In this document: in pieces, positions 1 through 64,000 of the stretch
How the letters are laid out: every line of letters begins with the position of its first letter
Position numbering within the stretch: position 1 is the first letter of the stretch
From: TPA_inf: Saccharomyces
Taxonomy: Eukaryota
Assembly (NCBI GenBank): GCA_000146045.2
Contig: BK006945.2
Location: 64,001 to 128,000, forward strand
Length of the DNA stretch: 64,000 bases
Direction: 5' to 3'
Position numbers and translations under genes: made by a program
Notes under the pieces: generated by a model
Database searches by the model: none
Told to the model about the DNA's origin: nothing
What the model saw: only the letters and a program-made list of their open reading frames with translations

Positions 1-61
1 AAAAGAAAAAAGGAGAGTAAACATATATATATTGACATAATGAAAATATTGCGAGGACTGA

Positions 62-1210
<1,149 letters not shown>

Positions 1211-1574
1211 CTATTAGTTAAAGTAAAGTGGGAGGGAGAGTTCGAGAGTTCTTGTCGTATTGTAGTAGATAGAAGATATACTTATCCTTATCCGTACAGT
1301 TCTTGCTCTTTCTGAAGTAGCACTTTCGGAAGAAGAAAGATAAGCAGGCGAATTCAAAGGTGGCAAAACCCGGAGCCTCTCTATATATACCCCCAAAAGG
1401 AGGAACCGCCCTCAAATGACACTGAATTCTAAAAACAACTGATAAGTGGCATCGCCCCTGAAAAAAGAAACGAAGTGGGGTAACCACCGTGTGTGGCCGG
1501 ATGTACGGCTGTGTGATGCTCCACTGGGCGGCTATTTTTTTTTTTGGTACCGAAATTGGTTTATCCAGGATTAT

Positions 1575-1592
1575 TCTAGAACGTTCTAGAAA
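1575..1592. promoter_or_regulatory. Heat-shock element TTCtaGAAcgTTCtaGAA in the UBI4 promoter, about 370 bp upstream of the ATG
   Basis: Four contiguous perfect inverted nGAAn units are visible directly in the sequence. UBI4 is a known Hsf1 target. A CCCCT (STRE-like) lies at about 1455-1459 and a TATATATA box at about 1381-1390. Confidence 0.7.
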
Positions 1593-1774
1593 CAATACTG
1601 ACCACAAAGACTTTTCGGAATAGAATATTGTCAAACAAGAACTTTTTCACTTTCTTTTCATAAAACGTCACTTTCATCACTTTTGCAGGATTTCCCACAG
1701 TTCGTTTAAAGGGACATTTCCTATCATGGGTTGCCCTGCGCGAATAAGATGATTGGTCAAGGAAGACTCTAAAA

Positions 1775-2518
1775 TCATCTGAACGGGTTATTTGAAGACT
1801 TGGGTCTAAATGAGAGCTTGCTTATTCCACCCGCCACGCCGGGCGTATCTTCACTGTCTTCTTCGGCCAGGGGATCCAAAGAGAATCGGGCATATTCGTG
1901 CGTATTCCTTGTCCGTTGTCTCTGGAAATCTAAGCTAGTGCTGGTGGTGGGAGGCTTTGCTTTCTTTTCTAAGCTTTGTCGCGTGAGCTCGCTTCTCATT
2001 TCCTCCAGCTTCAAATGGCTATTGTCCGTGGACTTCCTGCCCGGAGTCGATATGCTTGAGCGGAATTGTATTACATCCTTGCGTTGTTTTTCTAGTAACC
2101 CGTCGTCTTGCAGCAGCCCCAGAACGTTCCTGCTTAGCTTTTGAATATCTTCCGCCTTACGTTCATCCCGAGGATCCTGAACCTGAAAATCCTCCAGGAT
2201 CTCAATTAGTATCATGTTTCCTTTCAGCCACTTGATGAATTCATTGGACCCGTTATTCATCAGATATGAGACCAAAGTCAGCGTCTTCATCACCTGGATA
2301 CAATTTCGATGAGAATTTCTTCTGTTCTGCCCAAGTAGCAATCGCTTCCGGATTACCTGGATGATTTCTCGTACTGTCTTGGGGCTGTAGGTCAAGATTG
2401 ATATTTCGTTCATAAGCGTCCCCGTTGCTCCACTTGTTTCGTCCTCGTTGGTAGCCTGTTTCACCTTTGATTCCGTCGGTGATTGAATAAAACTCTTGAA
2501 GGTATCTAACAAAGGCAT
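1775..2518 (-). CDS. ENT4: Epsin N-terminal homology (ENTH) domain protein, 247 aa from the first ATG
   Basis: The tracked ORF 1775..2557 is 260 aa, but its first codon is GTG. The first ATG gives [10 protein letters not shown]... and 247 aa, the known ENT4 length. The position follows UBI4 as on chrXII. Confidence 0.85.
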
Positions 2519-2744
2519 CACGACCCCCTCACTATATGTGTACTCGTTCTTTGACACCTTTATGCTTTCTAGGCTTATTCAACACATAACCTCAATTTTC
2601 GTTTTCTCATTCTTTTTTCTTTTTTTTTTTTTCTCACTAAAGCGTTGTCCTAGAGATGTAAAAAGAGAAGGAAATGAAATTTTTACTGGAAATGTTACTA
2701 CTATTACACAGGTTTATTTAGAAAGTACAAACGTGTCAGCGTAT

Positions 2745-4256
2745 TTAGGGTGTCAATGCAACAATATTGAAACTATCATTTGTCTTCAGAATAGCGGCAA
2801 TACCACCATCTCCGCATACCACGTCCATATCAGTGAAATCGGCAGTGTCGCTTTGCAAACAGAGGGCGCTCTCCTCGTCTTTAGTCCAATTTTTTGTTTT
2901 CTTGTCAAATTTGTATATCGTCAGCGAATTGCTCTCGTTTGAGTATGCAATCATATTCTTTCCAGAGTCGTCAATGTCATAGGTAACGGTGCCCGTCTTG
3001 AATTCTGGGATTGTGTAAGTTGGATACGCTAGCGTGCCGACATCCTTTCTTAGGTCAAAGCAAACCACAGTTTGGTCACACTCTACTACCATCCAGTACC
3101 CATTGTCTGCAAATTTAACCTCTTTTATCTTGGCTTCTTCATCTACGGGGAATCTAGAGCTTGCCTGGTCAGGTGATGACAAGTTGTAAACGTCTAATAT
3201 ACCGTCCGGAGAGTAAAGGGCTAATAATAATGAATCCTTATGTAGGACACCGCTGCTGTACTCAACATCTGATTTAGCAGAATGAACAATATACTGGGAA
3301 TCATCCTCGTAGGATTGAAATCCTATGGTTCCTCTATTATCCGCCCAGATGAAGTACTCTGTGTTGACCTCGTTGTGACCATACATATATATAATCTCAT
3401 TGGCGGAATCTACCTCTATTTCTCTGAGGACTTTGTTTGTTTTTGAGTCCAATATAGTTATTTGGTTACCTGGATATAGTAGTAGCAAACGATTACAAGG
3501 CCCTCTGGAAATAATAGCTGGATGCTCTCCCCCGGTACGGGGATTTGGTGTAGTTATTGTGGTAATCGTTTTCGAATCTTTTAATTGGGTAAAATGTAAA
3601 GCACCATCCTCACAGCGACACATGCACACCCATTTATCATAGTACATAGATTTGTTAAGCTCTTTATATGGGAATGTTTTGATGTTACGGGAGTAATTTT
3701 GTGCCTGTAATAGCTCCAAATTTTTTAAAATCGGCCATTTGGGTGCTTTGAGCTTGCCCCTCGCTACAAAGTCTCTAGAAGATTGTAACAGCCCTTGTAA
3801 AAATTCTTCTCTCGTAATAGCTACCGCTTGCTGTGAGGATTTGGGTAAATCCTTCGAATCTTCGTTTTTTTCCATCAATAGTTGCGCAGCGACCAACTTT
3901 GCAGCATCTCTTTCGTACATTACAGTCGACAGTTTTTTCGTTAAACTATCTAGAGTTGATCGTAACTTAAAGTTTTCGAGCATTATAGCATCCCATTCAT
4001 TCTGTAAACTTGTCAACAGATTCGGAATCGAATAATTCGCTTTTAACGTAGCAGAGTTTGTAGACTCTGTTAGTGAGGCTTGTTGCGCACTAGGTACGAT
4101 TTCCACTATTTCTTCGATGCTTAAGGGCTCATTTGTTATCGGATCATTCCCCGTATCTTTAACATACTGTTCAAGGAGCGACTTTTCAAAAATAGTCCTG
4201 GATTTAGGTGATAGAACTGGCCTTCTAGGAACTTTCCCACTAATAGCACAAAGCAT
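2745..4256 (-). CDS. PRP19: NineTeen-complex splicing factor and U-box E3 ligase with WD40 repeats, 503 aa
   Basis: The tracked ORF is 503 aa and starts MLCAISGKVPRRPVLSPKS (U-box). The C-terminal part has WD-repeat character. Length and sequence match PRP19. Confidence 0.93.
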   Translation of the reverse strand: MLCAISGKVPRRPVLSPKSRTIFEKSLLEQYVKDTGNDPITNEPLSIEEIVEIVPSAQQASLTESTNSATLKANYSIPNLLTSLQNEWDAIMLENFKLRSTLDSLTKKLSTVMYERDAAKLVAAQLLMEKNEDSKDLPKSSQQAVAITREEFLQGLLQSSRDFVARGKLKAPKWPILKNLELLQAQNYSRNIKTFPYKELNKSMYYDKWVCMCRCEDGALHFTQLKDSKTITTITTPNPRTGGEHPAIISRGPCNRLLLLYPGNQITILDSKTNKVLREIEVDSANEIIYMYGHNEVNTEYFIWADNRGTIGFQSYEDDSQYIVHSAKSDVEYSSGVLHKDSLLLALYSPDGILDVYNLSSPDQASSRFPVDEEAKIKEVKFADNGYWMVVECDQTVVCFDLRKDVGTLAYPTYTIPEFKTGTVTYDIDDSGKNMIAYSNESNSLTIYKFDKKTKNWTKDEESALCLQSDTADFTDMDVVCGDGGIAAILKTNDSFNIVALTP

Positions 4257-4579
4257 TGTTCCCTAGTTGGCTTTCTTGGCTATGTTTTGGTCTTTAATAT
4301 TTCTTGGAAAGTTTGCATCTTTCTAAAATTGCCCTTACGAATTTTTCACCGCTGCTACCCGAAAAAGTACGAAATTTATCAACATGAAATTTATTCCTGC
4401 CAAGTCATCGAGTGCTCTGCGCCTAAGGCTTAGGTTGCATTTAAGTTGTCTTAATTCACGCTTATAGTGCAGGTAGTATAGGTTCCCCACTCCTGATCTT
4501 TCCCTTCTGAAATAAGGAAAGACTGCAGTTTAGTTTGGCAGAGAGAAGAAGATAATCATTTCTATTATATTCTACCGCT

Positions 4580-6478
4580 ATGGTGATAGATTCCAAACAG
4601 GATCTACCTCAATATACCAAAGATTCAGGTTCAGAATCGGACTCAGACTCAAGTAATAATTTCATTGTGGAATCTCCGTCAATTCCATCTTCAAAAAGTG
4701 CAACCGTAGTTCTCAATAGTGAAGAGTATGAGGACGACGAAGGTGATGACTTGAACGGGCTGGATGCTGAATTGATCGATAATATAACGTATGAAGGAGA
4801 TGAAGATGAAACTATGTTTGTGGGGTTGAAAGAAAAACAGAAGTTACATTTATCTGGTGTTTTCCGGCTGCAAGTGGTGAAAGGAGGTATTGTCTACAAC
4901 AATGTACACTATAACGCTTCGAGAGAAATTTTAACCTTCTGGCACCCGTTATCACAGTCCATACCTACTATAGATTTTTCGCACTTTGCAGGCTGGCAAG
5001 ACACTTTTTTTATGCCGAGAAACAACAGGTTTAAAATTAGAGATGAAGAATTCAAATCATTTCCATGTGTTCTTCGCGTTTTTAATTCTAATCATACGGG
5101 CTTGTTAGAAGCAGGTCATTTATATCGGGATGTTAATTATCTATGGAAACCTAAAGAACCTTACTTTCCATTAAACGAGAGAACAACGTATCATTTATTA
5201 CATGAGTCAGACCGAATTCAATCTTTATCCGTGCCGGGATATTGGTCAACTCCGTTAGAGAAGTTATATTTGAGTCACAAGAACGCTGCGTATGATACAA
5301 GAATCATGGTGATTGGTGGTAAAAACTCTGGGAAGTCTACATTCTTGAGGCTTTTATTGGAAAAATTTACGCAAGATATACGAGATTCTACTACGAGCCA
5401 GGAAGAATTGGTATACCTGGATTTAGATCCTGGTCAACCTGAATACTCACTACCTGATTCAATATCCCTGAATAAGATTCTTTCCAGCCCTATTTCTCTC
5501 GGACAACATCTCTGCCAAGGTTCAAATTTCCAAACTTTGTTACAGTTCTACGCTGGCTCCTCTTCCCCGCAGGACGAGCCCACATCATACCTGAACTGCG
5601 CTGATAAACTTATAGACCATTTGGAAGAGCAAGCCTTCTTCGGAACGTCATTGCTTAATCTACCTGGGTGGATAAAAGGATTCGGGATGCAGATTTTAAA
5701 TCATATAATAAGGAAATATAAGCCCACTCACTTATTGTTTTTGGAAACAGCTAATTCGAAAAGACACCTGGATGAACTAACAATTCCACAGAGTTTTTCC
5801 ACATCACTACGAGATGCATATGCACCTGAAGTTGTTCGCGTTCCAGCCCATAGTCTGAACCACACCTTATCTTCTAGGTTCCATGCATCACAACTGAGAA
5901 CATTCAAAATACTGGCACTGTTTCATAAAATAACTCAATTTGATTATGATTTTGCGCCTCTTTTAAAATCTGCACCTTTGCAAATTTCATATGGCAAAGG
6001 TAAAAGCGGTATTAAAGGCATTCAATTTCCTATGGAATTCCAGGATCTGAATCCTCAAGATATCAAGTCCGCATTGGAAGGTACTGTCATTGGGATATAT
6101 ACATATTCTGGAGAAGACTCACTAGAGGTGAAATCCTTGAATACCTTTCCCATCCTACAATCGTGTACTTCTTCTTCTAAAAATTTCATAACTCTGGGGC
6201 TGATACACTCTATTGACACCTCCCAGCAAATAATGAACATTTACGTGCCACCTTGCCATACCCAGATTTTAGATAAACAACCTGAGGATGCTCAATGGAT
6301 AATAGTAAGAAATAAGACGGAAACTCCTTTTTGTGACTTTCTTCCATCCCCCCGCACAATTACATGGGATGATAATATACAAATACCGTTCGCAACTTTT
6401 GAAAGAAGGAAAAAATTGGAACATGTGTGGAAAGTTCGTAAGAACGTCATGAGACGTGGCCAATTCATGAAAAGATAG
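4580..6478 (+). CDS. GRC3: Polynucleotide 5'-kinase (Clp1/Grc3 family) for rRNA processing, 632 aa
   Basis: The ORF is 632 aa and contains a Walker A motif (GGKNSGKST). Its position, divergent from PRP19, and its length match GRC3. Confidence 0.9.
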   Translation: MVIDSKQDLPQYTKDSGSESDSDSSNNFIVESPSIPSSKSATVVLNSEEYEDDEGDDLNGLDAELIDNITYEGDEDETMFVGLKEKQKLHLSGVFRLQVVKGGIVYNNVHYNASREILTFWHPLSQSIPTIDFSHFAGWQDTFFMPRNNRFKIRDEEFKSFPCVLRVFNSNHTGLLEAGHLYRDVNYLWKPKEPYFPLNERTTYHLLHESDRIQSLSVPGYWSTPLEKLYLSHKNAAYDTRIMVIGGKNSGKSTFLRLLLEKFTQDIRDSTTSQEELVYLDLDPGQPEYSLPDSISLNKILSSPISLGQHLCQGSNFQTLLQFYAGSSSPQDEPTSYLNCADKLIDHLEEQAFFGTSLLNLPGWIKGFGMQILNHIIRKYKPTHLLFLETANSKRHLDELTIPQSFSTSLRDAYAPEVVRVPAHSLNHTLSSRFHASQLRTFKILALFHKITQFDYDFAPLLKSAPLQISYGKGKSGIKGIQFPMEFQDLNPQDIKSALEGTVIGIYTYSGEDSLEVKSLNTFPILQSCTSSSKNFITLGLIHSIDTSQQIMNIYVPPCHTQILDKQPEDAQWIIVRNKTETPFCDFLPSPRTITWDDNIQIPFATFERRKKLEHVWKVRKNVMRRGQFMKR

Positions 6479-6632
6479 AAAGAAAAGGTAATCGTACATT
6501 TTTTAATAGTGAAAGATAGAGGATACACAAAAATCATGCAAAGTTTTATATATTTGTTATGTATACTCATATTCCTTCAATATCTAAGTCATACTAACTT
6601 CTAGGGACTTTACCAAAATATTATTTATAAAT

Positions 6633-9146
6633 TTATTGTTTCATTTCTTCCGCATCCTTCATCTCCTCCGTTAAACCCATTTTCTTATTTAATCTATCAT
6701 ATTTCAGTCTATCTTTATCGCTCACAGAGGGTTTAATCTTTCTTAATGCACTTCGGAAGTCAGACATGGTCACAATAATTTCTTCGCCAGATACGCCAAC
6801 CGATAGATCCTCAAATTCCTTGTCTAAGTCATTATCAAGAACAGATTGTATTTCTTCGCTCTGAAAAAACTTCCTTTTTAGAGCCAAGACTGAACTCTCC
6901 CTGACTAAAGCAGCCAAGTCAGCGCCTGAAAAATTGTTGCACTTCTCATTTCTGATAATTTCTTCAAAATCAACATCGCTACTCAGAGGTGTTCCGTGTG
7001 ATTTGGTCAAAGTTTTGATAATATCTAGTTTTTCCTCAGTATTAGGTAACTCAATAAACAAACTCTTATCCAATCTGCCCGGTCTTAACATAGCAGGATC
7101 AATCATATCAGGTCTATTAGTGGCGCCAATCACAAAAATTCCCCTTCTATCGTTCAGCCCATCTAATTCCGTTAACAAAGTGTTGACGACTCTTGAGGAG
7201 GATTCGGACAAAGAAGTATCTCTTCTTGGCACCAAAGCGTCCAGTTCATCAAAAAATATAACACACGGTACAGACGCCCTTGCTCTAGTAAAAACTTGTC
7301 TGATGGACCTTTCTGATTCACCAACGTATTTATTTAATAATTCAGGACCTTTGATTGATATGAAATTTGCACGAGATTCATTGGCAACAGCTTTTGCTAG
7401 TAACGTTTTACCACAACCTGGTGGTCCCCACAATAAAACACCACCAGGGGCGCTAATTCCCACTTTTTCATAAAGCTCTGGTCTCTTGATGGGTTGCACA
7501 ATAGCCATATTTAATTCAAGTCTAACTCTTTGCAATGCGCCTACATTAGCCCAAGTAACATCAGGTACCGTAGCGAACCCTTCTCTCTTTGCTGTTGGTT
7601 GAATTGTTGGCAACGCTTTCAAAAAATCTTCGTACTTAATCGATAATAATGATAACTGCTCTCCTGATAAAGGCTCAGGATAATTACGAATAAATTGTTG
7701 GACTACGGATAAAGGCAACGGATCGATCATATTCGCAGTGTTCTTCAGGCTAGATTCATCTCCGTTTGCTGTTTCATCAATTTCCATGTTATCTTCTGAA
7801 CTGTCCGTTGCCGTAGTTGGTGTGGATTTTATATTAGCATAGGTTTGGAAAATTCTTTTAATAGCGCATGTACCGGCAGCAGTAACTAAAGCCTTTAAAT
7901 CAGCGCCAACAAAGCCTGGGGTTAATTTTGCCAATTTGGCAAAATCGATAGCACCATCAATTTTTAGGTTATCAGACATTTTCTTTAAAATATGTAACCT
8001 TGAGACTTCATTCGGGACATTCAGGCATATTTCTCTATCGAATCTACCTGCTCTTCTCAATGCTGCATCCAAAGAGTCAGGTCTATTCGTGGCACCTATG
8101 ATAATAACAGGTTTTCCATTTGTCTTTTCCATCGTTAATTCATCCATTGAGGTCAATAATTGGGCAACTATTCTTCTCTCCATTTCTCTTTGGGCTCCTC
8201 CATCACGTTTTGGTGTAATGGCATCTATTTCATCAAAGAAAACAAGACATGGTGCCAAGCTTCTCGCTTCATCAAACAAATCCCTAATCTTTTTCTCGCT
8301 TTCCCCAGACATACCACTTACGACTGAAGGTGCAGAAATAGATATAAATGGGACTTGTAATTCTCCAGCTAACGCATTAGCAATCGACGTCTTACCGCAA
8401 CCCGGTGGGCCATGCAACAGAACACCTCTAGGTGGTTCGACACCCGTGGATAAAAATATCTCTGGATGAAGAATGGGTAGACCTATTAGTTCCATAAGTT
8501 GTGCAACGACATCATCCATACCACCTAAGGATTTCAGAGACGAATTAGGTGGAGATCTATCTTCCTTGATTTTTTGACGTTTTACCTTACATGTACCTTC
8601 TTTGGATCTTTTTTTAGATTTTTTAACCTCTTCTGTCTTAGGATCATCAGTTTCTGTTATAGACTCGGAAACAGATCCAGATTTGGACCACGTGCTAGTT
8701 ATGCGTTTGTTCATCTCATTTGTGTCTCGCTCAATCATCATATTTTTCTTAGCTAGTTCTTCTTCCAAGCTTGGTTTCTCTTCCTCTTCGTTGTTGTAAC
8801 CTGGGTAAGAACCAAATTCTTCCAATTCTGATTCAATCACGTCTTTTAGCATGCGGTCAATTGTCTTTTGTAAGACAACTTTCTTAACTCTTTGAAGTGA
8901 TAAATCTTTAGTCAAACAAAAGGTAAAAATCTCACCTGCTGTTAAATCTTTAGCGAAAAACATGGATTCAAATATATCCTCATCTTCTTCACCCTCGTTG
9001 TTCTCGCCCTCTTCTCCTTGGGATTCTTGTCTCAGAGACCTTTTTCTGTCCAAAGTTTTTTCTTCCAAGAGACGATAGATAAGATCGACGATCTTGTTAT
9101 CTAGAGAACTTGTTAATGAGTTCTTTTTCGACTTTACTTTAACCAT
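6633..9146 (-). CDS. RIX7: Nuclear AAA-ATPase with two AAA domains for pre-60S ribosome biogenesis, 837 aa
   Basis: The ORF is 837 aa. It has two Walker A motifs (GPPGCGKT twice) and an acidic, NLS-rich N-terminus. Length and order match RIX7. Confidence 0.93.
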   Translation of the reverse strand: MVKVKSKKNSLTSSLDNKIVDLIYRLLEEKTLDRKRSLRQESQGEEGENNEGEEDEDIFESMFFAKDLTAGEIFTFCLTKDLSLQRVKKVVLQKTIDRMLKDVIESELEEFGSYPGYNNEEEEKPSLEEELAKKNMMIERDTNEMNKRITSTWSKSGSVSESITETDDPKTEEVKKSKKRSKEGTCKVKRQKIKEDRSPPNSSLKSLGGMDDVVAQLMELIGLPILHPEIFLSTGVEPPRGVLLHGPPGCGKTSIANALAGELQVPFISISAPSVVSGMSGESEKKIRDLFDEARSLAPCLVFFDEIDAITPKRDGGAQREMERRIVAQLLTSMDELTMEKTNGKPVIIIGATNRPDSLDAALRRAGRFDREICLNVPNEVSRLHILKKMSDNLKIDGAIDFAKLAKLTPGFVGADLKALVTAAGTCAIKRIFQTYANIKSTPTTATDSSEDNMEIDETANGDESSLKNTANMIDPLPLSVVQQFIRNYPEPLSGEQLSLLSIKYEDFLKALPTIQPTAKREGFATVPDVTWANVGALQRVRLELNMAIVQPIKRPELYEKVGISAPGGVLLWGPPGCGKTLLAKAVANESRANFISIKGPELLNKYVGESERSIRQVFTRARASVPCVIFFDELDALVPRRDTSLSESSSRVVNTLLTELDGLNDRRGIFVIGATNRPDMIDPAMLRPGRLDKSLFIELPNTEEKLDIIKTLTKSHGTPLSSDVDFEEIIRNEKCNNFSGADLAALVRESSVLALKRKFFQSEEIQSVLDNDLDKEFEDLSVGVSGEEIIVTMSDFRSALRKIKPSVSDKDRLKYDRLNKKMGLTEEMKDAEEMKQ

Positions 9147-9260
9147 TATTCCAGCCTTCCCACCACGTAGCTATTATCGGCCCTAATGATCTTTTATTCT
9201 AACTGACTCGCAGATTAATTCACACATCGGTTGTTAATCATTGTTTGAATTTCCAAAATA

Positions 9261-9286
9261 TGCGATGAGCTGAATGAAAAATTTTG
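9261..9286. promoter_or_regulatory. PAC (GCGATGAGCT) and RRPE (TGAAAAATTTT) ribosome-biogenesis promoter motif pair, about 120-140 bp upstream of the RIX7 ATG
   Basis: Both motifs appear exactly in the sequence, 5 bp apart. This is the canonical arrangement in ribosome-biogenesis regulon promoters, and RIX7 is a ribosome-biogenesis gene. Confidence 0.6.
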
Positions 9287-9408
9287 GAACCTGTCACTAT
9301 CGACGAACATCGAAGTTTGCCATGACAACCATATATGAAGAAAGCTTATGAGACTAGCTCGAGTATATCATACGTATGCATGTTAATCGCAGTTAAGCGG
9401 ATAACACA

Positions 9409-10101
9409 ATGCGTAAGCCTTCTATTACGATAACAACAGCAAAAGCTATTATAACTCCAGACTATACTCTTATTAAATCGCATTCTAAATACCAACTTCC
9501 TTCACGTTTTCAAAAGCTAGATGCAGACTCACCTGAGAGAAGTACAGTTGTTAAGCTATTTTACCGCCGATTTATGAGGCTTAAGCCTTTCATATCGAAT
9601 GTGAAAATGGTTAAAGATACTTACAGGGATTATGTTCGATATAAGTTTATGAAAGAAAACTACGAACTCAAACGATACTTGGTATTCAATCCTGATGGCT
9701 TGAGGTCGAAAATCAATCTTGAGCTTCTCAGCAACACGAAATGTTGTGAAAGGATACTCCCCGTGACTGAGATGCAAAGAACCTTGGAATTTGTTCTGAA
9801 GAGCTGTTCATACTTGCCCGAAACAAAAGTTCAAAAGTGGGATATTGCAAGGGACAACACATATTGCAGGCAAATTTTAAAGAACCTTTTAACAATGCAA
9901 TATGAAAAGTACAGATCGATTTTGCATAGAGGAATAGGCCATGATGAGCTTGACGTCAAATTCTCTCATTTGAAAACTACTTCTAGTCCGCTAACTAAGC
10001 TAAATAAAACCGAAAAGAAAAAGATTCCGCTTTTCAAAGTATTTAGTGATTTCGATACAACATTGATATATCTCAATGAGACATTAGGTACAAGGTTATA
10101 A
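9409..10101 (+). CDS. IRC19: Small protein of poorly defined function (increased recombination centres), 230 aa
   Basis: The ORF is 230 aa. Its position between RIX7 and YLL032C matches YLL033W/IRC19. Confidence 0.75.
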   Translation: MRKPSITITTAKAIITPDYTLIKSHSKYQLPSRFQKLDADSPERSTVVKLFYRRFMRLKPFISNVKMVKDTYRDYVRYKFMKENYELKRYLVFNPDGLRSKINLELLSNTKCCERILPVTEMQRTLEFVLKSCSYLPETKVQKWDIARDNTYCRQILKNLLTMQYEKYRSILHRGIGHDELDVKFSHLKTTSSPLTKLNKTEKKKIPLFKVFSDFDTTLIYLNETLGTRL

Positions 10102-10269
10102 AGATCATTATCGTAAAAGAGGAGCGGAGCGGAGCTTTTTAGTATGTATGGTAAAATATCAATCAAATACTGTAATAGATGCGGATATGCGCAATGACAT
10201 ATTTTGTGGTGTGCATATCCATTGAAAAGGTGCGTAGAACGTTACAATACTACTGAACTTTTTTCCTTC

Positions 10270-12747
10270 TCATTTTCTGCCATTTTGATATTTATGCCTA
10301 TTATTGGTTTGAGCTTTATTAGAGTTGGCATAATTATAATCGTACTCGTATGTATATCCGTATCCATACCCATATCCGTTGTAATAAGTGTTTGGTATAT
10401 ATCCTTTGATGGCTTGGGCTCCTCCTACCGTCGTTATAACAGGCATTTTGTGGCGTTGTGGTGAGGCTCCTGATTGGCTGGTATTATCGATGGTCGTACG
10501 ACTTTTGGCATTATTCATTGATCTGAAATTGCCATTGGTATTGCTATTACTGGTGTTACTCTTGCTGGAGGCAGACCCTAGAACAAATTTTTTAATTATT
10601 TTTTTAAATATTATTTTCGTCTTTTGTGTTTCCAAATAATTGGATAGTAATTCGATTGCTTTTGTTAGAGTATTCTCATTAGTATCCTTTTCAAAAGTAA
10701 AAGTGATAAGGTCCTTCTCAAAAGTTACAATTATGTTCATAATTTGCAAAAATGGAACAACAATTAGGTTATAAAATTCGTATTCTTTATTGGGATCTAT
10801 CTCTTGATCTATTTTGAACTCGTATTCATAACCAAACGCACTATTAACCAATTCGTTAGCGGCTCTTGATGCATTCTCATCATTTCCTTGTATACTCAAT
10901 TGAGATGTTCCATCCAAGGGCTCTTTTAACGGTATCATTATGTAAACATTTTCGTTCTTTTCGATTTGTCCTATAATATTCTTTTGGCCGTTAACATGCA
11001 AAATATGTCTATATTGCCCACTAGAAAATCTAATGAGCGTCTTCGATTGTAAACTATCATATTCTTGAACAATTTGTTTTAAATCATTCTTGGCTAGGCA
11101 TATATTAGCTTTGTTTTTCCTGGGGCACCTAATTATCACATTATCATACCTGATCATAGAAATTTTATTTTGTGGAAGATTGAAACTATTGGAAAACTGA
11201 ATGAAGACGTTATGCTTTCTCATTGTGGCTTGAATTAAGGAACCACCTGTACCTATAATCGGTCTGTGACAAACTTCAGGAATGAAGAAAGATTCTTCGG
11301 CAGGAAATTCATTTATAACATTCTTAAATGATTCCTTGAAATCAGGGAAAGAGTCACTAACCAAATTTAAATAAAGGTTATCATCTTCCTCTTCCATTTC
11401 CAGTTGAATTAAGCAAGCAGATAGTTCCATTATACGTGTTAATTTACCATTTTTCTTGCCTGATATGAAGTCTTCAAAATCAGGATGTATCTCGAAAATG
11501 GCTTTTATCTGTCTTAAGTTTGGATTAATCACTTGATTTGAGCCCATAATAAAATCAGATAAGTAATGCAATATGGAAGTATCGGACGCCTCATCTGTGG
11601 AAGATTGGTTACCAACTACTATTAATTGGTTGAAGGAATCCTCTTTGGGAGTTATTACTACAATTTGGTTTCCAGTGTGTCCGAAAAAGCTGTCGATTAT
11701 TAATTCCGGGGACATTGCGCAGTTTTCATTGAGTGAAATCTGTACTTCTACAATTTCATGTAATACTTGAATAGTGAAGTTCTTAATAACCATTTCTAAT
11801 AAGTTCGTGGAAATCGATTGAAATTCAATGTATTCGTTAGTAACTCTAATAAGCGATTGGTATTTCAAAATTAACTGGTTTACCTTTTGTTGGTAGTATT
11901 TTCGGATAAACAGTAGTTTTCCTGGGGTAATATTAGTCAATCGACGATAAAAAAAACTCTTTGAATTCACGCTTATGGACTCACGTAGAGTTTTCCTAGC
12001 CAGTAAACTTAGTGAATGGACAGCGCCTGAGAAGAAGATTTGTGGATTTGCCTTAAGATCCCTAGACAGCGTAATGAGGGAAGGTGCGTAAATGCTGGTT
12101 TTAAAAGCTCTGGATATATGTTTGAAGTTTTCCATATCTACACCCATATATAAGGGAAGCACAGAGTATGAGTTCAGTTCCATAGGTTCGATAATGTAGT
12201 GTTGTGGAGGCAAAGTCATACCATTCTTCTTTATTAAATCGACAAATGCCAATAACTGGGGTTCGCATTCCATTAAATTAGATCGGAATCCTAATGCATG
12301 CACGTAAATACATAATTCCTTGCTCTCGCCTGTCTGTTCTGGTGTGAAGTAAGCTGGTTCTTTGGTGATGATTAGTTCTAAATTGAATTTTTCACTCAAG
12401 TCCAATAGTATACGTTTCATTTTTTCCAATTCTGCTGTTAGATCATTTGTGTTCATAGGTAAGGGCAAAGAAATCCTGCAAATAGCATCGAGGTCCATAT
12501 CATCTGTGGTAGCTTTTATTGAGATCATGTCATCTCTAATGAAAGAAGCATTTAGATTGACCCATGAGGGATCTATATGACAGATTGCTTTTGTGTTTTT
12601 AAGTTCTTTGGAGCTTATTCTTTTTTGAAGAAATTCAACTAAAAAAGGTGCTTCTATGGGCTTCCATAATCTATTTGTCGTGTATAAGTGTGGAACTTGT
12701 AAAAAAGCAGTTGTGATAACTGTACTGTAAATTTTGAAGTTATCCAT
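10270..12747 (-). CDS. Uncharacterised KH-domain-like cytoplasmic protein YLL032C, 825 aa
   Basis: The ORF is 825 aa, and its length and position match YLL032C. I do not assign a function from the sequence. Confidence 0.8.
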   Translation of the reverse strand: MDNFKIYSTVITTAFLQVPHLYTTNRLWKPIEAPFLVEFLQKRISSKELKNTKAICHIDPSWVNLNASFIRDDMISIKATTDDMDLDAICRISLPLPMNTNDLTAELEKMKRILLDLSEKFNLELIITKEPAYFTPEQTGESKELCIYVHALGFRSNLMECEPQLLAFVDLIKKNGMTLPPQHYIIEPMELNSYSVLPLYMGVDMENFKHISRAFKTSIYAPSLITLSRDLKANPQIFFSGAVHSLSLLARKTLRESISVNSKSFFYRRLTNITPGKLLFIRKYYQQKVNQLILKYQSLIRVTNEYIEFQSISTNLLEMVIKNFTIQVLHEIVEVQISLNENCAMSPELIIDSFFGHTGNQIVVITPKEDSFNQLIVVGNQSSTDEASDTSILHYLSDFIMGSNQVINPNLRQIKAIFEIHPDFEDFISGKKNGKLTRIMELSACLIQLEMEEEDDNLYLNLVSDSFPDFKESFKNVINEFPAEESFFIPEVCHRPIIGTGGSLIQATMRKHNVFIQFSNSFNLPQNKISMIRYDNVIIRCPRKNKANICLAKNDLKQIVQEYDSLQSKTLIRFSSGQYRHILHVNGQKNIIGQIEKNENVYIMIPLKEPLDGTSQLSIQGNDENASRAANELVNSAFGYEYEFKIDQEIDPNKEYEFYNLIVVPFLQIMNIIVTFEKDLITFTFEKDTNENTLTKAIELLSNYLETQKTKIIFKKIIKKFVLGSASSKSNTSNSNTNGNFRSMNNAKSRTTIDNTSQSGASPQRHKMPVITTVGGAQAIKGYIPNTYYNGYGYGYGYTYEYDYNYANSNKAQTNNRHKYQNGRK

Positions 12748-13151
12748 GCCTCAACCGTGTGTTTACTGCTGTTTTTCTTTTTAAACAATTGTGTAGACTT
12801 AACCTCTGCGGGCTTGAATAGTGCTTCAAAAGGTTCAGGTAGTCAAGAGGTTAGCTATATAAACAAAGATGACTTTTCATCCTTTATTTCTTTTATTTTG
12901 TTTTTGTTTTTTGCCTTTGTGGAAAAAAAACAATCTACAAGCGAAAAGAAAAATTTTGGAGAAAAATATAATTTAGGATTACAAGAAAGTGATAGAAAAA
13001 TGTACAATCTTAAAAGAATAAAGCTGCAGAAAAGAGATGCTTTTGCTTTCAAATTTTTGCAATATCAAGAGATATGATTTACTTGTATCTAAATTACATG
13101 TAGATATATATATATAGTATATTTGTAAGTAAAGAGTGGAAATGAAGTTCG

Positions 13152-16100
13152 TCATTTCCAAAAAATGTCATTTATGTGCTTAATCAATCTCCCACTAGCA
13201 AATGCAATTGTACCAAAAGTAACGACCAGTTGAGTGACTATTAAACTTAAAGAAGCAAAGATAAACCTTGGGCAGAAGATTTTCCAAACCATCAAGTGTC
13301 TACGGAAGTGAGTAACCCAAATAAAGGAGCTTAGACATAAAATAGTATTGTAAGTGAGTAATATACCGCAGTTTGACACAATTCTTCCTAAAAGTGTTTG
13401 TGGCTTCAACACATCAGGAGGCTGTGACCACAGTGTCAGTAACGCTACAGATAAGGAGACGAGAATATGAGGCCCAAATGTATTTAGGATGATGGCTATC
13501 TGAGTGAAGGGGAACGTTACCTTTTCAGACAGCATAAATCCGATATCCCATTGCACTGATGGAATTGTGGCTTGATGACCGGTGGTGAAAAAATGTTGGT
13601 AAGATAAGAGTCCCAACGCAATTGGACCAATTATGTTTTCCTTTAATTTTAAAAGATCGATAATTTCTAAAATTGATAGTAGTTGGTTGCACATGAGGAA
13701 GTATGACAACTGGGCCAGGGGTTTGTTGAATAGTAGGATACTAATGAGAACGTTTATGACCAAAAGAAAAAACTCTGAGCCGTAAATATTAGTATAACCT
13801 AAAATTGTTGCTTCGTGAGACTTAACATCAGTATTATGAATGTTTAATTTAATACAAAGTGGTCCCATTAGCCAGCCGACATTAGAAGCAATCAATGAAA
13901 AACCGGCAATAATTCTAGCCAACGTAAATTTAAAAATAGTGACGTCCCGTAAGAACGGTATTGCTATTACCGCACTGTTATTTTCTAATGAAGTCAATGA
14001 CCAATAAACAAAGTTCAAACCAAGGATACCCTTTAGGAAAACGTTTATCCAAATTGGAGCTGCAGCTTGATAAGACGATGTTAGATTATAATAACCGGTG
14101 ATGCATGCAGGTAATATGAATATCATTAGGAAACAGAGACCCAAAACCCACCACGAGGAATTGTTTTGATTATTAAATGTTGGAATACAATATTCGCCTT
14201 GTTCCTCTCTACAAATGGTAATCATAGAAGCTAACCGGGTAAAAATGATTAAAACTGCAGAATGGTAACCTCCTAGTAATCTTGCAAATCTTGTTAATGG
14301 TAAGTAATTTGAATTTGCTGTCGAAGGATTGACCCCTGAAGTGGTTCCTTCCTTTTCACTGATTGTTGCAGTTAATAATGCAGTGGTGGATTGCCTTTTT
14401 GGTAAGAAGACAAATTCATACAACGTCAACATGCCGAAAGTAGATAAAAGGAATGCTACAATTCTATCCTCCCAAATAGTAAATGAATTGGAAGTGAAAA
14501 GCAAAGCATGAATAATCATAAACATGACAGCAATTCTTGACCAATAATCAGCTAATGTTTCACCCAGTCTCATAGCAATCCAAATAAAGTTGTACCTATC
14601 AAATATTGTGATATAACAACCAATAATGATACCAATTGCAGTCGCTAACAGGGTACCCCAGAATTGGTCTACAAAACTTGGTTGTTGATAAACGTAAAAA
14701 ATTCCATGGAAACATAGGTTTGTAACTAAGACCATTATGATAATTCCCGGAACGAATTCTGGAACCATTTGATTCACAACAATAGAAGGAATTAATTTTG
14801 TAATGGATATCAACAGGACCAGTGAAGTGGCCAGTAGCGTTATACCGGTGGCAATGGAATAATAATCGAATTTGGCCCATAGTTCTTCGCAGGTCTGCAA
14901 GAAGACCTTTTGGTATTTATGACCCAGCTTAACAAATTTTTCTGGATCGCTTGTTGGGGGGGTGTTAGATATATTTTTCGCTAACGGTTCCAATATTTCG
15001 TCATTGCCATGGTGGATCTGCATCGTGTCCTTATATAATTGTAATTGGCTTATCGCTGAGTTGACAAATTGAGACCATTCTCTATCGTTTCTTGCTATTT
15101 CGTCAATAGGCCATCCAAGATTGTTAAATGGTATCGGTTGGCCCATCAATAACGCCAAACTAGACACCAAATCAATTTGTCTCACTGAACGGTAATCGTG
15201 TCCCAAATTATCAATGTTGTAATTCGAAGTTTCTTTAAGTCTCCACATGTCCGGCTTCTTAGAATAAAGAAATAAAGTGCTTTCGAGCTCGTCGATGGAG
15301 TCGCCACCGTGATTGCCCGTATGGTCCATTCCATGGTCACCCAAAATAACCAATAAGGTATCATCATCGATCGATTTTAGTATCCAATCGATAAATTGAT
15401 CTACTTGAATTTGTTTTTCCCTCATAGTAAAATGGTCGGGGCCATATTTGTGGCCCACATGGTCAATACCTAGCATGTGTCCAATCATGACGTCCCATTC
15501 CTTGTCCTGCTGTAAATGATCATGGAAGTAATCCATAACACCGTTATCGACAGTATCTAAGTCCCACACATTGAGTGATTCTAGTGGGAAACTATCGTTG
15601 GAAAGGAACGGATGGAACAGAGCCATCCATGTATCATCTCCGGCAAATTTGACAGTCTTATTTGCCAAATGGAGCTGTTTAAGAAAGTTATCCTCTTCGA
15701 TTACTGTTCCATCGAAGTTAGACCCGGCATCAATGAAAGTCGGTAAGGACCCTGTTGTGAGACCCTTGAGTCTTTGTAAAGTAGTGGTTGGTGGGTCGGC
15801 AATGAACTTCAACAATAGGGAAGATGCATCCTTATCGCTTGCAAAAGAATCATACAATGATAATATATTATTATGATAGTTCAAGTTGTAATTAGAGTGG
15901 GATTCGTTTACAGGAATAGCGAAATCAAATCTCAAAGCGTCAATAACCAAAATCACCGCCTTGTTGAACCTAGGAGGTAACTTACTCGTTTCGTTTTGTG
16001 AGGAAATATTATCAAGAACGTGTCTTGACAGTAAGAATCCCCGAGTGAAAAAAGCTATTGATATGAATTGTAAAATGGCGATGAAAACCAATAGAATAAT

Positions 16101-16205
16101 ATAAAATTTATGATTCTTTTGAAATTTCTTTATTCGCGATTTGTATATTATTTTTTCATCATTGGAAGATGAAAGAATCGACTTTTTAATTGTCTTTTCA
16201 TCCAT
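13152..16205 (-). CDS. GPI13: GPI-anchor ethanolamine-phosphate transferase (PIG-O family), multi-pass membrane protein, 1017 aa from the first ATG
   Basis: The tracked ORF 13152..16229 starts at a GTG. The first ATG (MDEKTIKKSILSS...) gives 1017 aa, the known GPI13 length. It has an N-terminal alkaline-phosphatase-like sulfatase domain (HMLGIDHVGH) and a C-terminal polytopic region. Confidence 0.9.
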   Translation of the reverse strand: MDEKTIKKSILSSSNDEKIIYKSRIKKFQKNHKFYIILLVFIAILQFISIAFFTRGFLLSRHVLDNISSQNETSKLPPRFNKAVILVIDALRFDFAIPVNESHSNYNLNYHNNILSLYDSFASDKDASSLLLKFIADPPTTTLQRLKGLTTGSLPTFIDAGSNFDGTVIEEDNFLKQLHLANKTVKFAGDDTWMALFHPFLSNDSFPLESLNVWDLDTVDNGVMDYFHDHLQQDKEWDVMIGHMLGIDHVGHKYGPDHFTMREKQIQVDQFIDWILKSIDDDTLLVILGDHGMDHTGNHGGDSIDELESTLFLYSKKPDMWRLKETSNYNIDNLGHDYRSVRQIDLVSSLALLMGQPIPFNNLGWPIDEIARNDREWSQFVNSAISQLQLYKDTMQIHHGNDEILEPLAKNISNTPPTSDPEKFVKLGHKYQKVFLQTCEELWAKFDYYSIATGITLLATSLVLLISITKLIPSIVVNQMVPEFVPGIIIMVLVTNLCFHGIFYVYQQPSFVDQFWGTLLATAIGIIIGCYITIFDRYNFIWIAMRLGETLADYWSRIAVMFMIIHALLFTSNSFTIWEDRIVAFLLSTFGMLTLYEFVFLPKRQSTTALLTATISEKEGTTSGVNPSTANSNYLPLTRFARLLGGYHSAVLIIFTRLASMITICREEQGEYCIPTFNNQNNSSWWVLGLCFLMIFILPACITGYYNLTSSYQAAAPIWINVFLKGILGLNFVYWSLTSLENNSAVIAIPFLRDVTIFKFTLARIIAGFSLIASNVGWLMGPLCIKLNIHNTDVKSHEATILGYTNIYGSEFFLLVINVLISILLFNKPLAQLSYFLMCNQLLSILEIIDLLKLKENIIGPIALGLLSYQHFFTTGHQATIPSVQWDIGFMLSEKVTFPFTQIAIILNTFGPHILVSLSVALLTLWSQPPDVLKPQTLLGRIVSNCGILLTYNTILCLSSFIWVTHFRRHLMVWKIFCPRFIFASLSLIVTQLVVTFGTIAFASGRLIKHINDIFWK

Positions 16206-16355
16206 ATTACGGGAGCTTTTTTTTTCCACTTAATGTATTGATCTTCCTCCCGTTCTTTGACGATTCGGCGTTGCCCTTAAAACATATGCTTCTATTCCTT
16301 TTTTGATCTTACCCATTTATTTGTTTTTTTTTATTTTCCGGTGGACAACAAAATG

Positions 16356-16697
16356 TTAAAGGAAAAAAGAAAGTACCTTGCTCGTCATCGCGCTTGCATA
16401 ATGTGCGCCATTACCCTGTAACAAAAACAAAAGATAGAGTGGCAACAACTTGACACAACTTTGCAATTGTACCATGAACCCCAACAAGAAAGGCGGTTGA
16501 GAGTAAATGATGTGGTTTGGTTCCTTTTTTTTCCTACATTTAAGGTTCATAGAGAAGAAAATTTTCTGAAATGTCTTTTCCTCTTTTAATGAATTGTAAA
16601 AAAGCCAGTATTGGAATAATATTCTATTCAATATAGTAAGAAAAGAGGCAATGGGCAGAAATCTTCTCCCGCATAATCCTTTAAATGCAAAATACAT
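16356..16697 (-). CDS. Dubious 113-aa ORF (YLL030C/RRT7), unlikely to be protein-coding
   Basis: It lies in the GPI13-FRA1 intergenic region, has low complexity and no recognisable domain. The length matches the dubious ORF annotated at this locus. Confidence 0.2.
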   Translation of the reverse strand: MYFAFKGLCGRRFLPIASFLTILNRILFQYWLFYNSLKEEKTFQKIFFSMNLKCRKKKEPNHIIYSQPPFLLGFMVQLQSCVKLLPLYLLFLLQGNGAHYASAMTSKVLSFFL

Positions 16698-17460
16698 GTT
16701 AGGCGTCTAAATTTTTTTCAGTGAATCCAGATGCAGAAACATTTAAACAATAAATATCTTAAACCCATTTTGAAGCATCGGCGGCTAAAAAAATGATTTT
16801 GCATGGAAAAAAATGAGAGCTGTGAACCCAATAAAAAAGACAGCTTTTTAAAAATGTATAACGGTACATTAAGCTCTTGTTTATTCCTCAAACTGCTCCT
16901 AAAAACCATCCTCTCAAAAATAATAATGATAGCTGAAGATTATCTGCCACGAAATGCCATTGAGCCGCTTACTTGTAGGTTTTCATGAGTAATAACGAAG
17001 ATAATTTACCCGTCTTTATAACCCACGTAAAAATAAACATATAATTATTTCTTATTATTTCAACTAACCGTTAAAGTGTTCAAATATGGTAGAAAGCTTT
17101 CCCTATGTGCATTATGATTATCTTTTAGCCGCCAGAGTTTAGTTTAATTTTGTTTTGTTTTTGACGACTTCTGGTGTTACCCGAAGGTATATCCCCGGGT
17201 GACCCCTAAAAATCGCACCCCATTTTCCCGAATTTTCTTCTACGTTTTCTTTTTTCAGAAATACTTCGAATGAGGGATGGAACAAGAAGGAAGCGACATA
17301 CAAAAACTGAGTCAGTTTAGTCTTAATAGGTGCAATATTTACAAATACAGGAAAGGCAGGAAGCACTGGCAAAAAGACTGCATAGCTAAAAAAAAAAAGA
17401 ATAAAAAAAAAACGGAGACCTCAACAGAGCGAAACCAATAATTACAAACAAAATCTTCAT

Positions 17461-19710
17461 ATGACTTCGAAACCATCCACCAGTGACGGCAGGGCTCACT
17501 CGATTTCCCATGTACCTGGCACGCACATGAGAGGAACATCGGCATCACACAGCCCCAGACCGTTTAGGCCATGTGCGGATTGTACGTGTTCTCCAGGCTT
17601 ACTGTCTAGGCAAGGTCGTAGAGCCTCTCTATTTTTAAGACAGTTAGAAAATTCAAGGAGGTCCTCCAGCATGCTTCTCAACGAGTTGAAGGGCGCTGGC
17701 GGAGGTAGCAGTGCTGGAAATGGGTCTGTTTACTCATGTGACTCTCTATGCGCTGTTAACAGGGAAGTTAACACTACTGATAGATTGTTGAAGTTGCGTC
17801 AGGAGATGAAGAAACACGATTTGTGTTGTTATATTGTGCCCAGTTGTGACGAACATCAGTCCGAATATGTATCATTGCGAGATCAAAGGCGCGCCTTCAT
17901 TTCAGGGTTTTCCGGATCGGCCGGTGTAGCCTGTATCACCAGAGACTTGTTAAATTTCAACGATGACCATCCGGATGGGAAATCCATTTTGAGTACTGAT
18001 GGAAGATATTTCAATCAAGCTAGACAAGAACTAGATTATAATTGGACACTTTTGAGGCAAAACGAAGACCCAATCACTTGGCAAGAATGGTGTGTCAGAG
18101 AAGCTTTGGAAATGGCCAAGGGACTTGGCAATAAAGAGGGAATGGTGTTGAAGATAGGTATTGACCCAAAACTTATCACTTTCAACGACTATGTTTCTTT
18201 TAGAAAAATGATTGACACTAAATATGACGCAAAGGGTAAAGTGGAGCTGGTTCCCGTGGAGGAAAACTTAGTTGACAGTATTTGGCCTGATTTTGAAACT
18301 CTACCTGAAAGGCCTTGTAACGATTTACTACTGTTAAAATACGAGTTTCATGGTGAAGAATTCAAAGACAAGAAGGAAAAGTTACTGAAAAAGCTGAATG
18401 ATAAGGCTTCCTCTGCGACGACCGGTAGGAATACTTTCATAGTAGTTGCGTTGGATGAAATTTGTTGGTTGTTGAACTTGCGTGGATCCGACATTGACTA
18501 TAATCCAGTTTTTTTCTCCTACGTGGCTATTAACGAAGACGAAACCATTCTTTTCACCAATAACCCCTTCAATGATGACATATCGGAATATTTTAAGATA
18601 AACGGTATTGAAGTCAGACCTTACGAACAGATATGGGAACATTTAACAAAGATAACTTCGCAGGCTTCTTCTGCGGAGCATGAATTTTTGATTCCTGATA
18701 GTGCATCGTGGCAGATGGTTCGTTGTTTGAACACCTCAACCAACGCTAACGGTGCAATAGCTAAAAAAATGACTGCACAAAACTTTGCGATAATTCACTC
18801 ACCCATCGATGTTTTGAAATCTATCAAGAATGACATCGAAATAAAAAACGCACACAAGGCGCAGGTCAAAGACGCAGTATGTTTAGTGCAGTATTTTGCA
18901 TGGCTGGAGCAGCAATTAGTGGGGCGCGAGGCACTGATAGATGAATATCGTGCCGCAGAAAAATTGACCGAGATTAGGAAAACCCAAAGGAACTTCATGG
19001 GCAATTCCTTCGAAACAATATCCTCCACAGGTAGTAACGCCGCCATCATACATTATTCGCCGCCCGTAGAGAACTCTTCGATGATTGATCCTACCAAGAT
19101 ATATCTTTGCGACTCCGGTTCGCAATTCTTGGAGGGTACAACTGATATAACAAGAACAATTCACTTAACAAAGCCAACCAAAGAAGAAATGGATAATTAC
19201 ACACTGGTACTTAAAGGTGGCTTAGCCCTAGAGAGGTTGATTTTTCCCGAAAACACTCCCGGGTTTAATATCGACGCCATCGCTAGGCAGTTTTTATGGT
19301 CCCGCGGGTTAGATTACAAACATGGCACAGGCCATGGTATCGGATCATTTTTAAACGTTCACGAAGGACCCATGGGTGTCGGCTTTAGGCCACATCTGAT
19401 GAATTTCCCCTTAAGAGCGGGTAACATAATAAGTAACGAACCAGGTTATTATAAGGATGGTGAGTATGGTATCAGGATTGAAAGCGACATGTTAATCAAG
19501 AAGGCCACTGAGAAGGGTAACTTCTTGAAATTCGAAAACATGACTGTGGTTCCCTATTGCAGGAAGTTGATCAATACTAAGTTACTAAACGAAGAAGAAA
19601 AAACACAGATTAACGAGTACCACGCAAGGGTATGGAGGACAATAGTGCATTTTCTGCAGCCTCAGAGTATTTCATACAAGTGGCTGAAAAGAGAAACAAG
19701 CCCACTATGA
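17461..19710 (+). CDS. FRA1: Aminopeptidase P-like (M24B family) protein involved in iron-regulon signalling, 749 aa
   Basis: The ORF is 749 aa and the C-terminus has the M24 pita-bread fold signature (HGTGHGIGSFLNVHE). Length and position match FRA1. Confidence 0.9.
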   Translation: MTSKPSTSDGRAHSISHVPGTHMRGTSASHSPRPFRPCADCTCSPGLLSRQGRRASLFLRQLENSRRSSSMLLNELKGAGGGSSAGNGSVYSCDSLCAVNREVNTTDRLLKLRQEMKKHDLCCYIVPSCDEHQSEYVSLRDQRRAFISGFSGSAGVACITRDLLNFNDDHPDGKSILSTDGRYFNQARQELDYNWTLLRQNEDPITWQEWCVREALEMAKGLGNKEGMVLKIGIDPKLITFNDYVSFRKMIDTKYDAKGKVELVPVEENLVDSIWPDFETLPERPCNDLLLLKYEFHGEEFKDKKEKLLKKLNDKASSATTGRNTFIVVALDEICWLLNLRGSDIDYNPVFFSYVAINEDETILFTNNPFNDDISEYFKINGIEVRPYEQIWEHLTKITSQASSAEHEFLIPDSASWQMVRCLNTSTNANGAIAKKMTAQNFAIIHSPIDVLKSIKNDIEIKNAHKAQVKDAVCLVQYFAWLEQQLVGREALIDEYRAAEKLTEIRKTQRNFMGNSFETISSTGSNAAIIHYSPPVENSSMIDPTKIYLCDSGSQFLEGTTDITRTIHLTKPTKEEMDNYTLVLKGGLALERLIFPENTPGFNIDAIARQFLWSRGLDYKHGTGHGIGSFLNVHEGPMGVGFRPHLMNFPLRAGNIISNEPGYYKDGEYGIRIESDMLIKKATEKGNFLKFENMTVVPYCRKLINTKLLNEEEKTQINEYHARVWRTIVHFLQPQSISYKWLKRETSPL

Positions 19711-20259
19711 CTTCGAGGCGAGCGGGGCGCAATACAATTAATGTTAGTATTTATTCTAAGTAGTTTCTTTCTTTTTATTTAATTTGAGTGATAACAATAA
19801 CAACAATAATGACTAAAAGGTGAAAATTGAAAACATTACCTTCATTTTTTTACGGCCGGAGAGGGGTAGGTACACTTAACCCCGAGCGCTTTTAGTGCCA
19901 AAAAGAGTTAATGTGCGTAGTCGGATTTTAAACGACCATGCATGTACAGCCCCCTAGTGATTTATACTGATGCCTCATCAAGAAATTTTTTCATCCAGGG
20001 TCCCTGCTCGGCGAACCTTTCCGCAAGAGTCACAAAAATCAATCTTATAACCAGGCACCAGTAGTACTGCCAAGCTTGGACTACATAGCCAACGTAAAGA
20101 CAAGGAGTCTGATTTAGTATTTCTTTTTTGCCAGCCAGTATTTTCTGCGCAGGATAGATTATTTTAAGAGCCGAGAATTCCTTATGCGGGCCCGGTCACA
20201 ACGGATTATAGGTTCCGCCAGACCCCGTTGCTTTGGTTCCATGGAGCAGGAGCAGGATT

Positions 20260-20267
20260 TTCCGTGG
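20260..20267. promoter_or_regulatory. Pdr1/Pdr3 response element variant TCCGTGGA, about 540 bp upstream of TPO1
   Basis: The exact octamer TCCGTGGA is present. This variant PDRE occurs in PDR5 and SNQ2 promoters, and TPO1 is a known Pdr1/Pdr3 target. It sits in an unusually GC-rich promoter segment. Confidence 0.45.
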
Positions 20268-20803
20268 AAAGAGAAGCACCGAGCGAAAAGCGGATACGGA
20301 AGGCGGATGCGGAAACGGATGCGGACGCGGAAGGAAGGAAGGAAGCAAACCCTTCCGTCTATGTCGCTATGAAGCCGTCTCACAGTAGAGCCATTCGAGA
20401 TTTCCGTCCGTCGGTACACAGAAATCTTCGTATCGGGAGTTTTACTTTAAAAGGAAACGATCGTAGGAATTCCCTAAAGAAAAAGGAAGAAAAATTTAAC
20501 GTTGAACATTGTCATTTTCTTTTTTTTTTTTATGTGTGCAGAATATACTATCAAGTAATGTGTTCTATATATAAAGGGTACCTCATTTGATCTTGATGTT
20601 TCTTTCTGCTCGTATGCCTTGAGTCACCAGTTTTCAAAAATAATCTTGGTCTATAGAAGAGAAAAATCCAATAATCTGAAATTGGTTCTTCGCACCCTTG
20701 CAACGAGATCATATACTAAATATCGGGAACTCTTTATTTCTGGATCTTTTATCAGTCACTTTTTTTTTTAGTCAAAGAAGCAAGAGAAAACTAGACAGAG
20801 ACA

Positions 20804-22564
20804 ATGTCGGATCATTCTCCCATTTCTAATAAGGAAAATCATCTGCTGCCATCAGACTCGTCAAGAAGCTCATCCAGCGATATGCATTCGACGGGCACCA
20901 CGGGAACCACAGGCGTCGAACCTGTAGATTTCACCGGTGAAGGTGCCAAATACACAACTGCTACGGAGGGCAATGGTGGTGCAGATTTAGCGATTCAAAG
21001 AACGACGACTATGAATTCTGCTGCAGAATCAGAGGTTAATATCACGAGAAGATTAACTAAAATCCTTACTGGGTCTGTTAACGAGCCTGACCGTGTAGAG
21101 GTTGATTATACCAATTGTGCGCCCATGGGTGGTGACAGACCTTACCCTCCATCGTTGCCGAGCAGAGACCTGTACGAGGTTACTTTTGATGGTCCTAACG
21201 ACCCACTACATCCATTTAACTGGCCCATGAAGAAGAAAGTGCTGCTATGTCTGGTCTTATGTCTGGATTCTATTGCCATTGCTATGTGTTCTTCCATTTT
21301 TGCCTCTGCAGTGCCGCAAATCTGCGAGATATACCACGTCATCGAAGTTGTCGCCATTTTGGGTATCACGCTTTTTGTTCTTGGGTTTGCGGCCTCACCG
21401 GTTATCTATGCTCCTCTTTCTGAATTGTACGGTAGAAAGGGTGTTCTGGTTTTATCTGCGTTTGGATTTGCCCTTTTCCAATTTGCTGTCGCTACTGCTG
21501 AGAACCTGCAAACTATTTTCATATGTAGATTCTTTGGTGGTTTTATCGGGGCAGCACCCATGGCCGTCGTCCCCGCCGCGTTTGCCGACATGTTTGATAC
21601 TAATGTTAGAGGTAAAGCCATTGCGCTATTTTCTCTAGGTGTTTTTGTAGGCCCCATTTTATCGCCTGTCATGGGTTCTTATATCGCACAAAGAACTACC
21701 TGGAGATGGTTAGAATATGTTGTCGGTTGTTTCGCTTCCGCAGTTTTCGTTGCCATCGTATTGTTCTTTGAAGAAACACATCACCCTACCATTTTGGTTA
21801 ACAAGGCCAAACAGATGAGAAAGCAAAGTAATAACTGGGGTATTCATGCTGCTCATGAAGACGTGGAGCTATCCATCAAAGACATTGTCCAAAAAACTGT
21901 GACGAGGCCTATCATTATGCTTTTCGTGGAACCATTGCTACTATTCGTGACTATTTACAACTCTTTTGTCTACGGTATCTTGTATTTGTTACTGGAAGCC
22001 TACCCACTTGTCTTTGTGGAGGGTTATGGGTTTACTGAAAACGGTGAGTTGCCATACATCGCCTTGATTATCGGTATGATGGTGTGTGCTGCTTTCATTT
22101 GGTATATGGACAACGATTATTTGAAAAGATGTAGAGCCAAGGGGAAATTAGTGCCCGAGGCCAGATTGTACGCAATGGTCATTGCAGGTACCGTTTTCCC
22201 TATTGGTATCTTATGGTTCTGTTGGACGGGCTACTATCCTCACAAGATTCATTGGATGGTCCCCACAGTAGGAGGGGCCTTCATCGGGTTCGGTTTAATG
22301 GGTATTTTCTTGCCATGTTTAAACTATATCATTGAATCGTATCTATTGTTGGCAGCTTCTGCCGTCGCAGCAAACACTTTCATGAGGTCTGCATTTGGTG
22401 CATGCTTCCCATTGTTTGCAGGATATATGTTCCGTGGCATGGGTATCGGTTGGGCTGGTTTGTTATTAGGTCTATTTGCCGCTGCGATGATTCCCGTGCC
22501 TTTACTATTCTTAAAATATGGTGAATCTATCAGAAAGAAATCCAAGTATGCTTACGCCGCTTAA
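20804..22564 (+). CDS. TPO1: Plasma-membrane polyamine/drug:H+ antiporter, MFS DHA1 family, 586 aa
   Basis: The ORF is 586 aa with 12 predicted transmembrane segments and a Ser/Thr-rich N-terminus. Length and sequence match TPO1. Confidence 0.93.
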
Positions 22565-23402
22565 GAAAAAGAAAAGCAGAAATCATGCTCTTTCTATATT
22601 TGCATTTTTTTATTTCATTGTTATTACTCACCCTGCCCCACGCTCAAAGGGCTCGATAACGACATAGCATTATAGACACTGTGCAGCGTAAAGCTGACAT
22701 ATAAAGAAATTACAAAAAAAAATTAAAAAAAAAAAAAAAAACAATCAAAAAAGACACACAACTACAGAACAAAGGAAATCTTTTTCTATGCACAAGCACA
22801 AGAGTACTTAGAGAGTAGTGATATCCCCTTTTTTTTCTACTATTTTTTTTTTTCCCATTTTTTTCCTCCAAGACTCCTCTTATGTGGTTGTTATGTATAG
22901 CCCATAGTTACTAAATAAAACACTAATTAATGATTAATAATCCCTCTCTAATAAGAAATAGATAAAAGCTATTGTTCTTCTCATCGCCGGTTCTCGGCGT
23001 TGTCCGTACCCTTGGCCGAAACTCGGGCGGGGGCTTATTAGTCATACCCTCAGATTTCATTGGTCAGATAACAGTCACCCGGTAAATGCCCGTTTAATGA
23101 CTTCTTTATTTTGGATTAAAATTGACAGGGAATTTCAACGGAATAAAGGAAAGAGATTGAGATGCTTTTAATTCATAAAGGAAAGGGAAAGAGGACAGGA
23201 AAGCAAGGAAGAGTAATGGAATTTTGCAAATATTTGTAAATCCTTTAGAATTACTAAGAAACTGTTATTTATTGACATTATTTTACTCGTCTTATTTATT
23301 TATTTATACATTTGGCCACCATTTTTGCACTCGTACGAAAGACCATTTTAGATTTTTTTGATTTGGTAGTATAACAAACGATCGGAACAATAACGTAACA
23401 TA

Positions 23403-24155
23403 ATGATAAACACAGGAAGAAGCAGGAATTCAGTACTGCTGGCACACAGATTCCTTTCAACTGGAGGATTTTGGCGAGGCGGTACGAATGGCACAATGTC
23501 TCGCACAATCAACAACGTAAATCCTTTCAAATTAAAATTCATACCGAAGACAGTGCCCGCAGCTGCAGACTCTGTCTCTCCAGATAGTCAACGTCCAGGT
23601 AAGAAGCCCTTCAAATTCATAGTTTCCAATCAGAGCAAGAGTAGCAAGGCTTCTAAAAGCCCGAAGTGGTCGAGCTACGCATTCCCTTCGCGTGAGACCA
23701 TCAAATCTCATGAGGAGGCCATCAAGAAGCAGAATAAAGCTATAGACGAGCAAATAGCTGCTGCAGTATCCAAGAATGACTGCTCTTGCACAGAACCTCC
23801 CAAGAAAAGAAAGAGGAAATTGAGACCAAGAAAGGCGCTGATCACCCTGAGTCCGAAGGCAATCAAGCATTTAAGGGCACTGCTAGCTCAGCCGGAACCT
23901 AAATTGATTAGAGTTAGCGCTAGAAACCGTGGATGTTCAGGACTAACGTACGATCTACAATATATCACCGAGCCGGGGAAATTCGATGAGGTAGTAGAAC
24001 AAGATGGCGTTAAAATTGTCATCGATTCAAAGGCGTTATTCAGCATCATTGGAAGTGAAATGGACTGGATCGACGACAAGTTGGCCTCTAAGTTTGTCTT
24101 CAAGAATCCAAACTCCAAGGGCACATGCGGTTGTGGCGAGAGTTTCATGGTTTAA
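23403..24155 (+). CDS. ISA1: Mitochondrial Fe-S cluster assembly protein, HesB/IscA family, 250 aa
   Basis: The ORF is 250 aa and the C-terminus carries the IscA signature (GCGESF). Length matches ISA1. Confidence 0.9.
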   Translation: MINTGRSRNSVLLAHRFLSTGGFWRGGTNGTMSRTINNVNPFKLKFIPKTVPAAADSVSPDSQRPGKKPFKFIVSNQSKSSKASKSPKWSSYAFPSRETIKSHEEAIKKQNKAIDEQIAAAVSKNDCSCTEPPKKRKRKLRPRKALITLSPKAIKHLRALLAQPEPKLIRVSARNRGCSGLTYDLQYITEPGKFDEVVEQDGVKIVIDSKALFSIIGSEMDWIDDKLASKFVFKNPNSKGTCGCGESFMV

Positions 24156-24320
24156 AAACCTTCTGCACCATTTTTAGAAAAAAAGAATCTACCTATTCAC
24201 TTATTTATTCATTTACTTATTTATTTACATATTTATCATACATATTAACATTGAACCCTCCATCGTGGTAGTGTTTGCTGTTCCTAACTTTTCTTTCGTT
24301 GTTCTTGTAGATATATATTT

Positions 24321-24338
24321 TTCCAGAATTTTCTAGAA
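24321..24338. promoter_or_regulatory. Heat-shock element TTCcaGAAttTTCtaGAA in the HSP104 promoter, about 290 bp upstream of the ATG
   Basis: Four perfect alternating nGAAn/nTTCn units are visible. Three AGGGG stress-response elements follow at about 24371, 24404 and 24452. A TATATAAGG box lies at about 24486. Confidence 0.7.
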
Positions 24339-24622
24339 GGGTTATTAATTACAATCTTAAACGTTCCATAAGGGGCCGCGATTTTTTTGTTCAATTTTCA
24401 ACAGGGGGCCCATCTCAAAGAACTGCAAATTATATCACAGTAAAAGGCAAAGGGGCGCAAACTTATGCAACCTGCCAGATTATTATATAAGGCATTGTAA
24501 TCTTGCCTCAATTCCTTCATAATTCGTTCCTTTGTCACTTGTTCCTTTTTACCCTTGAATCGAATCAGCAATAACAAAGAAAAAAGAAATCAACTACACG
24601 TACCATAAAATATACAGAATAT

Positions 24623-27349
24623 ATGAACGACCAAACGCAATTTACAGAAAGGGCTCTAACGATTTTGACGTTGGCTCAAAAATTGGCTTCGGATCATCAA
24701 CATCCACAATTACAACCTATACATATTCTAGCTGCCTTCATTGAAACGCCAGAAGATGGATCAGTCCCTTACCTACAGAATCTAATTGAGAAGGGCCGTT
24801 ACGACTATGATCTTTTCAAGAAAGTGGTTAATAGAAATCTAGTAAGAATTCCTCAACAGCAACCTGCACCTGCGGAGATAACTCCAAGTTATGCTTTGGG
24901 GAAAGTCCTTCAAGACGCTGCTAAGATTCAAAAACAACAGAAGGACTCATTTATAGCGCAAGACCATATATTGTTTGCTCTATTCAATGATTCGTCTATT
25001 CAGCAAATATTTAAGGAAGCTCAAGTAGATATTGAGGCCATCAAGCAACAAGCTCTTGAACTTCGTGGTAACACTAGAATTGACTCTCGTGGCGCTGATA
25101 CGAACACACCTTTGGAATATTTATCAAAGTACGCCATTGATATGACTGAGCAGGCTCGTCAAGGTAAACTTGACCCTGTCATCGGCCGTGAAGAAGAAAT
25201 AAGAAGCACTATTAGAGTTTTAGCAAGAAGAATTAAGTCCAACCCATGTTTAATTGGTGAGCCAGGTATCGGTAAGACCGCTATTATTGAAGGTGTTGCT
25301 CAAAGAATCATTGACGATGACGTTCCCACTATCTTACAAGGCGCTAAATTGTTCAGTCTAGATTTGGCCGCATTAACCGCAGGTGCTAAATACAAAGGTG
25401 ATTTCGAAGAAAGATTCAAAGGTGTTTTGAAGGAAATCGAAGAATCAAAGACTCTAATTGTGTTATTCATTGATGAAATTCACATGTTAATGGGTAATGG
25501 TAAGGACGACGCTGCTAACATCTTGAAGCCAGCTTTGTCCAGAGGCCAATTGAAGGTCATCGGTGCCACCACCAATAACGAATATAGATCTATTGTGGAA
25601 AAGGATGGTGCCTTTGAAAGAAGATTCCAGAAAATTGAAGTCGCTGAACCAAGTGTGAGACAAACAGTGGCCATATTGAGAGGTCTGCAACCAAAGTATG
25701 AAATACATCATGGTGTAAGGATTCTGGATAGCGCCTTAGTCACTGCTGCTCAATTAGCCAAGCGTTACTTGCCATATAGAAGATTGCCAGATTCTGCTTT
25801 GGATTTAGTTGATATTTCTTGTGCTGGTGTCGCCGTCGCAAGAGATTCTAAGCCAGAAGAATTGGATTCCAAGGAACGTCAATTGCAATTGATTCAAGTA
25901 GAGATAAAAGCTCTAGAGAGAGATGAAGATGCCGACTCCACCACTAAAGATAGATTAAAGTTAGCTAGGCAGAAGGAAGCTTCATTGCAAGAAGAATTGG
26001 AACCTCTAAGACAACGTTACAATGAAGAAAAGCATGGCCATGAAGAATTGACACAAGCTAAAAAGAAATTGGATGAACTGGAAAACAAGGCCCTTGATGC
26101 TGAACGTAGATATGATACTGCTACCGCCGCTGATTTAAGGTACTTCGCCATCCCAGATATCAAAAAGCAAATCGAAAAGCTTGAAGATCAGGTTGCTGAG
26201 GAAGAGAGACGTGCTGGTGCCAACTCCATGATCCAAAATGTGGTCGATTCAGACACCATTTCTGAAACAGCTGCAAGATTGACTGGTATCCCTGTTAAGA
26301 AGTTGTCAGAATCTGAAAATGAAAAATTGATTCATATGGAACGTGACTTATCATCTGAAGTCGTGGGCCAAATGGATGCCATTAAAGCTGTTTCCAATGC
26401 CGTTAGATTGTCTAGATCAGGTTTAGCTAATCCAAGGCAACCAGCATCCTTCTTATTTTTAGGTTTGTCCGGTTCCGGTAAAACTGAATTGGCTAAAAAA
26501 GTTGCTGGATTTTTGTTTAATGATGAGGACATGATGATCAGGGTCGATTGTTCTGAATTAAGCGAGAAGTATGCGGTCTCTAAGTTGTTGGGTACCACGG
26601 CAGGTTATGTCGGGTACGATGAAGGTGGCTTTTTAACTAACCAACTGCAATACAAACCATACTCCGTTTTGTTATTCGATGAAGTAGAAAAGGCACATCC
26701 TGATGTTTTGACTGTCATGCTACAAATGTTGGATGACGGTAGAATTACTTCTGGTCAAGGTAAGACGATCGACTGTTCCAATTGTATTGTCATCATGACT
26801 TCCAATCTAGGTGCTGAATTTATCAATTCTCAACAAGGATCAAAGATCCAAGAATCTACCAAGAATTTGGTCATGGGTGCTGTTAGGCAACATTTCAGAC
26901 CAGAATTTTTGAACAGAATTTCTAGTATAGTCATTTTCAACAAGCTATCTAGAAAAGCTATTCATAAGATCGTGGATATTCGTTTGAAGGAAATTGAAGA
27001 GAGATTCGAGCAAAATGATAAACATTACAAGTTGAATTTAACTCAAGAGGCCAAGGACTTCTTGGCCAAATATGGTTATTCCGATGATATGGGTGCACGT
27101 CCACTGAACAGGTTAATTCAAAACGAAATTTTGAACAAACTGGCACTAAGGATCTTAAAGAATGAAATCAAGGATAAGGAAACTGTCAATGTCGTCTTGA
27201 AGAAGGGTAAATCTCGTGATGAAAATGTTCCTGAGGAAGCTGAAGAATGTCTGGAAGTTCTACCAAATCACGAAGCTACTATAGGGGCTGACACGTTAGG
27301 TGATGACGATAATGAGGACAGTATGGAAATTGATGATGACCTAGATTAA
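24623..27349 (+). CDS. HSP104: Hsp100/ClpB-family protein disaggregase with two AAA+ domains, 908 aa
   Basis: The ORF is 908 aa. It has two Walker A motifs ([16 protein letters not shown]) and a coiled-coil M-domain. It matches HSP104 exactly. Confidence 0.97.
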
Positions 27350-27934
27350 TTTAATATAGTGTGATTTTTAAAAACTTTCGAACAAGAATCAGTAATATAA
27401 TATATATAATTAATAAAACTAATGGAATTTGTTTAATTGAACTTGACACCCGAGCAAAAGAGCTCACATTTTAACGTTTAGTTCATCTTGCTGTGAATAA
27501 TCTAAAAGTAAACAATGGACAAAAAAGTCCACTGGACGTCAAATCTTTTTTTATTGTATTTGGGACATATGGCGTTGATAACTAAAGTTTAAAGGAAGTA
27601 ATAAGTGAAGGTTAAATCTGGACCTCTTTACTTTCATATTAGAAGTATAAAACACACGCGGATTGGTCCATTATTAGAATACGGGTACTACAATAATGGT
27701 TTTGATAGTTACTGTACATTTGAATGTAGCGACTCATATGACTCATATATATGACTACCAAATCATGTTAAAATTAGTATATCTTTAACTTAGACTTCAG
27801 TACTATCTGAACTGCACGTTTAAATTTTTACCATAGCAGTTCATGTAATATTAATAATCACTTGTGCCAATATAATGTTACAGCGAACATTTTTCCATGC
27901 GCTTGGAAAATTGAATGATAGAAAATTCGAACAG

Positions 27935-28049
27935 CGATGATTTCCAACGATGTAATCCATTAAGATGATTGTTAGAATTTCTATTGTTGCAGAGGTCATA
28001 TGATATTAAGAACACAGCACAATATATTAAAATTTCTTCTCGAGGATAT
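27935..28049 (-). mobile_element. Degenerate older Ty1/Ty2 delta LTR, 3' part, interrupted by a younger delta insertion
   Basis: The segment ...attgttagaatttctattgtt...atatattaaaatttcttctcgaggatat aligns, with divergence, to the delta internal segment ...attgttgggattccattgtt...atatactagaagttctcctcgaggatat. The same LTR continues at 28382. Confidence 0.45.
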
Positions 28050-28381
28050 TGAGAAATGGGTGAATTTTGAGGTAATTGTTGGGATTCCATTGTTAATAAG
28101 GGCTATAATATTAGGTATACAGAATATACTAGATGTTCTCCTCGAGGATCTACGAATCCTCATAATGGAATCAATATTTCTATATACTAATATTACGATT
28201 ATCCCTCATTCCGTTTTATATGTTTCATTATCTTATTACATTATCAATCCTTTCACTACAGCTTCCTCTAACCTCGATGACAGCTTCTCATAACCTATGT
28301 CATCATCTAACACCGTATATGATAATATAGTGATAGTTATAACTATTAGTTGATAGACGATAGTGGATTTTTATTCCAACA
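28050..28381 (-). mobile_element. Solo Ty1/Ty2 delta LTR, 332 bp, flanked by a 5-bp target-site duplication GATAT
   Basis: The reverse complement begins TGTTGGAATAAAAATCCACTATCGTCTATCAACTAATAGTTATA... and ends ...CATTTCTCA. Internal delta segments such as ttctcctcgaggat and ctaatattacgattat(t/c)cctcattccgttttatatgtttcattat are present. GATAT occurs immediately on both sides, at 28045-28049 and 28382-28386. Confidence 0.85.
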
Positions 28382-28480
28382 GATATAAGAATTACAAAAA
28401 GAGAACTGTTATTTCTACATAATAATATTACGATTAGTACTCCTTTTATATGTTTCTTTATCCATTTACATTATCAATCC
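28382..28480 (-). mobile_element. Degenerate older delta LTR, continuation of 27935..28049, truncated at its 5' end
   Basis: The segment gatataagaattac...atttctacataataatattacgattagtactccttttatatgtttctttatccatttacattatcaatcc aligns to delta ...gatataggaatcctc...atttctacatactaatattacgattattcctcattccgttttatatgtttat...cattatcaatcc. It ends about 67 bp upstream of the tRNA. Confidence 0.5.
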
Positions 28481-28547
28481 TGATTAAAATTCCCACGAAC
28501 CCCCAGTACTAGATTGTTCATAATGGATCAAGTTCACAAGTTAATAA

Positions 28548-28650
28548 GGGCGTGTGGTCTAGTGGTATGATTCTCGCTTTGGGCGACTTCCTGACTAAAC
28601 AGGAAGACAAAGCATGCGAGAGGCCCTGGGTTCAATTCCCAGCTCGCCCC
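28548..28650 (+). tRNA. tRNA-Pro (anticodon UGG) with a 31-nt intron 3' of the anticodon
   Basis: The 5' exon is GGGCGTGTGGTCTAGTGGTATGATTCTCGCTTTGGG and the 3' exon is TGCGAGAGGCCCTGGGTTCAATTCCCAGCTCGCCCC. Together they form the yeast tRNA-Pro(UGG) cloverleaf, with the A-box TGGTCTAGTGG and B-box GGTTCAATTCC. A T-rich Pol III terminator (TTTATTTTCTTTTTTT) follows. Confidence 0.95.
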
Positions 28651-30746
28651 TTTATTTTCTTTTTTTGGACCCAAAGCACTAGCTTAGGCTGTCCATCTTT
28701 GTTCTTGATTCTAAAGATCACAGTAGAATAATGGTTTATTTCTTAGAGTTCTACAAGTTTTAGCGTACTACTGAACAATGAATGTCCTGATTTTTTAAAA
28801 CTCGCGCATATTTGGAGGCCATATCGTGCCACCAACTTTACTACAGTCAAACACCTGTGCCCAATTCTACCACTTATTAAACAATTACTTAGTAAGATCA
28901 GCAAGCGGTTCATCTGTCCCCCATTCATATATGGCTTTCACCCTCTTTACCTGTTTGAAACAGAAAAAAAATTACAACTAATGGTATGCAATTCATAAAG
29001 CATAGGCCAAAAGACCCTGATACAGATATATGCTAAAACAATAATTATAAAGGATTATGCCGTAGGAAGGCTGAGAATCCTCAGTTTGTGCACTTTGAAA
29101 TTCAAAATACAAAAAACTGTTGACAAATTAGTATCATAACTATCTATCGCATATATTCACGTCACATACCGCCTCTGTGGCAATTGACAACACTTATCCC
29201 TATCAAAGACAATACAAAGTATTTGTTACCGAGTGAGATTATTTAGTACAATATGTGGGTAATAAAAACTAATCGGAGATATTTTTTTACGTTTTTTGAT
29301 GCAAACGCAATAAATTCTTGATTTTTGAAATTTTGCAGGACATCAAGATACGTTTCTTTTAAGCAGTTTGGATTGCTTCTTTCGTTCCGAAAGTAAAACG
29401 TAATGAAAACCCCTATAGTATTGTGACGCGTTTTCCAACTCTGCCCTTAGCTTGATTTGACGGCTTAGAACAAAGGAACAGTAGCACGAACACTTCAAGT
29501 GCAAATGACAGTTTAATTGTGGGTAAAAAAGGTAGCCTCAAAGTTGCATTTTTTATGGACTGTAAAGAACATACGATTGTTATACACTTTTGAACAACCA
29601 AGATGTACTACCTCAATTGTAGTGAATTAATGTCGAAATTTGTTAGATGCCCCGAATAAATAGTAACTTTATTTAGGGAAAGCACTCGAATTTTTGTTAT
29701 TACGGTCACGCCATATTTTAGCATGTACTTAGTAAAAGACCCATTTCGCCATCACTATTTTTACCATTTTTTTCTATACGATTTGGGAGCAAATACCTGA
29801 ACTGCACACTAATGGACATAATCACTTGGTTGAAAAAGTACTATAGTAGACTATACGTCGTACGCTGCAATCTATTTTAAGCACAGAAAGCATCCTTCGT
29901 ATGATAATATAACCTTTTTGGTAACAGAGTTACCATTGAAGCGACATTGCAGTGAAACTTGTTTCAAGATGTAGTTGGGAGGAATTATGTGTTGAGTTCG
30001 TCCACTTTATGAGCTCGAAGATAACGAGAAAATTGCTAAGATGCCGGTGTTGGCTTCTTGCATATGAAGAGGCACCAATAAAACGATGCATTAATTCTTT
30101 ATTACGGAAGTTCCGAAGCAGCGAAGAATGAAAAAGAATACAAGCGCTCATAATTGTCCTCGGTGGACATCATATACAGCATAAAAGTGTCTTTTTTAAG
30201 TTCTCTCCCCTAAAGATCACAAACTTCACGTAATTAGTAACGTGTAGACTACTAACCTTGAAAAAACGAACCCCTTTTCTGCCTAGCAACCGTTTAAGAT
30301 ATACCAAAAAAGGCAACTGTGATGACTTCTGAACGAGGGTCCACGCCAAGTCACGCCAAGTTTGTTTTCGGATCTTCTGCTAGCAGAAACTCAACACACC
30401 TACATGAAAGGTAAAGGGTTTCTTAGAAACATTCACTGTACCGTGCATTGTTCAAACCTGCGCGATTGCTTGGCAACGGCGAGAATTACATTACAAGAAG
30501 GTGTGCTTTCATAAACGAGAAGTAATAAACTTGTGTCGTTCAGAAACAATAGTATCTCATATTGGCTACAATGGAGAAACTTACGATGTGTATTCAGTAT
30601 ATTGGTTAGAAAACTGTAGTTTGTTAGTTGAAAAATTAATATAAATAGGGTGTTTTTAATCAGCTGTAATAGAAGTACATCCTCATCCTTCTTCTTCACT
30701 AAGCTCACATCATCACTAAAGCAACAACCAAAAAACAACAAATACA

Positions 30747-31121
30747 ATGGTCAAATTAACTTCAATTGCTGCTGGTGTCGCCGCTATTGCCGCTGGTGTC
30801 GCCGCTGCACCAGCTACCACCACTTTATCTCCATCTGACGAAAGAGTTAACCTGGTTGAATTAGGTGTCTACGTCTCTGATATCAGAGCTCATTTGGCTG
30901 AATACTATATGTTCCAAGCCGCTCATCCAACTGAAACTTACCCAGTTGAAATTGCTGAAGCTGTTTTCAACTACGGTGATTTCACCACTATGTTGACCGG
31001 TATCCCCGCTGACCAAGTCACTAGAGTCATCACTGGTGTCCCATGGTACTCTACCAGATTGAGACCAGCCATCTCCAGCGCTCTATCTGCAGACGGTATC
31101 TACACTGCTGTACCAAACTAG
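30747..31121 (+). CDS. PAU17: Seripauperin (PAU/TIR family) secreted or cell-wall protein, 124 aa
   Basis: The ORF is 124 aa, begins [20 protein letters not shown] and carries the conserved PAU domain. The locus is chromosome-internal, not subtelomeric. A TATA box (TATATAAATAGGG) lies about 100 bp upstream. Confidence 0.9.
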
Positions 31122-31565
31122 GATTTGACGCCCTTACGAATAGAACTTTACGAGTATTAGAATGTTATGAATAAATGAAATTGGTTTCGACGGTATAGAT
31201 GAATAAAGGTATTTTGAAAATTATAAAAAAAAGTTTTAATAATATAGATTTGGTAAAATAAATAGGCGTATATACACATTGTATACTGTTGATATTATCA
31301 AGTTTTTATTATTAAAGAGCTCTTTTTATTTTTTATTTATAGGGGAAAATGACCGATATTCCTAGTCTTCAAGTCACTATTATTTTTTTTTTTATTCATA
31401 AGTACAATTGAATAATATTATTGATTTTTTTATTATTGTTCTTATTCTTTTTTTATCATTTCTATATAAAATATTATATGATTTAGTTTATCGTAAAAAA
31501 ATTAAAAAATACAGAGGAAAGCAAAAGTAAAACTTTTCGGATATTTTACAGGGCGATCGCTAAGC

Positions 31566-32870
31566 TTAATCAACTTCTTCGACAGTTGGACCTTCAGCTT
31601 CTGGAGCTGGAGGAGCACCACCTGGGAAACCACCTGGAGCTGCGCCTTCTGGAGCACCACCAGCTTGGTACAATTTAGACATGATTGGGTTGGCAACCTC
31701 TTGCAATTCCTTCAATTGGTCATCGAATTCTTCCTTGGTAGCAGTGGTGTTGCTGTCTAACCAAGCAATAGTTTCTTCAGCCTTCTTAGTGACAGCGTCC
31801 TTGTCAGCTTGCTCTAGCTTGTCACCAGCTTCAGAAATGGTGTTCTTCAAAGAGTAAGCAATGGATTCCAATTGGTTCTTGGAAGCAATTCTTTGAGATT
31901 CCTTTTCATCTTCTTCCTTGAATTTTTCGGCTTCAGCAACCATCTTTTCGATATCTTCCTTGGACAATCTACCCTTGTCGTTGGTAATAGTGATCTTGTT
32001 AGACTTACCAGTACCCTTTTCGACGGCGGAAACATTCAAAATACCGTTAGAGTCGACATCGAAAGTGACTTCAATTTGTGGGACACCTCTTGGAGCTGGT
32101 GGAATACCACTCAATTCGAACTTACCCAACAAGTTGTTGTCCTTAGTCTTGGCTCTTTCACCTTCAAAGACTTGAATCAAGACACCTGGTTGGTTGTCAG
32201 CATAAGTAGAGAAAACTTCGGATTTCTTAGTTGGAATGGTAGAGTTTCTTGGAATCAACTTGGTCATGACACCACCAGCAGTTTCAATACCCAAGGATAA
32301 TGGAGCGACATCCAACAACAATAGATCTTGAGTCTTGGAAGATTCGTCACCAGTCAAAATAGCAGCTTGAACAGCAGCACCGTAAGCAACAGCTTCATCT
32401 GGGTTGATAGATCTGTTTGGTTCCTTACCGTTGAAGTAGTCAGTGACCAATTTTTGGACCTTTGGAATTCTGGTAGAACCACCGACCAAGACAATTTCAT
32501 CGACTTGAGATTTATCCAATTTAGCATCTCTCAAGACCTTTTCAACTGGGTCCAAAGTAGATCTGAACAAGTCAGCACACAATTCTTCGAATCTGGCTCT
32601 GGTGATGGAAGTGTAGAAATCGATACCTTCGAACAAAGAGTCAATTTCAACGGAAGTTTGAGCGGAGGAAGACAAAGTTCTCTTGGCTCTTTCACAAGCA
32701 GTTCTTAATCTTCTCAAAGCTCTTTGGTTGGTAGACAAGTCCTTCTTGTTCTTTCTCTTGAATTCTTGGATGAAGTGGTTGACCAATCTGTTGTCAAAAT
32801 CTTCACCACCCAAATGGGTGTCACCAGCGGTGGCCTTAACTTCAAAGATACCGTCTTCAATGGACAACAA

Positions 32871-32903
<33 letters not shown>

Positions 32904-33485
32904 AATCAAGACGTGTTCTTCCTTACCCTTCTTGTCCAAACCGTAAGCAATGGCAGCGGCGGTAGGTTCGTTAATAATACGCAAGACATTCAAACCAGCA
33001 ATGGTACCAGCATCCTTGGTAGCTTGTCTTTGAGAATCGTTGAAGTAAGCTGGGACAGTGACGACAGCGTCATTGACCTTGGCACCCAAGTAAGATTCGG
33101 CAGTTTCCTTCATCTTACCCAAGACCATGGAGGAGATTTGTTCTGGGGTAAAGTTCTTGGTTTCACCCTTAAATTCAACTTGAATTTGTGGCTTACCGTC
33201 AACATCGATCAACTTGAATGGGAAGTGCTTCATATCACCTTGGACTTCTGGGTCATTGAAGTTTCTACCGATCAAACGCTTAGCGTCGAAAACAGTGTTA
33301 GCTGGGTTCATAGCAGCTTGGTTCTTAGCAGCGTCACCAATCAATCTTTCAGTATCAGTGAAACCAACGAAAGATGGAGTGGTTCTGTTACCTTGGTCGT
33401 TGGCAATAATGTCAACACGATCATTAGAGAAGTGAGCAACACAGGAGTAGGTAGTACCTAAATCAATACCGACAGCTTTAGACAT
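31566..33485 (-). CDS. SSA2: Cytosolic Hsp70 chaperone, 639 aa
   Basis: The ORF is 639 aa with Hsp70 signatures ([16 protein letters not shown]) and a GGAP-rich C-terminus ending EEVD. It matches SSA2. The many ORFs on the opposite strand are codon-bias artefacts. Confidence 0.97.
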
Positions 33486-33689
33486 TGTATAAATATTTCT
33501 GTATAAAATCTGCTTGATCTGTTGGAATTAATCAATTGAAGAATAGAAGTAACTTAAATAAGAGAGTATTATATTTTCAACATTTTTTGGAGAAAACCCA
33601 GCCCAATTGCGGCTTATATATAACAATTCGTCCACACCTTCCCATAGTGCTTAAGAATGAAATTTCGTCAAAACCTCGAAGCTTTTTTT

Positions 33690-33770
33690 TTCGAAATCTT
33701 CGATGGAATGTTCTAGAAAAAAACTTCGAGAAAGTGAATCGGAAGAACTTCTCGGAAAAAAAAGCTTCGG
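33690..33770. promoter_or_regulatory. Cluster of heat-shock elements in the SSA2 promoter, 200-290 bp upstream of the ATG
   Basis: Examples are ...TTCgaaatcTTCgatgGAAtgTTCtaGAAaaaaacTTCgaGAAagtGAAtcgGAAgaacTTCtcgGAA... The densest run is the contiguous GAAtgTTCtaGAA at about 33706-33719. A TATA box (TTATATATAAC) lies at about 33615. Confidence 0.65.
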
Positions 33771-33996
33771 AAATACTACGAATAAGGGCCCAAGAGAGAG
33801 TAAGAATGCAGTGCCATGCAGTCAATTCACCACTGTGAGACCGTAAAAGGGTTGGTTGAGTAACTCAATTCAAGGAATAAAGATATAAAATTGATAAAAA
33901 ATATATAACAAATTGTAACAAAAAGCAAAAGAGAGGAGTGGAATGTTATACAAAGTAATTAGAAGGTATTGAACTTGTAAAAAGTAATAATAAAAC

Positions 33997-34836
33997 TCAA
34001 TTCTGCTTCTTGGTCACTTGTGGGGCACCGCTTAAGCGGTACTCAGACAAGCGGATCAAGCTCATTTTAATTGCATTATAAGCTCTTTTGACGAATGGTG
34101 GGATAGATGGGTGGCTTATGATCCCGTCCATTCTAACTCTCCATTGAGCAAAGGCGGCTTTCATGTACTTGGAGTTTTCGTATCTTAACTTAATAAAGAT
34201 GGCGTACACAACAAGTATGATCCAAGACCTTTGGAAGCACAGAATGGCTCTGAAAAGGACCAAAATGAAAATAAGCAGCTCAGCAGTACCGACCCAGTGC
34301 ATGCACAAGTCATTGTACTGAACAACAAACTTGTCGATGAAGCTGAGGATCTTACTTGAATCTTTACTGGAAAGGTGGAAGACTTTTGGTAAGAGAACTT
34401 TTTCAACGTAGATTAAAACATGGAATACAGCAAACGCGAAAAATGGGATTAAGCTGAATGAAAATCTTGGAGTGAACAACCAGAAGTTGGCCAAAACCAA
34501 ATAAAGCACGTCTTCACTCTTTAGGAGTCCAGCAACGCGTGATTTTATGGAAGCCTTAGTGGCAGCGGCATCTTGAGTCTGCAATGGTTCATTGCGGGTG
34601 AAAAATTGCTGGTAAATGATGATACCGAAAGATTCGATGACACCGAGATATGCCGATCTGTAATAAAATTCTGACATCTTGAGCAGGTAAAGAATGGAGC
34701 TGATCAATACGACGGAATGACCGGTAAACCATGCAAACTGCAAGCTCTTGGCTACTGCCATGAACCTTTGCACGAGCGACTTATCTCTGGCAGGGAGGTT
34801 TGGGGGGCCTTGGTTATTAGCGGGTCTTGATGACAT
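33997..34836 (-). CDS. POM33: Nuclear-pore and ER transmembrane protein (TMEM33 family), 279 aa
   Basis: The ORF is 279 aa with multiple hydrophobic segments. Length and position match POM33/YLL023C. Confidence 0.88.
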   Translation of the reverse strand: MSSRPANNQGPPNLPARDKSLVQRFMAVAKSLQFAWFTGHSVVLISSILYLLKMSEFYYRSAYLGVIESFGIIIYQQFFTRNEPLQTQDAAATKASIKSRVAGLLKSEDVLYLVLANFWLFTPRFSFSLIPFFAFAVFHVLIYVEKVLLPKVFHLSSKDSSKILSFIDKFVVQYNDLCMHWVGTAELLIFILVLFRAILCFQRSWIILVVYAIFIKLRYENSKYMKAAFAQWRVRMDGIISHPSIPPFVKRAYNAIKMSLIRLSEYRLSGAPQVTKKQN

Positions 34837-35043
34837 TATACTGACTATTCTTGGCTAGTGTTTCTTGCTCCTTATGAATAGAGAAAAATGACTTTTTTTA
34901 GATGTAGTAAGTATGTCATTTCAGGGATGGTCTGCTTGCTCTTTAAATATTTTTTCACCCTTTTAAAATGGGGCCCTTTCGCCGTACCAAAGAAGGAGAA
35001 ATATACATTACGTATGTAGGTTGCTACATTTTACACAAAACTA

Positions 35044-36201
35044 TCAATGCCTTCTAGGCTTCTTCTTGACCAGTTGAGAGAGATCATTGAAGTCACCAAG
35101 GGGCTTTTCGAGGGCGGGGAAGCCGATGGAGGTCGTGGGCTGCGAAAGAGGCCTCTTGGAGCCGTGCTGCTGATTTTCTTGCACCTCATCAATATCGTCT
35201 TGAATCTGTGCGAGCCTTGCCTGCTGTAACTCGCTGTCCTTGGGTCTTGTAGTCATGTGTTTTTCAAGCAGAGCCTTGGCATGCTTGAATCTTTTTAGTT
35301 TGTCCTTAGCCGGCACCTGATCAACCCACCTTAAAGCATCACACACCAAAAATTCTGCTTGTATCACCTTCTCAGTTACTTGTTCTGCGGGTTTCAAGGT
35401 CTTGTAATAGCCAAGCGCCTTCAAGTAATGATGAATGGCTCTACTGAACATCTCCGCCTCCCTTTCGATGTCACCCATCAGGATATACACATCACCGATG
35501 CGCAATCTGCTGTTCTCGGTTAGAGATTGGCCATCTGCTGTAGGGCGGCCCAACAGCATCAAGGCCTGCGCCAGTAGGTCCAAAGCATTCTCATACAGAT
35601 CATTTTCAAAGTAAATGTGGAAACCAGACTTGCGAAGTTGCGATACGTCTTCAATTTCATCGTCATGTTCATTCGCTGGACTGAAGTTAGCCAATTCGTG
35701 CAAAGCTAAGCGTTCTTCCTCTTTCTCCACGTTTTCTTCCTCTTCTTCGCTACCTTCGCCACTGTCCTCACTATCACCACTGTCGACATCACCAGTCAAG
35801 TCTTCCTCTTCTTGGTCGAATTGGAACATCCTAGAATTAGGAATTTCTGTTTGACCGTTCTCGTTCCCCTCTTCTCCATTGCTCACATCAGACTCAGGCT
35901 CAGACTCAGACTCAGACCCAGATCCATCGTCACCTGCCAGAAGAGCGTCCCCAAACAGATTACCAGAATTCTGTACTTCCATGTTGTATACAGCTTGTGC
36001 GAATATAGTAAACAGTTCAGGATCAGGCAACAAACCATCTTTTGGGAGAGAGTCCAAAGTTTGTTGGCAGCGTTTAGCAGCTTCTAAGAACTTTTTCTGT
36101 GCGAGTAAATCTTTTGCAATTTGAACCTGTCTTTCCATATCAATTTGAACTTTATGTCTGCTAGTTCCGTTTGCCAACACGTCTTCTGCCCTTAGTTTCA
36201 T
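35044..36201 (-). CDS. HIF1: Hat1-interacting histone H3/H4 chaperone (SHNi-TPR/NASP family), 385 aa
   Basis: The ORF is 385 aa with TPR-like helices interrupted by a long acidic Asp/Glu/Ser-rich stretch. Length matches HIF1. Confidence 0.85.
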   Translation of the reverse strand: MKLRAEDVLANGTSRHKVQIDMERQVQIAKDLLAQKKFLEAAKRCQQTLDSLPKDGLLPDPELFTIFAQAVYNMEVQNSGNLFGDALLAGDDGSGSESESEPESDVSNGEEGNENGQTEIPNSRMFQFDQEEEDLTGDVDSGDSEDSGEGSEEEEENVEKEEERLALHELANFSPANEHDDEIEDVSQLRKSGFHIYFENDLYENALDLLAQALMLLGRPTADGQSLTENSRLRIGDVYILMGDIEREAEMFSRAIHHYLKALGYYKTLKPAEQVTEKVIQAEFLVCDALRWVDQVPAKDKLKRFKHAKALLEKHMTTRPKDSELQQARLAQIQDDIDEVQENQQHGSKRPLSQPTTSIGFPALEKPLGDFNDLSQLVKKKPRRH

Positions 36202-36946
36202 ATTCTGTTACTTCTAGAAGGAGACCTCATCGCCGATGTTACCTCAAAATTGAGTAGAATGAAATAATACAAAATTGGAAAAAACGCGAAACTTCAGTGC
36301 AGTAACATATCGTTCCGACATTCTCTGAGAAGTGGTAAGATTCCACTGCCGGGGAGCTACGAGTGCTCTTGCAAGTTTTTAGACACTGCTATATCCTTCG
36401 ACTACGTAACCCCATTTTTTTATTTTTCTATATAAAAACATGCACTGTATACATATAATCACGTAAGTTCAAGTCGTGCTTAAAACGGGCACAGAAAACT
36501 AACTATGAGTTGCCGTACCATACATAAACTAGGAGAAGGTAGCGCAGTTCTTTTTTTTTACCAAAGGTTTGCACAAAAAAGATGGTCTAACGTAAGTAAG
36601 TTATCAATAAAACTGTTAAAAGTAGTATAAGAATCTTGAGATAGGCTTATTATTATGACTTTTTATGGCGGAAAAGGAAGAAGAAATACTGCGCCGGGTG
36701 ATGCGTGACGCGTTTTTGGAAACGATGAGAATAAACTTTGAAGTATTTTGAGAATAATATTCTATTATCGAGTTCTTTCAGCAGAAAGCAACACATAGCT
36801 ACGTATAGTTCGGTAAGATAAATTTGGTCAGAAGCGTGTGAAAGACGCTGAGAAACCACGTGAGACGAAGATTCAAATCAAGGCGTGAGGAATAACGCAA
36901 TACGAGCCACCGAAACAGAATAAACAAAAGAAAAGAAAGAGTAAAC

Positions 36947-39900
36947 ATGGGTACGTCAAGCGAGGTTTCTCTCGCACATCATAGAGATATCTTCCATTAC
37001 TACGTCTCACTGAAGACTTTTTTCGAGGTGACTGGCGAAAATCGTGACAGGTCAAATTCGACACGAGCTCAAAAGGCCAGAGCCAAGCTGTTGAAGCTAT
37101 CTTCTTCGCAATTTTACGAGCTGAGTACAGACGTGTCCGATGAGCTGCAGAGGAGAATCGGTGAAGATGCTAACCAACCAGATTACCTTTTGCCGAAGGC
37201 AAATTTCCACATGAAAAGGAACCAGGCTAGACAGAAACTGGCCAATCTATCACAAACTCGATTTAATGATTTGTTGGACGATATCCTTTTTGAGATCAAG
37301 AGAAGAGGGTTCGACAAGGATTTGGATGCTCCACGGCCCCCATTACCGCAGCCGATGAAACAAGAGGTCAGCAAAGACAGCGATGATACTGCAAGAACAT
37401 CCACAAATTCTTCCTCTGTGACTCAAGTAGCTCCAAACGTCTCCGTACAACCTTCTTTGGTCATTCCTAAGATGGCATCTATCGATTGGTCTTCTGAGGA
37501 AGAAGAAGAGGAGCAAGTAAAGGAGAAGCCAAATGAACCGGAGGGAAAACAAACAAGCATGGATGAAAAGAAAGAGGCTAAACCTGCTCTAAACCCCATA
37601 GTTACAGATTCTGATCTGCCTGACTCCCAAGTGCTCGCTCGTGATATCACATCAATGGCAAGGACTCCAACAACGACGCATAAAAATTACTGGGACGTTA
37701 ATGATTCTCCAATTATCAAGGTAGATAAAGATATCGATAACGAAAAGGGTCCCGAACAGTTGAAGAGCCCTGAAGTACAACGGGCTGAGAACAATAACCC
37801 TAACTCAGAGATGGAAGACAAGGTTAAAGAACTGACTGATTTAAACAGCGACTTACATTTGCAAATTGAAGATTTGAATGCTAAGTTAGCATCTTTAACC
37901 AGCGAGAAGGAAAAGGAGAAGAAGGAAGAGAAGGAGGAAAAAGAAAAGGAAAAGAACTTAAAGATTAACTACACCATTGATGAAAGTTTTCAGAAAGAAT
38001 TGCTGTCATTAAACTCTCAAATCGGTGAATTATCAATTGAGAATGAAAATTTGAAGCAGAAAATTTCAGAATTCGAACTGCATCAAAAAAAGAATGACAA
38101 CCATAATGATTTGAAAATCACTGACGGTTTTATTAGCAAGTACTCTTCTGCCGATGGGCTCATTCCAGCTCAATACATCTTAAACGCTAACAACTTGATA
38201 ATTCAATTTACTACTAGGCTTTCCGCAGTACCCATAGGCGACTCCACGGCAATTTCCCATCAAATTGGCGAAGAGTTATTTCAAATATTATCCCAGTTAT
38301 CGAACCTAATCTCCCAGCTATTACTATCGGCCGACCTATTACAGTACAAAGATCAGGTCATTTTACTGAAGGCATCATTATCGCATGCGATCACATCGAT
38401 AAGATATTTCTCTGTTTACGGTCCCGTATTAATTCCGAAAATAACTGTGCAAGCTGCTGTTTCAGAGGTTTGTTTTGCCATGTGTAATCTAATTGATTCA
38501 GCGAAAATAAAATCCGATTCAAATGGTGAGAGCACCACCTCTAATGAAGGTAACCGACAGGTATTAGAATATTCTTCACCAACTGCTACCACCCCAATGA
38601 CGCCAACTTTCCCCTCGACTTCTGGAATAAATATGAAGAAGGGGTTTATAAACCCAAGAAAACCAGCATCTTTCTTGAATGATGTGGAGGAAGAAGAATC
38701 TCCAGTCAAGCCATTGAAAATTACACAAAAGGCAATTAACAGTCCGATCATAAGACCGTCATCGTCTAATGGAGTTCCAACAACCTCAAGAAAACCTTCA
38801 GGAACGGGGCTATTTAGTTTAATGATTGATTCATCAATTGCTAAGAATAGCTCCCATAAAGAGGATAATGATAAATATGTCTCGCCCATAAAGGCAGTAA
38901 CATCGGCCTCCAATTCTGCAAGTAGCAATATTTCCGAAATTCCTAAACTAACACTACCTCCACAAGCCAAAATCGGTACTGTTATTCCACCGTCAGAGAA
39001 TCAAGTTCCCAATATTAAAATCGAGAATACAGAAGAGGATAATAAAAGGAGTGACATAACAAATGAAATCTCTGTTAAACCAACTTCTAGCATTGCTGAT
39101 AAACTGAAACAATTTGAGCAAAGTTCCGAAAAGAAATCATCACCAAAGGAAAATCCTATAGCAAAAGAAGAAATGGATTCAAAACCAAAACTATCCAATA
39201 AATTTATCACTTCAATGAATGATGTGTCCACAGATGATTCAAGCTCTGATGGTAACGAAAATGACGATGCAGACGATGATGATGATTTTACCTATATGGC
39301 ATTGAAACAAACAATGAAGAGAGAAGGTTCAAAAATTGAAAAAAATAATGACAGCAAACTACCTGCAAATATAGTGGAACTTGATTTACATGAGTCACCG
39401 GAGTCCGTGAAGATTGAATCTCCTGAATCGATAAAGGAAATCACGTCATCTGAAATGTCTTCAGAAATGCCAAGTAGTTCGCTGCCTAAGAGATTAGTAG
39501 AGGATGTTGAGCCTTCAGAAATGCCAGAGAAGGGCGCATCTGTAGAATCAGTCAGGAAGAAAAATTTTCAAGAACCACTTGGTAATGTCGAATCTCCGGA
39601 TATGACGCAGAAGGTCAAGTCTTTGGGTATGACAGGAAAGGCTGTAGGCCCAGAATCAGATAGTAGGGTCGAATCTCCGGGCATGACAGGACAGATTAAA
39701 TCTTTGAATATGGCAGGAAAAGTTGTAGGCCCAGAAGCAGATAGTAGGGTCGAATCTCCGGGCATGAAAGAGCAGATTAAGTCTTTGGGTATGACAGGAA
39801 AAATTACAGCTCAAGAATCAATCAAGTCCCCGGAAGCGGCTAGGAAGTTGGCGTCATCAGGAGAAGTTGACAAAATTGAATCTCCAAGAATGGTAAGGGA

Positions 39901-41347
39901 AAGCGAGTCCTTGGAGGCAGTAGGCAATACTATCCCCTCAAACATGACAGTGAAAATGGAATCCCCAAATTTAAAGGGAAATACTGTGTCTGAACCTCAA
40001 GAAATAAGGAGAGACATTGCCTCCTCAGAGCCGATAGAGAATGTTGACCCCCCAAAAGTACTAAAAAAGATTGTCTTTCCAAAGGCTGTTAATAGAACTG
40101 GATCACCAAAATCAGTCGAAAAGACTCCATCTTCAGCTACACTGAAAAAGAGCGGGCTCCCAGAACCGAATAGCCAAATTGTTTCTCCTGAATTGGCAAA
40201 AAATTCACCTCTAGCACCGATAAAGAAAAATGTCGAGTTACGAGAAACTAATAAACCACATACTGAGACTATCACTTCTGTGGAACCAACAAACAAGGAT
40301 GCCAATACTTCTTGGAGAGACGCCGACTTAAACCGTACGATCAAACGAGAGGAGGAGGACGAAGATTTTGATAGAGTGAACCACAATATCCAGATCACTG
40401 GTGCATATACGAAAACTGGAAAAATTGATTATCATAAAATACCTGTTGATCGTAAAGCAAAAAGCGAAGCAGAAGTGCATACTTCCGAGGAAGATATTGA
40501 TGAATCAAATAATGTTAATGGAAAAAGAGCTGATGCCCAAATACACATCACTGAAAGAAAGCATGCTTTCGTAAATCCAACTGAAAATTCACAGGTAAAA
40601 AAGACGAGCCACTCACCATTTTTAAACAGTAAACCGGTTCAATACGAGAACTCAGAGTCGAACGGCGGCATTAACAACCACATAAAGATAAAAAATACTG
40701 GAGAAACTACGGCACATGACGAGAAACATTATAGTGATGATGATGATTCTAGCTATCAATTTGTTCCCATGAAACATGAAGAACAAGAACAAGAACAAAA
40801 CAGAAGTGAGGAAGAGGAAAGTGAAGATGACGATGAAGAGGAAGAAGACAGTGATTTTGATGTGGATACATTTGACATTGAAAATCCGGATAATACACTA
40901 TCAGAGTTACTATTGTATTTAGAACATCAAACAATGGACGTCATATCCACGATTCAATCGCTTTTGACATCGATCAAGAAACCACAGGTGACGAAGGGTA
41001 ATTTGAGGGGAGAATCGAATGCAATCAACCAAGTCATAGGTCAAATGGTGGACGCTACTAGCATATCAATGGAGCAAAGCAGAAATGCCAATTTGAAGAA
41101 ACACGGTGATTGGGTGGTGCAAAGTCTAAGAGACTGTTCGCGTAGAATGACAATTTTGTGCCAATTAACTGGCGATGGAATACTAGCGAAGGAAAAGAGC
41201 GATCAAGATTATGCTGACAAAAACTTCAAACAGCGGTTGGCAGGGATTGCGTTTGATGTTGCCAAATGTACAAAGGAGCTGGTAAAAACTGTAGAAGAGG
41301 CAAGTTTGAAGGACGAAATAAATTATTTGAATTCGAAGTTGAAGTAA
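36947..41347 (+). CDS. SPA2: Polarisome scaffold protein, 1466 aa
   Basis: The ORF is 1466 aa. It has an N-terminal Spa2-homology domain, coiled coils, a central internal repeat region and a C-terminal conserved domain. Length matches SPA2. Confidence 0.93.
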   Translation: MGTSSEVSLAHHRDIFHYYVSLKTFFEVTGENRDRSNSTRAQKARAKLLKLSSSQFYELSTDVSDELQRRIGEDANQPDYLLPKANFHMKRNQARQKLANLSQTRFNDLLDDILFEIKRRGFDKDLDAPRPPLPQPMKQEVSKDSDDTARTSTNSSSVTQVAPNVSVQPSLVIPKMASIDWSSEEEEEEQVKEKPNEPEGKQTSMDEKKEAKPALNPIVTDSDLPDSQVLARDITSMARTPTTTHKNYWDVNDSPIIKVDKDIDNEKGPEQLKSPEVQRAENNNPNSEMEDKVKELTDLNSDLHLQIEDLNAKLASLTSEKEKEKKEEKEEKEKEKNLKINYTIDESFQKELLSLNSQIGELSIENENLKQKISEFELHQKKNDNHNDLKITDGFISKYSSADGLIPAQYILNANNLIIQFTTRLSAVPIGDSTAISHQIGEELFQILSQLSNLISQLLLSADLLQYKDQVILLKASLSHAITSIRYFSVYGPVLIPKITVQAAVSEVCFAMCNLIDSAKIKSDSNGESTTSNEGNRQVLEYSSPTATTPMTPTFPSTSGINMKKGFINPRKPASFLNDVEEEESPVKPLKITQKAINSPIIRPSSSNGVPTTSRKPSGTGLFSLMIDSSIAKNSSHKEDNDKYVSPIKAVTSASNSASSNISEIPKLTLPPQAKIGTVIPPSENQVPNIKIENTEEDNKRSDITNEISVKPTSSIADKLKQFEQSSEKKSSPKENPIAKEEMDSKPKLSNKFITSMNDVSTDDSSSDGNENDDADDDDDFTYMALKQTMKREGSKIEKNNDSKLPANIVELDLHESPESVKIESPESIKEITSSEMSSEMPSSSLPKRLVEDVEPSEMPEKGASVESVRKKNFQEPLGNVESPDMTQKVKSLGMTGKAVGPESDSRVESPGMTGQIKSLNMAGKVVGPEADSRVESPGMKEQIKSLGMTGKITAQESIKSPEAARKLASSGEVDKIESPRMVRESESLEAVGNTIPSNMTVKMESPNLKGNTVSEPQEIRRDIASSEPIENVDPPKVLKKIVFPKAVNRTGSPKSVEKTPSSATLKKSGLPEPNSQIVSPELAKNSPLAPIKKNVELRETNKPHTETITSVEPTNKDANTSWRDADLNRTIKREEEDEDFDRVNHNIQITGAYTKTGKIDYHKIPVDRKAKSEAEVHTSEEDIDESNNVNGKRADAQIHITERKHAFVNPTENSQVKKTSHSPFLNSKPVQYENSESNGGINNHIKIKNTGETTAHDEKHYSDDDDSSYQFVPMKHEEQEQEQNRSEEEESEDDDEEEEDSDFDVDTFDIENPDNTLSELLLYLEHQTMDVISTIQSLLTSIKKPQVTKGNLRGESNAINQVIGQMVDATSISMEQSRNANLKKHGDWVVQSLRDCSRRMTILCQLTGDGILAKEKSDQDYADKNFKQRLAGIAFDVAKCTKELVKTVEEASLKDEINYLNSKLK
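39587..39830 (+). repeat. About 3 copies of an 81-bp (27-aa) in-frame tandem repeat within SPA2
   Basis: The unit gtcgaatctccgg(a/g)(t/c)atgac...aa(g/a)tctttg(g/a)(g/a)tatg(a/g)caggaaa(g/a)g(c/t)tgtaggcccagaa(t/g)cagatagtaggg recurs at 39587, 39668 and 39749, with partial copies either side. It encodes ESPGMTGQIKSLxMxGKxVGPExDSRV. It explains the spurious minus-strand ORF 39568..39765. Confidence 0.85.
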
Positions 41348-41685
41348 AGTTAGTAGTATCTAGAGGAGAAAGAAAAGGAAGACAAAGACAATCAATAGAA
41401 TGTATTATGTATGACATATAATAATAATAATTATAATAATAATAATAATAGTAGTAGCAGTAATAATAATATTATTATAGTATATTAAAACAACAAAAAA
41501 TTAGTAAAAATACTATAAATGTTTGAATATGAAGATATATATGTAGGAAGAATTTTTATTGAATATAGAAATTTAAAGAAATATTATTAAAAACCGGAAA
41601 ATGAAAAAGAAGAGTTAAAAAAAAAAAAAACGGAACTAGTAAAAGATGTGAAAAAAAGAAGAGAAAAGTAGAACGAGAACACCCA

Positions 41686-43899
41686 CTATCCTTGGGTATT
41701 ATTATAAGTTGCAATACCATCATCCAGTATGCCCAGATTAAACCATTCATGGTCCAGAGCGTCCTTTGCGGTAATCCTTTTTGTTGGGTCGAACTCAAAC
41801 ATTTTCCTGAGTAGATCGATGAACCAGTACCAAAACAAGAAAGTTTCCTTATCGAGTTCATCAGTAGTTGAGGAAGAAGAGGAATGTGTTTGTCTTTTCC
41901 ATGCCAATTTCGAATTTATCAAAGACCAGTTTTTCTCCGGCGGTAGATTCCAATTGATGCTTAAGCTATCGCCGTAATCCTGTTTCAAGACCTTTGAGAT
42001 GTAAATATCTAAGCGATCACATGACTGCAAGACCCTTTTCATTGACTTTTCGGTGGTTATGGTATCTCCGCGTTTATTTTTTTCAGGCCATTGTAAGCTT
42101 AAAGTTTTTCTGTCGAAATGCTTTATCACCGTTGAATTTAGGTCTGATGGAGAGTTGCCCAATTTATGTTTAGATTTGTAAAACATCTTATCAATAATGT
42201 CTGTGGGGAAAGGGGTTCCATTGATTCGTTGCATCATAGCCATATGTTCTAGATTTTCATGAATGGGGTAAAGAGATTCGCCAATAACCAGTTCTACTAG
42301 GACACACGCGATGGACCAAATGTCGCAGGGGAACGACCAGCCCAAGCCAAGGACAATTTCCGGGGCTCTATAGTGACGAGTGGATATTACAGGAGGATGA
42401 TATTCGTAATGGAAAATTGCGCTACCGAAATCAATGATTTTGATTTCTGGATTTTTCAAGATTTTGCGCTTCCCCTTACTGGCTTCACGGCGTCTCTTGC
42501 TTAGCGACTGTACGGTTTTCAAAGGCAATTTTTGAGCAATATGGGTTTCGTCACAAATCAGGATATTTTCTGGTTTCAAATCCGTGTGTATTATGCCCAA
42601 ATCGTGCAAGAAGCAGACAGATCTGATTAGCTGTCTGGCAATGGCCTGAATATGAGAGCCGGGGAACCTGGCAATGCCGTTGGAGCACATAAAATCGTAA
42701 ATGGACCTGCCGTATAGATCTGTCACCAAACAAATGTGATTTTTGTAATCGAAGCACTCCCTTAGCAAGAGGCACTGGAACTGACCTTGAGGGTCATTAT
42801 TCAGGATAGTCTGTAGAATTCTTAGTTCTGTTTTGGCGGCTTCTCTATATCTATCTACAGCCCTTATCACTTTTACAGCCACGTAATTAGGTTCATACTT
42901 GTTATCGATGCATTTAAGTACTTTACCAAACGTGCCTTGGCCCAATAGGTCCTTCACAACAAAGCGGCCGCCACTGCCAAATATGTCGTTTTCCTGGTAA
43001 ACGTAGTGACCGTCTTTGTCCGTTTTGAAATTTGATTTATTGGATGATGCGCTTTCTGAAGAGCCGTTTGATGTAAATTTCCGTAGTGAAGAACCAATTT
43101 GTTTCTTGAGGTTGGATTGAGGCAGGGAAGCTATTTGTGCTGGTGGGTTGGAAAAGGGAGAAGTGCTGTGAGCAATCGTGAGATTCACTGCCTTGTTGCC
43201 CTCCAGAGTCTTTGCACACGACCCCGTTAGATGCAACAGCTCATTTTCAGTTTGCGTTACTCTTGGCACGATAGCGTTGGTTTGATCAGGAACATTAAAA
43301 TAGTTCGATTGGTAGCTCAGCTTCGATAGAGGCAACTGAGGCAGTGAGATGGTTCTTTGCTTCTTGAATTTCTTTGGTGTCGTGATATACGTACTATTGC
43401 TTGTAGCTGCGGTACCGCACCCTGGATTATTTGAAGTAACAATATTATTGTTGTTATTGATACTGCTGCTACTAGGCAGAATCAAAGGTGACGAAAACTG
43501 AATTGGCTGCTCTTTGATAAAAATGATGTCATCGTCAGCATCCTCGTCCACTCGACTACTGTTATGATTATTACTGTTATTGATTGTGGTGTTAATGATA
43601 CGCGGCTCCTCGTCTAGTTCTATGGCATTTTCATTGTCCAAGAACAACTGGTGTTGGTGTTGCCGAGGACGGAGCGGATTGTCTGCTTGATTCAGGTCTA
43701 GACTGTTCCTCAGATTGTCTGTTAGAAAAGAATTTTGCCGAGCAAACATCTCGTCCAGCAGCTTGTTTGTGCGCGTTTCTTCGAAATTATCCAAAAAGGT
43801 CTTGTTAGAGCTTGTATTGTTAGCAGGGCCCGTAGTAGTGGAATTATTCATATTTGCTCTTGAACGTTTTCTAGTGCCAATTTGAATATTCTGTGACAT
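41686..43899 (-). CDS. KNS1: LAMMER/CLK-family dual-specificity protein kinase, 737 aa from the first ATG
   Basis: The tracked ORF 41686..43926 starts at TTG. The first ATG (MSQNIQIGTRKR...) gives 737 aa, matching KNS1. The kinase domain has HTDLKPENIL and DFGSA, and an EHLAMMQRI LAMMER-like motif. Confidence 0.9.
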   Translation of the reverse strand: MSQNIQIGTRKRSRANMNNSTTTGPANNTSSNKTFLDNFEETRTNKLLDEMFARQNSFLTDNLRNSLDLNQADNPLRPRQHQHQLFLDNENAIELDEEPRIINTTINNSNNHNSSRVDEDADDDIIFIKEQPIQFSSPLILPSSSSINNNNNIVTSNNPGCGTAATSNSTYITTPKKFKKQRTISLPQLPLSKLSYQSNYFNVPDQTNAIVPRVTQTENELLHLTGSCAKTLEGNKAVNLTIAHSTSPFSNPPAQIASLPQSNLKKQIGSSLRKFTSNGSSESASSNKSNFKTDKDGHYVYQENDIFGSGGRFVVKDLLGQGTFGKVLKCIDNKYEPNYVAVKVIRAVDRYREAAKTELRILQTILNNDPQGQFQCLLLRECFDYKNHICLVTDLYGRSIYDFMCSNGIARFPGSHIQAIARQLIRSVCFLHDLGIIHTDLKPENILICDETHIAQKLPLKTVQSLSKRRREASKGKRKILKNPEIKIIDFGSAIFHYEYHPPVISTRHYRAPEIVLGLGWSFPCDIWSIACVLVELVIGESLYPIHENLEHMAMMQRINGTPFPTDIIDKMFYKSKHKLGNSPSDLNSTVIKHFDRKTLSLQWPEKNKRGDTITTEKSMKRVLQSCDRLDIYISKVLKQDYGDSLSINWNLPPEKNWSLINSKLAWKRQTHSSSSSTTDELDKETFLFWYWFIDLLRKMFEFDPTKRITAKDALDHEWFNLGILDDGIATYNNTQG

Positions 43900-44675
43900 A
43901 ACTAAGGTACGCGGAAGATAAAGCAATAATGAAGAAGAGCAGTATGCGTGTAGATTAGTCTTTGTTGTGCTAAATCTTCGACTTGGTAAATACTATGTTT
44001 CTTTCACTCTTTTTCTGTCTCCCACTTTGTTTCCTTTTTCTTTTTCTTTTTTTTTTTTGGGTTTGCTTGCTATCTGGCGCAGTATTTCGTGAATATAATA
44101 TCTATTTAGTTAGCGTAAGCACGAGGAGTTACTGCACTGTTTCCTTTCACTTGGTGGTGAGGTAACAATACTTTGTAAATCCGGTAGATCTGGGAAGTAA
44201 ATACTAAACTTTATTCTAATATAGGAACTTCATAATATAAAATCCAACGCACGATGCTAGAGATAAAAAAAGAGGGTGGGAGATGTGGAGCCAGGATTCA
44301 AATCGAAAATCGTAATCGGAAACTAAACCAGCATTGCAACCGGGCCATAAGCCATATCGTTAAGCACGCCAAAGCTTTTTCCCTTCGCTGTGTGTTTCCT
44401 CGCAACTTTAACTCCGGCCACTCACTAAGCCAAGGCGTGAGGAGAGAGACTAAAGCTTTGTGGAAAACCGCCCAATCACGCTGACCCCTTTGGCCCGTTT
44501 GCCGCCCCCTAGAAAAAAAAGAAACGGACGGGCCTGGGCCCGCACAGCCTCGAGCAGGGTCACTTCGCGCCATATCGGCGGCTATTTCAAAAAAAGAAGT
44601 TCTTTACCAGTTGTTGTAGAAAGTATGATATTACCAACAGCGTCTAGCTTTTATTCGATATTCCGATGTGGGCGG

Positions 44676-44972
44676 CTATTTATTATCGGTGGCGTCTTTT
44701 ATGGTTTTACCGTTGTTGCCTGGAGCATCCTCAGGAAGACCTAAATGTGACCATTCATCGTAGTCCATCAATTGGTGGTCCATCCTGCACCGCAGGTAGT
44801 CCTTTGCCAGTAGTCTACAATTCATTGCATTTTCGTTCTGCACAAGCTGCATACATTTGAGATACTCTTGCATGTACTTGGTGCATTCGCCGTCGTGGTC
44901 TAGCGGGAACGAACCTCTCTCGGGTGGAGTAGGTCTCAATGCGCTCAGCGAGCTTCCTGGGTTCCCTGACAT
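44676..44972 (-). CDS. COX19: Twin Cx9C (CHCH) mitochondrial intermembrane-space copper chaperone for cytochrome oxidase assembly, 98 aa
   Basis: The ORF is 98 aa with twin Cx9C motifs ([11 protein letters not shown]...[11 protein letters not shown]). Length matches COX19. Confidence 0.9.
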
Positions 44973-45901
44973 TGGATTCTTGTGTTATGTTTCGTAAAAG
45001 ATACTTTGTGTGTAGTGGGTGCGTTTGCTTGTTTTCTTGAAGTATAGAAGAAGGAAAGAACGGAAGAAAAAATTTTTTTCCCTCTTGTTCGCTTTATTTG
45101 GATTTTCTCGTTTCTCAACTCCGCGAATTTGAGCCCTTTTCTTAGACCCCGGAGAGAAGATGCAGAGATGTAGTAATAAAAGCTTTTTATCCAAAAAGCT
45201 TTTAAGCTGTTGTTTTAAAAAAGGTTAAATGGGCGCTTTAGAGATCGGGTAGTGGGCAAAGCCTGCGATAAGAAAAGAGGGAGCGTGCTACTTGACCGGG
45301 AGCAGCAAAATGGGCGGCCCGAGCCTTAGATCATACTCATCGCCGATAAGAGTCAGCTTGGTAATAGAACCGCTGGTGCGTAAATGAGGCATAGAACTTA
45401 TTATCGTCTTAAAAAACTGCCCAAAAAAATATTTTCCAGGTTTCTTGAAGAGTAATCTTGTTATGTAATTTTTTTTTGCCTGTGGATTGTATAAGGGACC
45501 AGAGGCGGTCAAAAACGCAAAAAGCGGCATGGTAGGCGAAAATACTAGGACGATTACTACTCAACTGACGCGTCAACTTAATATTGTCCTGGTACATAAC
45601 CGAACCATCCCAGATGCGCTGTAAGTACTGTTTAAATGTATTTTAATATGTGCATAGAGCGTGTAAATTATGGCGAGCTATGGTTTCCGAATTGTCGGAC
45701 TGCTCATAGCCCTTGCTTTCGGAATATTAGAAGTGGTCTGGCGGTAAAGAAAGTGTGACATATGTCAGACGTTGAGACTTATATGTGTAAAGCTAAATAT
45801 AATAATTCAGTTAAAATAAAAGTGGGTGACAGGAAAAAATTAGAAATGTTGAAAATTTTTTTACCTTCACTCGCTACATAAAAACGTTGGAGGAGACTCC
45901 T

Positions 45902-47575
45902 TCATGGTCTTAATCTCTTTGGATCTCTTGGGAACAATGAAGCTCTTCTGATATTTTTCAAATCCAAATAGAACATAACAACTCTTTCCAAACCGATACC
46001 ACCACCGGCGTGTGGAGGACACCCATAGCTGAAGCCGTCACAGTAGTCCTTTAGACCTGGGTCCTCAGGAGACAAACCATGGGCTTTCATCCTTTCTTGT
46101 AATAGAGCATGGTCGTGGATACGTTGTGCACCGGACAAGATTTCTTCACCCCTCATGAAGAAATCATACGAGTTAGAATACTTAGGGTTGGCTGGGTCGG
46201 GCATTGTGTAGAAGGGACGGATCTCCAAGGGGAACTTGTCTAGGATGTAAAAGTCGGTGTCGTATTTGTCGCGAACCAACTTACCCAAGAACTTTTCATT
46301 TTCGGTACTCAAGTCTTCAAAATCACCAATTTCCTTACCGGCAGCTCTTAGCATTTCAATACCTTCTTTGTATGTTAGACGAACCATCTTACCATCTTTA
46401 GGTAACTTGAATTCTTCAACAGGGTATTGCTTACGTACCAACTCAATTTCATGAGCAAATCTCTTGGGCAATTCACTGAAAATAAACACAAACAACTCAC
46501 TCAACGTGTCCAAAACTTCGTGGTAATGTTCTTCGAAAGCCATTTCCATGTCCAAACCAGTAAACTCGGTCATGTGACGGTGGGTGTTGGAGTTTTCAGC
46601 CCTGAACACAGGCCCGATTTCGTAAACTCTTTCAAAGTCGGCCACAATCAATTGTTGCTTGTTAAATTGTGGAGATTGAGCTAGGTAGGCCTTCCCTTTG
46701 AAGTATGTCACCTCAAACACACTGGAACCACCTTCACTTGGTGCACCCAACAGTTTTGGTGTGTGTACTTCGGTAAATTTCTTTGTGGCCAAATATTCTC
46801 TGAACAACTCACAAACACCAGCTTGAATCCTGAAAATAGCTTGGTTGGTGACGGTTCTCAAGTCAATGACACGGTAGTCTAATCTGGTGTCCAAGTTGAC
46901 CACGGGCAAACCTGCAGCTTCAGCTTCAGCTTCGGAACGGGAGGCATCTTCCAAAAGGATTGGCAATGCTTCTGGAGTCTCGGAAATGGTATAAATCTTG
47001 GTAATGTGAATTTCCAGGTTTTGCACAGTAGCAGACTTGATTGGCTCATCTACCTTCTTGACAATACCTCTGACAAGGACAATGGACTCCAAATTCAATG
47101 AACCAGCCCATTTGACCATGTTTTTGCTGATGGTACCTTCCTTGTTGGCCTTTACTAGACCTTGGATCAAGGAAGCTTGTTGCCTTAAAGTTAAAAAGGC
47201 CAATGTTGCACCTTGTTGTCTGGTGTTGTGGACTCTTGCCCTGAAGAGGACTTCTTTGTCGCTATCCTTAGCCTCATCCAAGTCAACAAACTTGACACGC
47301 TTCTGACCAGTTCTGTCAGAGTCACGAGACTGGATCAATGGCAACTTACCGTAGTTGTCCTTTGCGGTGTCTTCGGCAGCGGCTTTCTTTTCACGGGCTT
47401 CTCTTTCAGCTTCCAACTGGAGAGCTCTTTCCTCCTTCTTTCTCTGTTTCTCTTGCTCTTTCTGCAATTTCTTCAAGGCCTTCTTGGACAATGGCTTACC
47501 ATCTTCCCCAAGAATAACTTGAGCAGGTTCTGCGGATTCTTCAACAGCTTTGACAATATTTTCGTCTTGAGACAT
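45902..47575 (-). CDS. DPS1: Cytoplasmic aspartyl-tRNA synthetase (class IIb), 557 aa from the first ATG
   Basis: The tracked ORF starts GTG-ATG (MMSQ...). The ATG start gives 557 aa, matching DPS1. It has a Lys-rich N-terminal extension, an OB anticodon-binding domain and class II motifs (FRAE, GLERVVM). Confidence 0.93.
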
Positions 47576-48233
47576 CACGTAAAATGTTTCTTTTTTTCTT
47601 TTACAATTAACCTTAAGAGGCCGTTCCAGCCAATGATCGAAAACTTAAACAAATCGGTTGTCTTGCTTCATCCTTATATGACATTAAATAATTTTTCATT
47701 TCTTCTTTTTTCACGAAAATGCGTCATAAGGTACTCGTCACTGATGATTTCATAGACAATAAAGCAACAGCACAACGTAAAAGAGTTCTTATGGATGAGT
47801 CCCAATCCTATTGTTTTCTGTAGCCTAATGGTACAAAATGTGACGGTAATAGAATATATACTTTCATAATATCATAGGAACATCTTCAGCTTGGCCTGTC
47901 TCTTTGAGAAACAAAAACTGCATGTGCACAATTACTGCAGATGAACTTCAAGGAAACATATGTCCTGCTTGGAGGACCAGAAGCAAACCATTCTAGCTGT
48001 ATTTGCAACGCTTTTGTACCAAATGTACGTTATTATGTTATGTCGTCAGTGTAGATATATTAGATTTACATGCGGCTGTACCGCATCATTGGAAAATAAT
48101 GTCTGCAGGCTCGCAAAATTTAAGGGTTCCCTTCTACAATAGTAGTCAAAATTGCTTTTTTGCATATAACAAAGTGAAAAAAAAAAAAAATATGAGAGAC
48201 ATATCTAAAAGACATATATAATCTGCCACCAGA

Positions 48234-51200
48234 ATGAGTTGCACTGCGTCATATGCCGGCATGACAACTCCGGTGAAGGATAAGGAAGGCCACGGGATTC
48301 CATGCTTACAACCTATCGATGTAGTGGAATGTACCTATCAATATTTTACAAAATCACGGAATAAACTGTCTTTAAGGGTAGGCGATTTGATTTACGTACT
48401 CACTAAAGGTTCTAATGGCTGGTGGGATGGTGTTCTTATCAGACACAGCGCTAATAATAATAATAATTCGTTGATACTAGACAGAGGTTGGTTCCCCCCT
48501 TCTTTTTACACGGTCCATTCTAAACGAACTACACGGGGTGCCTGACATCGGTAATGAATTGGAAATATTTCAAGCGGGTCTTAATCTTAAACTGGAATTA
48601 TCAAGCAACCCAGTGATCTTATCATTGGAAGACTTTTTAGACTGCTGTCGCGATATTGAATTCAAGGAACAACTGGCTTGGTCACCTACTCCCGTCCACG
48701 AAAGGAAAGGCTGCTGTGAGCTGCTGTACTATAACCAGGATTTAGATGTTTATTGTCGCACGTTACCATATTTACCACAAAATCAAGTTGAAACCGTGAA
48801 CGACTATTCGTCTTTTCCTGCAATATCGAAGATAGCTGGTAAAAAGATGCCTATAACGTCAAGCCCCGATCTGTTCTATCTCAATGATTGTGATGTCGTC
48901 TATTGGTATGACCTCACTCGCTTAGTGTGTCATTATGTTAATTTAACAGAGCGCGACCTATTGGCAAATGAACGGGAAAAGTTTCTAACTTCCTTGGATT
49001 TATTAACAGCTCAAATAACCTATGTTTATATGCTTTTCAGGAATCTCCGTTTAGTTGAAGATAGTTTCAAAAAAACCCTCAAAAAACTAATTTACACCTT
49101 GTCTAGGTTTTCAATAAATGCAAATATTTGGTTTCATTCCACATTGTTTGAAGAAAGAGAAGCCATAGCCTCCCAGAAGGATCCAGAAAGAAGATCCCCT
49201 CTTCTACAGTCAATCCTAGGAACCTTCCAAAAATTTCATTTTCTACTGCGTTTACTACATTTCCTCTCAAATCCTAACGAACTTACAATACTGCCTCAAT
49301 TGACTCCTCGATTTTTCAAGGATTCTTTCAATACAATTTCATGGAATAACCCGTTTTTGCGTAAGCGTCTCAACCAGCATATGTCCCATGACCTACCGAG
49401 ACAGATGATTAAAGCCGTTGCTGGTGCTTCAGGAATTGTTGCGGAAAATATTGATGAAATTCCAGCTTCCAAACAGGGCACTTCATGCTCGTCAGAAACG
49501 TCTCACCATTCACCATCAGCCCCGTTTCAAAGAAGGAGAAGAGGTACCATTTTCTCTAATGTGTCAGGAAGTTCCGATGAGTCTGACACCATATGGTCCA
49601 AAAGGAAAAAACCATACCCGCTAAATGAAGAAACTCTAAGCCTTGTAAGGGCCAGGAAGAAGCAGCTTGATGGTAAACTAAAACAAATGATCAAAAGTGC
49701 TAATGAATATCTCAGTAACACGGCTAATTTTTCAAAAATGTTGAATTTTGAAATGAATTTCAAAACCTACGAAGAAGTAAGCGGAACAATTCCTATAATT
49801 GATATTCTGGAAAACCTAGATTTAACTATTTTTCTAAACTTGAGAGAGTTGGGAGATGAGAATAGAGTTTTTGACGAAGATGTCGCTATTGATGATGAAG
49901 ATGAAGAGTTTTTGAAACATTCTTTATCATCCCTATCGTATATCTTATCCGACTATTTTAATATGAAGCAATATTTTCATGATGTAGTAGTGAAATTTAT
50001 AATTGTCGCCCAGCATTTGACATTAGAGGATCCTTTCGTTTTCTCGCCAATGCAAAACGACTTGCCTACCGGTTATTATGAACCAATGAAACCTTCATCC
50101 TTGAATTTAGATAATGCCAAGGATAAGAAGAATGGGAGCCAAAATACTGATATCCAAGAGGAGGAAGATGAATATGAGCCAGACCCGGATAGTCTTATTC
50201 TCTTCCACAACCTCATCAATCAAGATTCTGATTTCAATGATTTAAAGTTTTTTAATCTCGCCCACGTTTTTAAAAAATCCTGTGATGACTATTTTGATGT
50301 GCTTAAACTAGCCATTGAGTTCGTGAATCAATTAATTCTAGAAAGAGAGAATTTGTTAAATTATGCTGCTAGAATGATGAAAAACAATATCACGGAATTG
50401 CTATTGCGCGGGGAAGAAGGCTATGGGTCCTATGACGGCGGTGAAACTGCCGAAAAAAGTGACACGAATGCTGTTTATGCAGATTCAGATACTAAAGACA
50501 ATGACGAATGGCGTGACAGCCAAGTCAAATTACCGAGGTATTTGCAGCGCGAGTATGACAGTGAACTGATTTGGGGCTCTAACAATAGGATTAAAGGTGG
50601 TTCTAAACACGCACTGATCTCTTACTTGACAGATAATGAAAAGAAGGATCTATTTTTCGATATTACTTTTTTAATCACTTTCAGAAGCATCTTTACTACA
50701 ACGGAGTTTTTAAGCTACTTGATTTCGCAATATAATTTGGATCCACCAGAGGATTTGTGCTTTGAAGAATACAATGAATGGGTGACGAAAAAGCTTATAC
50801 CGGTTAAATGTAGGGTGGTTGAGATTATGACAACCTTTTTCAAGCAATATTGGTTCCTGGGCTATGATGAGCCCGATCTTGCGACCCTAAATCTGGATTA
50901 TTTTGCGCAAGTAGCAATCAAGGAAAATATAACAGGATCTGTGGAATTACTAAAGGAGGTCAATCAGAAGTTTAAACATGGTAATATACAAGAAGCGACT
51001 GCACCAATGAAAACGTTAGATCAACAGATCTGCCAGGACCATTACTCGGGCACTTTATACTCTACCACGGAATCCATTTTGGCCGTCGATCCAGTTTTAT
51101 TTGCCACTCAATTAACGATACTAGAGCATGAAATTTATTGTGAGATAACCATTTTTGATTGTTTACAAAAAATTTGGAAGAACAAGTATACAAAATCGTA

Positions 51201-51993
51201 TGGGGCTTCACCGGGTTTGAACGAGTTTATCAGTTTTGCCAATAAACTGACAAATTTCATATCCTACTCTGTTGTAAAGGAGGCTGATAAAAGTAAGCGC
51301 GCCAAGCTACTCTCTCATTTTATTTTTATCGCAGAATATTGTAGGAAATTCAATAACTTTTCTTCCATGACTGCAATCATTTCAGCATTATATTCTTCAC
51401 CAATTTATCGTTTAGAGAAAACCTGGCAGGCAGTTATTCCTCAAACGAGAGATCTATTGCAGTCACTGAACAAGTTGATGGATCCCAAGAAAAATTTCAT
51501 AAATTACAGAAACGAGCTGAAATCTTTACATAGCGCTCCCTGCGTACCGTTTTTCGGCGTTTATTTATCTGATCTAACCTTTACTGATTCCGGAAATCCG
51601 GATTATCTTGTCTTGGAACATGGTTTAAAGGGTGTCCATGATGAGAAGAAATATATAAACTTCAACAAAAGGAGCAGACTTGTTGATATCTTACAAGAGA
51701 TCATATATTTCAAGAAAACACATTATGATTTCACTAAAGATCGGACGGTAATTGAATGTATATCAAATTCATTGGAAAACATCCCCCATATTGAGAAACA
51801 ATACCAATTATCATTAATTATTGAACCAAAACCAAGAAAGAAAGTCGTTCCGAATTCCAATTCGAATAATAAATCACAAGAAAAATCCAGGGATGACCAA
51901 ACCGATGAAGGAAAAACATCCACTAAGAAAGACAGATTTCCAAAATTTCAATTACATAAGACAAAGAAAAAAGCTCCCAAGGTTTCTAAGTAA
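48234..51993 (+). pseudogene. SDC25: Ras guanine-nucleotide exchange factor SDC25 (CDC25 paralogue), disrupted by a +1 frameshift into a 103-aa SH3 fragment and a long CDC25-homology fragment
   Basis: ORF 48234..48545 (frame 0) encodes an SH3 domain (...[23 protein letters not shown]...) and ends at TGA 48546. An open frame-1 reading starts at 48481 and runs to 51993. Its C-terminus has RasGEF-N and RasGEF domains. Joining the two gives about 1250 aa, the intact SDC25 length known from other strains. The frame change lies within the C6/T5 homopolymer at about 48494-48507. The S288C fragments are annotated YLL017W (103 aa) and YLL016W (1048 aa from the ATG at about 48847). Confidence 0.85.
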
Positions 51994-52431
51994 CGGCGCC
52001 GTATGTTCGATTTCCTTCTCTCGGTGGATTAATTATTTTGTTTGTTTTCTCCTGTTATATTATTTATTGATCACTATAGTAAACTATGTCCGTCATCAAG
52101 CCCGACGGCTGCTATCCCACAATGTTGATCGTATTGTTTGCCTAGTTTATTATATATTTGCTTATTTATAGCATACCATAATATTTAAATGCCCTCAAAT
52201 TTTTGGCCGTAGCGACATCGCGATAATTCCAATTCCCTTTAAAAAATTGCGCCTGAGTATAAGTTAATTCAGCCAGTTCTCCAAATTAAAATCGCATACT
52301 CCTGAACCTATCAACAGATTGTCCTCGCATACTTTTCTATACCAAGGTCTCTTCTGAACATATATTAGCAGTGGTTAATTTTAAAGAGATCATAAAGAAA
52401 ATTTTGTCTAAAAAAGATTAATATAAAGACA

Positions 52432-55400
52432 ATGTCTTCACTAGAAGTGGTAGATGGGTGCCCCTATGGATACCGACCATATCCAGATAGTGGCACAAAT
52501 GCATTAAATCCATGTTTTATATCAGTAATATCCGCCTGGCAAGCCGTCTTTTTCCTATTGATTGGTAGCTATCAATTGTGGAAACTTTATAAGAACAATA
52601 AAGTACCACCCAGATTTAAGAACTTTCCTACATTACCAAGTAAAATCAACAGTCGACATCTAACGCATTTGACCAATGTTTGCTTTCAGTCCACGCTTAT
52701 AATTTGTGAACTGGCCTTGGTATCCCAATCTAGCGATAGGGTTTATCCATTTATACTAAAGAAGGCTCTGTACTTGAATCTCCTTTTCAATTTGGGTATT
52801 TCTCTCCCTACTCAATACTTAGCTTATTTTAAAAGTACATTTTCAATGGGCAACCAGCTTTTCTATTACATGTTTCAAATTCTTCTACAGCTCTTCTTGA
52901 TATTGCAGAGGTACTATCATGGTTCTAGTAACGAAAGGCTTACTGTTATTAGCGGACAAACTGCTATGATTTTAGAAGTGCTCCTTCTTTTCAATTCTGT
53001 GGCAATTTTTATTTATGATCTATGCATTTTTGAGCCAATTAACGAATTATCTGAATACTACAAGAAAAATGGGTGGTATCCCCCCGTTCATGTACTATCC
53101 TATATTACATTTATCTGGATGAACAAACTGATTGTGGAAACTTACCGTAACAAGAAAATCAAAGATCCTAACCAGTTACCATTGCCGCCAGTAGATCTGA
53201 ATATTAAGTCGATAAGTAAGGAATTTAAGGCTAACTGGGAATTGGAAAAATGGTTGAATAGAAATTCTCTTTGGAGGGCCATTTGGAAGTCATTTGGTAG
53301 GACTATTTCTGTGGCTATGCTGTATGAAACGACATCTGATTTACTTTCTGTAGTACAGCCCCAGTTTCTACGGATATTCATAGATGGTTTGAACCCGGAA
53401 ACATCTTCTAAATATCCTCCTTTAAATGGTGTATTTATTGCTCTAACCCTTTTCGTAATCAGCGTGGTTTCTGTGTTCCTCACCAATCAATTTTATATTG
53501 GAATTTTTGAGGCTGGTTTGGGGATAAGAGGCTCTTTAGCTTCTTTAGTGTATCAGAAGTCCTTAAGATTGACGCTAGCAGAGCGTAACGAAAAATCTAC
53601 TGGTGACATCTTAAATTTGATGTCTGTGGATGTGTTAAGGATCCAGCGGTTTTTCGAAAATGCCCAAACCATTATTGGCGCTCCTATTCAGATTATTGTT
53701 GTATTAACTTCCCTGTACTGGTTGCTAGGAAAGGCTGTTATTGGAGGGTTGGTTACTATGGCTATTATGATGCCTATCAATGCCTTCTTATCTAGAAAGG
53801 TAAAAAAGCTATCAAAAACTCAAATGAAGTATAAGGACATGAGAATCAAGACTATTACAGAGCTTTTGAATGCTATAAAATCTATTAAATTATACGCCTG
53901 GGAGGAACCTATGATGGCAAGATTGAATCATGTTCGTAATGATATGGAGTTGAAAAATTTTCGGAAAATTGGTATAGTGAGCAATCTGATATATTTTGCG
54001 TGGAATTGTGTACCTTTAATGGTGACATGTTCCACATTTGGCTTATTTTCTTTATTTAGTGATTCTCCGTTATCTCCTGCCATTGTCTTCCCTTCATTAT
54101 CTTTATTTAATATTTTGAACAGTGCCATCTATTCCGTTCCATCCATGATAAATACCATTATAGAGACAAGCGTTTCTATGGAAAGATTAAAGTCATTCCT
54201 ACTTAGTGACGAAATTGATGATTCGTTCATCGAACGTATTGATCCTTCAGCGGATGAAAGAGCGTTACCTGCTATAGAGATGAATAATATTACATTTTTA
54301 TGGAAATCAAAAGAAGTATTAACATCTAGCCAATCTGGAGATAATTTGAGGACAGATGAAGAGTCTATTATCGGATCTTCTCAAATTGCGTTGAAGAATA
54401 TCGATCATTTTGAAGCAAAAAGGGGTGATTTAGTTTGTGTTGTTGGTCGGGTAGGAGCTGGTAAATCAACATTTTTGAAGGCAATTCTTGGTCAACTTCC
54501 TTGCATGAGTGGTTCTAGGGACTCGATACCACCTAAACTGATCATTAGATCATCGTCTGTAGCCTACTGTTCACAAGAATCCTGGATAATGAACGCATCT
54601 GTAAGAGAAAACATTCTATTTGGTCACAAGTTCGACCAAGATTATTATGACCTCACTATTAAAGCATGTCAATTGCTACCCGATTTGAAAATACTACCAG
54701 ATGGTGATGAAACTTTGGTAGGTGAAAAGGGCATTTCCCTATCAGGCGGTCAGAAGGCCCGTCTTTCATTAGCCAGAGCGGTGTACTCGAGAGCAGATAT
54801 TTATTTGTTGGATGACATTTTATCTGCTGTTGATGCAGAAGTTAGTAAAAATATTATTGAATATGTTTTGATCGGAAAGACGGCTTTATTAAAAAATAAA
54901 ACAATTATTTTAACTACCAATACTGTATCAATTTTAAAACATTCGCAGATGATATATGCGCTAGAAAACGGTGAAATTGTTGAACAAGGGAATTATGAGG
55001 ATGTAATGAACCGTAAGAACAATACTTCAAAACTGAAAAAATTACTAGAGGAATTTGATTCTCCGATTGATAATGGAAATGAAAGCGATGTCCAAACTGA
55101 ACACCGATCCGAAAGTGAAGTGGATGAACCTCTGCAGCTTAAAGTAACTGAATCAGAAACTGAGGATGAGGTTGTTACTGAGAGTGAATTAGAACTAATC
55201 AAAGCCAATTCTAGAAGAGCTTCTCTAGCTACGCTAAGACCTAGACCCTTTGTGGGAGCACAATTGGATTCCGTGAAGAAAACGGCGCAAAAGGCCGAGA
55301 AGACAGAGGTGGGAAGAGTCAAAACAAAGATTTATCTTGCGTATATTAAGGCTTGTGGAGTTTTAGGTGTTGTTTTATTTTTCTTGTTTATGATATTAAC

Positions 55401-57111
55401 AAGGGTTTTCGACTTAGCAGAGAATTTTTGGTTAAAGTACTGGTCAGAATCTAATGAAAAAAATGGTTCAAATGAAAGGGTTTGGATGTTTGTTGGTGTG
55501 TATTCCTTAATCGGAGTAGCATCGGCCGCATTCAATAATTTACGGAGTATTATGATGCTACTGTATTGTTCTATTAGGGGTTCTAAGAAACTGCATGAAA
55601 GCATGGCCAAATCTGTAATTAGAAGTCCTATGACTTTCTTTGAGACTACACCAGTTGGAAGGATCATAAACAGGTTCTCATCTGATATGGATGCAGTGGA
55701 CAGTAATCTACAGTACATTTTCTCCTTTTTTTTCAAATCAATACTAACCTATTTGGTTACTGTTATATTAGTCGGGTACAATATGCCATGGTTTTTAGTG
55801 TTCAATATGTTTTTGGTGGTTATCTATATTTACTATCAAACATTTTACATTGTGCTATCTAGGGAGCTAAAAAGATTGATCAGTATATCTTACTCTCCGA
55901 TTATGTCCTTAATGAGTGAGAGCTTGAACGGTTATTCTATTATTGATGCATACGATCATTTTGAGAGATTCATCTATCTAAATTATGAAAAAATCCAATA
56001 CAACGTTGATTTTGTCTTCAACTTTAGATCAACGAATAGATGGTTATCCGTGAGATTGCAAACTATTGGTGCTACAATTGTTTTGGCTACTGCAATCTTA
56101 GCACTAGCAACAATGAATACTAAAAGGCAACTAAGTTCGGGTATGGTTGGTCTACTAATGAGCTATTCATTAGAGGTTACAGGTTCATTGACTTGGATTG
56201 TAAGGACAACTGTGACGATTGAAACCAACATTGTATCAGTGGAGAGAATTGTTGAGTACTGCGAATTACCACCTGAAGCACAGTCCATTAACCCTGAAAA
56301 GAGGCCAGATGAAAATTGGCCATCAAAGGGTGGTATTGAATTCAAAAACTATTCCACAAAATACAGAGAAAATTTGGATCCAGTGCTGAATAATATTAAC
56401 GTGAAGATTGAGCCATGTGAAAAGGTTGGGATTGTTGGCAGAACAGGTGCAGGGAAGTCTACACTGAGCCTGGCATTATTTAGAATACTAGAACCTACCG
56501 AAGGTAAAATTATTATTGACGGCATTGATATATCCGACATAGGTCTGTTCGATTTAAGAAGCCATTTGGCAATTATTCCTCAGGATGCACAAGCTTTTGA
56601 AGGTACAGTAAAGACCAATTTGGACCCTTTCAATCGTTATTCAGAAGATGAACTTAAAAGGGCTGTTGAGCAGGCACATTTAAAGCCTCATCTGGAAAAA
56701 ATGCTGCACAGTAAACCAAGAGGTGATGATTCTAATGAAGAGGATGGCAATGTTAATGATATTCTGGATGTCAAGATTAATGAGAACGGTAGTAACTTGT
56801 CAGTGGGGCAAAGACAACTACTATGTTTGGCAAGAGCGCTGCTAAACCGTTCCAAAATATTGGTCCTTGATGAAGCAACGGCTTCTGTGGATATGGAAAC
56901 CGATAAAATTATCCAAGACACTATAAGAAGAGAATTTAAGGACCGTACCATCTTAACAATTGCACATCGTATCGACACTGTATTGGACAGTGATAAGATA
57001 ATTGTTCTTGACCAGGGTAGTGTGAGGGAATTCGATTCACCCTCGAAATTGTTATCCGATAAAACGTCTATTTTTTACAGTCTTTGTGAGAAAGGTGGGT
57101 ATTTGAAATAA
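52432..57111 (+). CDS. BPT1: Vacuolar ABC transporter, MRP/ABCC subfamily (TMD0-TMD1-NBD1-TMD2-NBD2), 1559 aa
   Basis: The ORF is 1559 aa. It has two Walker A motifs (GRVGAGKST, GRTGAGKST) and two ABC signatures (LSGGQKAR, LSVGQRQL). Length and position match BPT1. Confidence 0.95.
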   Translation: MSSLEVVDGCPYGYRPYPDSGTNALNPCFISVISAWQAVFFLLIGSYQLWKLYKNNKVPPRFKNFPTLPSKINSRHLTHLTNVCFQSTLIICELALVSQSSDRVYPFILKKALYLNLLFNLGISLPTQYLAYFKSTFSMGNQLFYYMFQILLQLFLILQRYYHGSSNERLTVISGQTAMILEVLLLFNSVAIFIYDLCIFEPINELSEYYKKNGWYPPVHVLSYITFIWMNKLIVETYRNKKIKDPNQLPLPPVDLNIKSISKEFKANWELEKWLNRNSLWRAIWKSFGRTISVAMLYETTSDLLSVVQPQFLRIFIDGLNPETSSKYPPLNGVFIALTLFVISVVSVFLTNQFYIGIFEAGLGIRGSLASLVYQKSLRLTLAERNEKSTGDILNLMSVDVLRIQRFFENAQTIIGAPIQIIVVLTSLYWLLGKAVIGGLVTMAIMMPINAFLSRKVKKLSKTQMKYKDMRIKTITELLNAIKSIKLYAWEEPMMARLNHVRNDMELKNFRKIGIVSNLIYFAWNCVPLMVTCSTFGLFSLFSDSPLSPAIVFPSLSLFNILNSAIYSVPSMINTIIETSVSMERLKSFLLSDEIDDSFIERIDPSADERALPAIEMNNITFLWKSKEVLTSSQSGDNLRTDEESIIGSSQIALKNIDHFEAKRGDLVCVVGRVGAGKSTFLKAILGQLPCMSGSRDSIPPKLIIRSSSVAYCSQESWIMNASVRENILFGHKFDQDYYDLTIKACQLLPDLKILPDGDETLVGEKGISLSGGQKARLSLARAVYSRADIYLLDDILSAVDAEVSKNIIEYVLIGKTALLKNKTIILTTNTVSILKHSQMIYALENGEIVEQGNYEDVMNRKNNTSKLKKLLEEFDSPIDNGNESDVQTEHRSESEVDEPLQLKVTESETEDEVVTESELELIKANSRRASLATLRPRPFVGAQLDSVKKTAQKAEKTEVGRVKTKIYLAYIKACGVLGVVLFFLFMILTRVFDLAENFWLKYWSESNEKNGSNERVWMFVGVYSLIGVASAAFNNLRSIMMLLYCSIRGSKKLHESMAKSVIRSPMTFFETTPVGRIINRFSSDMDAVDSNLQYIFSFFFKSILTYLVTVILVGYNMPWFLVFNMFLVVIYIYYQTFYIVLSRELKRLISISYSPIMSLMSESLNGYSIIDAYDHFERFIYLNYEKIQYNVDFVFNFRSTNRWLSVRLQTIGATIVLATAILALATMNTKRQLSSGMVGLLMSYSLEVTGSLTWIVRTTVTIETNIVSVERIVEYCELPPEAQSINPEKRPDENWPSKGGIEFKNYSTKYRENLDPVLNNINVKIEPCEKVGIVGRTGAGKSTLSLALFRILEPTEGKIIIDGIDISDIGLFDLRSHLAIIPQDAQAFEGTVKTNLDPFNRYSEDELKRAVEQAHLKPHLEKMLHSKPRGDDSNEEDGNVNDILDVKINENGSNLSVGQRQLLCLARALLNRSKILVLDEATASVDMETDKIIQDTIRREFKDRTILTIAHRIDTVLDSDKIIVLDQGSVREFDSPSKLLSDKTSIFYSLCEKGGYLK

Positions 57112-57321
57112 TGACATTGATTATTATATATGAAGATATAGAACATTTAATGCGCTGCAATATGTACGGTCACGCCAATTCTTTTTCTTTCTATATGCTT
57201 TCTAGTAACCCGGGTAATCACAAATGAAGCTAGTAGAGATATAACTAAATACAACTTAATTTTAACCTTATGTTGGATTGCTCAAGCAGTGTTCGAGAAA
57301 GACAGCGGCAGACAGATAGAA

Positions 57322-57648
57322 ATGAGCTCAAATGAAGAGGTATTTACTCAGATAAACGCAACTGCGAATGTGGTTGATAATAAGAAGCGTTTACTTTTCG
57401 TGCAAGATAGCTCAGCACTTGTTCTAGGGCTTGTTGCAGGATTTTTGCAAATCGAGTCAGTCCATGGGTTTATTTGGTTCCTGATTCTGTACAACTTGAT
57501 TAATGTCATTTACATTGTTTGGATCTGTCAACTTCAACCAGGAAAGTTCTACCAAAGCCCACTTCATGACATTTTTTTCGAATCGTTTTTTAGAGAGATA
57601 ACTGGTTTTGTCATGGCATGGACATTTGGATACGCCCTAATCGGATGA
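57322..57648 (+). CDS. EMC6: ER membrane protein complex subunit 6, 108 aa from the first ATG
   Basis: The tracked ORF 57289..57648 starts at GTG (57289-57291 = gtg). The first ATG gives MSSNEEVFTQINATANVV... and 108 aa with two transmembrane helices, matching EMC6. Confidence 0.85.
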   Translation: MSSNEEVFTQINATANVVDNKKRLLFVQDSSALVLGLVAGFLQIESVHGFIWFLILYNLINVIYIVWICQLQPGKFYQSPLHDIFFESFFREITGFVMAWTFGYALIG

Positions 57649-58008
57649 ACATATAAGAACTACTTCTATAAACGGTTAGAAACAGGCTTGATTTATTATG
57701 TACAGTAAATATAATGTTATTTGTGTTTTTTTTTTTTAAATTTTTTTAGTTCCTTCTATGTAAAAAGACATGACAACAGTATTCTCAGTCAAATGATTTC
57801 AAATACACAATGTTAAATTCTCTATCTGTTGCAGAAATAAGAAGAGCGTAAGAGCGCAAAGATTTTTGCAGAAAAATAGAGATGAGGTACAAAAAGTAGG
57901 TAATGGAAAAAAGCAAATAATGAATATAGGGGAACATAAATGTTATGGACAAGAGTAGATATCAAAATAAAACAAAATAAAATAGAGTAAGTGAAAGACA
58001 AATGGAGG

Positions 58009-58040
<32 letters not shown>

Positions 58041-58074
58041 GTAAAAAGTGAAAGGAGAACGATGATAACACTAA

Positions 58075-60714
58075 TCACACCTCCGCATTTTCAACCAATG
58101 CTGCAAGTTTCTCAACACTGGCTAAATGTCTATTTCCTAGGGAGTTAGATTTGTTTAGTTTATCCAAATATGCTCTAATGGCAATGACGATCAATTTCTT
58201 ACCCTCACCCTCAGAGACATTAACTAATTTTTGAATCACATAGTTGGCAAATTGATCCTTGATCATTAAAATCATTGGAGAATCGTCTTCCAGATTCAAA
58301 GCATGATTTTTGTCTCTTGGTAAAATCTTAGAAATTATTAAATCCTTCTGATTTTTAGAGCCATAAAGAATAGATTTTTCGACCACGTTGGAGGCAAATT
58401 TATGTTTAGAGTATTCGACAACATTATTGGCCACAGTTTCTATGATTTCCTGTTTGATATCGACCATTTCCTTATTGGTGAACTGATCTTGTTGCAAAAC
58501 ATATTGAATGACATAGTTACCATATTGGTCTTGAATTAGATATGGTATGAAATCTTTCAATTCGTTTAAAATGCTTTCCTGATCTTCGCTCGAACCAAAT
58601 TCTAACAATCTTTGAATGACCCTACAGCCGTAGGAGTGGGTAGATAGATGGTAAATGTGGCCAGTTAAAGAACTTAAGATAAAAGGTAATTTTTCGATAG
58701 GAATTGTTTCGATGGCCTTTTGAATTACGTGATTACCGTTCTGATCTTTGATCATTTGCAAAACGGAGTCAGATAATTCCAGGACTAACTCAATTCTTTG
58801 ATTGGAATCAATATATTCTAACGCCTTTTGAATTACACGACATGCGTACATTTGTAGAGATAACTGTTTCATGTTACCTTTAAATTGATCAACCAAAGTA
58901 TTTTTTTGAATTTTGCTACCAAATTCAAAAAACTTCTGAATGACGTAATTACCAAATACATCGTTCGAAAGCTCAATGGCGTCATCGCGAATTTCATTGA
59001 ATATGACCTCCTTTTCTGAGGCTGGTGAGGTGGCCAACTCGCGCTGAATGAACCGTGAACCATGTTGATCTTTGCAAAACTCTAAGGAATGGCCAAAGAT
59101 GTCTTTTAGTGACATGTTCGAGTTTGAATTTTTGTCAGAACTACTGTTTCTTAGTTGCTCTAACAACGGCGATCGATGATACGTTTGCTGCTGTTGCTGT
59201 AGACTTTGAGAATGAGGATGAGAATGAGAGTGAGATTTATGGTTGTTGGCCGTTGACTCATTAGATTTGGAAGAAGCATTCTTTTTAGAGGTATTCTTTG
59301 TGGGTATAGAATTTTCTAGATAAGGATTTGCCTGTTTGTTGGCGTTGTTGGAGTTATTTGCAGGATGATTCTTGTTATTTCTTTTCTTGAAGGTTTTTTC
59401 GTCCTTGGGCATTTTGACAGGTATAGGATTTGGAGTAGGGTAGTAAATATAAGGATTCTCCTGTTGCTGTTGCTGTTGTTGGTCTTCTTGTTGTTGTTGT
59501 TGTTGCTGTTGCTGTTGTTGCTGGGGAGCAGAGAGTGGTGGAGGTGGCATAAACATCATTGGGTTGGGGTAGGCAAACGGGAACGGAGAATTGTTTGGAG
59601 GGGACGAAGGTGAAGAAACAGAAGAAGGTCTGTTTGCCTTCTTCTTTTTCTTACCATTTGAGTCTTCGGTGTCTTCATTTGCTGGAATCTGTACTGAAAT
59701 CATCTGGGAGATGAAATTTGAAGGAGATCCGATCAAGTAGTTGGGGAAGTTTTGGTAATGAGGGCCCTGATGAAACTGATTGGGTGGGAAGCCGTTCATG
59801 TAGGGGGGGAAATTGTTATTTGCAGGCCCATCTTGTTGGTTAGGAAGCGCGACATTTGTGGCCCCAACAGCGGCTGGATTGTTACTAGGTCTAAATACTG
59901 GTGTGTTGGCTACGTTCCAGATATTTCTCTTGGGGTAATGAGCATTTTCGGACTCTAAAGACGCAGATGAGCCTGAATTTGAACTGGAGTGGTAAAGCGA
60001 ACCACTGTTAGTAGTGTTCCTATTCAATTTGTTGAAGTTTTTGTCAGACTCGACATTTTGCTCGAAAGTATTCTGTGTGTCTAAGCTGGCGTTAGAGACG
60101 CTTTTTGATATGAATTGGGACTGAGTATTGACAGCGTCGGGTCTATCTTGAGATTCCAGTTCCCTTGTACCGTCAATCAAAGATTTTCCGAACTTCTCAA
60201 AAAACCCTTCCCCACCAGAGTTGTTGTTGTCATTGCCATTGTAGTAAACGGGACCAGCAATGGAAGCTGAATACTGGCCCAGAAGATGGTTGACCTTGTT
60301 GTTTTTCCCGAGATTAGCCGCAGTATGATGAGTATGATAGTTATTGTACGATGCGGATGACAGGGAGGCAGTGTCGGTTGATCTGTACTGGTAATAATTG
60401 CCGCCGTTACCAAAAAACTTTTTCGAGTTCGTGGAGAATGGCGGAGCAGTACCAACTGATAGGGCGGTTTTCTTGAAGATCGGTGAAGATTCACTGGAAC
60501 CGTGAAGCAGCAAGATCTCTGAATCTACTTCATTTGCCGTGGTGAAACTCGACCTTCTGAAGCCGCCAATTTGCTGTGATCCAGCAGCACCGCCGTTCAC
60601 AATGCCGGCCGCGGCGGCCTGACCGCCGTTGTTGTTACTATGGGACAGGGCGCTTAAAGAAGAAACTATGGATGCGAGTTCCATATCCATATCCATATCC
60701 ATGTTCATTTCCAT
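58075..60714 (-). CDS. PUF3: Pumilio-family mRNA-binding protein with eight PUF repeats at the C-terminus, 879 aa
   Basis: The ORF is 879 aa. It has an N-terminal MEMNMDMDMDME, Asn/Gln-rich low complexity and a poly-Q stretch. The C-terminal PUF repeats show FGNYVIQK-type motifs. It matches PUF3. Confidence 0.93.
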   Translation of the reverse strand: MEMNMDMDMDMELASIVSSLSALSHSNNNGGQAAAAGIVNGGAAGSQQIGGFRRSSFTTANEVDSEILLLHGSSESSPIFKKTALSVGTAPPFSTNSKKFFGNGGNYYQYRSTDTASLSSASYNNYHTHHTAANLGKNNKVNHLLGQYSASIAGPVYYNGNDNNNSGGEGFFEKFGKSLIDGTRELESQDRPDAVNTQSQFISKSVSNASLDTQNTFEQNVESDKNFNKLNRNTTNSGSLYHSSSNSGSSASLESENAHYPKRNIWNVANTPVFRPSNNPAAVGATNVALPNQQDGPANNNFPPYMNGFPPNQFHQGPHYQNFPNYLIGSPSNFISQMISVQIPANEDTEDSNGKKKKKANRPSSVSSPSSPPNNSPFPFAYPNPMMFMPPPPLSAPQQQQQQQQQQQQEDQQQQQQQENPYIYYPTPNPIPVKMPKDEKTFKKRNNKNHPANNSNNANKQANPYLENSIPTKNTSKKNASSKSNESTANNHKSHSHSHPHSQSLQQQQQTYHRSPLLEQLRNSSSDKNSNSNMSLKDIFGHSLEFCKDQHGSRFIQRELATSPASEKEVIFNEIRDDAIELSNDVFGNYVIQKFFEFGSKIQKNTLVDQFKGNMKQLSLQMYACRVIQKALEYIDSNQRIELVLELSDSVLQMIKDQNGNHVIQKAIETIPIEKLPFILSSLTGHIYHLSTHSYGCRVIQRLLEFGSSEDQESILNELKDFIPYLIQDQYGNYVIQYVLQQDQFTNKEMVDIKQEIIETVANNVVEYSKHKFASNVVEKSILYGSKNQKDLIISKILPRDKNHALNLEDDSPMILMIKDQFANYVIQKLVNVSEGEGKKLIVIAIRAYLDKLNKSNSLGNRHLASVEKLAALVENAEV
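59459..59524 (-). repeat. CAA/CAG trinucleotide tract encoding polyglutamine (Q11-ED-Q7...) inside PUF3
   Basis: The plus strand reads (ctg/ttg)n: cctgttgctgttgctgttgttggtcttcttgttgttgttgttgttgctgttgctgttgttgctgg. This also creates the spurious plus-strand poly-Leu ORF 59365..59613. Confidence 0.9.
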
Positions 60715-61533
60715 TTATACCCGCAATATTGCGTTATTCAGAAGAAATTTAAATGCGTAGTTCTTGTTTGTTTTCTTGTTTGCTTGCGTACTTCTATGCT
60801 TATAGATATATCAGTAGCAAGGAAGTTTCCTTTTCACCGCCTTTCAATGTTCCTATCTTTTTCTTATGTTTCTCTTTAGAGACCAGATGACCAGAAAAAA
60901 ATTAGCTAAGCAGTGTTATACTATTTACAGTAGATATTCAAATATGTGCAGGCACCACTTATTTTTCTTTTTCCTTCTTTTCTTTGTTTTTTTTTTTCTC
61001 CTATTCATCAAGCTTCATACATCCAATATACATTCTCAAGTGTGCTAATGGTACATTTGGGAAATTATCTTCCTCTCTCCACAATTTTTAGAAGGAAAAA
61101 AGAAATGCAGTTCAGGGTAACAGAGTGCGCAATTACCGTAGATAGCGATCGGATGTTTATCTTTAGCCCTCTTTTTCTAGCTCAAACCCCGGCACGAATT
61201 TTTTAGGTCTTGCTGCTCTGCCCTCGGGCACTTTTCTTCGAGAAGTTCTGGGGCGGTCTGATCGGGAAAAAACGTTCCCTTTTCGGACGTATCGCAGGCA
61301 ATGTGCAAAAGCTTATTATATACGAGAAAAGAAACGCGAAGGAACGAAAGAAGATGAAAAAAATGCAGCGATAAAATGATATTGTGGTTAATCTAAATTT
61401 ATATATATATATATATATACATATATATATAGAAATCTATTGTTATACACAAAAATACTTATTTTTTAATATAGATGGCTGCAGATAAAGTAATAGTTTT
61501 ATATATAGGTATATTTACTGCACAATTCACACG

Positions 61534-63255
61534 ATGGGTGTTTCTGCGGTGTTGAAAAGAGCTAGGAATTTACTAGCAACGTTCATAGTCTGCTGTTTTA
61601 TGGCAGTAGTGCTTGTTCTGGCGCTGGCACACCATTTTATAAATGAGCACAGAGACACTAGGAGTTCATCGACCCAAATCGAAGTTGATGACGAAAGTAA
61701 AAGAAACGTACACCATGACCATGTTCTCACTAGAACCAATGCATACGCGACGCCATACCTCGATCTGGAACATGACAAGAAAAACGGTATCGTCTACGAT
61801 CATACAAGAACGGTTGTCCGTAAAAAGAACCACGAAGTGGGGTCCTCGTCACTGCATAAAAACCTTTTTCACAAATTTTTGACAAAGCTTATTTTTAGGT
61901 TTATCGAGAAGGAAAAAGTTACCGAAGGCGTAACGCAAGGAAAGTTCAATAATAGTAGCAATGAAATTGCCAATCATGAACCGGTTTTTGAAAAAATTCC
62001 TGTACAGTGCGACAATCCATTACAGAATCTAATCTTATCGGAAGACTTGACATTAGTTGCGGATCTTAATTATTATTTTAACCAGTACAATATTCAAATA
62101 GAGGAATTTAGATTGGAGACCGAAGATGGGTTTGTTATAGATTTGTGGCACTTGATACCAAAATATAGAACGACAGATTCTGACAAGAAGAAGAGGCCAC
62201 CCATTTTGATGCTACATGGCCTTTTGCAAAGCAGTGGTTCGTTCGCATCCAATGGTAGAAAATCTCTGGCATATTTTCTGTATCAATCCGGTTACGACAT
62301 ATGGTTAGGGAATAACAGATGCGGGTTTAGGCCGGAATGGAACGAAGCGAAAGTACCGACACTAGCTTCCAGGTGGGACTGGGACCTTCGCGAGATGGTT
62401 AAGTACGATCTGACCCTTTTGATTGATACCGTGTTAGCTAAGACGCAGTTTGAAAAGCTTACTTTGATCTCGCATTCTCAGGGCACTACACAGGGGTTTA
62501 TGGGCTTGGTCAACGAAGATAAGTTTTTCCCTCCCGGTTCGGGATCTAAAGAATCTTTTTTCACTTCTAAGATCGCAAACTATATTGCCTTGGCCCCCGC
62601 AGTGTATCCTGGTCCCTTACTTAACGAGAAATTGTTTGTTAAGCTTATGACAAAGGAAATCGAAAATCCCTGGTTCTTTGGTGAAACGAGCTTTTTTGAG
62701 ATAATGATGATTGTAAGAAACTTGTGCGTTGGTGAGAGCTTGTTCTCCTTTGTTTGTTACACCATCTTCAATTACCTGTTTGATTGGAACGATACCCTTT
62801 GGGATACCGCATTAAGAGATCGCCATTTCCTGTTTTCGCCAGTCCATGTTTCAGTGAAGTTGATGCAATGGTGGCTGTCACCCGACCCCAACAAGGTAAG
62901 TTTTAAATTTGGTTCCCATAAGATGTTCCCCGACAATGTTAAGTGGTTTTCAGACGCATCAAAGGCCCCAAATATCTACTTGTTTGTTCCAAAGCAAGAT
63001 AGATTGGTGGACGGAGAAAGACTAATCAATCATTTCGTCAATGTGGAGTCGAATGTCAACTACAAGATCTGGTACATTGATGAGTATGCCCATATTGATG
63101 TCCTATGGGCACATGATGTCATAGAGAGAATTGGTAAACCAATTTTACAGAATTTGAACAACTATTACTCCAAGAAGCCATCCAGCGCCTTTGAAAGTGA
63201 TTGTTCGGACACAGAGGTGGAAACGGAGCTGGAAATGGTTGCTGAGAAGGCTTGA
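61534..63255 (+). CDS. YEH1: Steryl ester hydrolase, lipid-particle lipase of the alpha/beta-hydrolase gastric-lipase family, 573 aa
   Basis: The ORF is 573 aa with an N-terminal transmembrane anchor and a GHSQG lipase pentapeptide. Length matches YEH1. Confidence 0.9.
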   Translation: MGVSAVLKRARNLLATFIVCCFMAVVLVLALAHHFINEHRDTRSSSTQIEVDDESKRNVHHDHVLTRTNAYATPYLDLEHDKKNGIVYDHTRTVVRKKNHEVGSSSLHKNLFHKFLTKLIFRFIEKEKVTEGVTQGKFNNSSNEIANHEPVFEKIPVQCDNPLQNLILSEDLTLVADLNYYFNQYNIQIEEFRLETEDGFVIDLWHLIPKYRTTDSDKKKRPPILMLHGLLQSSGSFASNGRKSLAYFLYQSGYDIWLGNNRCGFRPEWNEAKVPTLASRWDWDLREMVKYDLTLLIDTVLAKTQFEKLTLISHSQGTTQGFMGLVNEDKFFPPGSGSKESFFTSKIANYIALAPAVYPGPLLNEKLFVKLMTKEIENPWFFGETSFFEIMMIVRNLCVGESLFSFVCYTIFNYLFDWNDTLWDTALRDRHFLFSPVHVSVKLMQWWLSPDPNKVSFKFGSHKMFPDNVKWFSDASKAPNIYLFVPKQDRLVDGERLINHFVNVESNVNYKIWYIDEYAHIDVLWAHDVIERIGKPILQNLNNYYSKKPSSAFESDCSDTEVETELEMVAEKA

Positions 63256-63403
63256 AGAGGAAGCATGATATATAGGTTAATATAAATTATACTTGGGAAT
63301 ACATAGATAGAGGGCTAGTAAATTTTTAGTTTTTAATTGTTCTTTTTTTTTGAAGTATTGTGTCACAAATTGTCGGGAGTTGGGACATCACCGTGCATAA
63401 CGA

Positions 63404-63436
63404 TACATTTTTTTGAAAAATTTGATATTGAAAAAA
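63404..63436. promoter_or_regulatory. RRPE (TGAAAAATTT) plus a PAC-like motif (aTCGATGAG) in the SOF1 promoter, about 90-120 bp upstream of the ATG
   Basis: The RRPE is an exact match at about 63404-63413. The CGATGAG core of PAC lies at about 63429-63436. SOF1 is a ribosome-biogenesis gene. Confidence 0.5.
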
Positions 63437-63522
63437 AATCGATGAGTTTGAATTACATTACAGTTGTATAAAGCAACCGCATTTCATTAACGTAGTTTGA
63501 CTCGCGAAGATAAGGCGTTAAA

Positions 63523-64000
63523 ATGAAGATTAAGACCATTAAAAGAAGTGCTGATGACTATGTCCCTGTTAAAAGTACGCAGGAATCTCAAATGCCCAGG
63601 AATTTGAACCCTGAATTGCATCCTTTTGAAAGGGCACGTGAATATACTAAAGCTTTGAATGCCACCAAATTGGAAAGAATGTTTGCTAAACCCTTTGTGG
63701 GTCAGTTAGGATACGGTCATAGAGATGGTGTTTATGCTATTGCCAAAAATTATGGTAGTCTGAATAAATTGGCTACTGGTTCTGCAGATGGTGTGATTAA
63801 ATACTGGAACATGTCTACTAGAGAAGAATTTGTTTCCTTTAAGGCGCATTATGGACTCGTTACTGGTCTTTGTGTGACACAGCCTCGTTTTCATGACAAG
63901 AAGCCAGATTTGAAGAGCCAAAATTTTATGTTATCTTGCAGTGATGACAAAACTGTCAAGCTATGGTCAATAAATGTTGATGATTACTCCAATAAAAACT
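63523..64000 (+). CDS. SOF1: U3 snoRNP/SSU-processome WD40 protein, N-terminal 159 codons only (runs off the window end)
   Basis: An ATG at 63523 opens a reading frame with no stop to the end of the window. It translates as MKIKTIKRSADDYVPVKSTQESQMPRNLNPELHPFERAREY...GSADGVIKYWNM...CSDDKTVKLWS, the start of SOF1 with WD repeats. It is absent from the ORF track because no stop codon falls in the window. Confidence 0.85.
   Translation, partial: MKIKTIKRSADDYVPVKSTQESQMPRNLNPELHPFERAREYTKALNATKLERMFAKPFVGQLGYGHRDGVYAIAKNYGSLNKLATGSADGVIKYWNMSTREEFVSFKAHYGLVTGLCVTQPRFHDKKPDLKSQNFMLSCSDDKTVKLWSINVDDYSNKN

Follow-up and report, generated by a model that had tools for sequence, protein, structure and literature searches.

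The DNA upstream of the proline tRNA gene tP(UGG)L of Saccharomyces cerevisiae contains a true nested LTR-in-LTR insertion. A complete Ty1 solo LTR lies within an older Ty1 LTR, which is split at one point, whose two parts are colinear and whose own sequence supplies the target-site duplication (TSD). We are highly confident that this arrangement is a fossil record of repeated Ty integration into the ~1-kb region upstream of tP(UGG)L, and that it has no function of its own. The nested LTRs are real and ordinary, and they are already known, since the inner LTR has been catalogued since 1998 (as YLLCdelta1) and the nesting since 2012. The window, i.e., the whole 64,000-nucleotide stretch that was analysed, belongs to the left arm of chromosome XII and carries the gene order UBI4, HSP104, SSA2. 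The features that the text refers to are as follows.

62-1207: polyubiquitin ORF of 381 aa, with a five-fold 228-nt tandem repeat inside
23403-24155: ISA1 ORF of 250 aa, identical to NP_013073.1 (S. cerevisiae S288C)
24623-27349: ClpB/Hsp104-type ORF of 908 aa
27574-27823 (weakly to ~27898), minus strand: Ty4 (tau) solo-LTR relic, chrXII_s284, ~725-975 bp upstream of tRNA-Pro
27960-28049, minus strand: outer (older) Ty1 LTR, 3'-ward piece, ~Ty1-LTR positions 250-320, equal to chrXII_s285 91959-92048 (sacCer2)
28045-28049: left TSD copy, GATAT, part of the outer LTR sequence
28050-28381, minus strand: inner (younger) complete Ty1 solo LTR, YLLCdelta1, equal to chrXII_st147, 332 bp with TGTTGG...TCTCA ends
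28382-28386: right TSD copy, GATAT, the same in all sequences compared
28382-28481, minus strand: outer Ty1 LTR, 5'-ward piece, ~Ty1-LTR positions 131-254, equal to chrXII_s285 92381-92480
28548-28650, plus strand: tRNA-Pro(UGG), tP(UGG)L, Rfam RF00005, 48.7 bits
28584-28614: tRNA-Pro intron of 31 nt at the canonical position 37/38
31566-33485: Hsp70 ORF

Published sacCer2 coordinates equal the window coordinates + 64000 - 1. A BLAST search with delta found no other delta LTR copies in the rest of the 64-kb window.

The inner LTR was read beforehand, from the sequence only, as a near-full-length 332-bp delta with TGTTGG...TCTCA ends. This is borne out, and we can add that the element is on the minus strand. 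On the plus strand the sequence passes from ...CTCGAGGATAT into the first bases of the LTR, TGAGAAATGGG... (from 28050), and from its last bases, ...TTATTCCAACA (to 28381), into GATATAAGAATT... on the other side. As references we used the RepBase LTR sequences given in File S1 of Carr, Bensasson & Bergman 2012 (PMC3511429). Identities were taken from pairwise alignments to these published references, as a three-way MAFFT alignment that included the LTR from the assembly L008 misaligned the centre and gave misleading values. In global alignment, the inner LTR is 93.4% identical to TY1-LTR (309/331 matches, with 22 mismatches and 8 gap columns). The alignment runs from reference base 1 to base 338, and both termini are present. 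The global identity to TY2-LTR is 83.2%, and the two references are themselves 85% identical to each other. The TYA start context, ATGGAATCCCAACAATTA..., can be read in the 3' end of the inner LTR. Aligning the locus to Ty1 and Ty2 delta references, as the sequence-only reading had proposed, matched the inner LTR end to end and showed that the flanks are also delta-like.

That the repeat family of the inner LTR is a family of retrotransposon LTRs is also confirmed without recourse to the literature. A related LTR, L008:9617-9949, aligns with the inner LTR over ~330 nt (~80% identity by BLAST, 84% in global alignment). Because a polypurine tract (PPT) and ORFs encoding RVT_2, rve, Pol_BBD and TYA domains lie next to it, the family to which the inner LTR belongs is identified as a retrotransposon LTR. 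For distinguishing Ty2 LTRs, Kim et al. reportedly also relied, in 1998, on a single-base deletion. This deletion is the Ty2 LTR diagnostic in Carr et al. 2012 (PMC3511429). Our own basis is overall identity, and by this measure both the inner and the outer LTR are assigned to the Ty1 lineage, not to Ty2; Carr et al. label both as TY1.

The flanks of the inner LTR had been read as one contiguous, more diverged delta, split exactly at the insertion, and this is what we find. When the left flank (27900-28049) was aligned alone and compared with dinucleotide shuffles, it gave z = 9.6 against the inner LTR and 8.5 against the independent L008 LTR. The right flank alone (28382-28547) gave 15.0 and 9.7, respectively, and control segments farther out on either side gave z ~0. 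The match of the right flank was also recovered by an unprompted repeat search (family D4). When the two flanks were joined with one GATAT kept (27960-28049 + 28387-28481), the alignment to the inner LTR was colinear and unbroken over the junction. Its score was 121, compared with 21.6 +/- 2.8 and a maximum of 34 for the shuffles. The outer core, covering Ty1 positions ~131-320, matches TY1-LTR at 151/177 positions (85%) with several indels, whereas the inner LTR over the same positions is 94% identical. In a comparison separate from this core figure, the outer core is closer to the Ty1 LTR (82%) than to the Ty2 LTR (78%). Weak similarity to delta runs left to ~27950 beyond the 3'-ward piece, and a weak tail right of the 5'-ward piece may reach 28523 (67% identity).

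The outer element is a truncated fragment and falls short of a full solo LTR. It lacks 90-130 nt at its 5' end, and neither its termini, including the 3' ...TCTCA end, nor a TSD of its own is recognisable at the locus. As a full-length LTR would extend into the tRNA gene, the outer 5' part was removed by deletion or recombination. The relative order of the two insertions is set by the nesting itself. The divergence, which the sequence-only reading took to set the relative ages, agrees with this order (85% for the outer and 94% for the inner LTR) but is no proof of it. The two successive integrations of Ty1/Ty2-superfamily elements that were proposed earlier are upheld by the colinear flanks together with the TSD, and they match the published annotation.

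The TSD consists of host LTR sequence. Reference positions 98-102 are both the last of the left flank and the first of the right flank, and therefore exactly five bases of the host LTR, GATAT, are duplicated. TY1-LTR itself reads GATAT at this position. By simple arithmetic, the probability of a chance 5/5 match at the local base composition is ~1/600. The TSD was previously called intact. This is correct for the window, which has GATAT on both sides, but not for the species, since the left copy reads GAT-T, with the A at 28048 lost, in 9 of the 11 other S. cerevisiae sequences. The perfect left GATAT is found only in the window and in L003. The perfect TSD is thus an S288C-type state, and the left copy is polymorphic.

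The tRNA gene downstream of the nested LTRs is a proline tRNA gene with an intron. Removal of the intron leaves a 72-nt tRNA-Pro(TGG) according to ARAGORN. In its default mode, with no introns allowed, ARAGORN missed the intron-containing tRNA at 28548-28650. With introns allowed it called Ala(TGC), which we rejected because this call requires a non-canonical intron inside the anticodon and because G3:C70 excludes alanine identity. Its orthologues in S. mikatae and S. kudriavzevii received the same Ala miscall, and that in S. uvarum was called Pro(tgg) directly.

The inner LTR was inserted 161 bp upstream of tRNA-Pro, and the delta relics span 67 to ~600 bp upstream. Contacts between integrase and Pol III direct Ty1, Ty2 and Ty4 to the ~1 kb upstream of Pol III genes; the Ty1 integrase binds several Pol III subunits, Rpc40 among them (PMC5911963). 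The insertion site thus falls within the Ty1 target region of a Pol III gene that is presumably actively transcribed. These distances agree with the earlier view of the locus, which placed the LTRs 70-600 bp upstream and saw in them the Ty1 preference for DNA upstream of tRNA genes.

Variation within the species was followed in ten S. cerevisiae assemblies (L001-L010), which were found through an exact Hsp104 protein match, and in one metagenome contig (L011). A comparison among strains had been proposed earlier for the inner LTR. It occupies an identical position in 10/10 assemblies and in the metagenome contig, i.e., in all 11 other sequences. An empty-site allele, with an uninterrupted outer LTR and a single GATAT, was found in none of these 11. 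A metagenome scan gave 0 matches to the empty-site junction, and the filled-site control matched 1 contig only, so that the lack of matches carries no weight. The pre-insertion state described here is therefore a reconstruction and not an observation.

Three of the assemblies carry further changes within the inner LTR. In L008 (GCA_029990685.1), a full-length Ty2 on the minus strand (L008:9617-14727) lies inside YLLCdelta1 at the window equivalent of 28239/28240. It has an LTR with 97.6% identity to TY2-LTR and ORFs that hold RVT_2, rve and TYA domains. This Ty2 is a polymorphic third level of nesting that is present in some strains only. In L006 (GCA_000975795.2), the same left Ty2 junction is found (L006:9617-10005), with the element collapsed behind an N-gap. 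The right junction corresponds to window position 28359, and 119 bp of YLLCdelta1 (28240-28358) are missing. The flanks of this Ty2 are ATTAC on the left and GATAG on the right and share no TSD. The L006 junctions suggest two insertions followed by inter-element recombination. In L007 (GCA_029990945.1), 16 differences are clustered in ~50 bp inside the inner LTR (window 28253-28305). At 15 of these, L007 agrees with the Ty2 LTR, and nine are specific to Ty2. The tract is an apparent gene conversion from a Ty2-type LTR into YLLCdelta1, as judged from the pattern of these differences.

Other explanations of the flanks have to be weighed against nesting. They could be two unrelated truncated delta fragments that abut a later solo LTR, with the GATAT repeats being coincidental. 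The flanks are indeed short, with robust alignment over 90 and 100 nt, and diverged (85% to the Ty1 LTR), and an outer element that has neither ends nor its own TSD would fit such fragments. Against this, the two flanks are oriented alike and break at the same five reference positions, so that once joined they follow the Ty1 LTR colinearly. In addition, the repeat equals the GATAT that the Ty1 LTR itself has there, and REannotate joined both outer pieces independently. We therefore consider unrelated fragments to be extremely improbable. It could also be argued that, in intergenic DNA as AT-rich as this, the flanks resemble delta by chance alone. Lenient alignments of the tails (28482-28523 and left of 27960) give a weak identity of 67%, and these tails may be chance matches. 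For the outer core, this reading is refuted by the z values of 8.5-15 with controls at ~0, and by a joined score that far exceeds the shuffle maximum, which leaves it next to no probability.

Ectopic recombination or gene conversion between dispersed deltas, and not insertion by integrase, could also be proposed as the origin of the arrangement. Delta conversion does occur at this locus, as the ~50-bp tract in L007 indicates with 15/16 differences Ty2-like, and the Ty2 junction in both L006 and L008 has no TSD. Conversion, however, swaps homologous positions, and it does not put a complete LTR, with exact ends and a 5-bp duplication, at a non-homologous point of another LTR. The inner LTR has both the TSD and complete TG...CA termini, and hence we think it most improbable that the inner LTR arose in this way. 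That the tRNA had instead moved into an LTR is excluded by its synteny in S. mikatae, S. kudriavzevii and S. uvarum.

A different question is whether the array is neutral. The loss of the outer 5' part could represent an unrecorded deletion or inter-element recombination that ended 25-67 bp from the tRNA start and became fixed. Taken together with four Ty relics or insertions in the same orientation, this could be a sign that the LTR array was kept for its effect on the upstream chromatin or expression context of tP(UGG)L or of the HSP104 3' region, and that it is not neutral debris. We regard this proposal as very unlikely. The reading of the locus as a record of repeated integration, with no function of its own, is the one that we favor.

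We suggest that the record of integration was formed as follows. A Ty1-family element would have integrated in the minus orientation upstream of the tRNA gene and then decayed to the outer delta remnant. A second Ty1 then entered this outer LTR, 161 bp upstream of the tRNA. In doing so, a 5-bp staggered strand transfer by integrase duplicated the host GATAT, to which the TSD and the colinear flanks attest. Recombination between the LTRs of the second element probably removed its coding region and left the solo YLLCdelta1 within its TSD, since such events typically leave a solo LTR that keeps its TSD. The sequence-only reading had both elements reduced to solo LTRs in this manner. This stands for the inner LTR, which is complete with its TSD, but it cannot be claimed from the truncated fragment that is left of the outer one. 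Both relics then became fixed in the species, as their presence throughout the strains shows. The site is still a target, given the full-length Ty2 inside YLLCdelta1 in some strains. The known interaction of the Ty1 integrase with subunits of Pol III, Rpc40/AC40 among them, may explain the targeting itself.

As in maize, where intergenic clusters of nested LTR retrotransposons likewise hold younger elements inside older ones, the nesting gives the relative order. Unlike in the maize clusters, nesting in yeast is driven by the narrow Pol III-directed target region and involves mostly solo LTRs. Among the Ty1 solo deltas upstream of S. cerevisiae tRNAs, the inner LTR is alike in length, termini, 5-bp TSD, position and identity (93%). 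It shows no differences from these and is typical of the old ones ('inactive', fixed). Ty2 LTRs fall into the same superfamily, but the inner LTR is 83% identical to Ty2 vs 93% to Ty1.

The nesting was already annotated by Carr, Bensasson & Bergman 2012 (PLoS One 7:e50978, Files S2/S3; PMC3511429). In their annotation, chrXII_st147-_TY1, which is YLLCdelta1, spans sacCer2 92049-92380 and is described as 'REannotate_1-nested_LTR', solo, inactive and present in 27/27 SGRP strains. The outer element, chrXII_s285-_TY1, is given in two pieces and is solo, inactive and present in 28/28 scorable SGRP strains (PMC3511429). Insertions of the inactive clade are predominantly fixed, and 279 solo Ty1 LTRs are reported in S288C (PMC3511429). 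YLLCdelta1 within chrXII_s285 is the same object as ours in coordinates, minus orientation and nesting, with no substantive difference. A search of full-text literature for YLLCdelta/YLLWdelta names gave no match; YLLCdelta1 is named in the supplement of Carr et al. What we add to their annotation is an explicit reading of the TSD, with its variation among strains, the finding that the outer LTR is truncated, and additional strains and species.

Through ISA1 orthologues, we located the corresponding syntenic regions in S. mikatae, S. kudriavzevii and S. uvarum. The tRNA-Pro gene lies downstream of HSP104 in all three, and upstream of it each species has its own different set of Ty1/Ty2-like and Ty4-like LTR fragments. 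Since the gene is syntenic and the LTR sets differ among the three species, the tRNA-Pro gene is ancestral and the site has been targeted recurrently across the genus. In S. mikatae, a solo LTR (L012:15080-15411) is 95.6% identical to S. cerevisiae TY2-LTR over 321 nt. It is found among older Ty1/Ty2-like and Ty4-like fragments, and the tRNA-Pro orthologue is at L012 15585-15687. Ty2 is said to have been transferred from S. mikatae to S. cerevisiae, and this Ty2-like LTR would fit such a transfer. The minus-strand delta fragments of S. mikatae (L012:14350-14436) share no derived indels with the outer LTR, so that orthology between them is unsupported. In S. kudriavzevii and S. uvarum, the relics at tRNA-Pro are mostly Ty4-like.

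A Ty4 relic is also found in S. cerevisiae, farther upstream of the same tRNA gene. It aligns with positions 39-370 of the RepBase TY4-LTR at 77.5% identity, with a score of 109 and a shuffle maximum of 34. In the published annotation it is chrXII_s284-_TY4 (91573-91822 in sacCer2) and is fixed in 26/26 strains (Carr et al. 2012, PMC3511429).

The nested LTRs are a clean textbook case of Pol III-directed targeting, of the 5-bp duplication, of solo-LTR formation and of nesting as a relative clock. They have little importance beyond illustration, in what is the best-annotated eukaryotic genome. Their only practical value is that the TSD indel, the Ty2-type conversion tract and the polymorphic Ty2 could be used as strain-lineage markers for the HSP104-SSA2 interval.

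Two minor observations in the window concern its coding sequences. The 90% protein cluster that contains ISA1 also holds 908-aa Hsp104 sequences, and its representative is of Hsp104 length. This merger is probably a database artefact that stems from a fused ISA1-HSP104 gene model in some assembly. In addition, three tandem 81-nt (27-aa) repeats with 75% identity, unrelated to the nested LTRs, are present at 39571-39820. They lie within a 1466-aa ORF (36947-41347) that is probably SPA2, judging from the gene order.

Follow-up and report, generated by a model that had tools for sequence, protein, structure and literature searches.

A one-base insertion in a T run as the source of the split SDC25 reading frame in S288C-type Saccharomyces cerevisiae

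The window (the whole stretch of 64,000 nucleotides that was analysed) contains two forward-strand reading frames that each encode part of a Ras exchange factor. Their arrangement raises the question of which base change separated them, whether that change is a property of the species or of one group of strains, and what the divided gene may still produce. The reading frames and the domains encoded in them were as follows.

48234 to 48545, forward strand: upstream remnant reading frame (YLL017W), 103 codons, consisting of 91 native SDC25 codons and 12 frameshifted codons, then TGA
48336 to 48506, forward strand: SH3 domain coding region, residues about 35-91 by Pfam, with the lesion at its C-terminal edge (GWFPPSF)
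48481 to 51993, forward strand: native SDC25 frame past the lesion, +1 to the frame of ATG 48234, closed by TAA at 51991-51993
48847 to 51993, forward strand: YLL016W as conventionally drawn, from the first in-frame ATG, 1048 codons
50590 to 50877, forward strand: RasGEF_N (REM) domain, PF00618, E=2.3e-19, residues 685-780 of the 1151-aa reading frame
51100 to 51672, forward strand: RasGEF (Cdc25-homology catalytic) domain, PF00617, E=4.3e-63, residues 855-1045 of the 1151-aa reading frame

The 103-aa upstream reading frame matched SH3_1 at residues 35-69 (E=2e-6, 27.7 bits against a cut-off of 22.9) and SH3_2 at residues 43-90 (E=7.7e-6; 43-91 in the restored protein) in Pfam. Since the SH3 domain lies upstream and the RasGEF_N and RasGEF domains downstream, the two reading frames are halves of one gene of the CDC25 type and not a chance pair. 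An N-terminal SH3 domain, followed by RasGEF_N and then RasGEF near the C-terminus, is what places the locus among the SH3-class Ras exchange factors of the CDC25/SDC25 type, whose nucleotide-exchange activity on Ras is known from the literature. The same order (SH3, long linker, RasGEF_N, RasGEF) was found in the intact 1252-aa SDC25 alleles and in CDC25. AlphaFold2, given the single sequence, produced a poor model of the 103-aa product (pLDDT 45.5), with five strands at residues 35-87.

The surroundings of the locus consist of the gene for aspartyl-tRNA synthetase (DPS1), located upstream of SDC25 on the minus strand (45902-47575), a gene for a 98-aa product (44676-44972) and an ABC transporter gene downstream of SDC25. 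The tRNA scan identified no tRNA genes in the window. This gene order, the division into a 103-aa SH3 reading frame and a RasGEF reading frame, and the description in the literature all match SDC25 of S288C (YLL016W plus YLL017W). We assign a probability of about 95% to the following reading, in which the identity of the locus and the explanation of its lesion are taken together: the feature is the SDC25 locus on chromosome XII of an S288C-type S. cerevisiae, SDC25 being a duplicate of the Ras exchange-factor gene CDC25, and a single T inserted into a T4 run splits the gene and removes the full-length protein.

The disruption itself is already documented, and the present analysis is a confirmation of a known lesion, not a discovery. 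SDC25 has been described as divided into YLL017W and YLL016W, with a premature stop both in the reference strain and in further laboratory strains (PMC7954794, 10.1101/2023.09.07.545205, PMC6396416, PMC7736884). SDC25 was described as disrupted in an S288C-type strain, where CDC25 is essential for lack of redundancy (10.1101/218305, the same study as PMC6396416), and CDC25 is dispensable in backgrounds with a functional Sdc25 (PMC6522298). Dionne et al. left the "Sdc25 (YLL017W) pseudogene" out of their SH3 survey (PMC7954794), and Du et al. treated YLL017W as a pseudogene and mentioned that YLL017W and YLL016W may be one reading frame in other strains (PMC7736884). The term "disrupted allele" was preferred to pseudogene in a "core gene set" preprint (10.1101/2023.09.07.545205). 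What is added here is the placement of the lesion at base level against 20 other alleles, and the exact base may already have been published.

The position of the frame change could be narrowed down from the window itself. In the +1 frame, the final stop before the open stretch was TAG at 48478-48480, and the program-made list of reading frames gave the downstream frame as 48538-51993 (1151 aa). Because the +1 frame is open only from 48481 and frame 0 ends at 48543-48545, the frame change is confined to 48481-48542. The sequence-only reading had described a stop in frame 0 and an open +1 frame, and every part of that description was correct on direct reading of the frames. It had placed the lesion in a C6/T5 tract. 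Three features lie within the interval or directly past its end.

48494 to 48499, forward strand: C6 run, unchanged throughout the comparison set; not the lesion
48503 to 48507, forward strand: T5 run with one extra T, the frameshift; T4 in 20/20 other sequences; about 112503-112507 in chromosome XII coordinates
48543 to 48545, forward strand: premature TGA stop, product of the frameshift, by direct reading of the frame

Other alleles were found by exact look-up of the proteins that the neighbours of SDC25 encode (DPS1 and the 98-aa product), and SDC25 was then read in the contig flanks. The comparison set comprised L001-L010 and L016-L024 (NCBI assemblies) and L025-L026 (metagenomes), L015 and L001 being one assembly. 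L001-L010 displayed 97.7-99.6% DNA identity to the window across the gene and its flanks (4.3 kb). The sequence TTCCCCCCTTCTTTTACACGG, with C6 and T4, was present in all 20 other S. cerevisiae assemblies or metagenome contigs, and the SDC25 tract read as GGTTGGTTCCCCCCTTCTTTTACACGG, again C6 plus T4, in each of the 20 sequences not of the window type. Those of the 20 that are free of other lesions have intact 1252-aa reading frames, in which the junction ends (D/E)IG. Among the sequences compared, T5 was limited to the window and L011-L014. Thus the frame is continuous over T4 in the intact alleles, whereas the window carries T5.

In the multiple alignment the extra T was the sole length difference within 48481-48545, and no sequence combined T5 with a correction of the frame elsewhere. 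Deletion of one T from the window resulted in a reading frame of 1252 codons, the same length as in the intact alleles of L002, L004, L005, L006, L009 and L010, which are flanked by the same neighbouring genes as in the window. The restored window protein differed from intact alleles at 6-29 residues. The extra T lies at codon 91/92 of the SDC25 product, immediately past the SH3 domain. A +1 length change in a mononucleotide run, from T4 to T5, is the form expected of a homopolymer slippage indel. The restored junction that had been inferred from the window alone proved identical to that of the intact 1252-aa alleles, and the extra T in the T5 run and its absence from all 20 other S. cerevisiae sequences bear out the earlier proposals of a T insertion and of strain specificity. 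The proposed C6/T5 location held for the T run and failed for the C6 run, which was invariant.

The C6 run was considered as a site of the lesion, since deletion of a C also joins the frames (GWFPLLFTRS) and retains the SH3 domain. Pfam was indifferent to the choice of run, as both the T deletion (GWFPPSFTRS) and the C deletion gave acceptable SH3 ends. The placement in the C6 run was rejected because the intact alleles are all C6/T4.

Homopolymers are error-prone, and the frame break might on that account be a sequencing or assembly error, or might lie in the C6 run, where the joined product still scores as SH3. We consider this hardly credible. L011-L014, which are assemblies of independent read sets, share the T5 sequence with the window and encode its 103-aa product, and every intact allele had C6 plus T4. 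These four come from separate public sequencing runs and match the window at 100% identity along stretches of up to 4.3 kb. A look-up of the 103-aa product found it in 77 blocks of the assembly index, these four among them. A reference error is ruled out by the independent assemblies that share T5. The insertion of a T in SDC25 accordingly has the traits of a strain-specific frameshift allele, with an intact reading frame elsewhere in the species, one reversible lesion and no sequencing artefact.

The polarity of the change, as an insertion, is based on comparison within S. cerevisiae, namely on 20/20 conspecific sequences, including the about 2% divergent L009, and on the integrity of the reading frame. 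The metagenome scan gave two S. cerevisiae contigs only, both with T4, and no other Saccharomyces species. The first 365 aa of the restored protein had zero matches in a large protein search. That search apparently misses yeast SDC25, as 1252-aa products with Pfam matches exist in the contig index.

Some full-length Sdc25 might still be made if the extra T were bypassed, either through a +1 shift of the ribosome on U-UUU-U or through slippage during transcription. In principle, the P-site tRNA-Phe on UUU 48503-48505 could re-pair one base on, after which ACA CGG TCC would be read as in the wild type. The downstream frame at the SDC25 T5 run is +1, as at Ty1, ABP140, EST3 and OAZ1, and the run would formally allow the tRNA to pair again. 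The +1 sites known from yeast depend on a pause at a slow A-site codon, and UAC is a common tyrosine codon. The 0-frame A-site codon here is UAC (UCU UUU UAC), which is not rare and does not end translation, and it would cause no pause. In contrast to programmed sites such as those four, the T5 shift site is not conserved, being absent from 20/20 other sequences, it is without a slow 0-frame A-site codon, and the genetics indicate loss of function, as redundancy with CDC25 is lost (PMC6396416, PMC6522298). Because the site is absent from other strains and no slow A-site codon is present, a +1 slip at T5 was rated as background level, and we regard production of full-length Sdc25 by such a bypass as very improbable.

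The T insertion in SDC25 acts in the following way. The run at 48503-48507 probably went from T4 to T5 through replication slippage, as a +1 change in a mononucleotide run suggests. Ribosomes starting at ATG 48234 read 91 native codons, then 12 wrong ones, and meet the stop at 48543-48545. The translated output is at most an SH3-only peptide of 103 residues, in which the SH3 domain is complete and carries a short tail. Sdc25 in its full length of 1252 residues is lost, and standard decoding cannot make it. The mRNA is an expected target of nonsense-mediated decay because the stop lies about 3.4 kb from the 3' end of the transcript, and the downstream 1048-codon fragment would probably be little translated. 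The literature attributes the essentiality of CDC25 in this background to the lost redundancy with SDC25.

Whether the allele is a complete null is a separate matter. The YLL016W reading frame from ATG 48847 begins about 205 residues into the protein, without the SH3 domain, and it retains the whole RasGEF_N and RasGEF domains. An SH3-less Sdc25, made from this ATG or from an internal transcript, might keep or change the Ras-GEF activity, possibly together with a free SH3 peptide from YLL017W. The ATG at 48847-48849 stands in the context aaaaagATGc, a good one for yeast with A at -3. The C-terminal part alone is said, going by the title of the 1989 paper of Boy-Marcotte et al., to suppress cdc25-5, which we counted in favour of a non-null allele.

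Other published data point the same way. The causal SDC25 allele in a cross of BY and 3S was that of BY, and its knockout or replacement abolished the colony trait (PMC6456305), although the knockout effect in that study could stem from neighbouring genes or from the choice of the deleted segment. A YLL016W peptide from a deep proteome was validated by synthetic peptide in strain SUB592, which may or may not carry the T5 allele (10.1101/2020.06.24.168526). YLL017W and YLL016W were both transcribed and were responsive to SWI/SNF perturbation (PMC7736884), and YLL016W was called in a direct-RNA study (PMC13637595).

Against a non-null allele, ten ATGs (48234-48746) precede 48847, including that of the 103-codon reading frame and those of short reading frames at 48554 and 48746. 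With ten upstream ATGs on an mRNA from the native promoter, leaky scanning is implausible and reinitiation inefficient. Judged from the sequence, expression of YLL016W would require reinitiation or an internal transcription start. Moreover, CDC25 is essential in this background, which indicates that whatever activity is left is no substitute for Cdc25 (PMC6396416, PMC6522298). On balance, a partly active product appears possible and rather unlikely. The same tentative standing applies to a hypomorphic or neomorphic reading of the T5 allele, in which YLL016W and perhaps the YLL017W SH3 peptide are made and alter Ras signalling in laboratory strains. If true, this reading would explain why the BY allele had an effect and its knockout a phenotype (PMC6456305), and would likewise explain the peptide reported in 10.1101/2020.06.24.168526. 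The sequence-only reading had called SDC25 inactivated, a term that stands for the full-length protein and for the full-length protein only. The ATG at about 48847, from which it had suggested that the fragment could still be expressed, exists as described; expression from it is possible and not easy, with ten ATGs ahead of it.

Comparison among strains indicated that the T insertion broke a working gene. Pairwise pN/pS among SDC25 alleles was 0.11-0.31, in the N-terminal part and the GEF domains alike, which indicates that purifying selection acts on SDC25 in S. cerevisiae and that the gene was no old wreck when the T was inserted. Between 48100 and 50829, three changes were private to the window relative to 21 other sequences, namely the T insertion, a longer poly-A run and the synonymous site 50724. 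So small a number of private changes fits a recent mutation of a haplotype that is ordinary in other respects. L304 and E557 had seemed private to the window among the first ten alleles, but at least one of the 21 sequences shares them.

The poly-A run (48177-48190) lies 44 bp 5' of the SDC25 ATG, in the promoter or 5' leader, and was A14 in the window and A10-A12 in the 21 other sequences, where it was often interrupted by G. An upstream reading frame of 9 codons begins at 48192, ahead of the SDC25 ATG.

Three other strain groups carry different, independent mutations that disrupt SDC25. A 19-bp deletion (49982-50000) was detected in L001 (GCA_000975675.2) and L007 (GCA_029991315.1), which come from different projects; it changes the reading frame, and SDC25 ends there at 588/589 aa. 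L008 (GCA_000977505.2) has an extra A after 48339 (48339/48340; AA to AAA) that cuts the SDC25 reading frame to 43 aa. In L022 (GCA_029989385.1), TGG is changed to the nonsense codon TGA at SDC25 codon 454 (49594-49596). These disruptive alleles are no measure of frequency, as the look-up displays places with differing neighbour proteins and thereby enriches such variants.

Further variation in the length of the product was observed. The SDC25 gene call of L016 (GCA_029990905.1) was 986 aa, with a stop outside the DNA stretch compared. In L003 (GCA_029990645.1), the stop was lost by a change of TAA to CAA at 51991-51993, extending SDC25 to 1265 aa. The AAT (Asn) repeat in the SH3 region (48452-48466) had one more unit in L007, an in-frame length polymorphism.

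Repeated independent loss of SDC25 despite constraint is worth a population-level count. For work on S288C/BY strains, the lesion removes the backup of CDC25, and its consequences are practical, not conceptual. As this backup is lost, results on essentiality, paralog redundancy and Ras/cAMP signalling from S288C/BY do not transfer to strains with an intact SDC25. A 2025 preprint analyzed SDC25/CDC25 as a paralog pair by deletions and degron tags in BY4741, and its main text uses "pseudogene" in one general sentence only (PMC12632388). The frameshift may have been overlooked there when it was concluded that Sdc25 matters less than Cdc25. Studies in BY4741 that pair SDC25 with CDC25 as paralogs should allow for the lesion and, with the exact base known, a one-nucleotide repair from T5 to T4 is available in the reference background.
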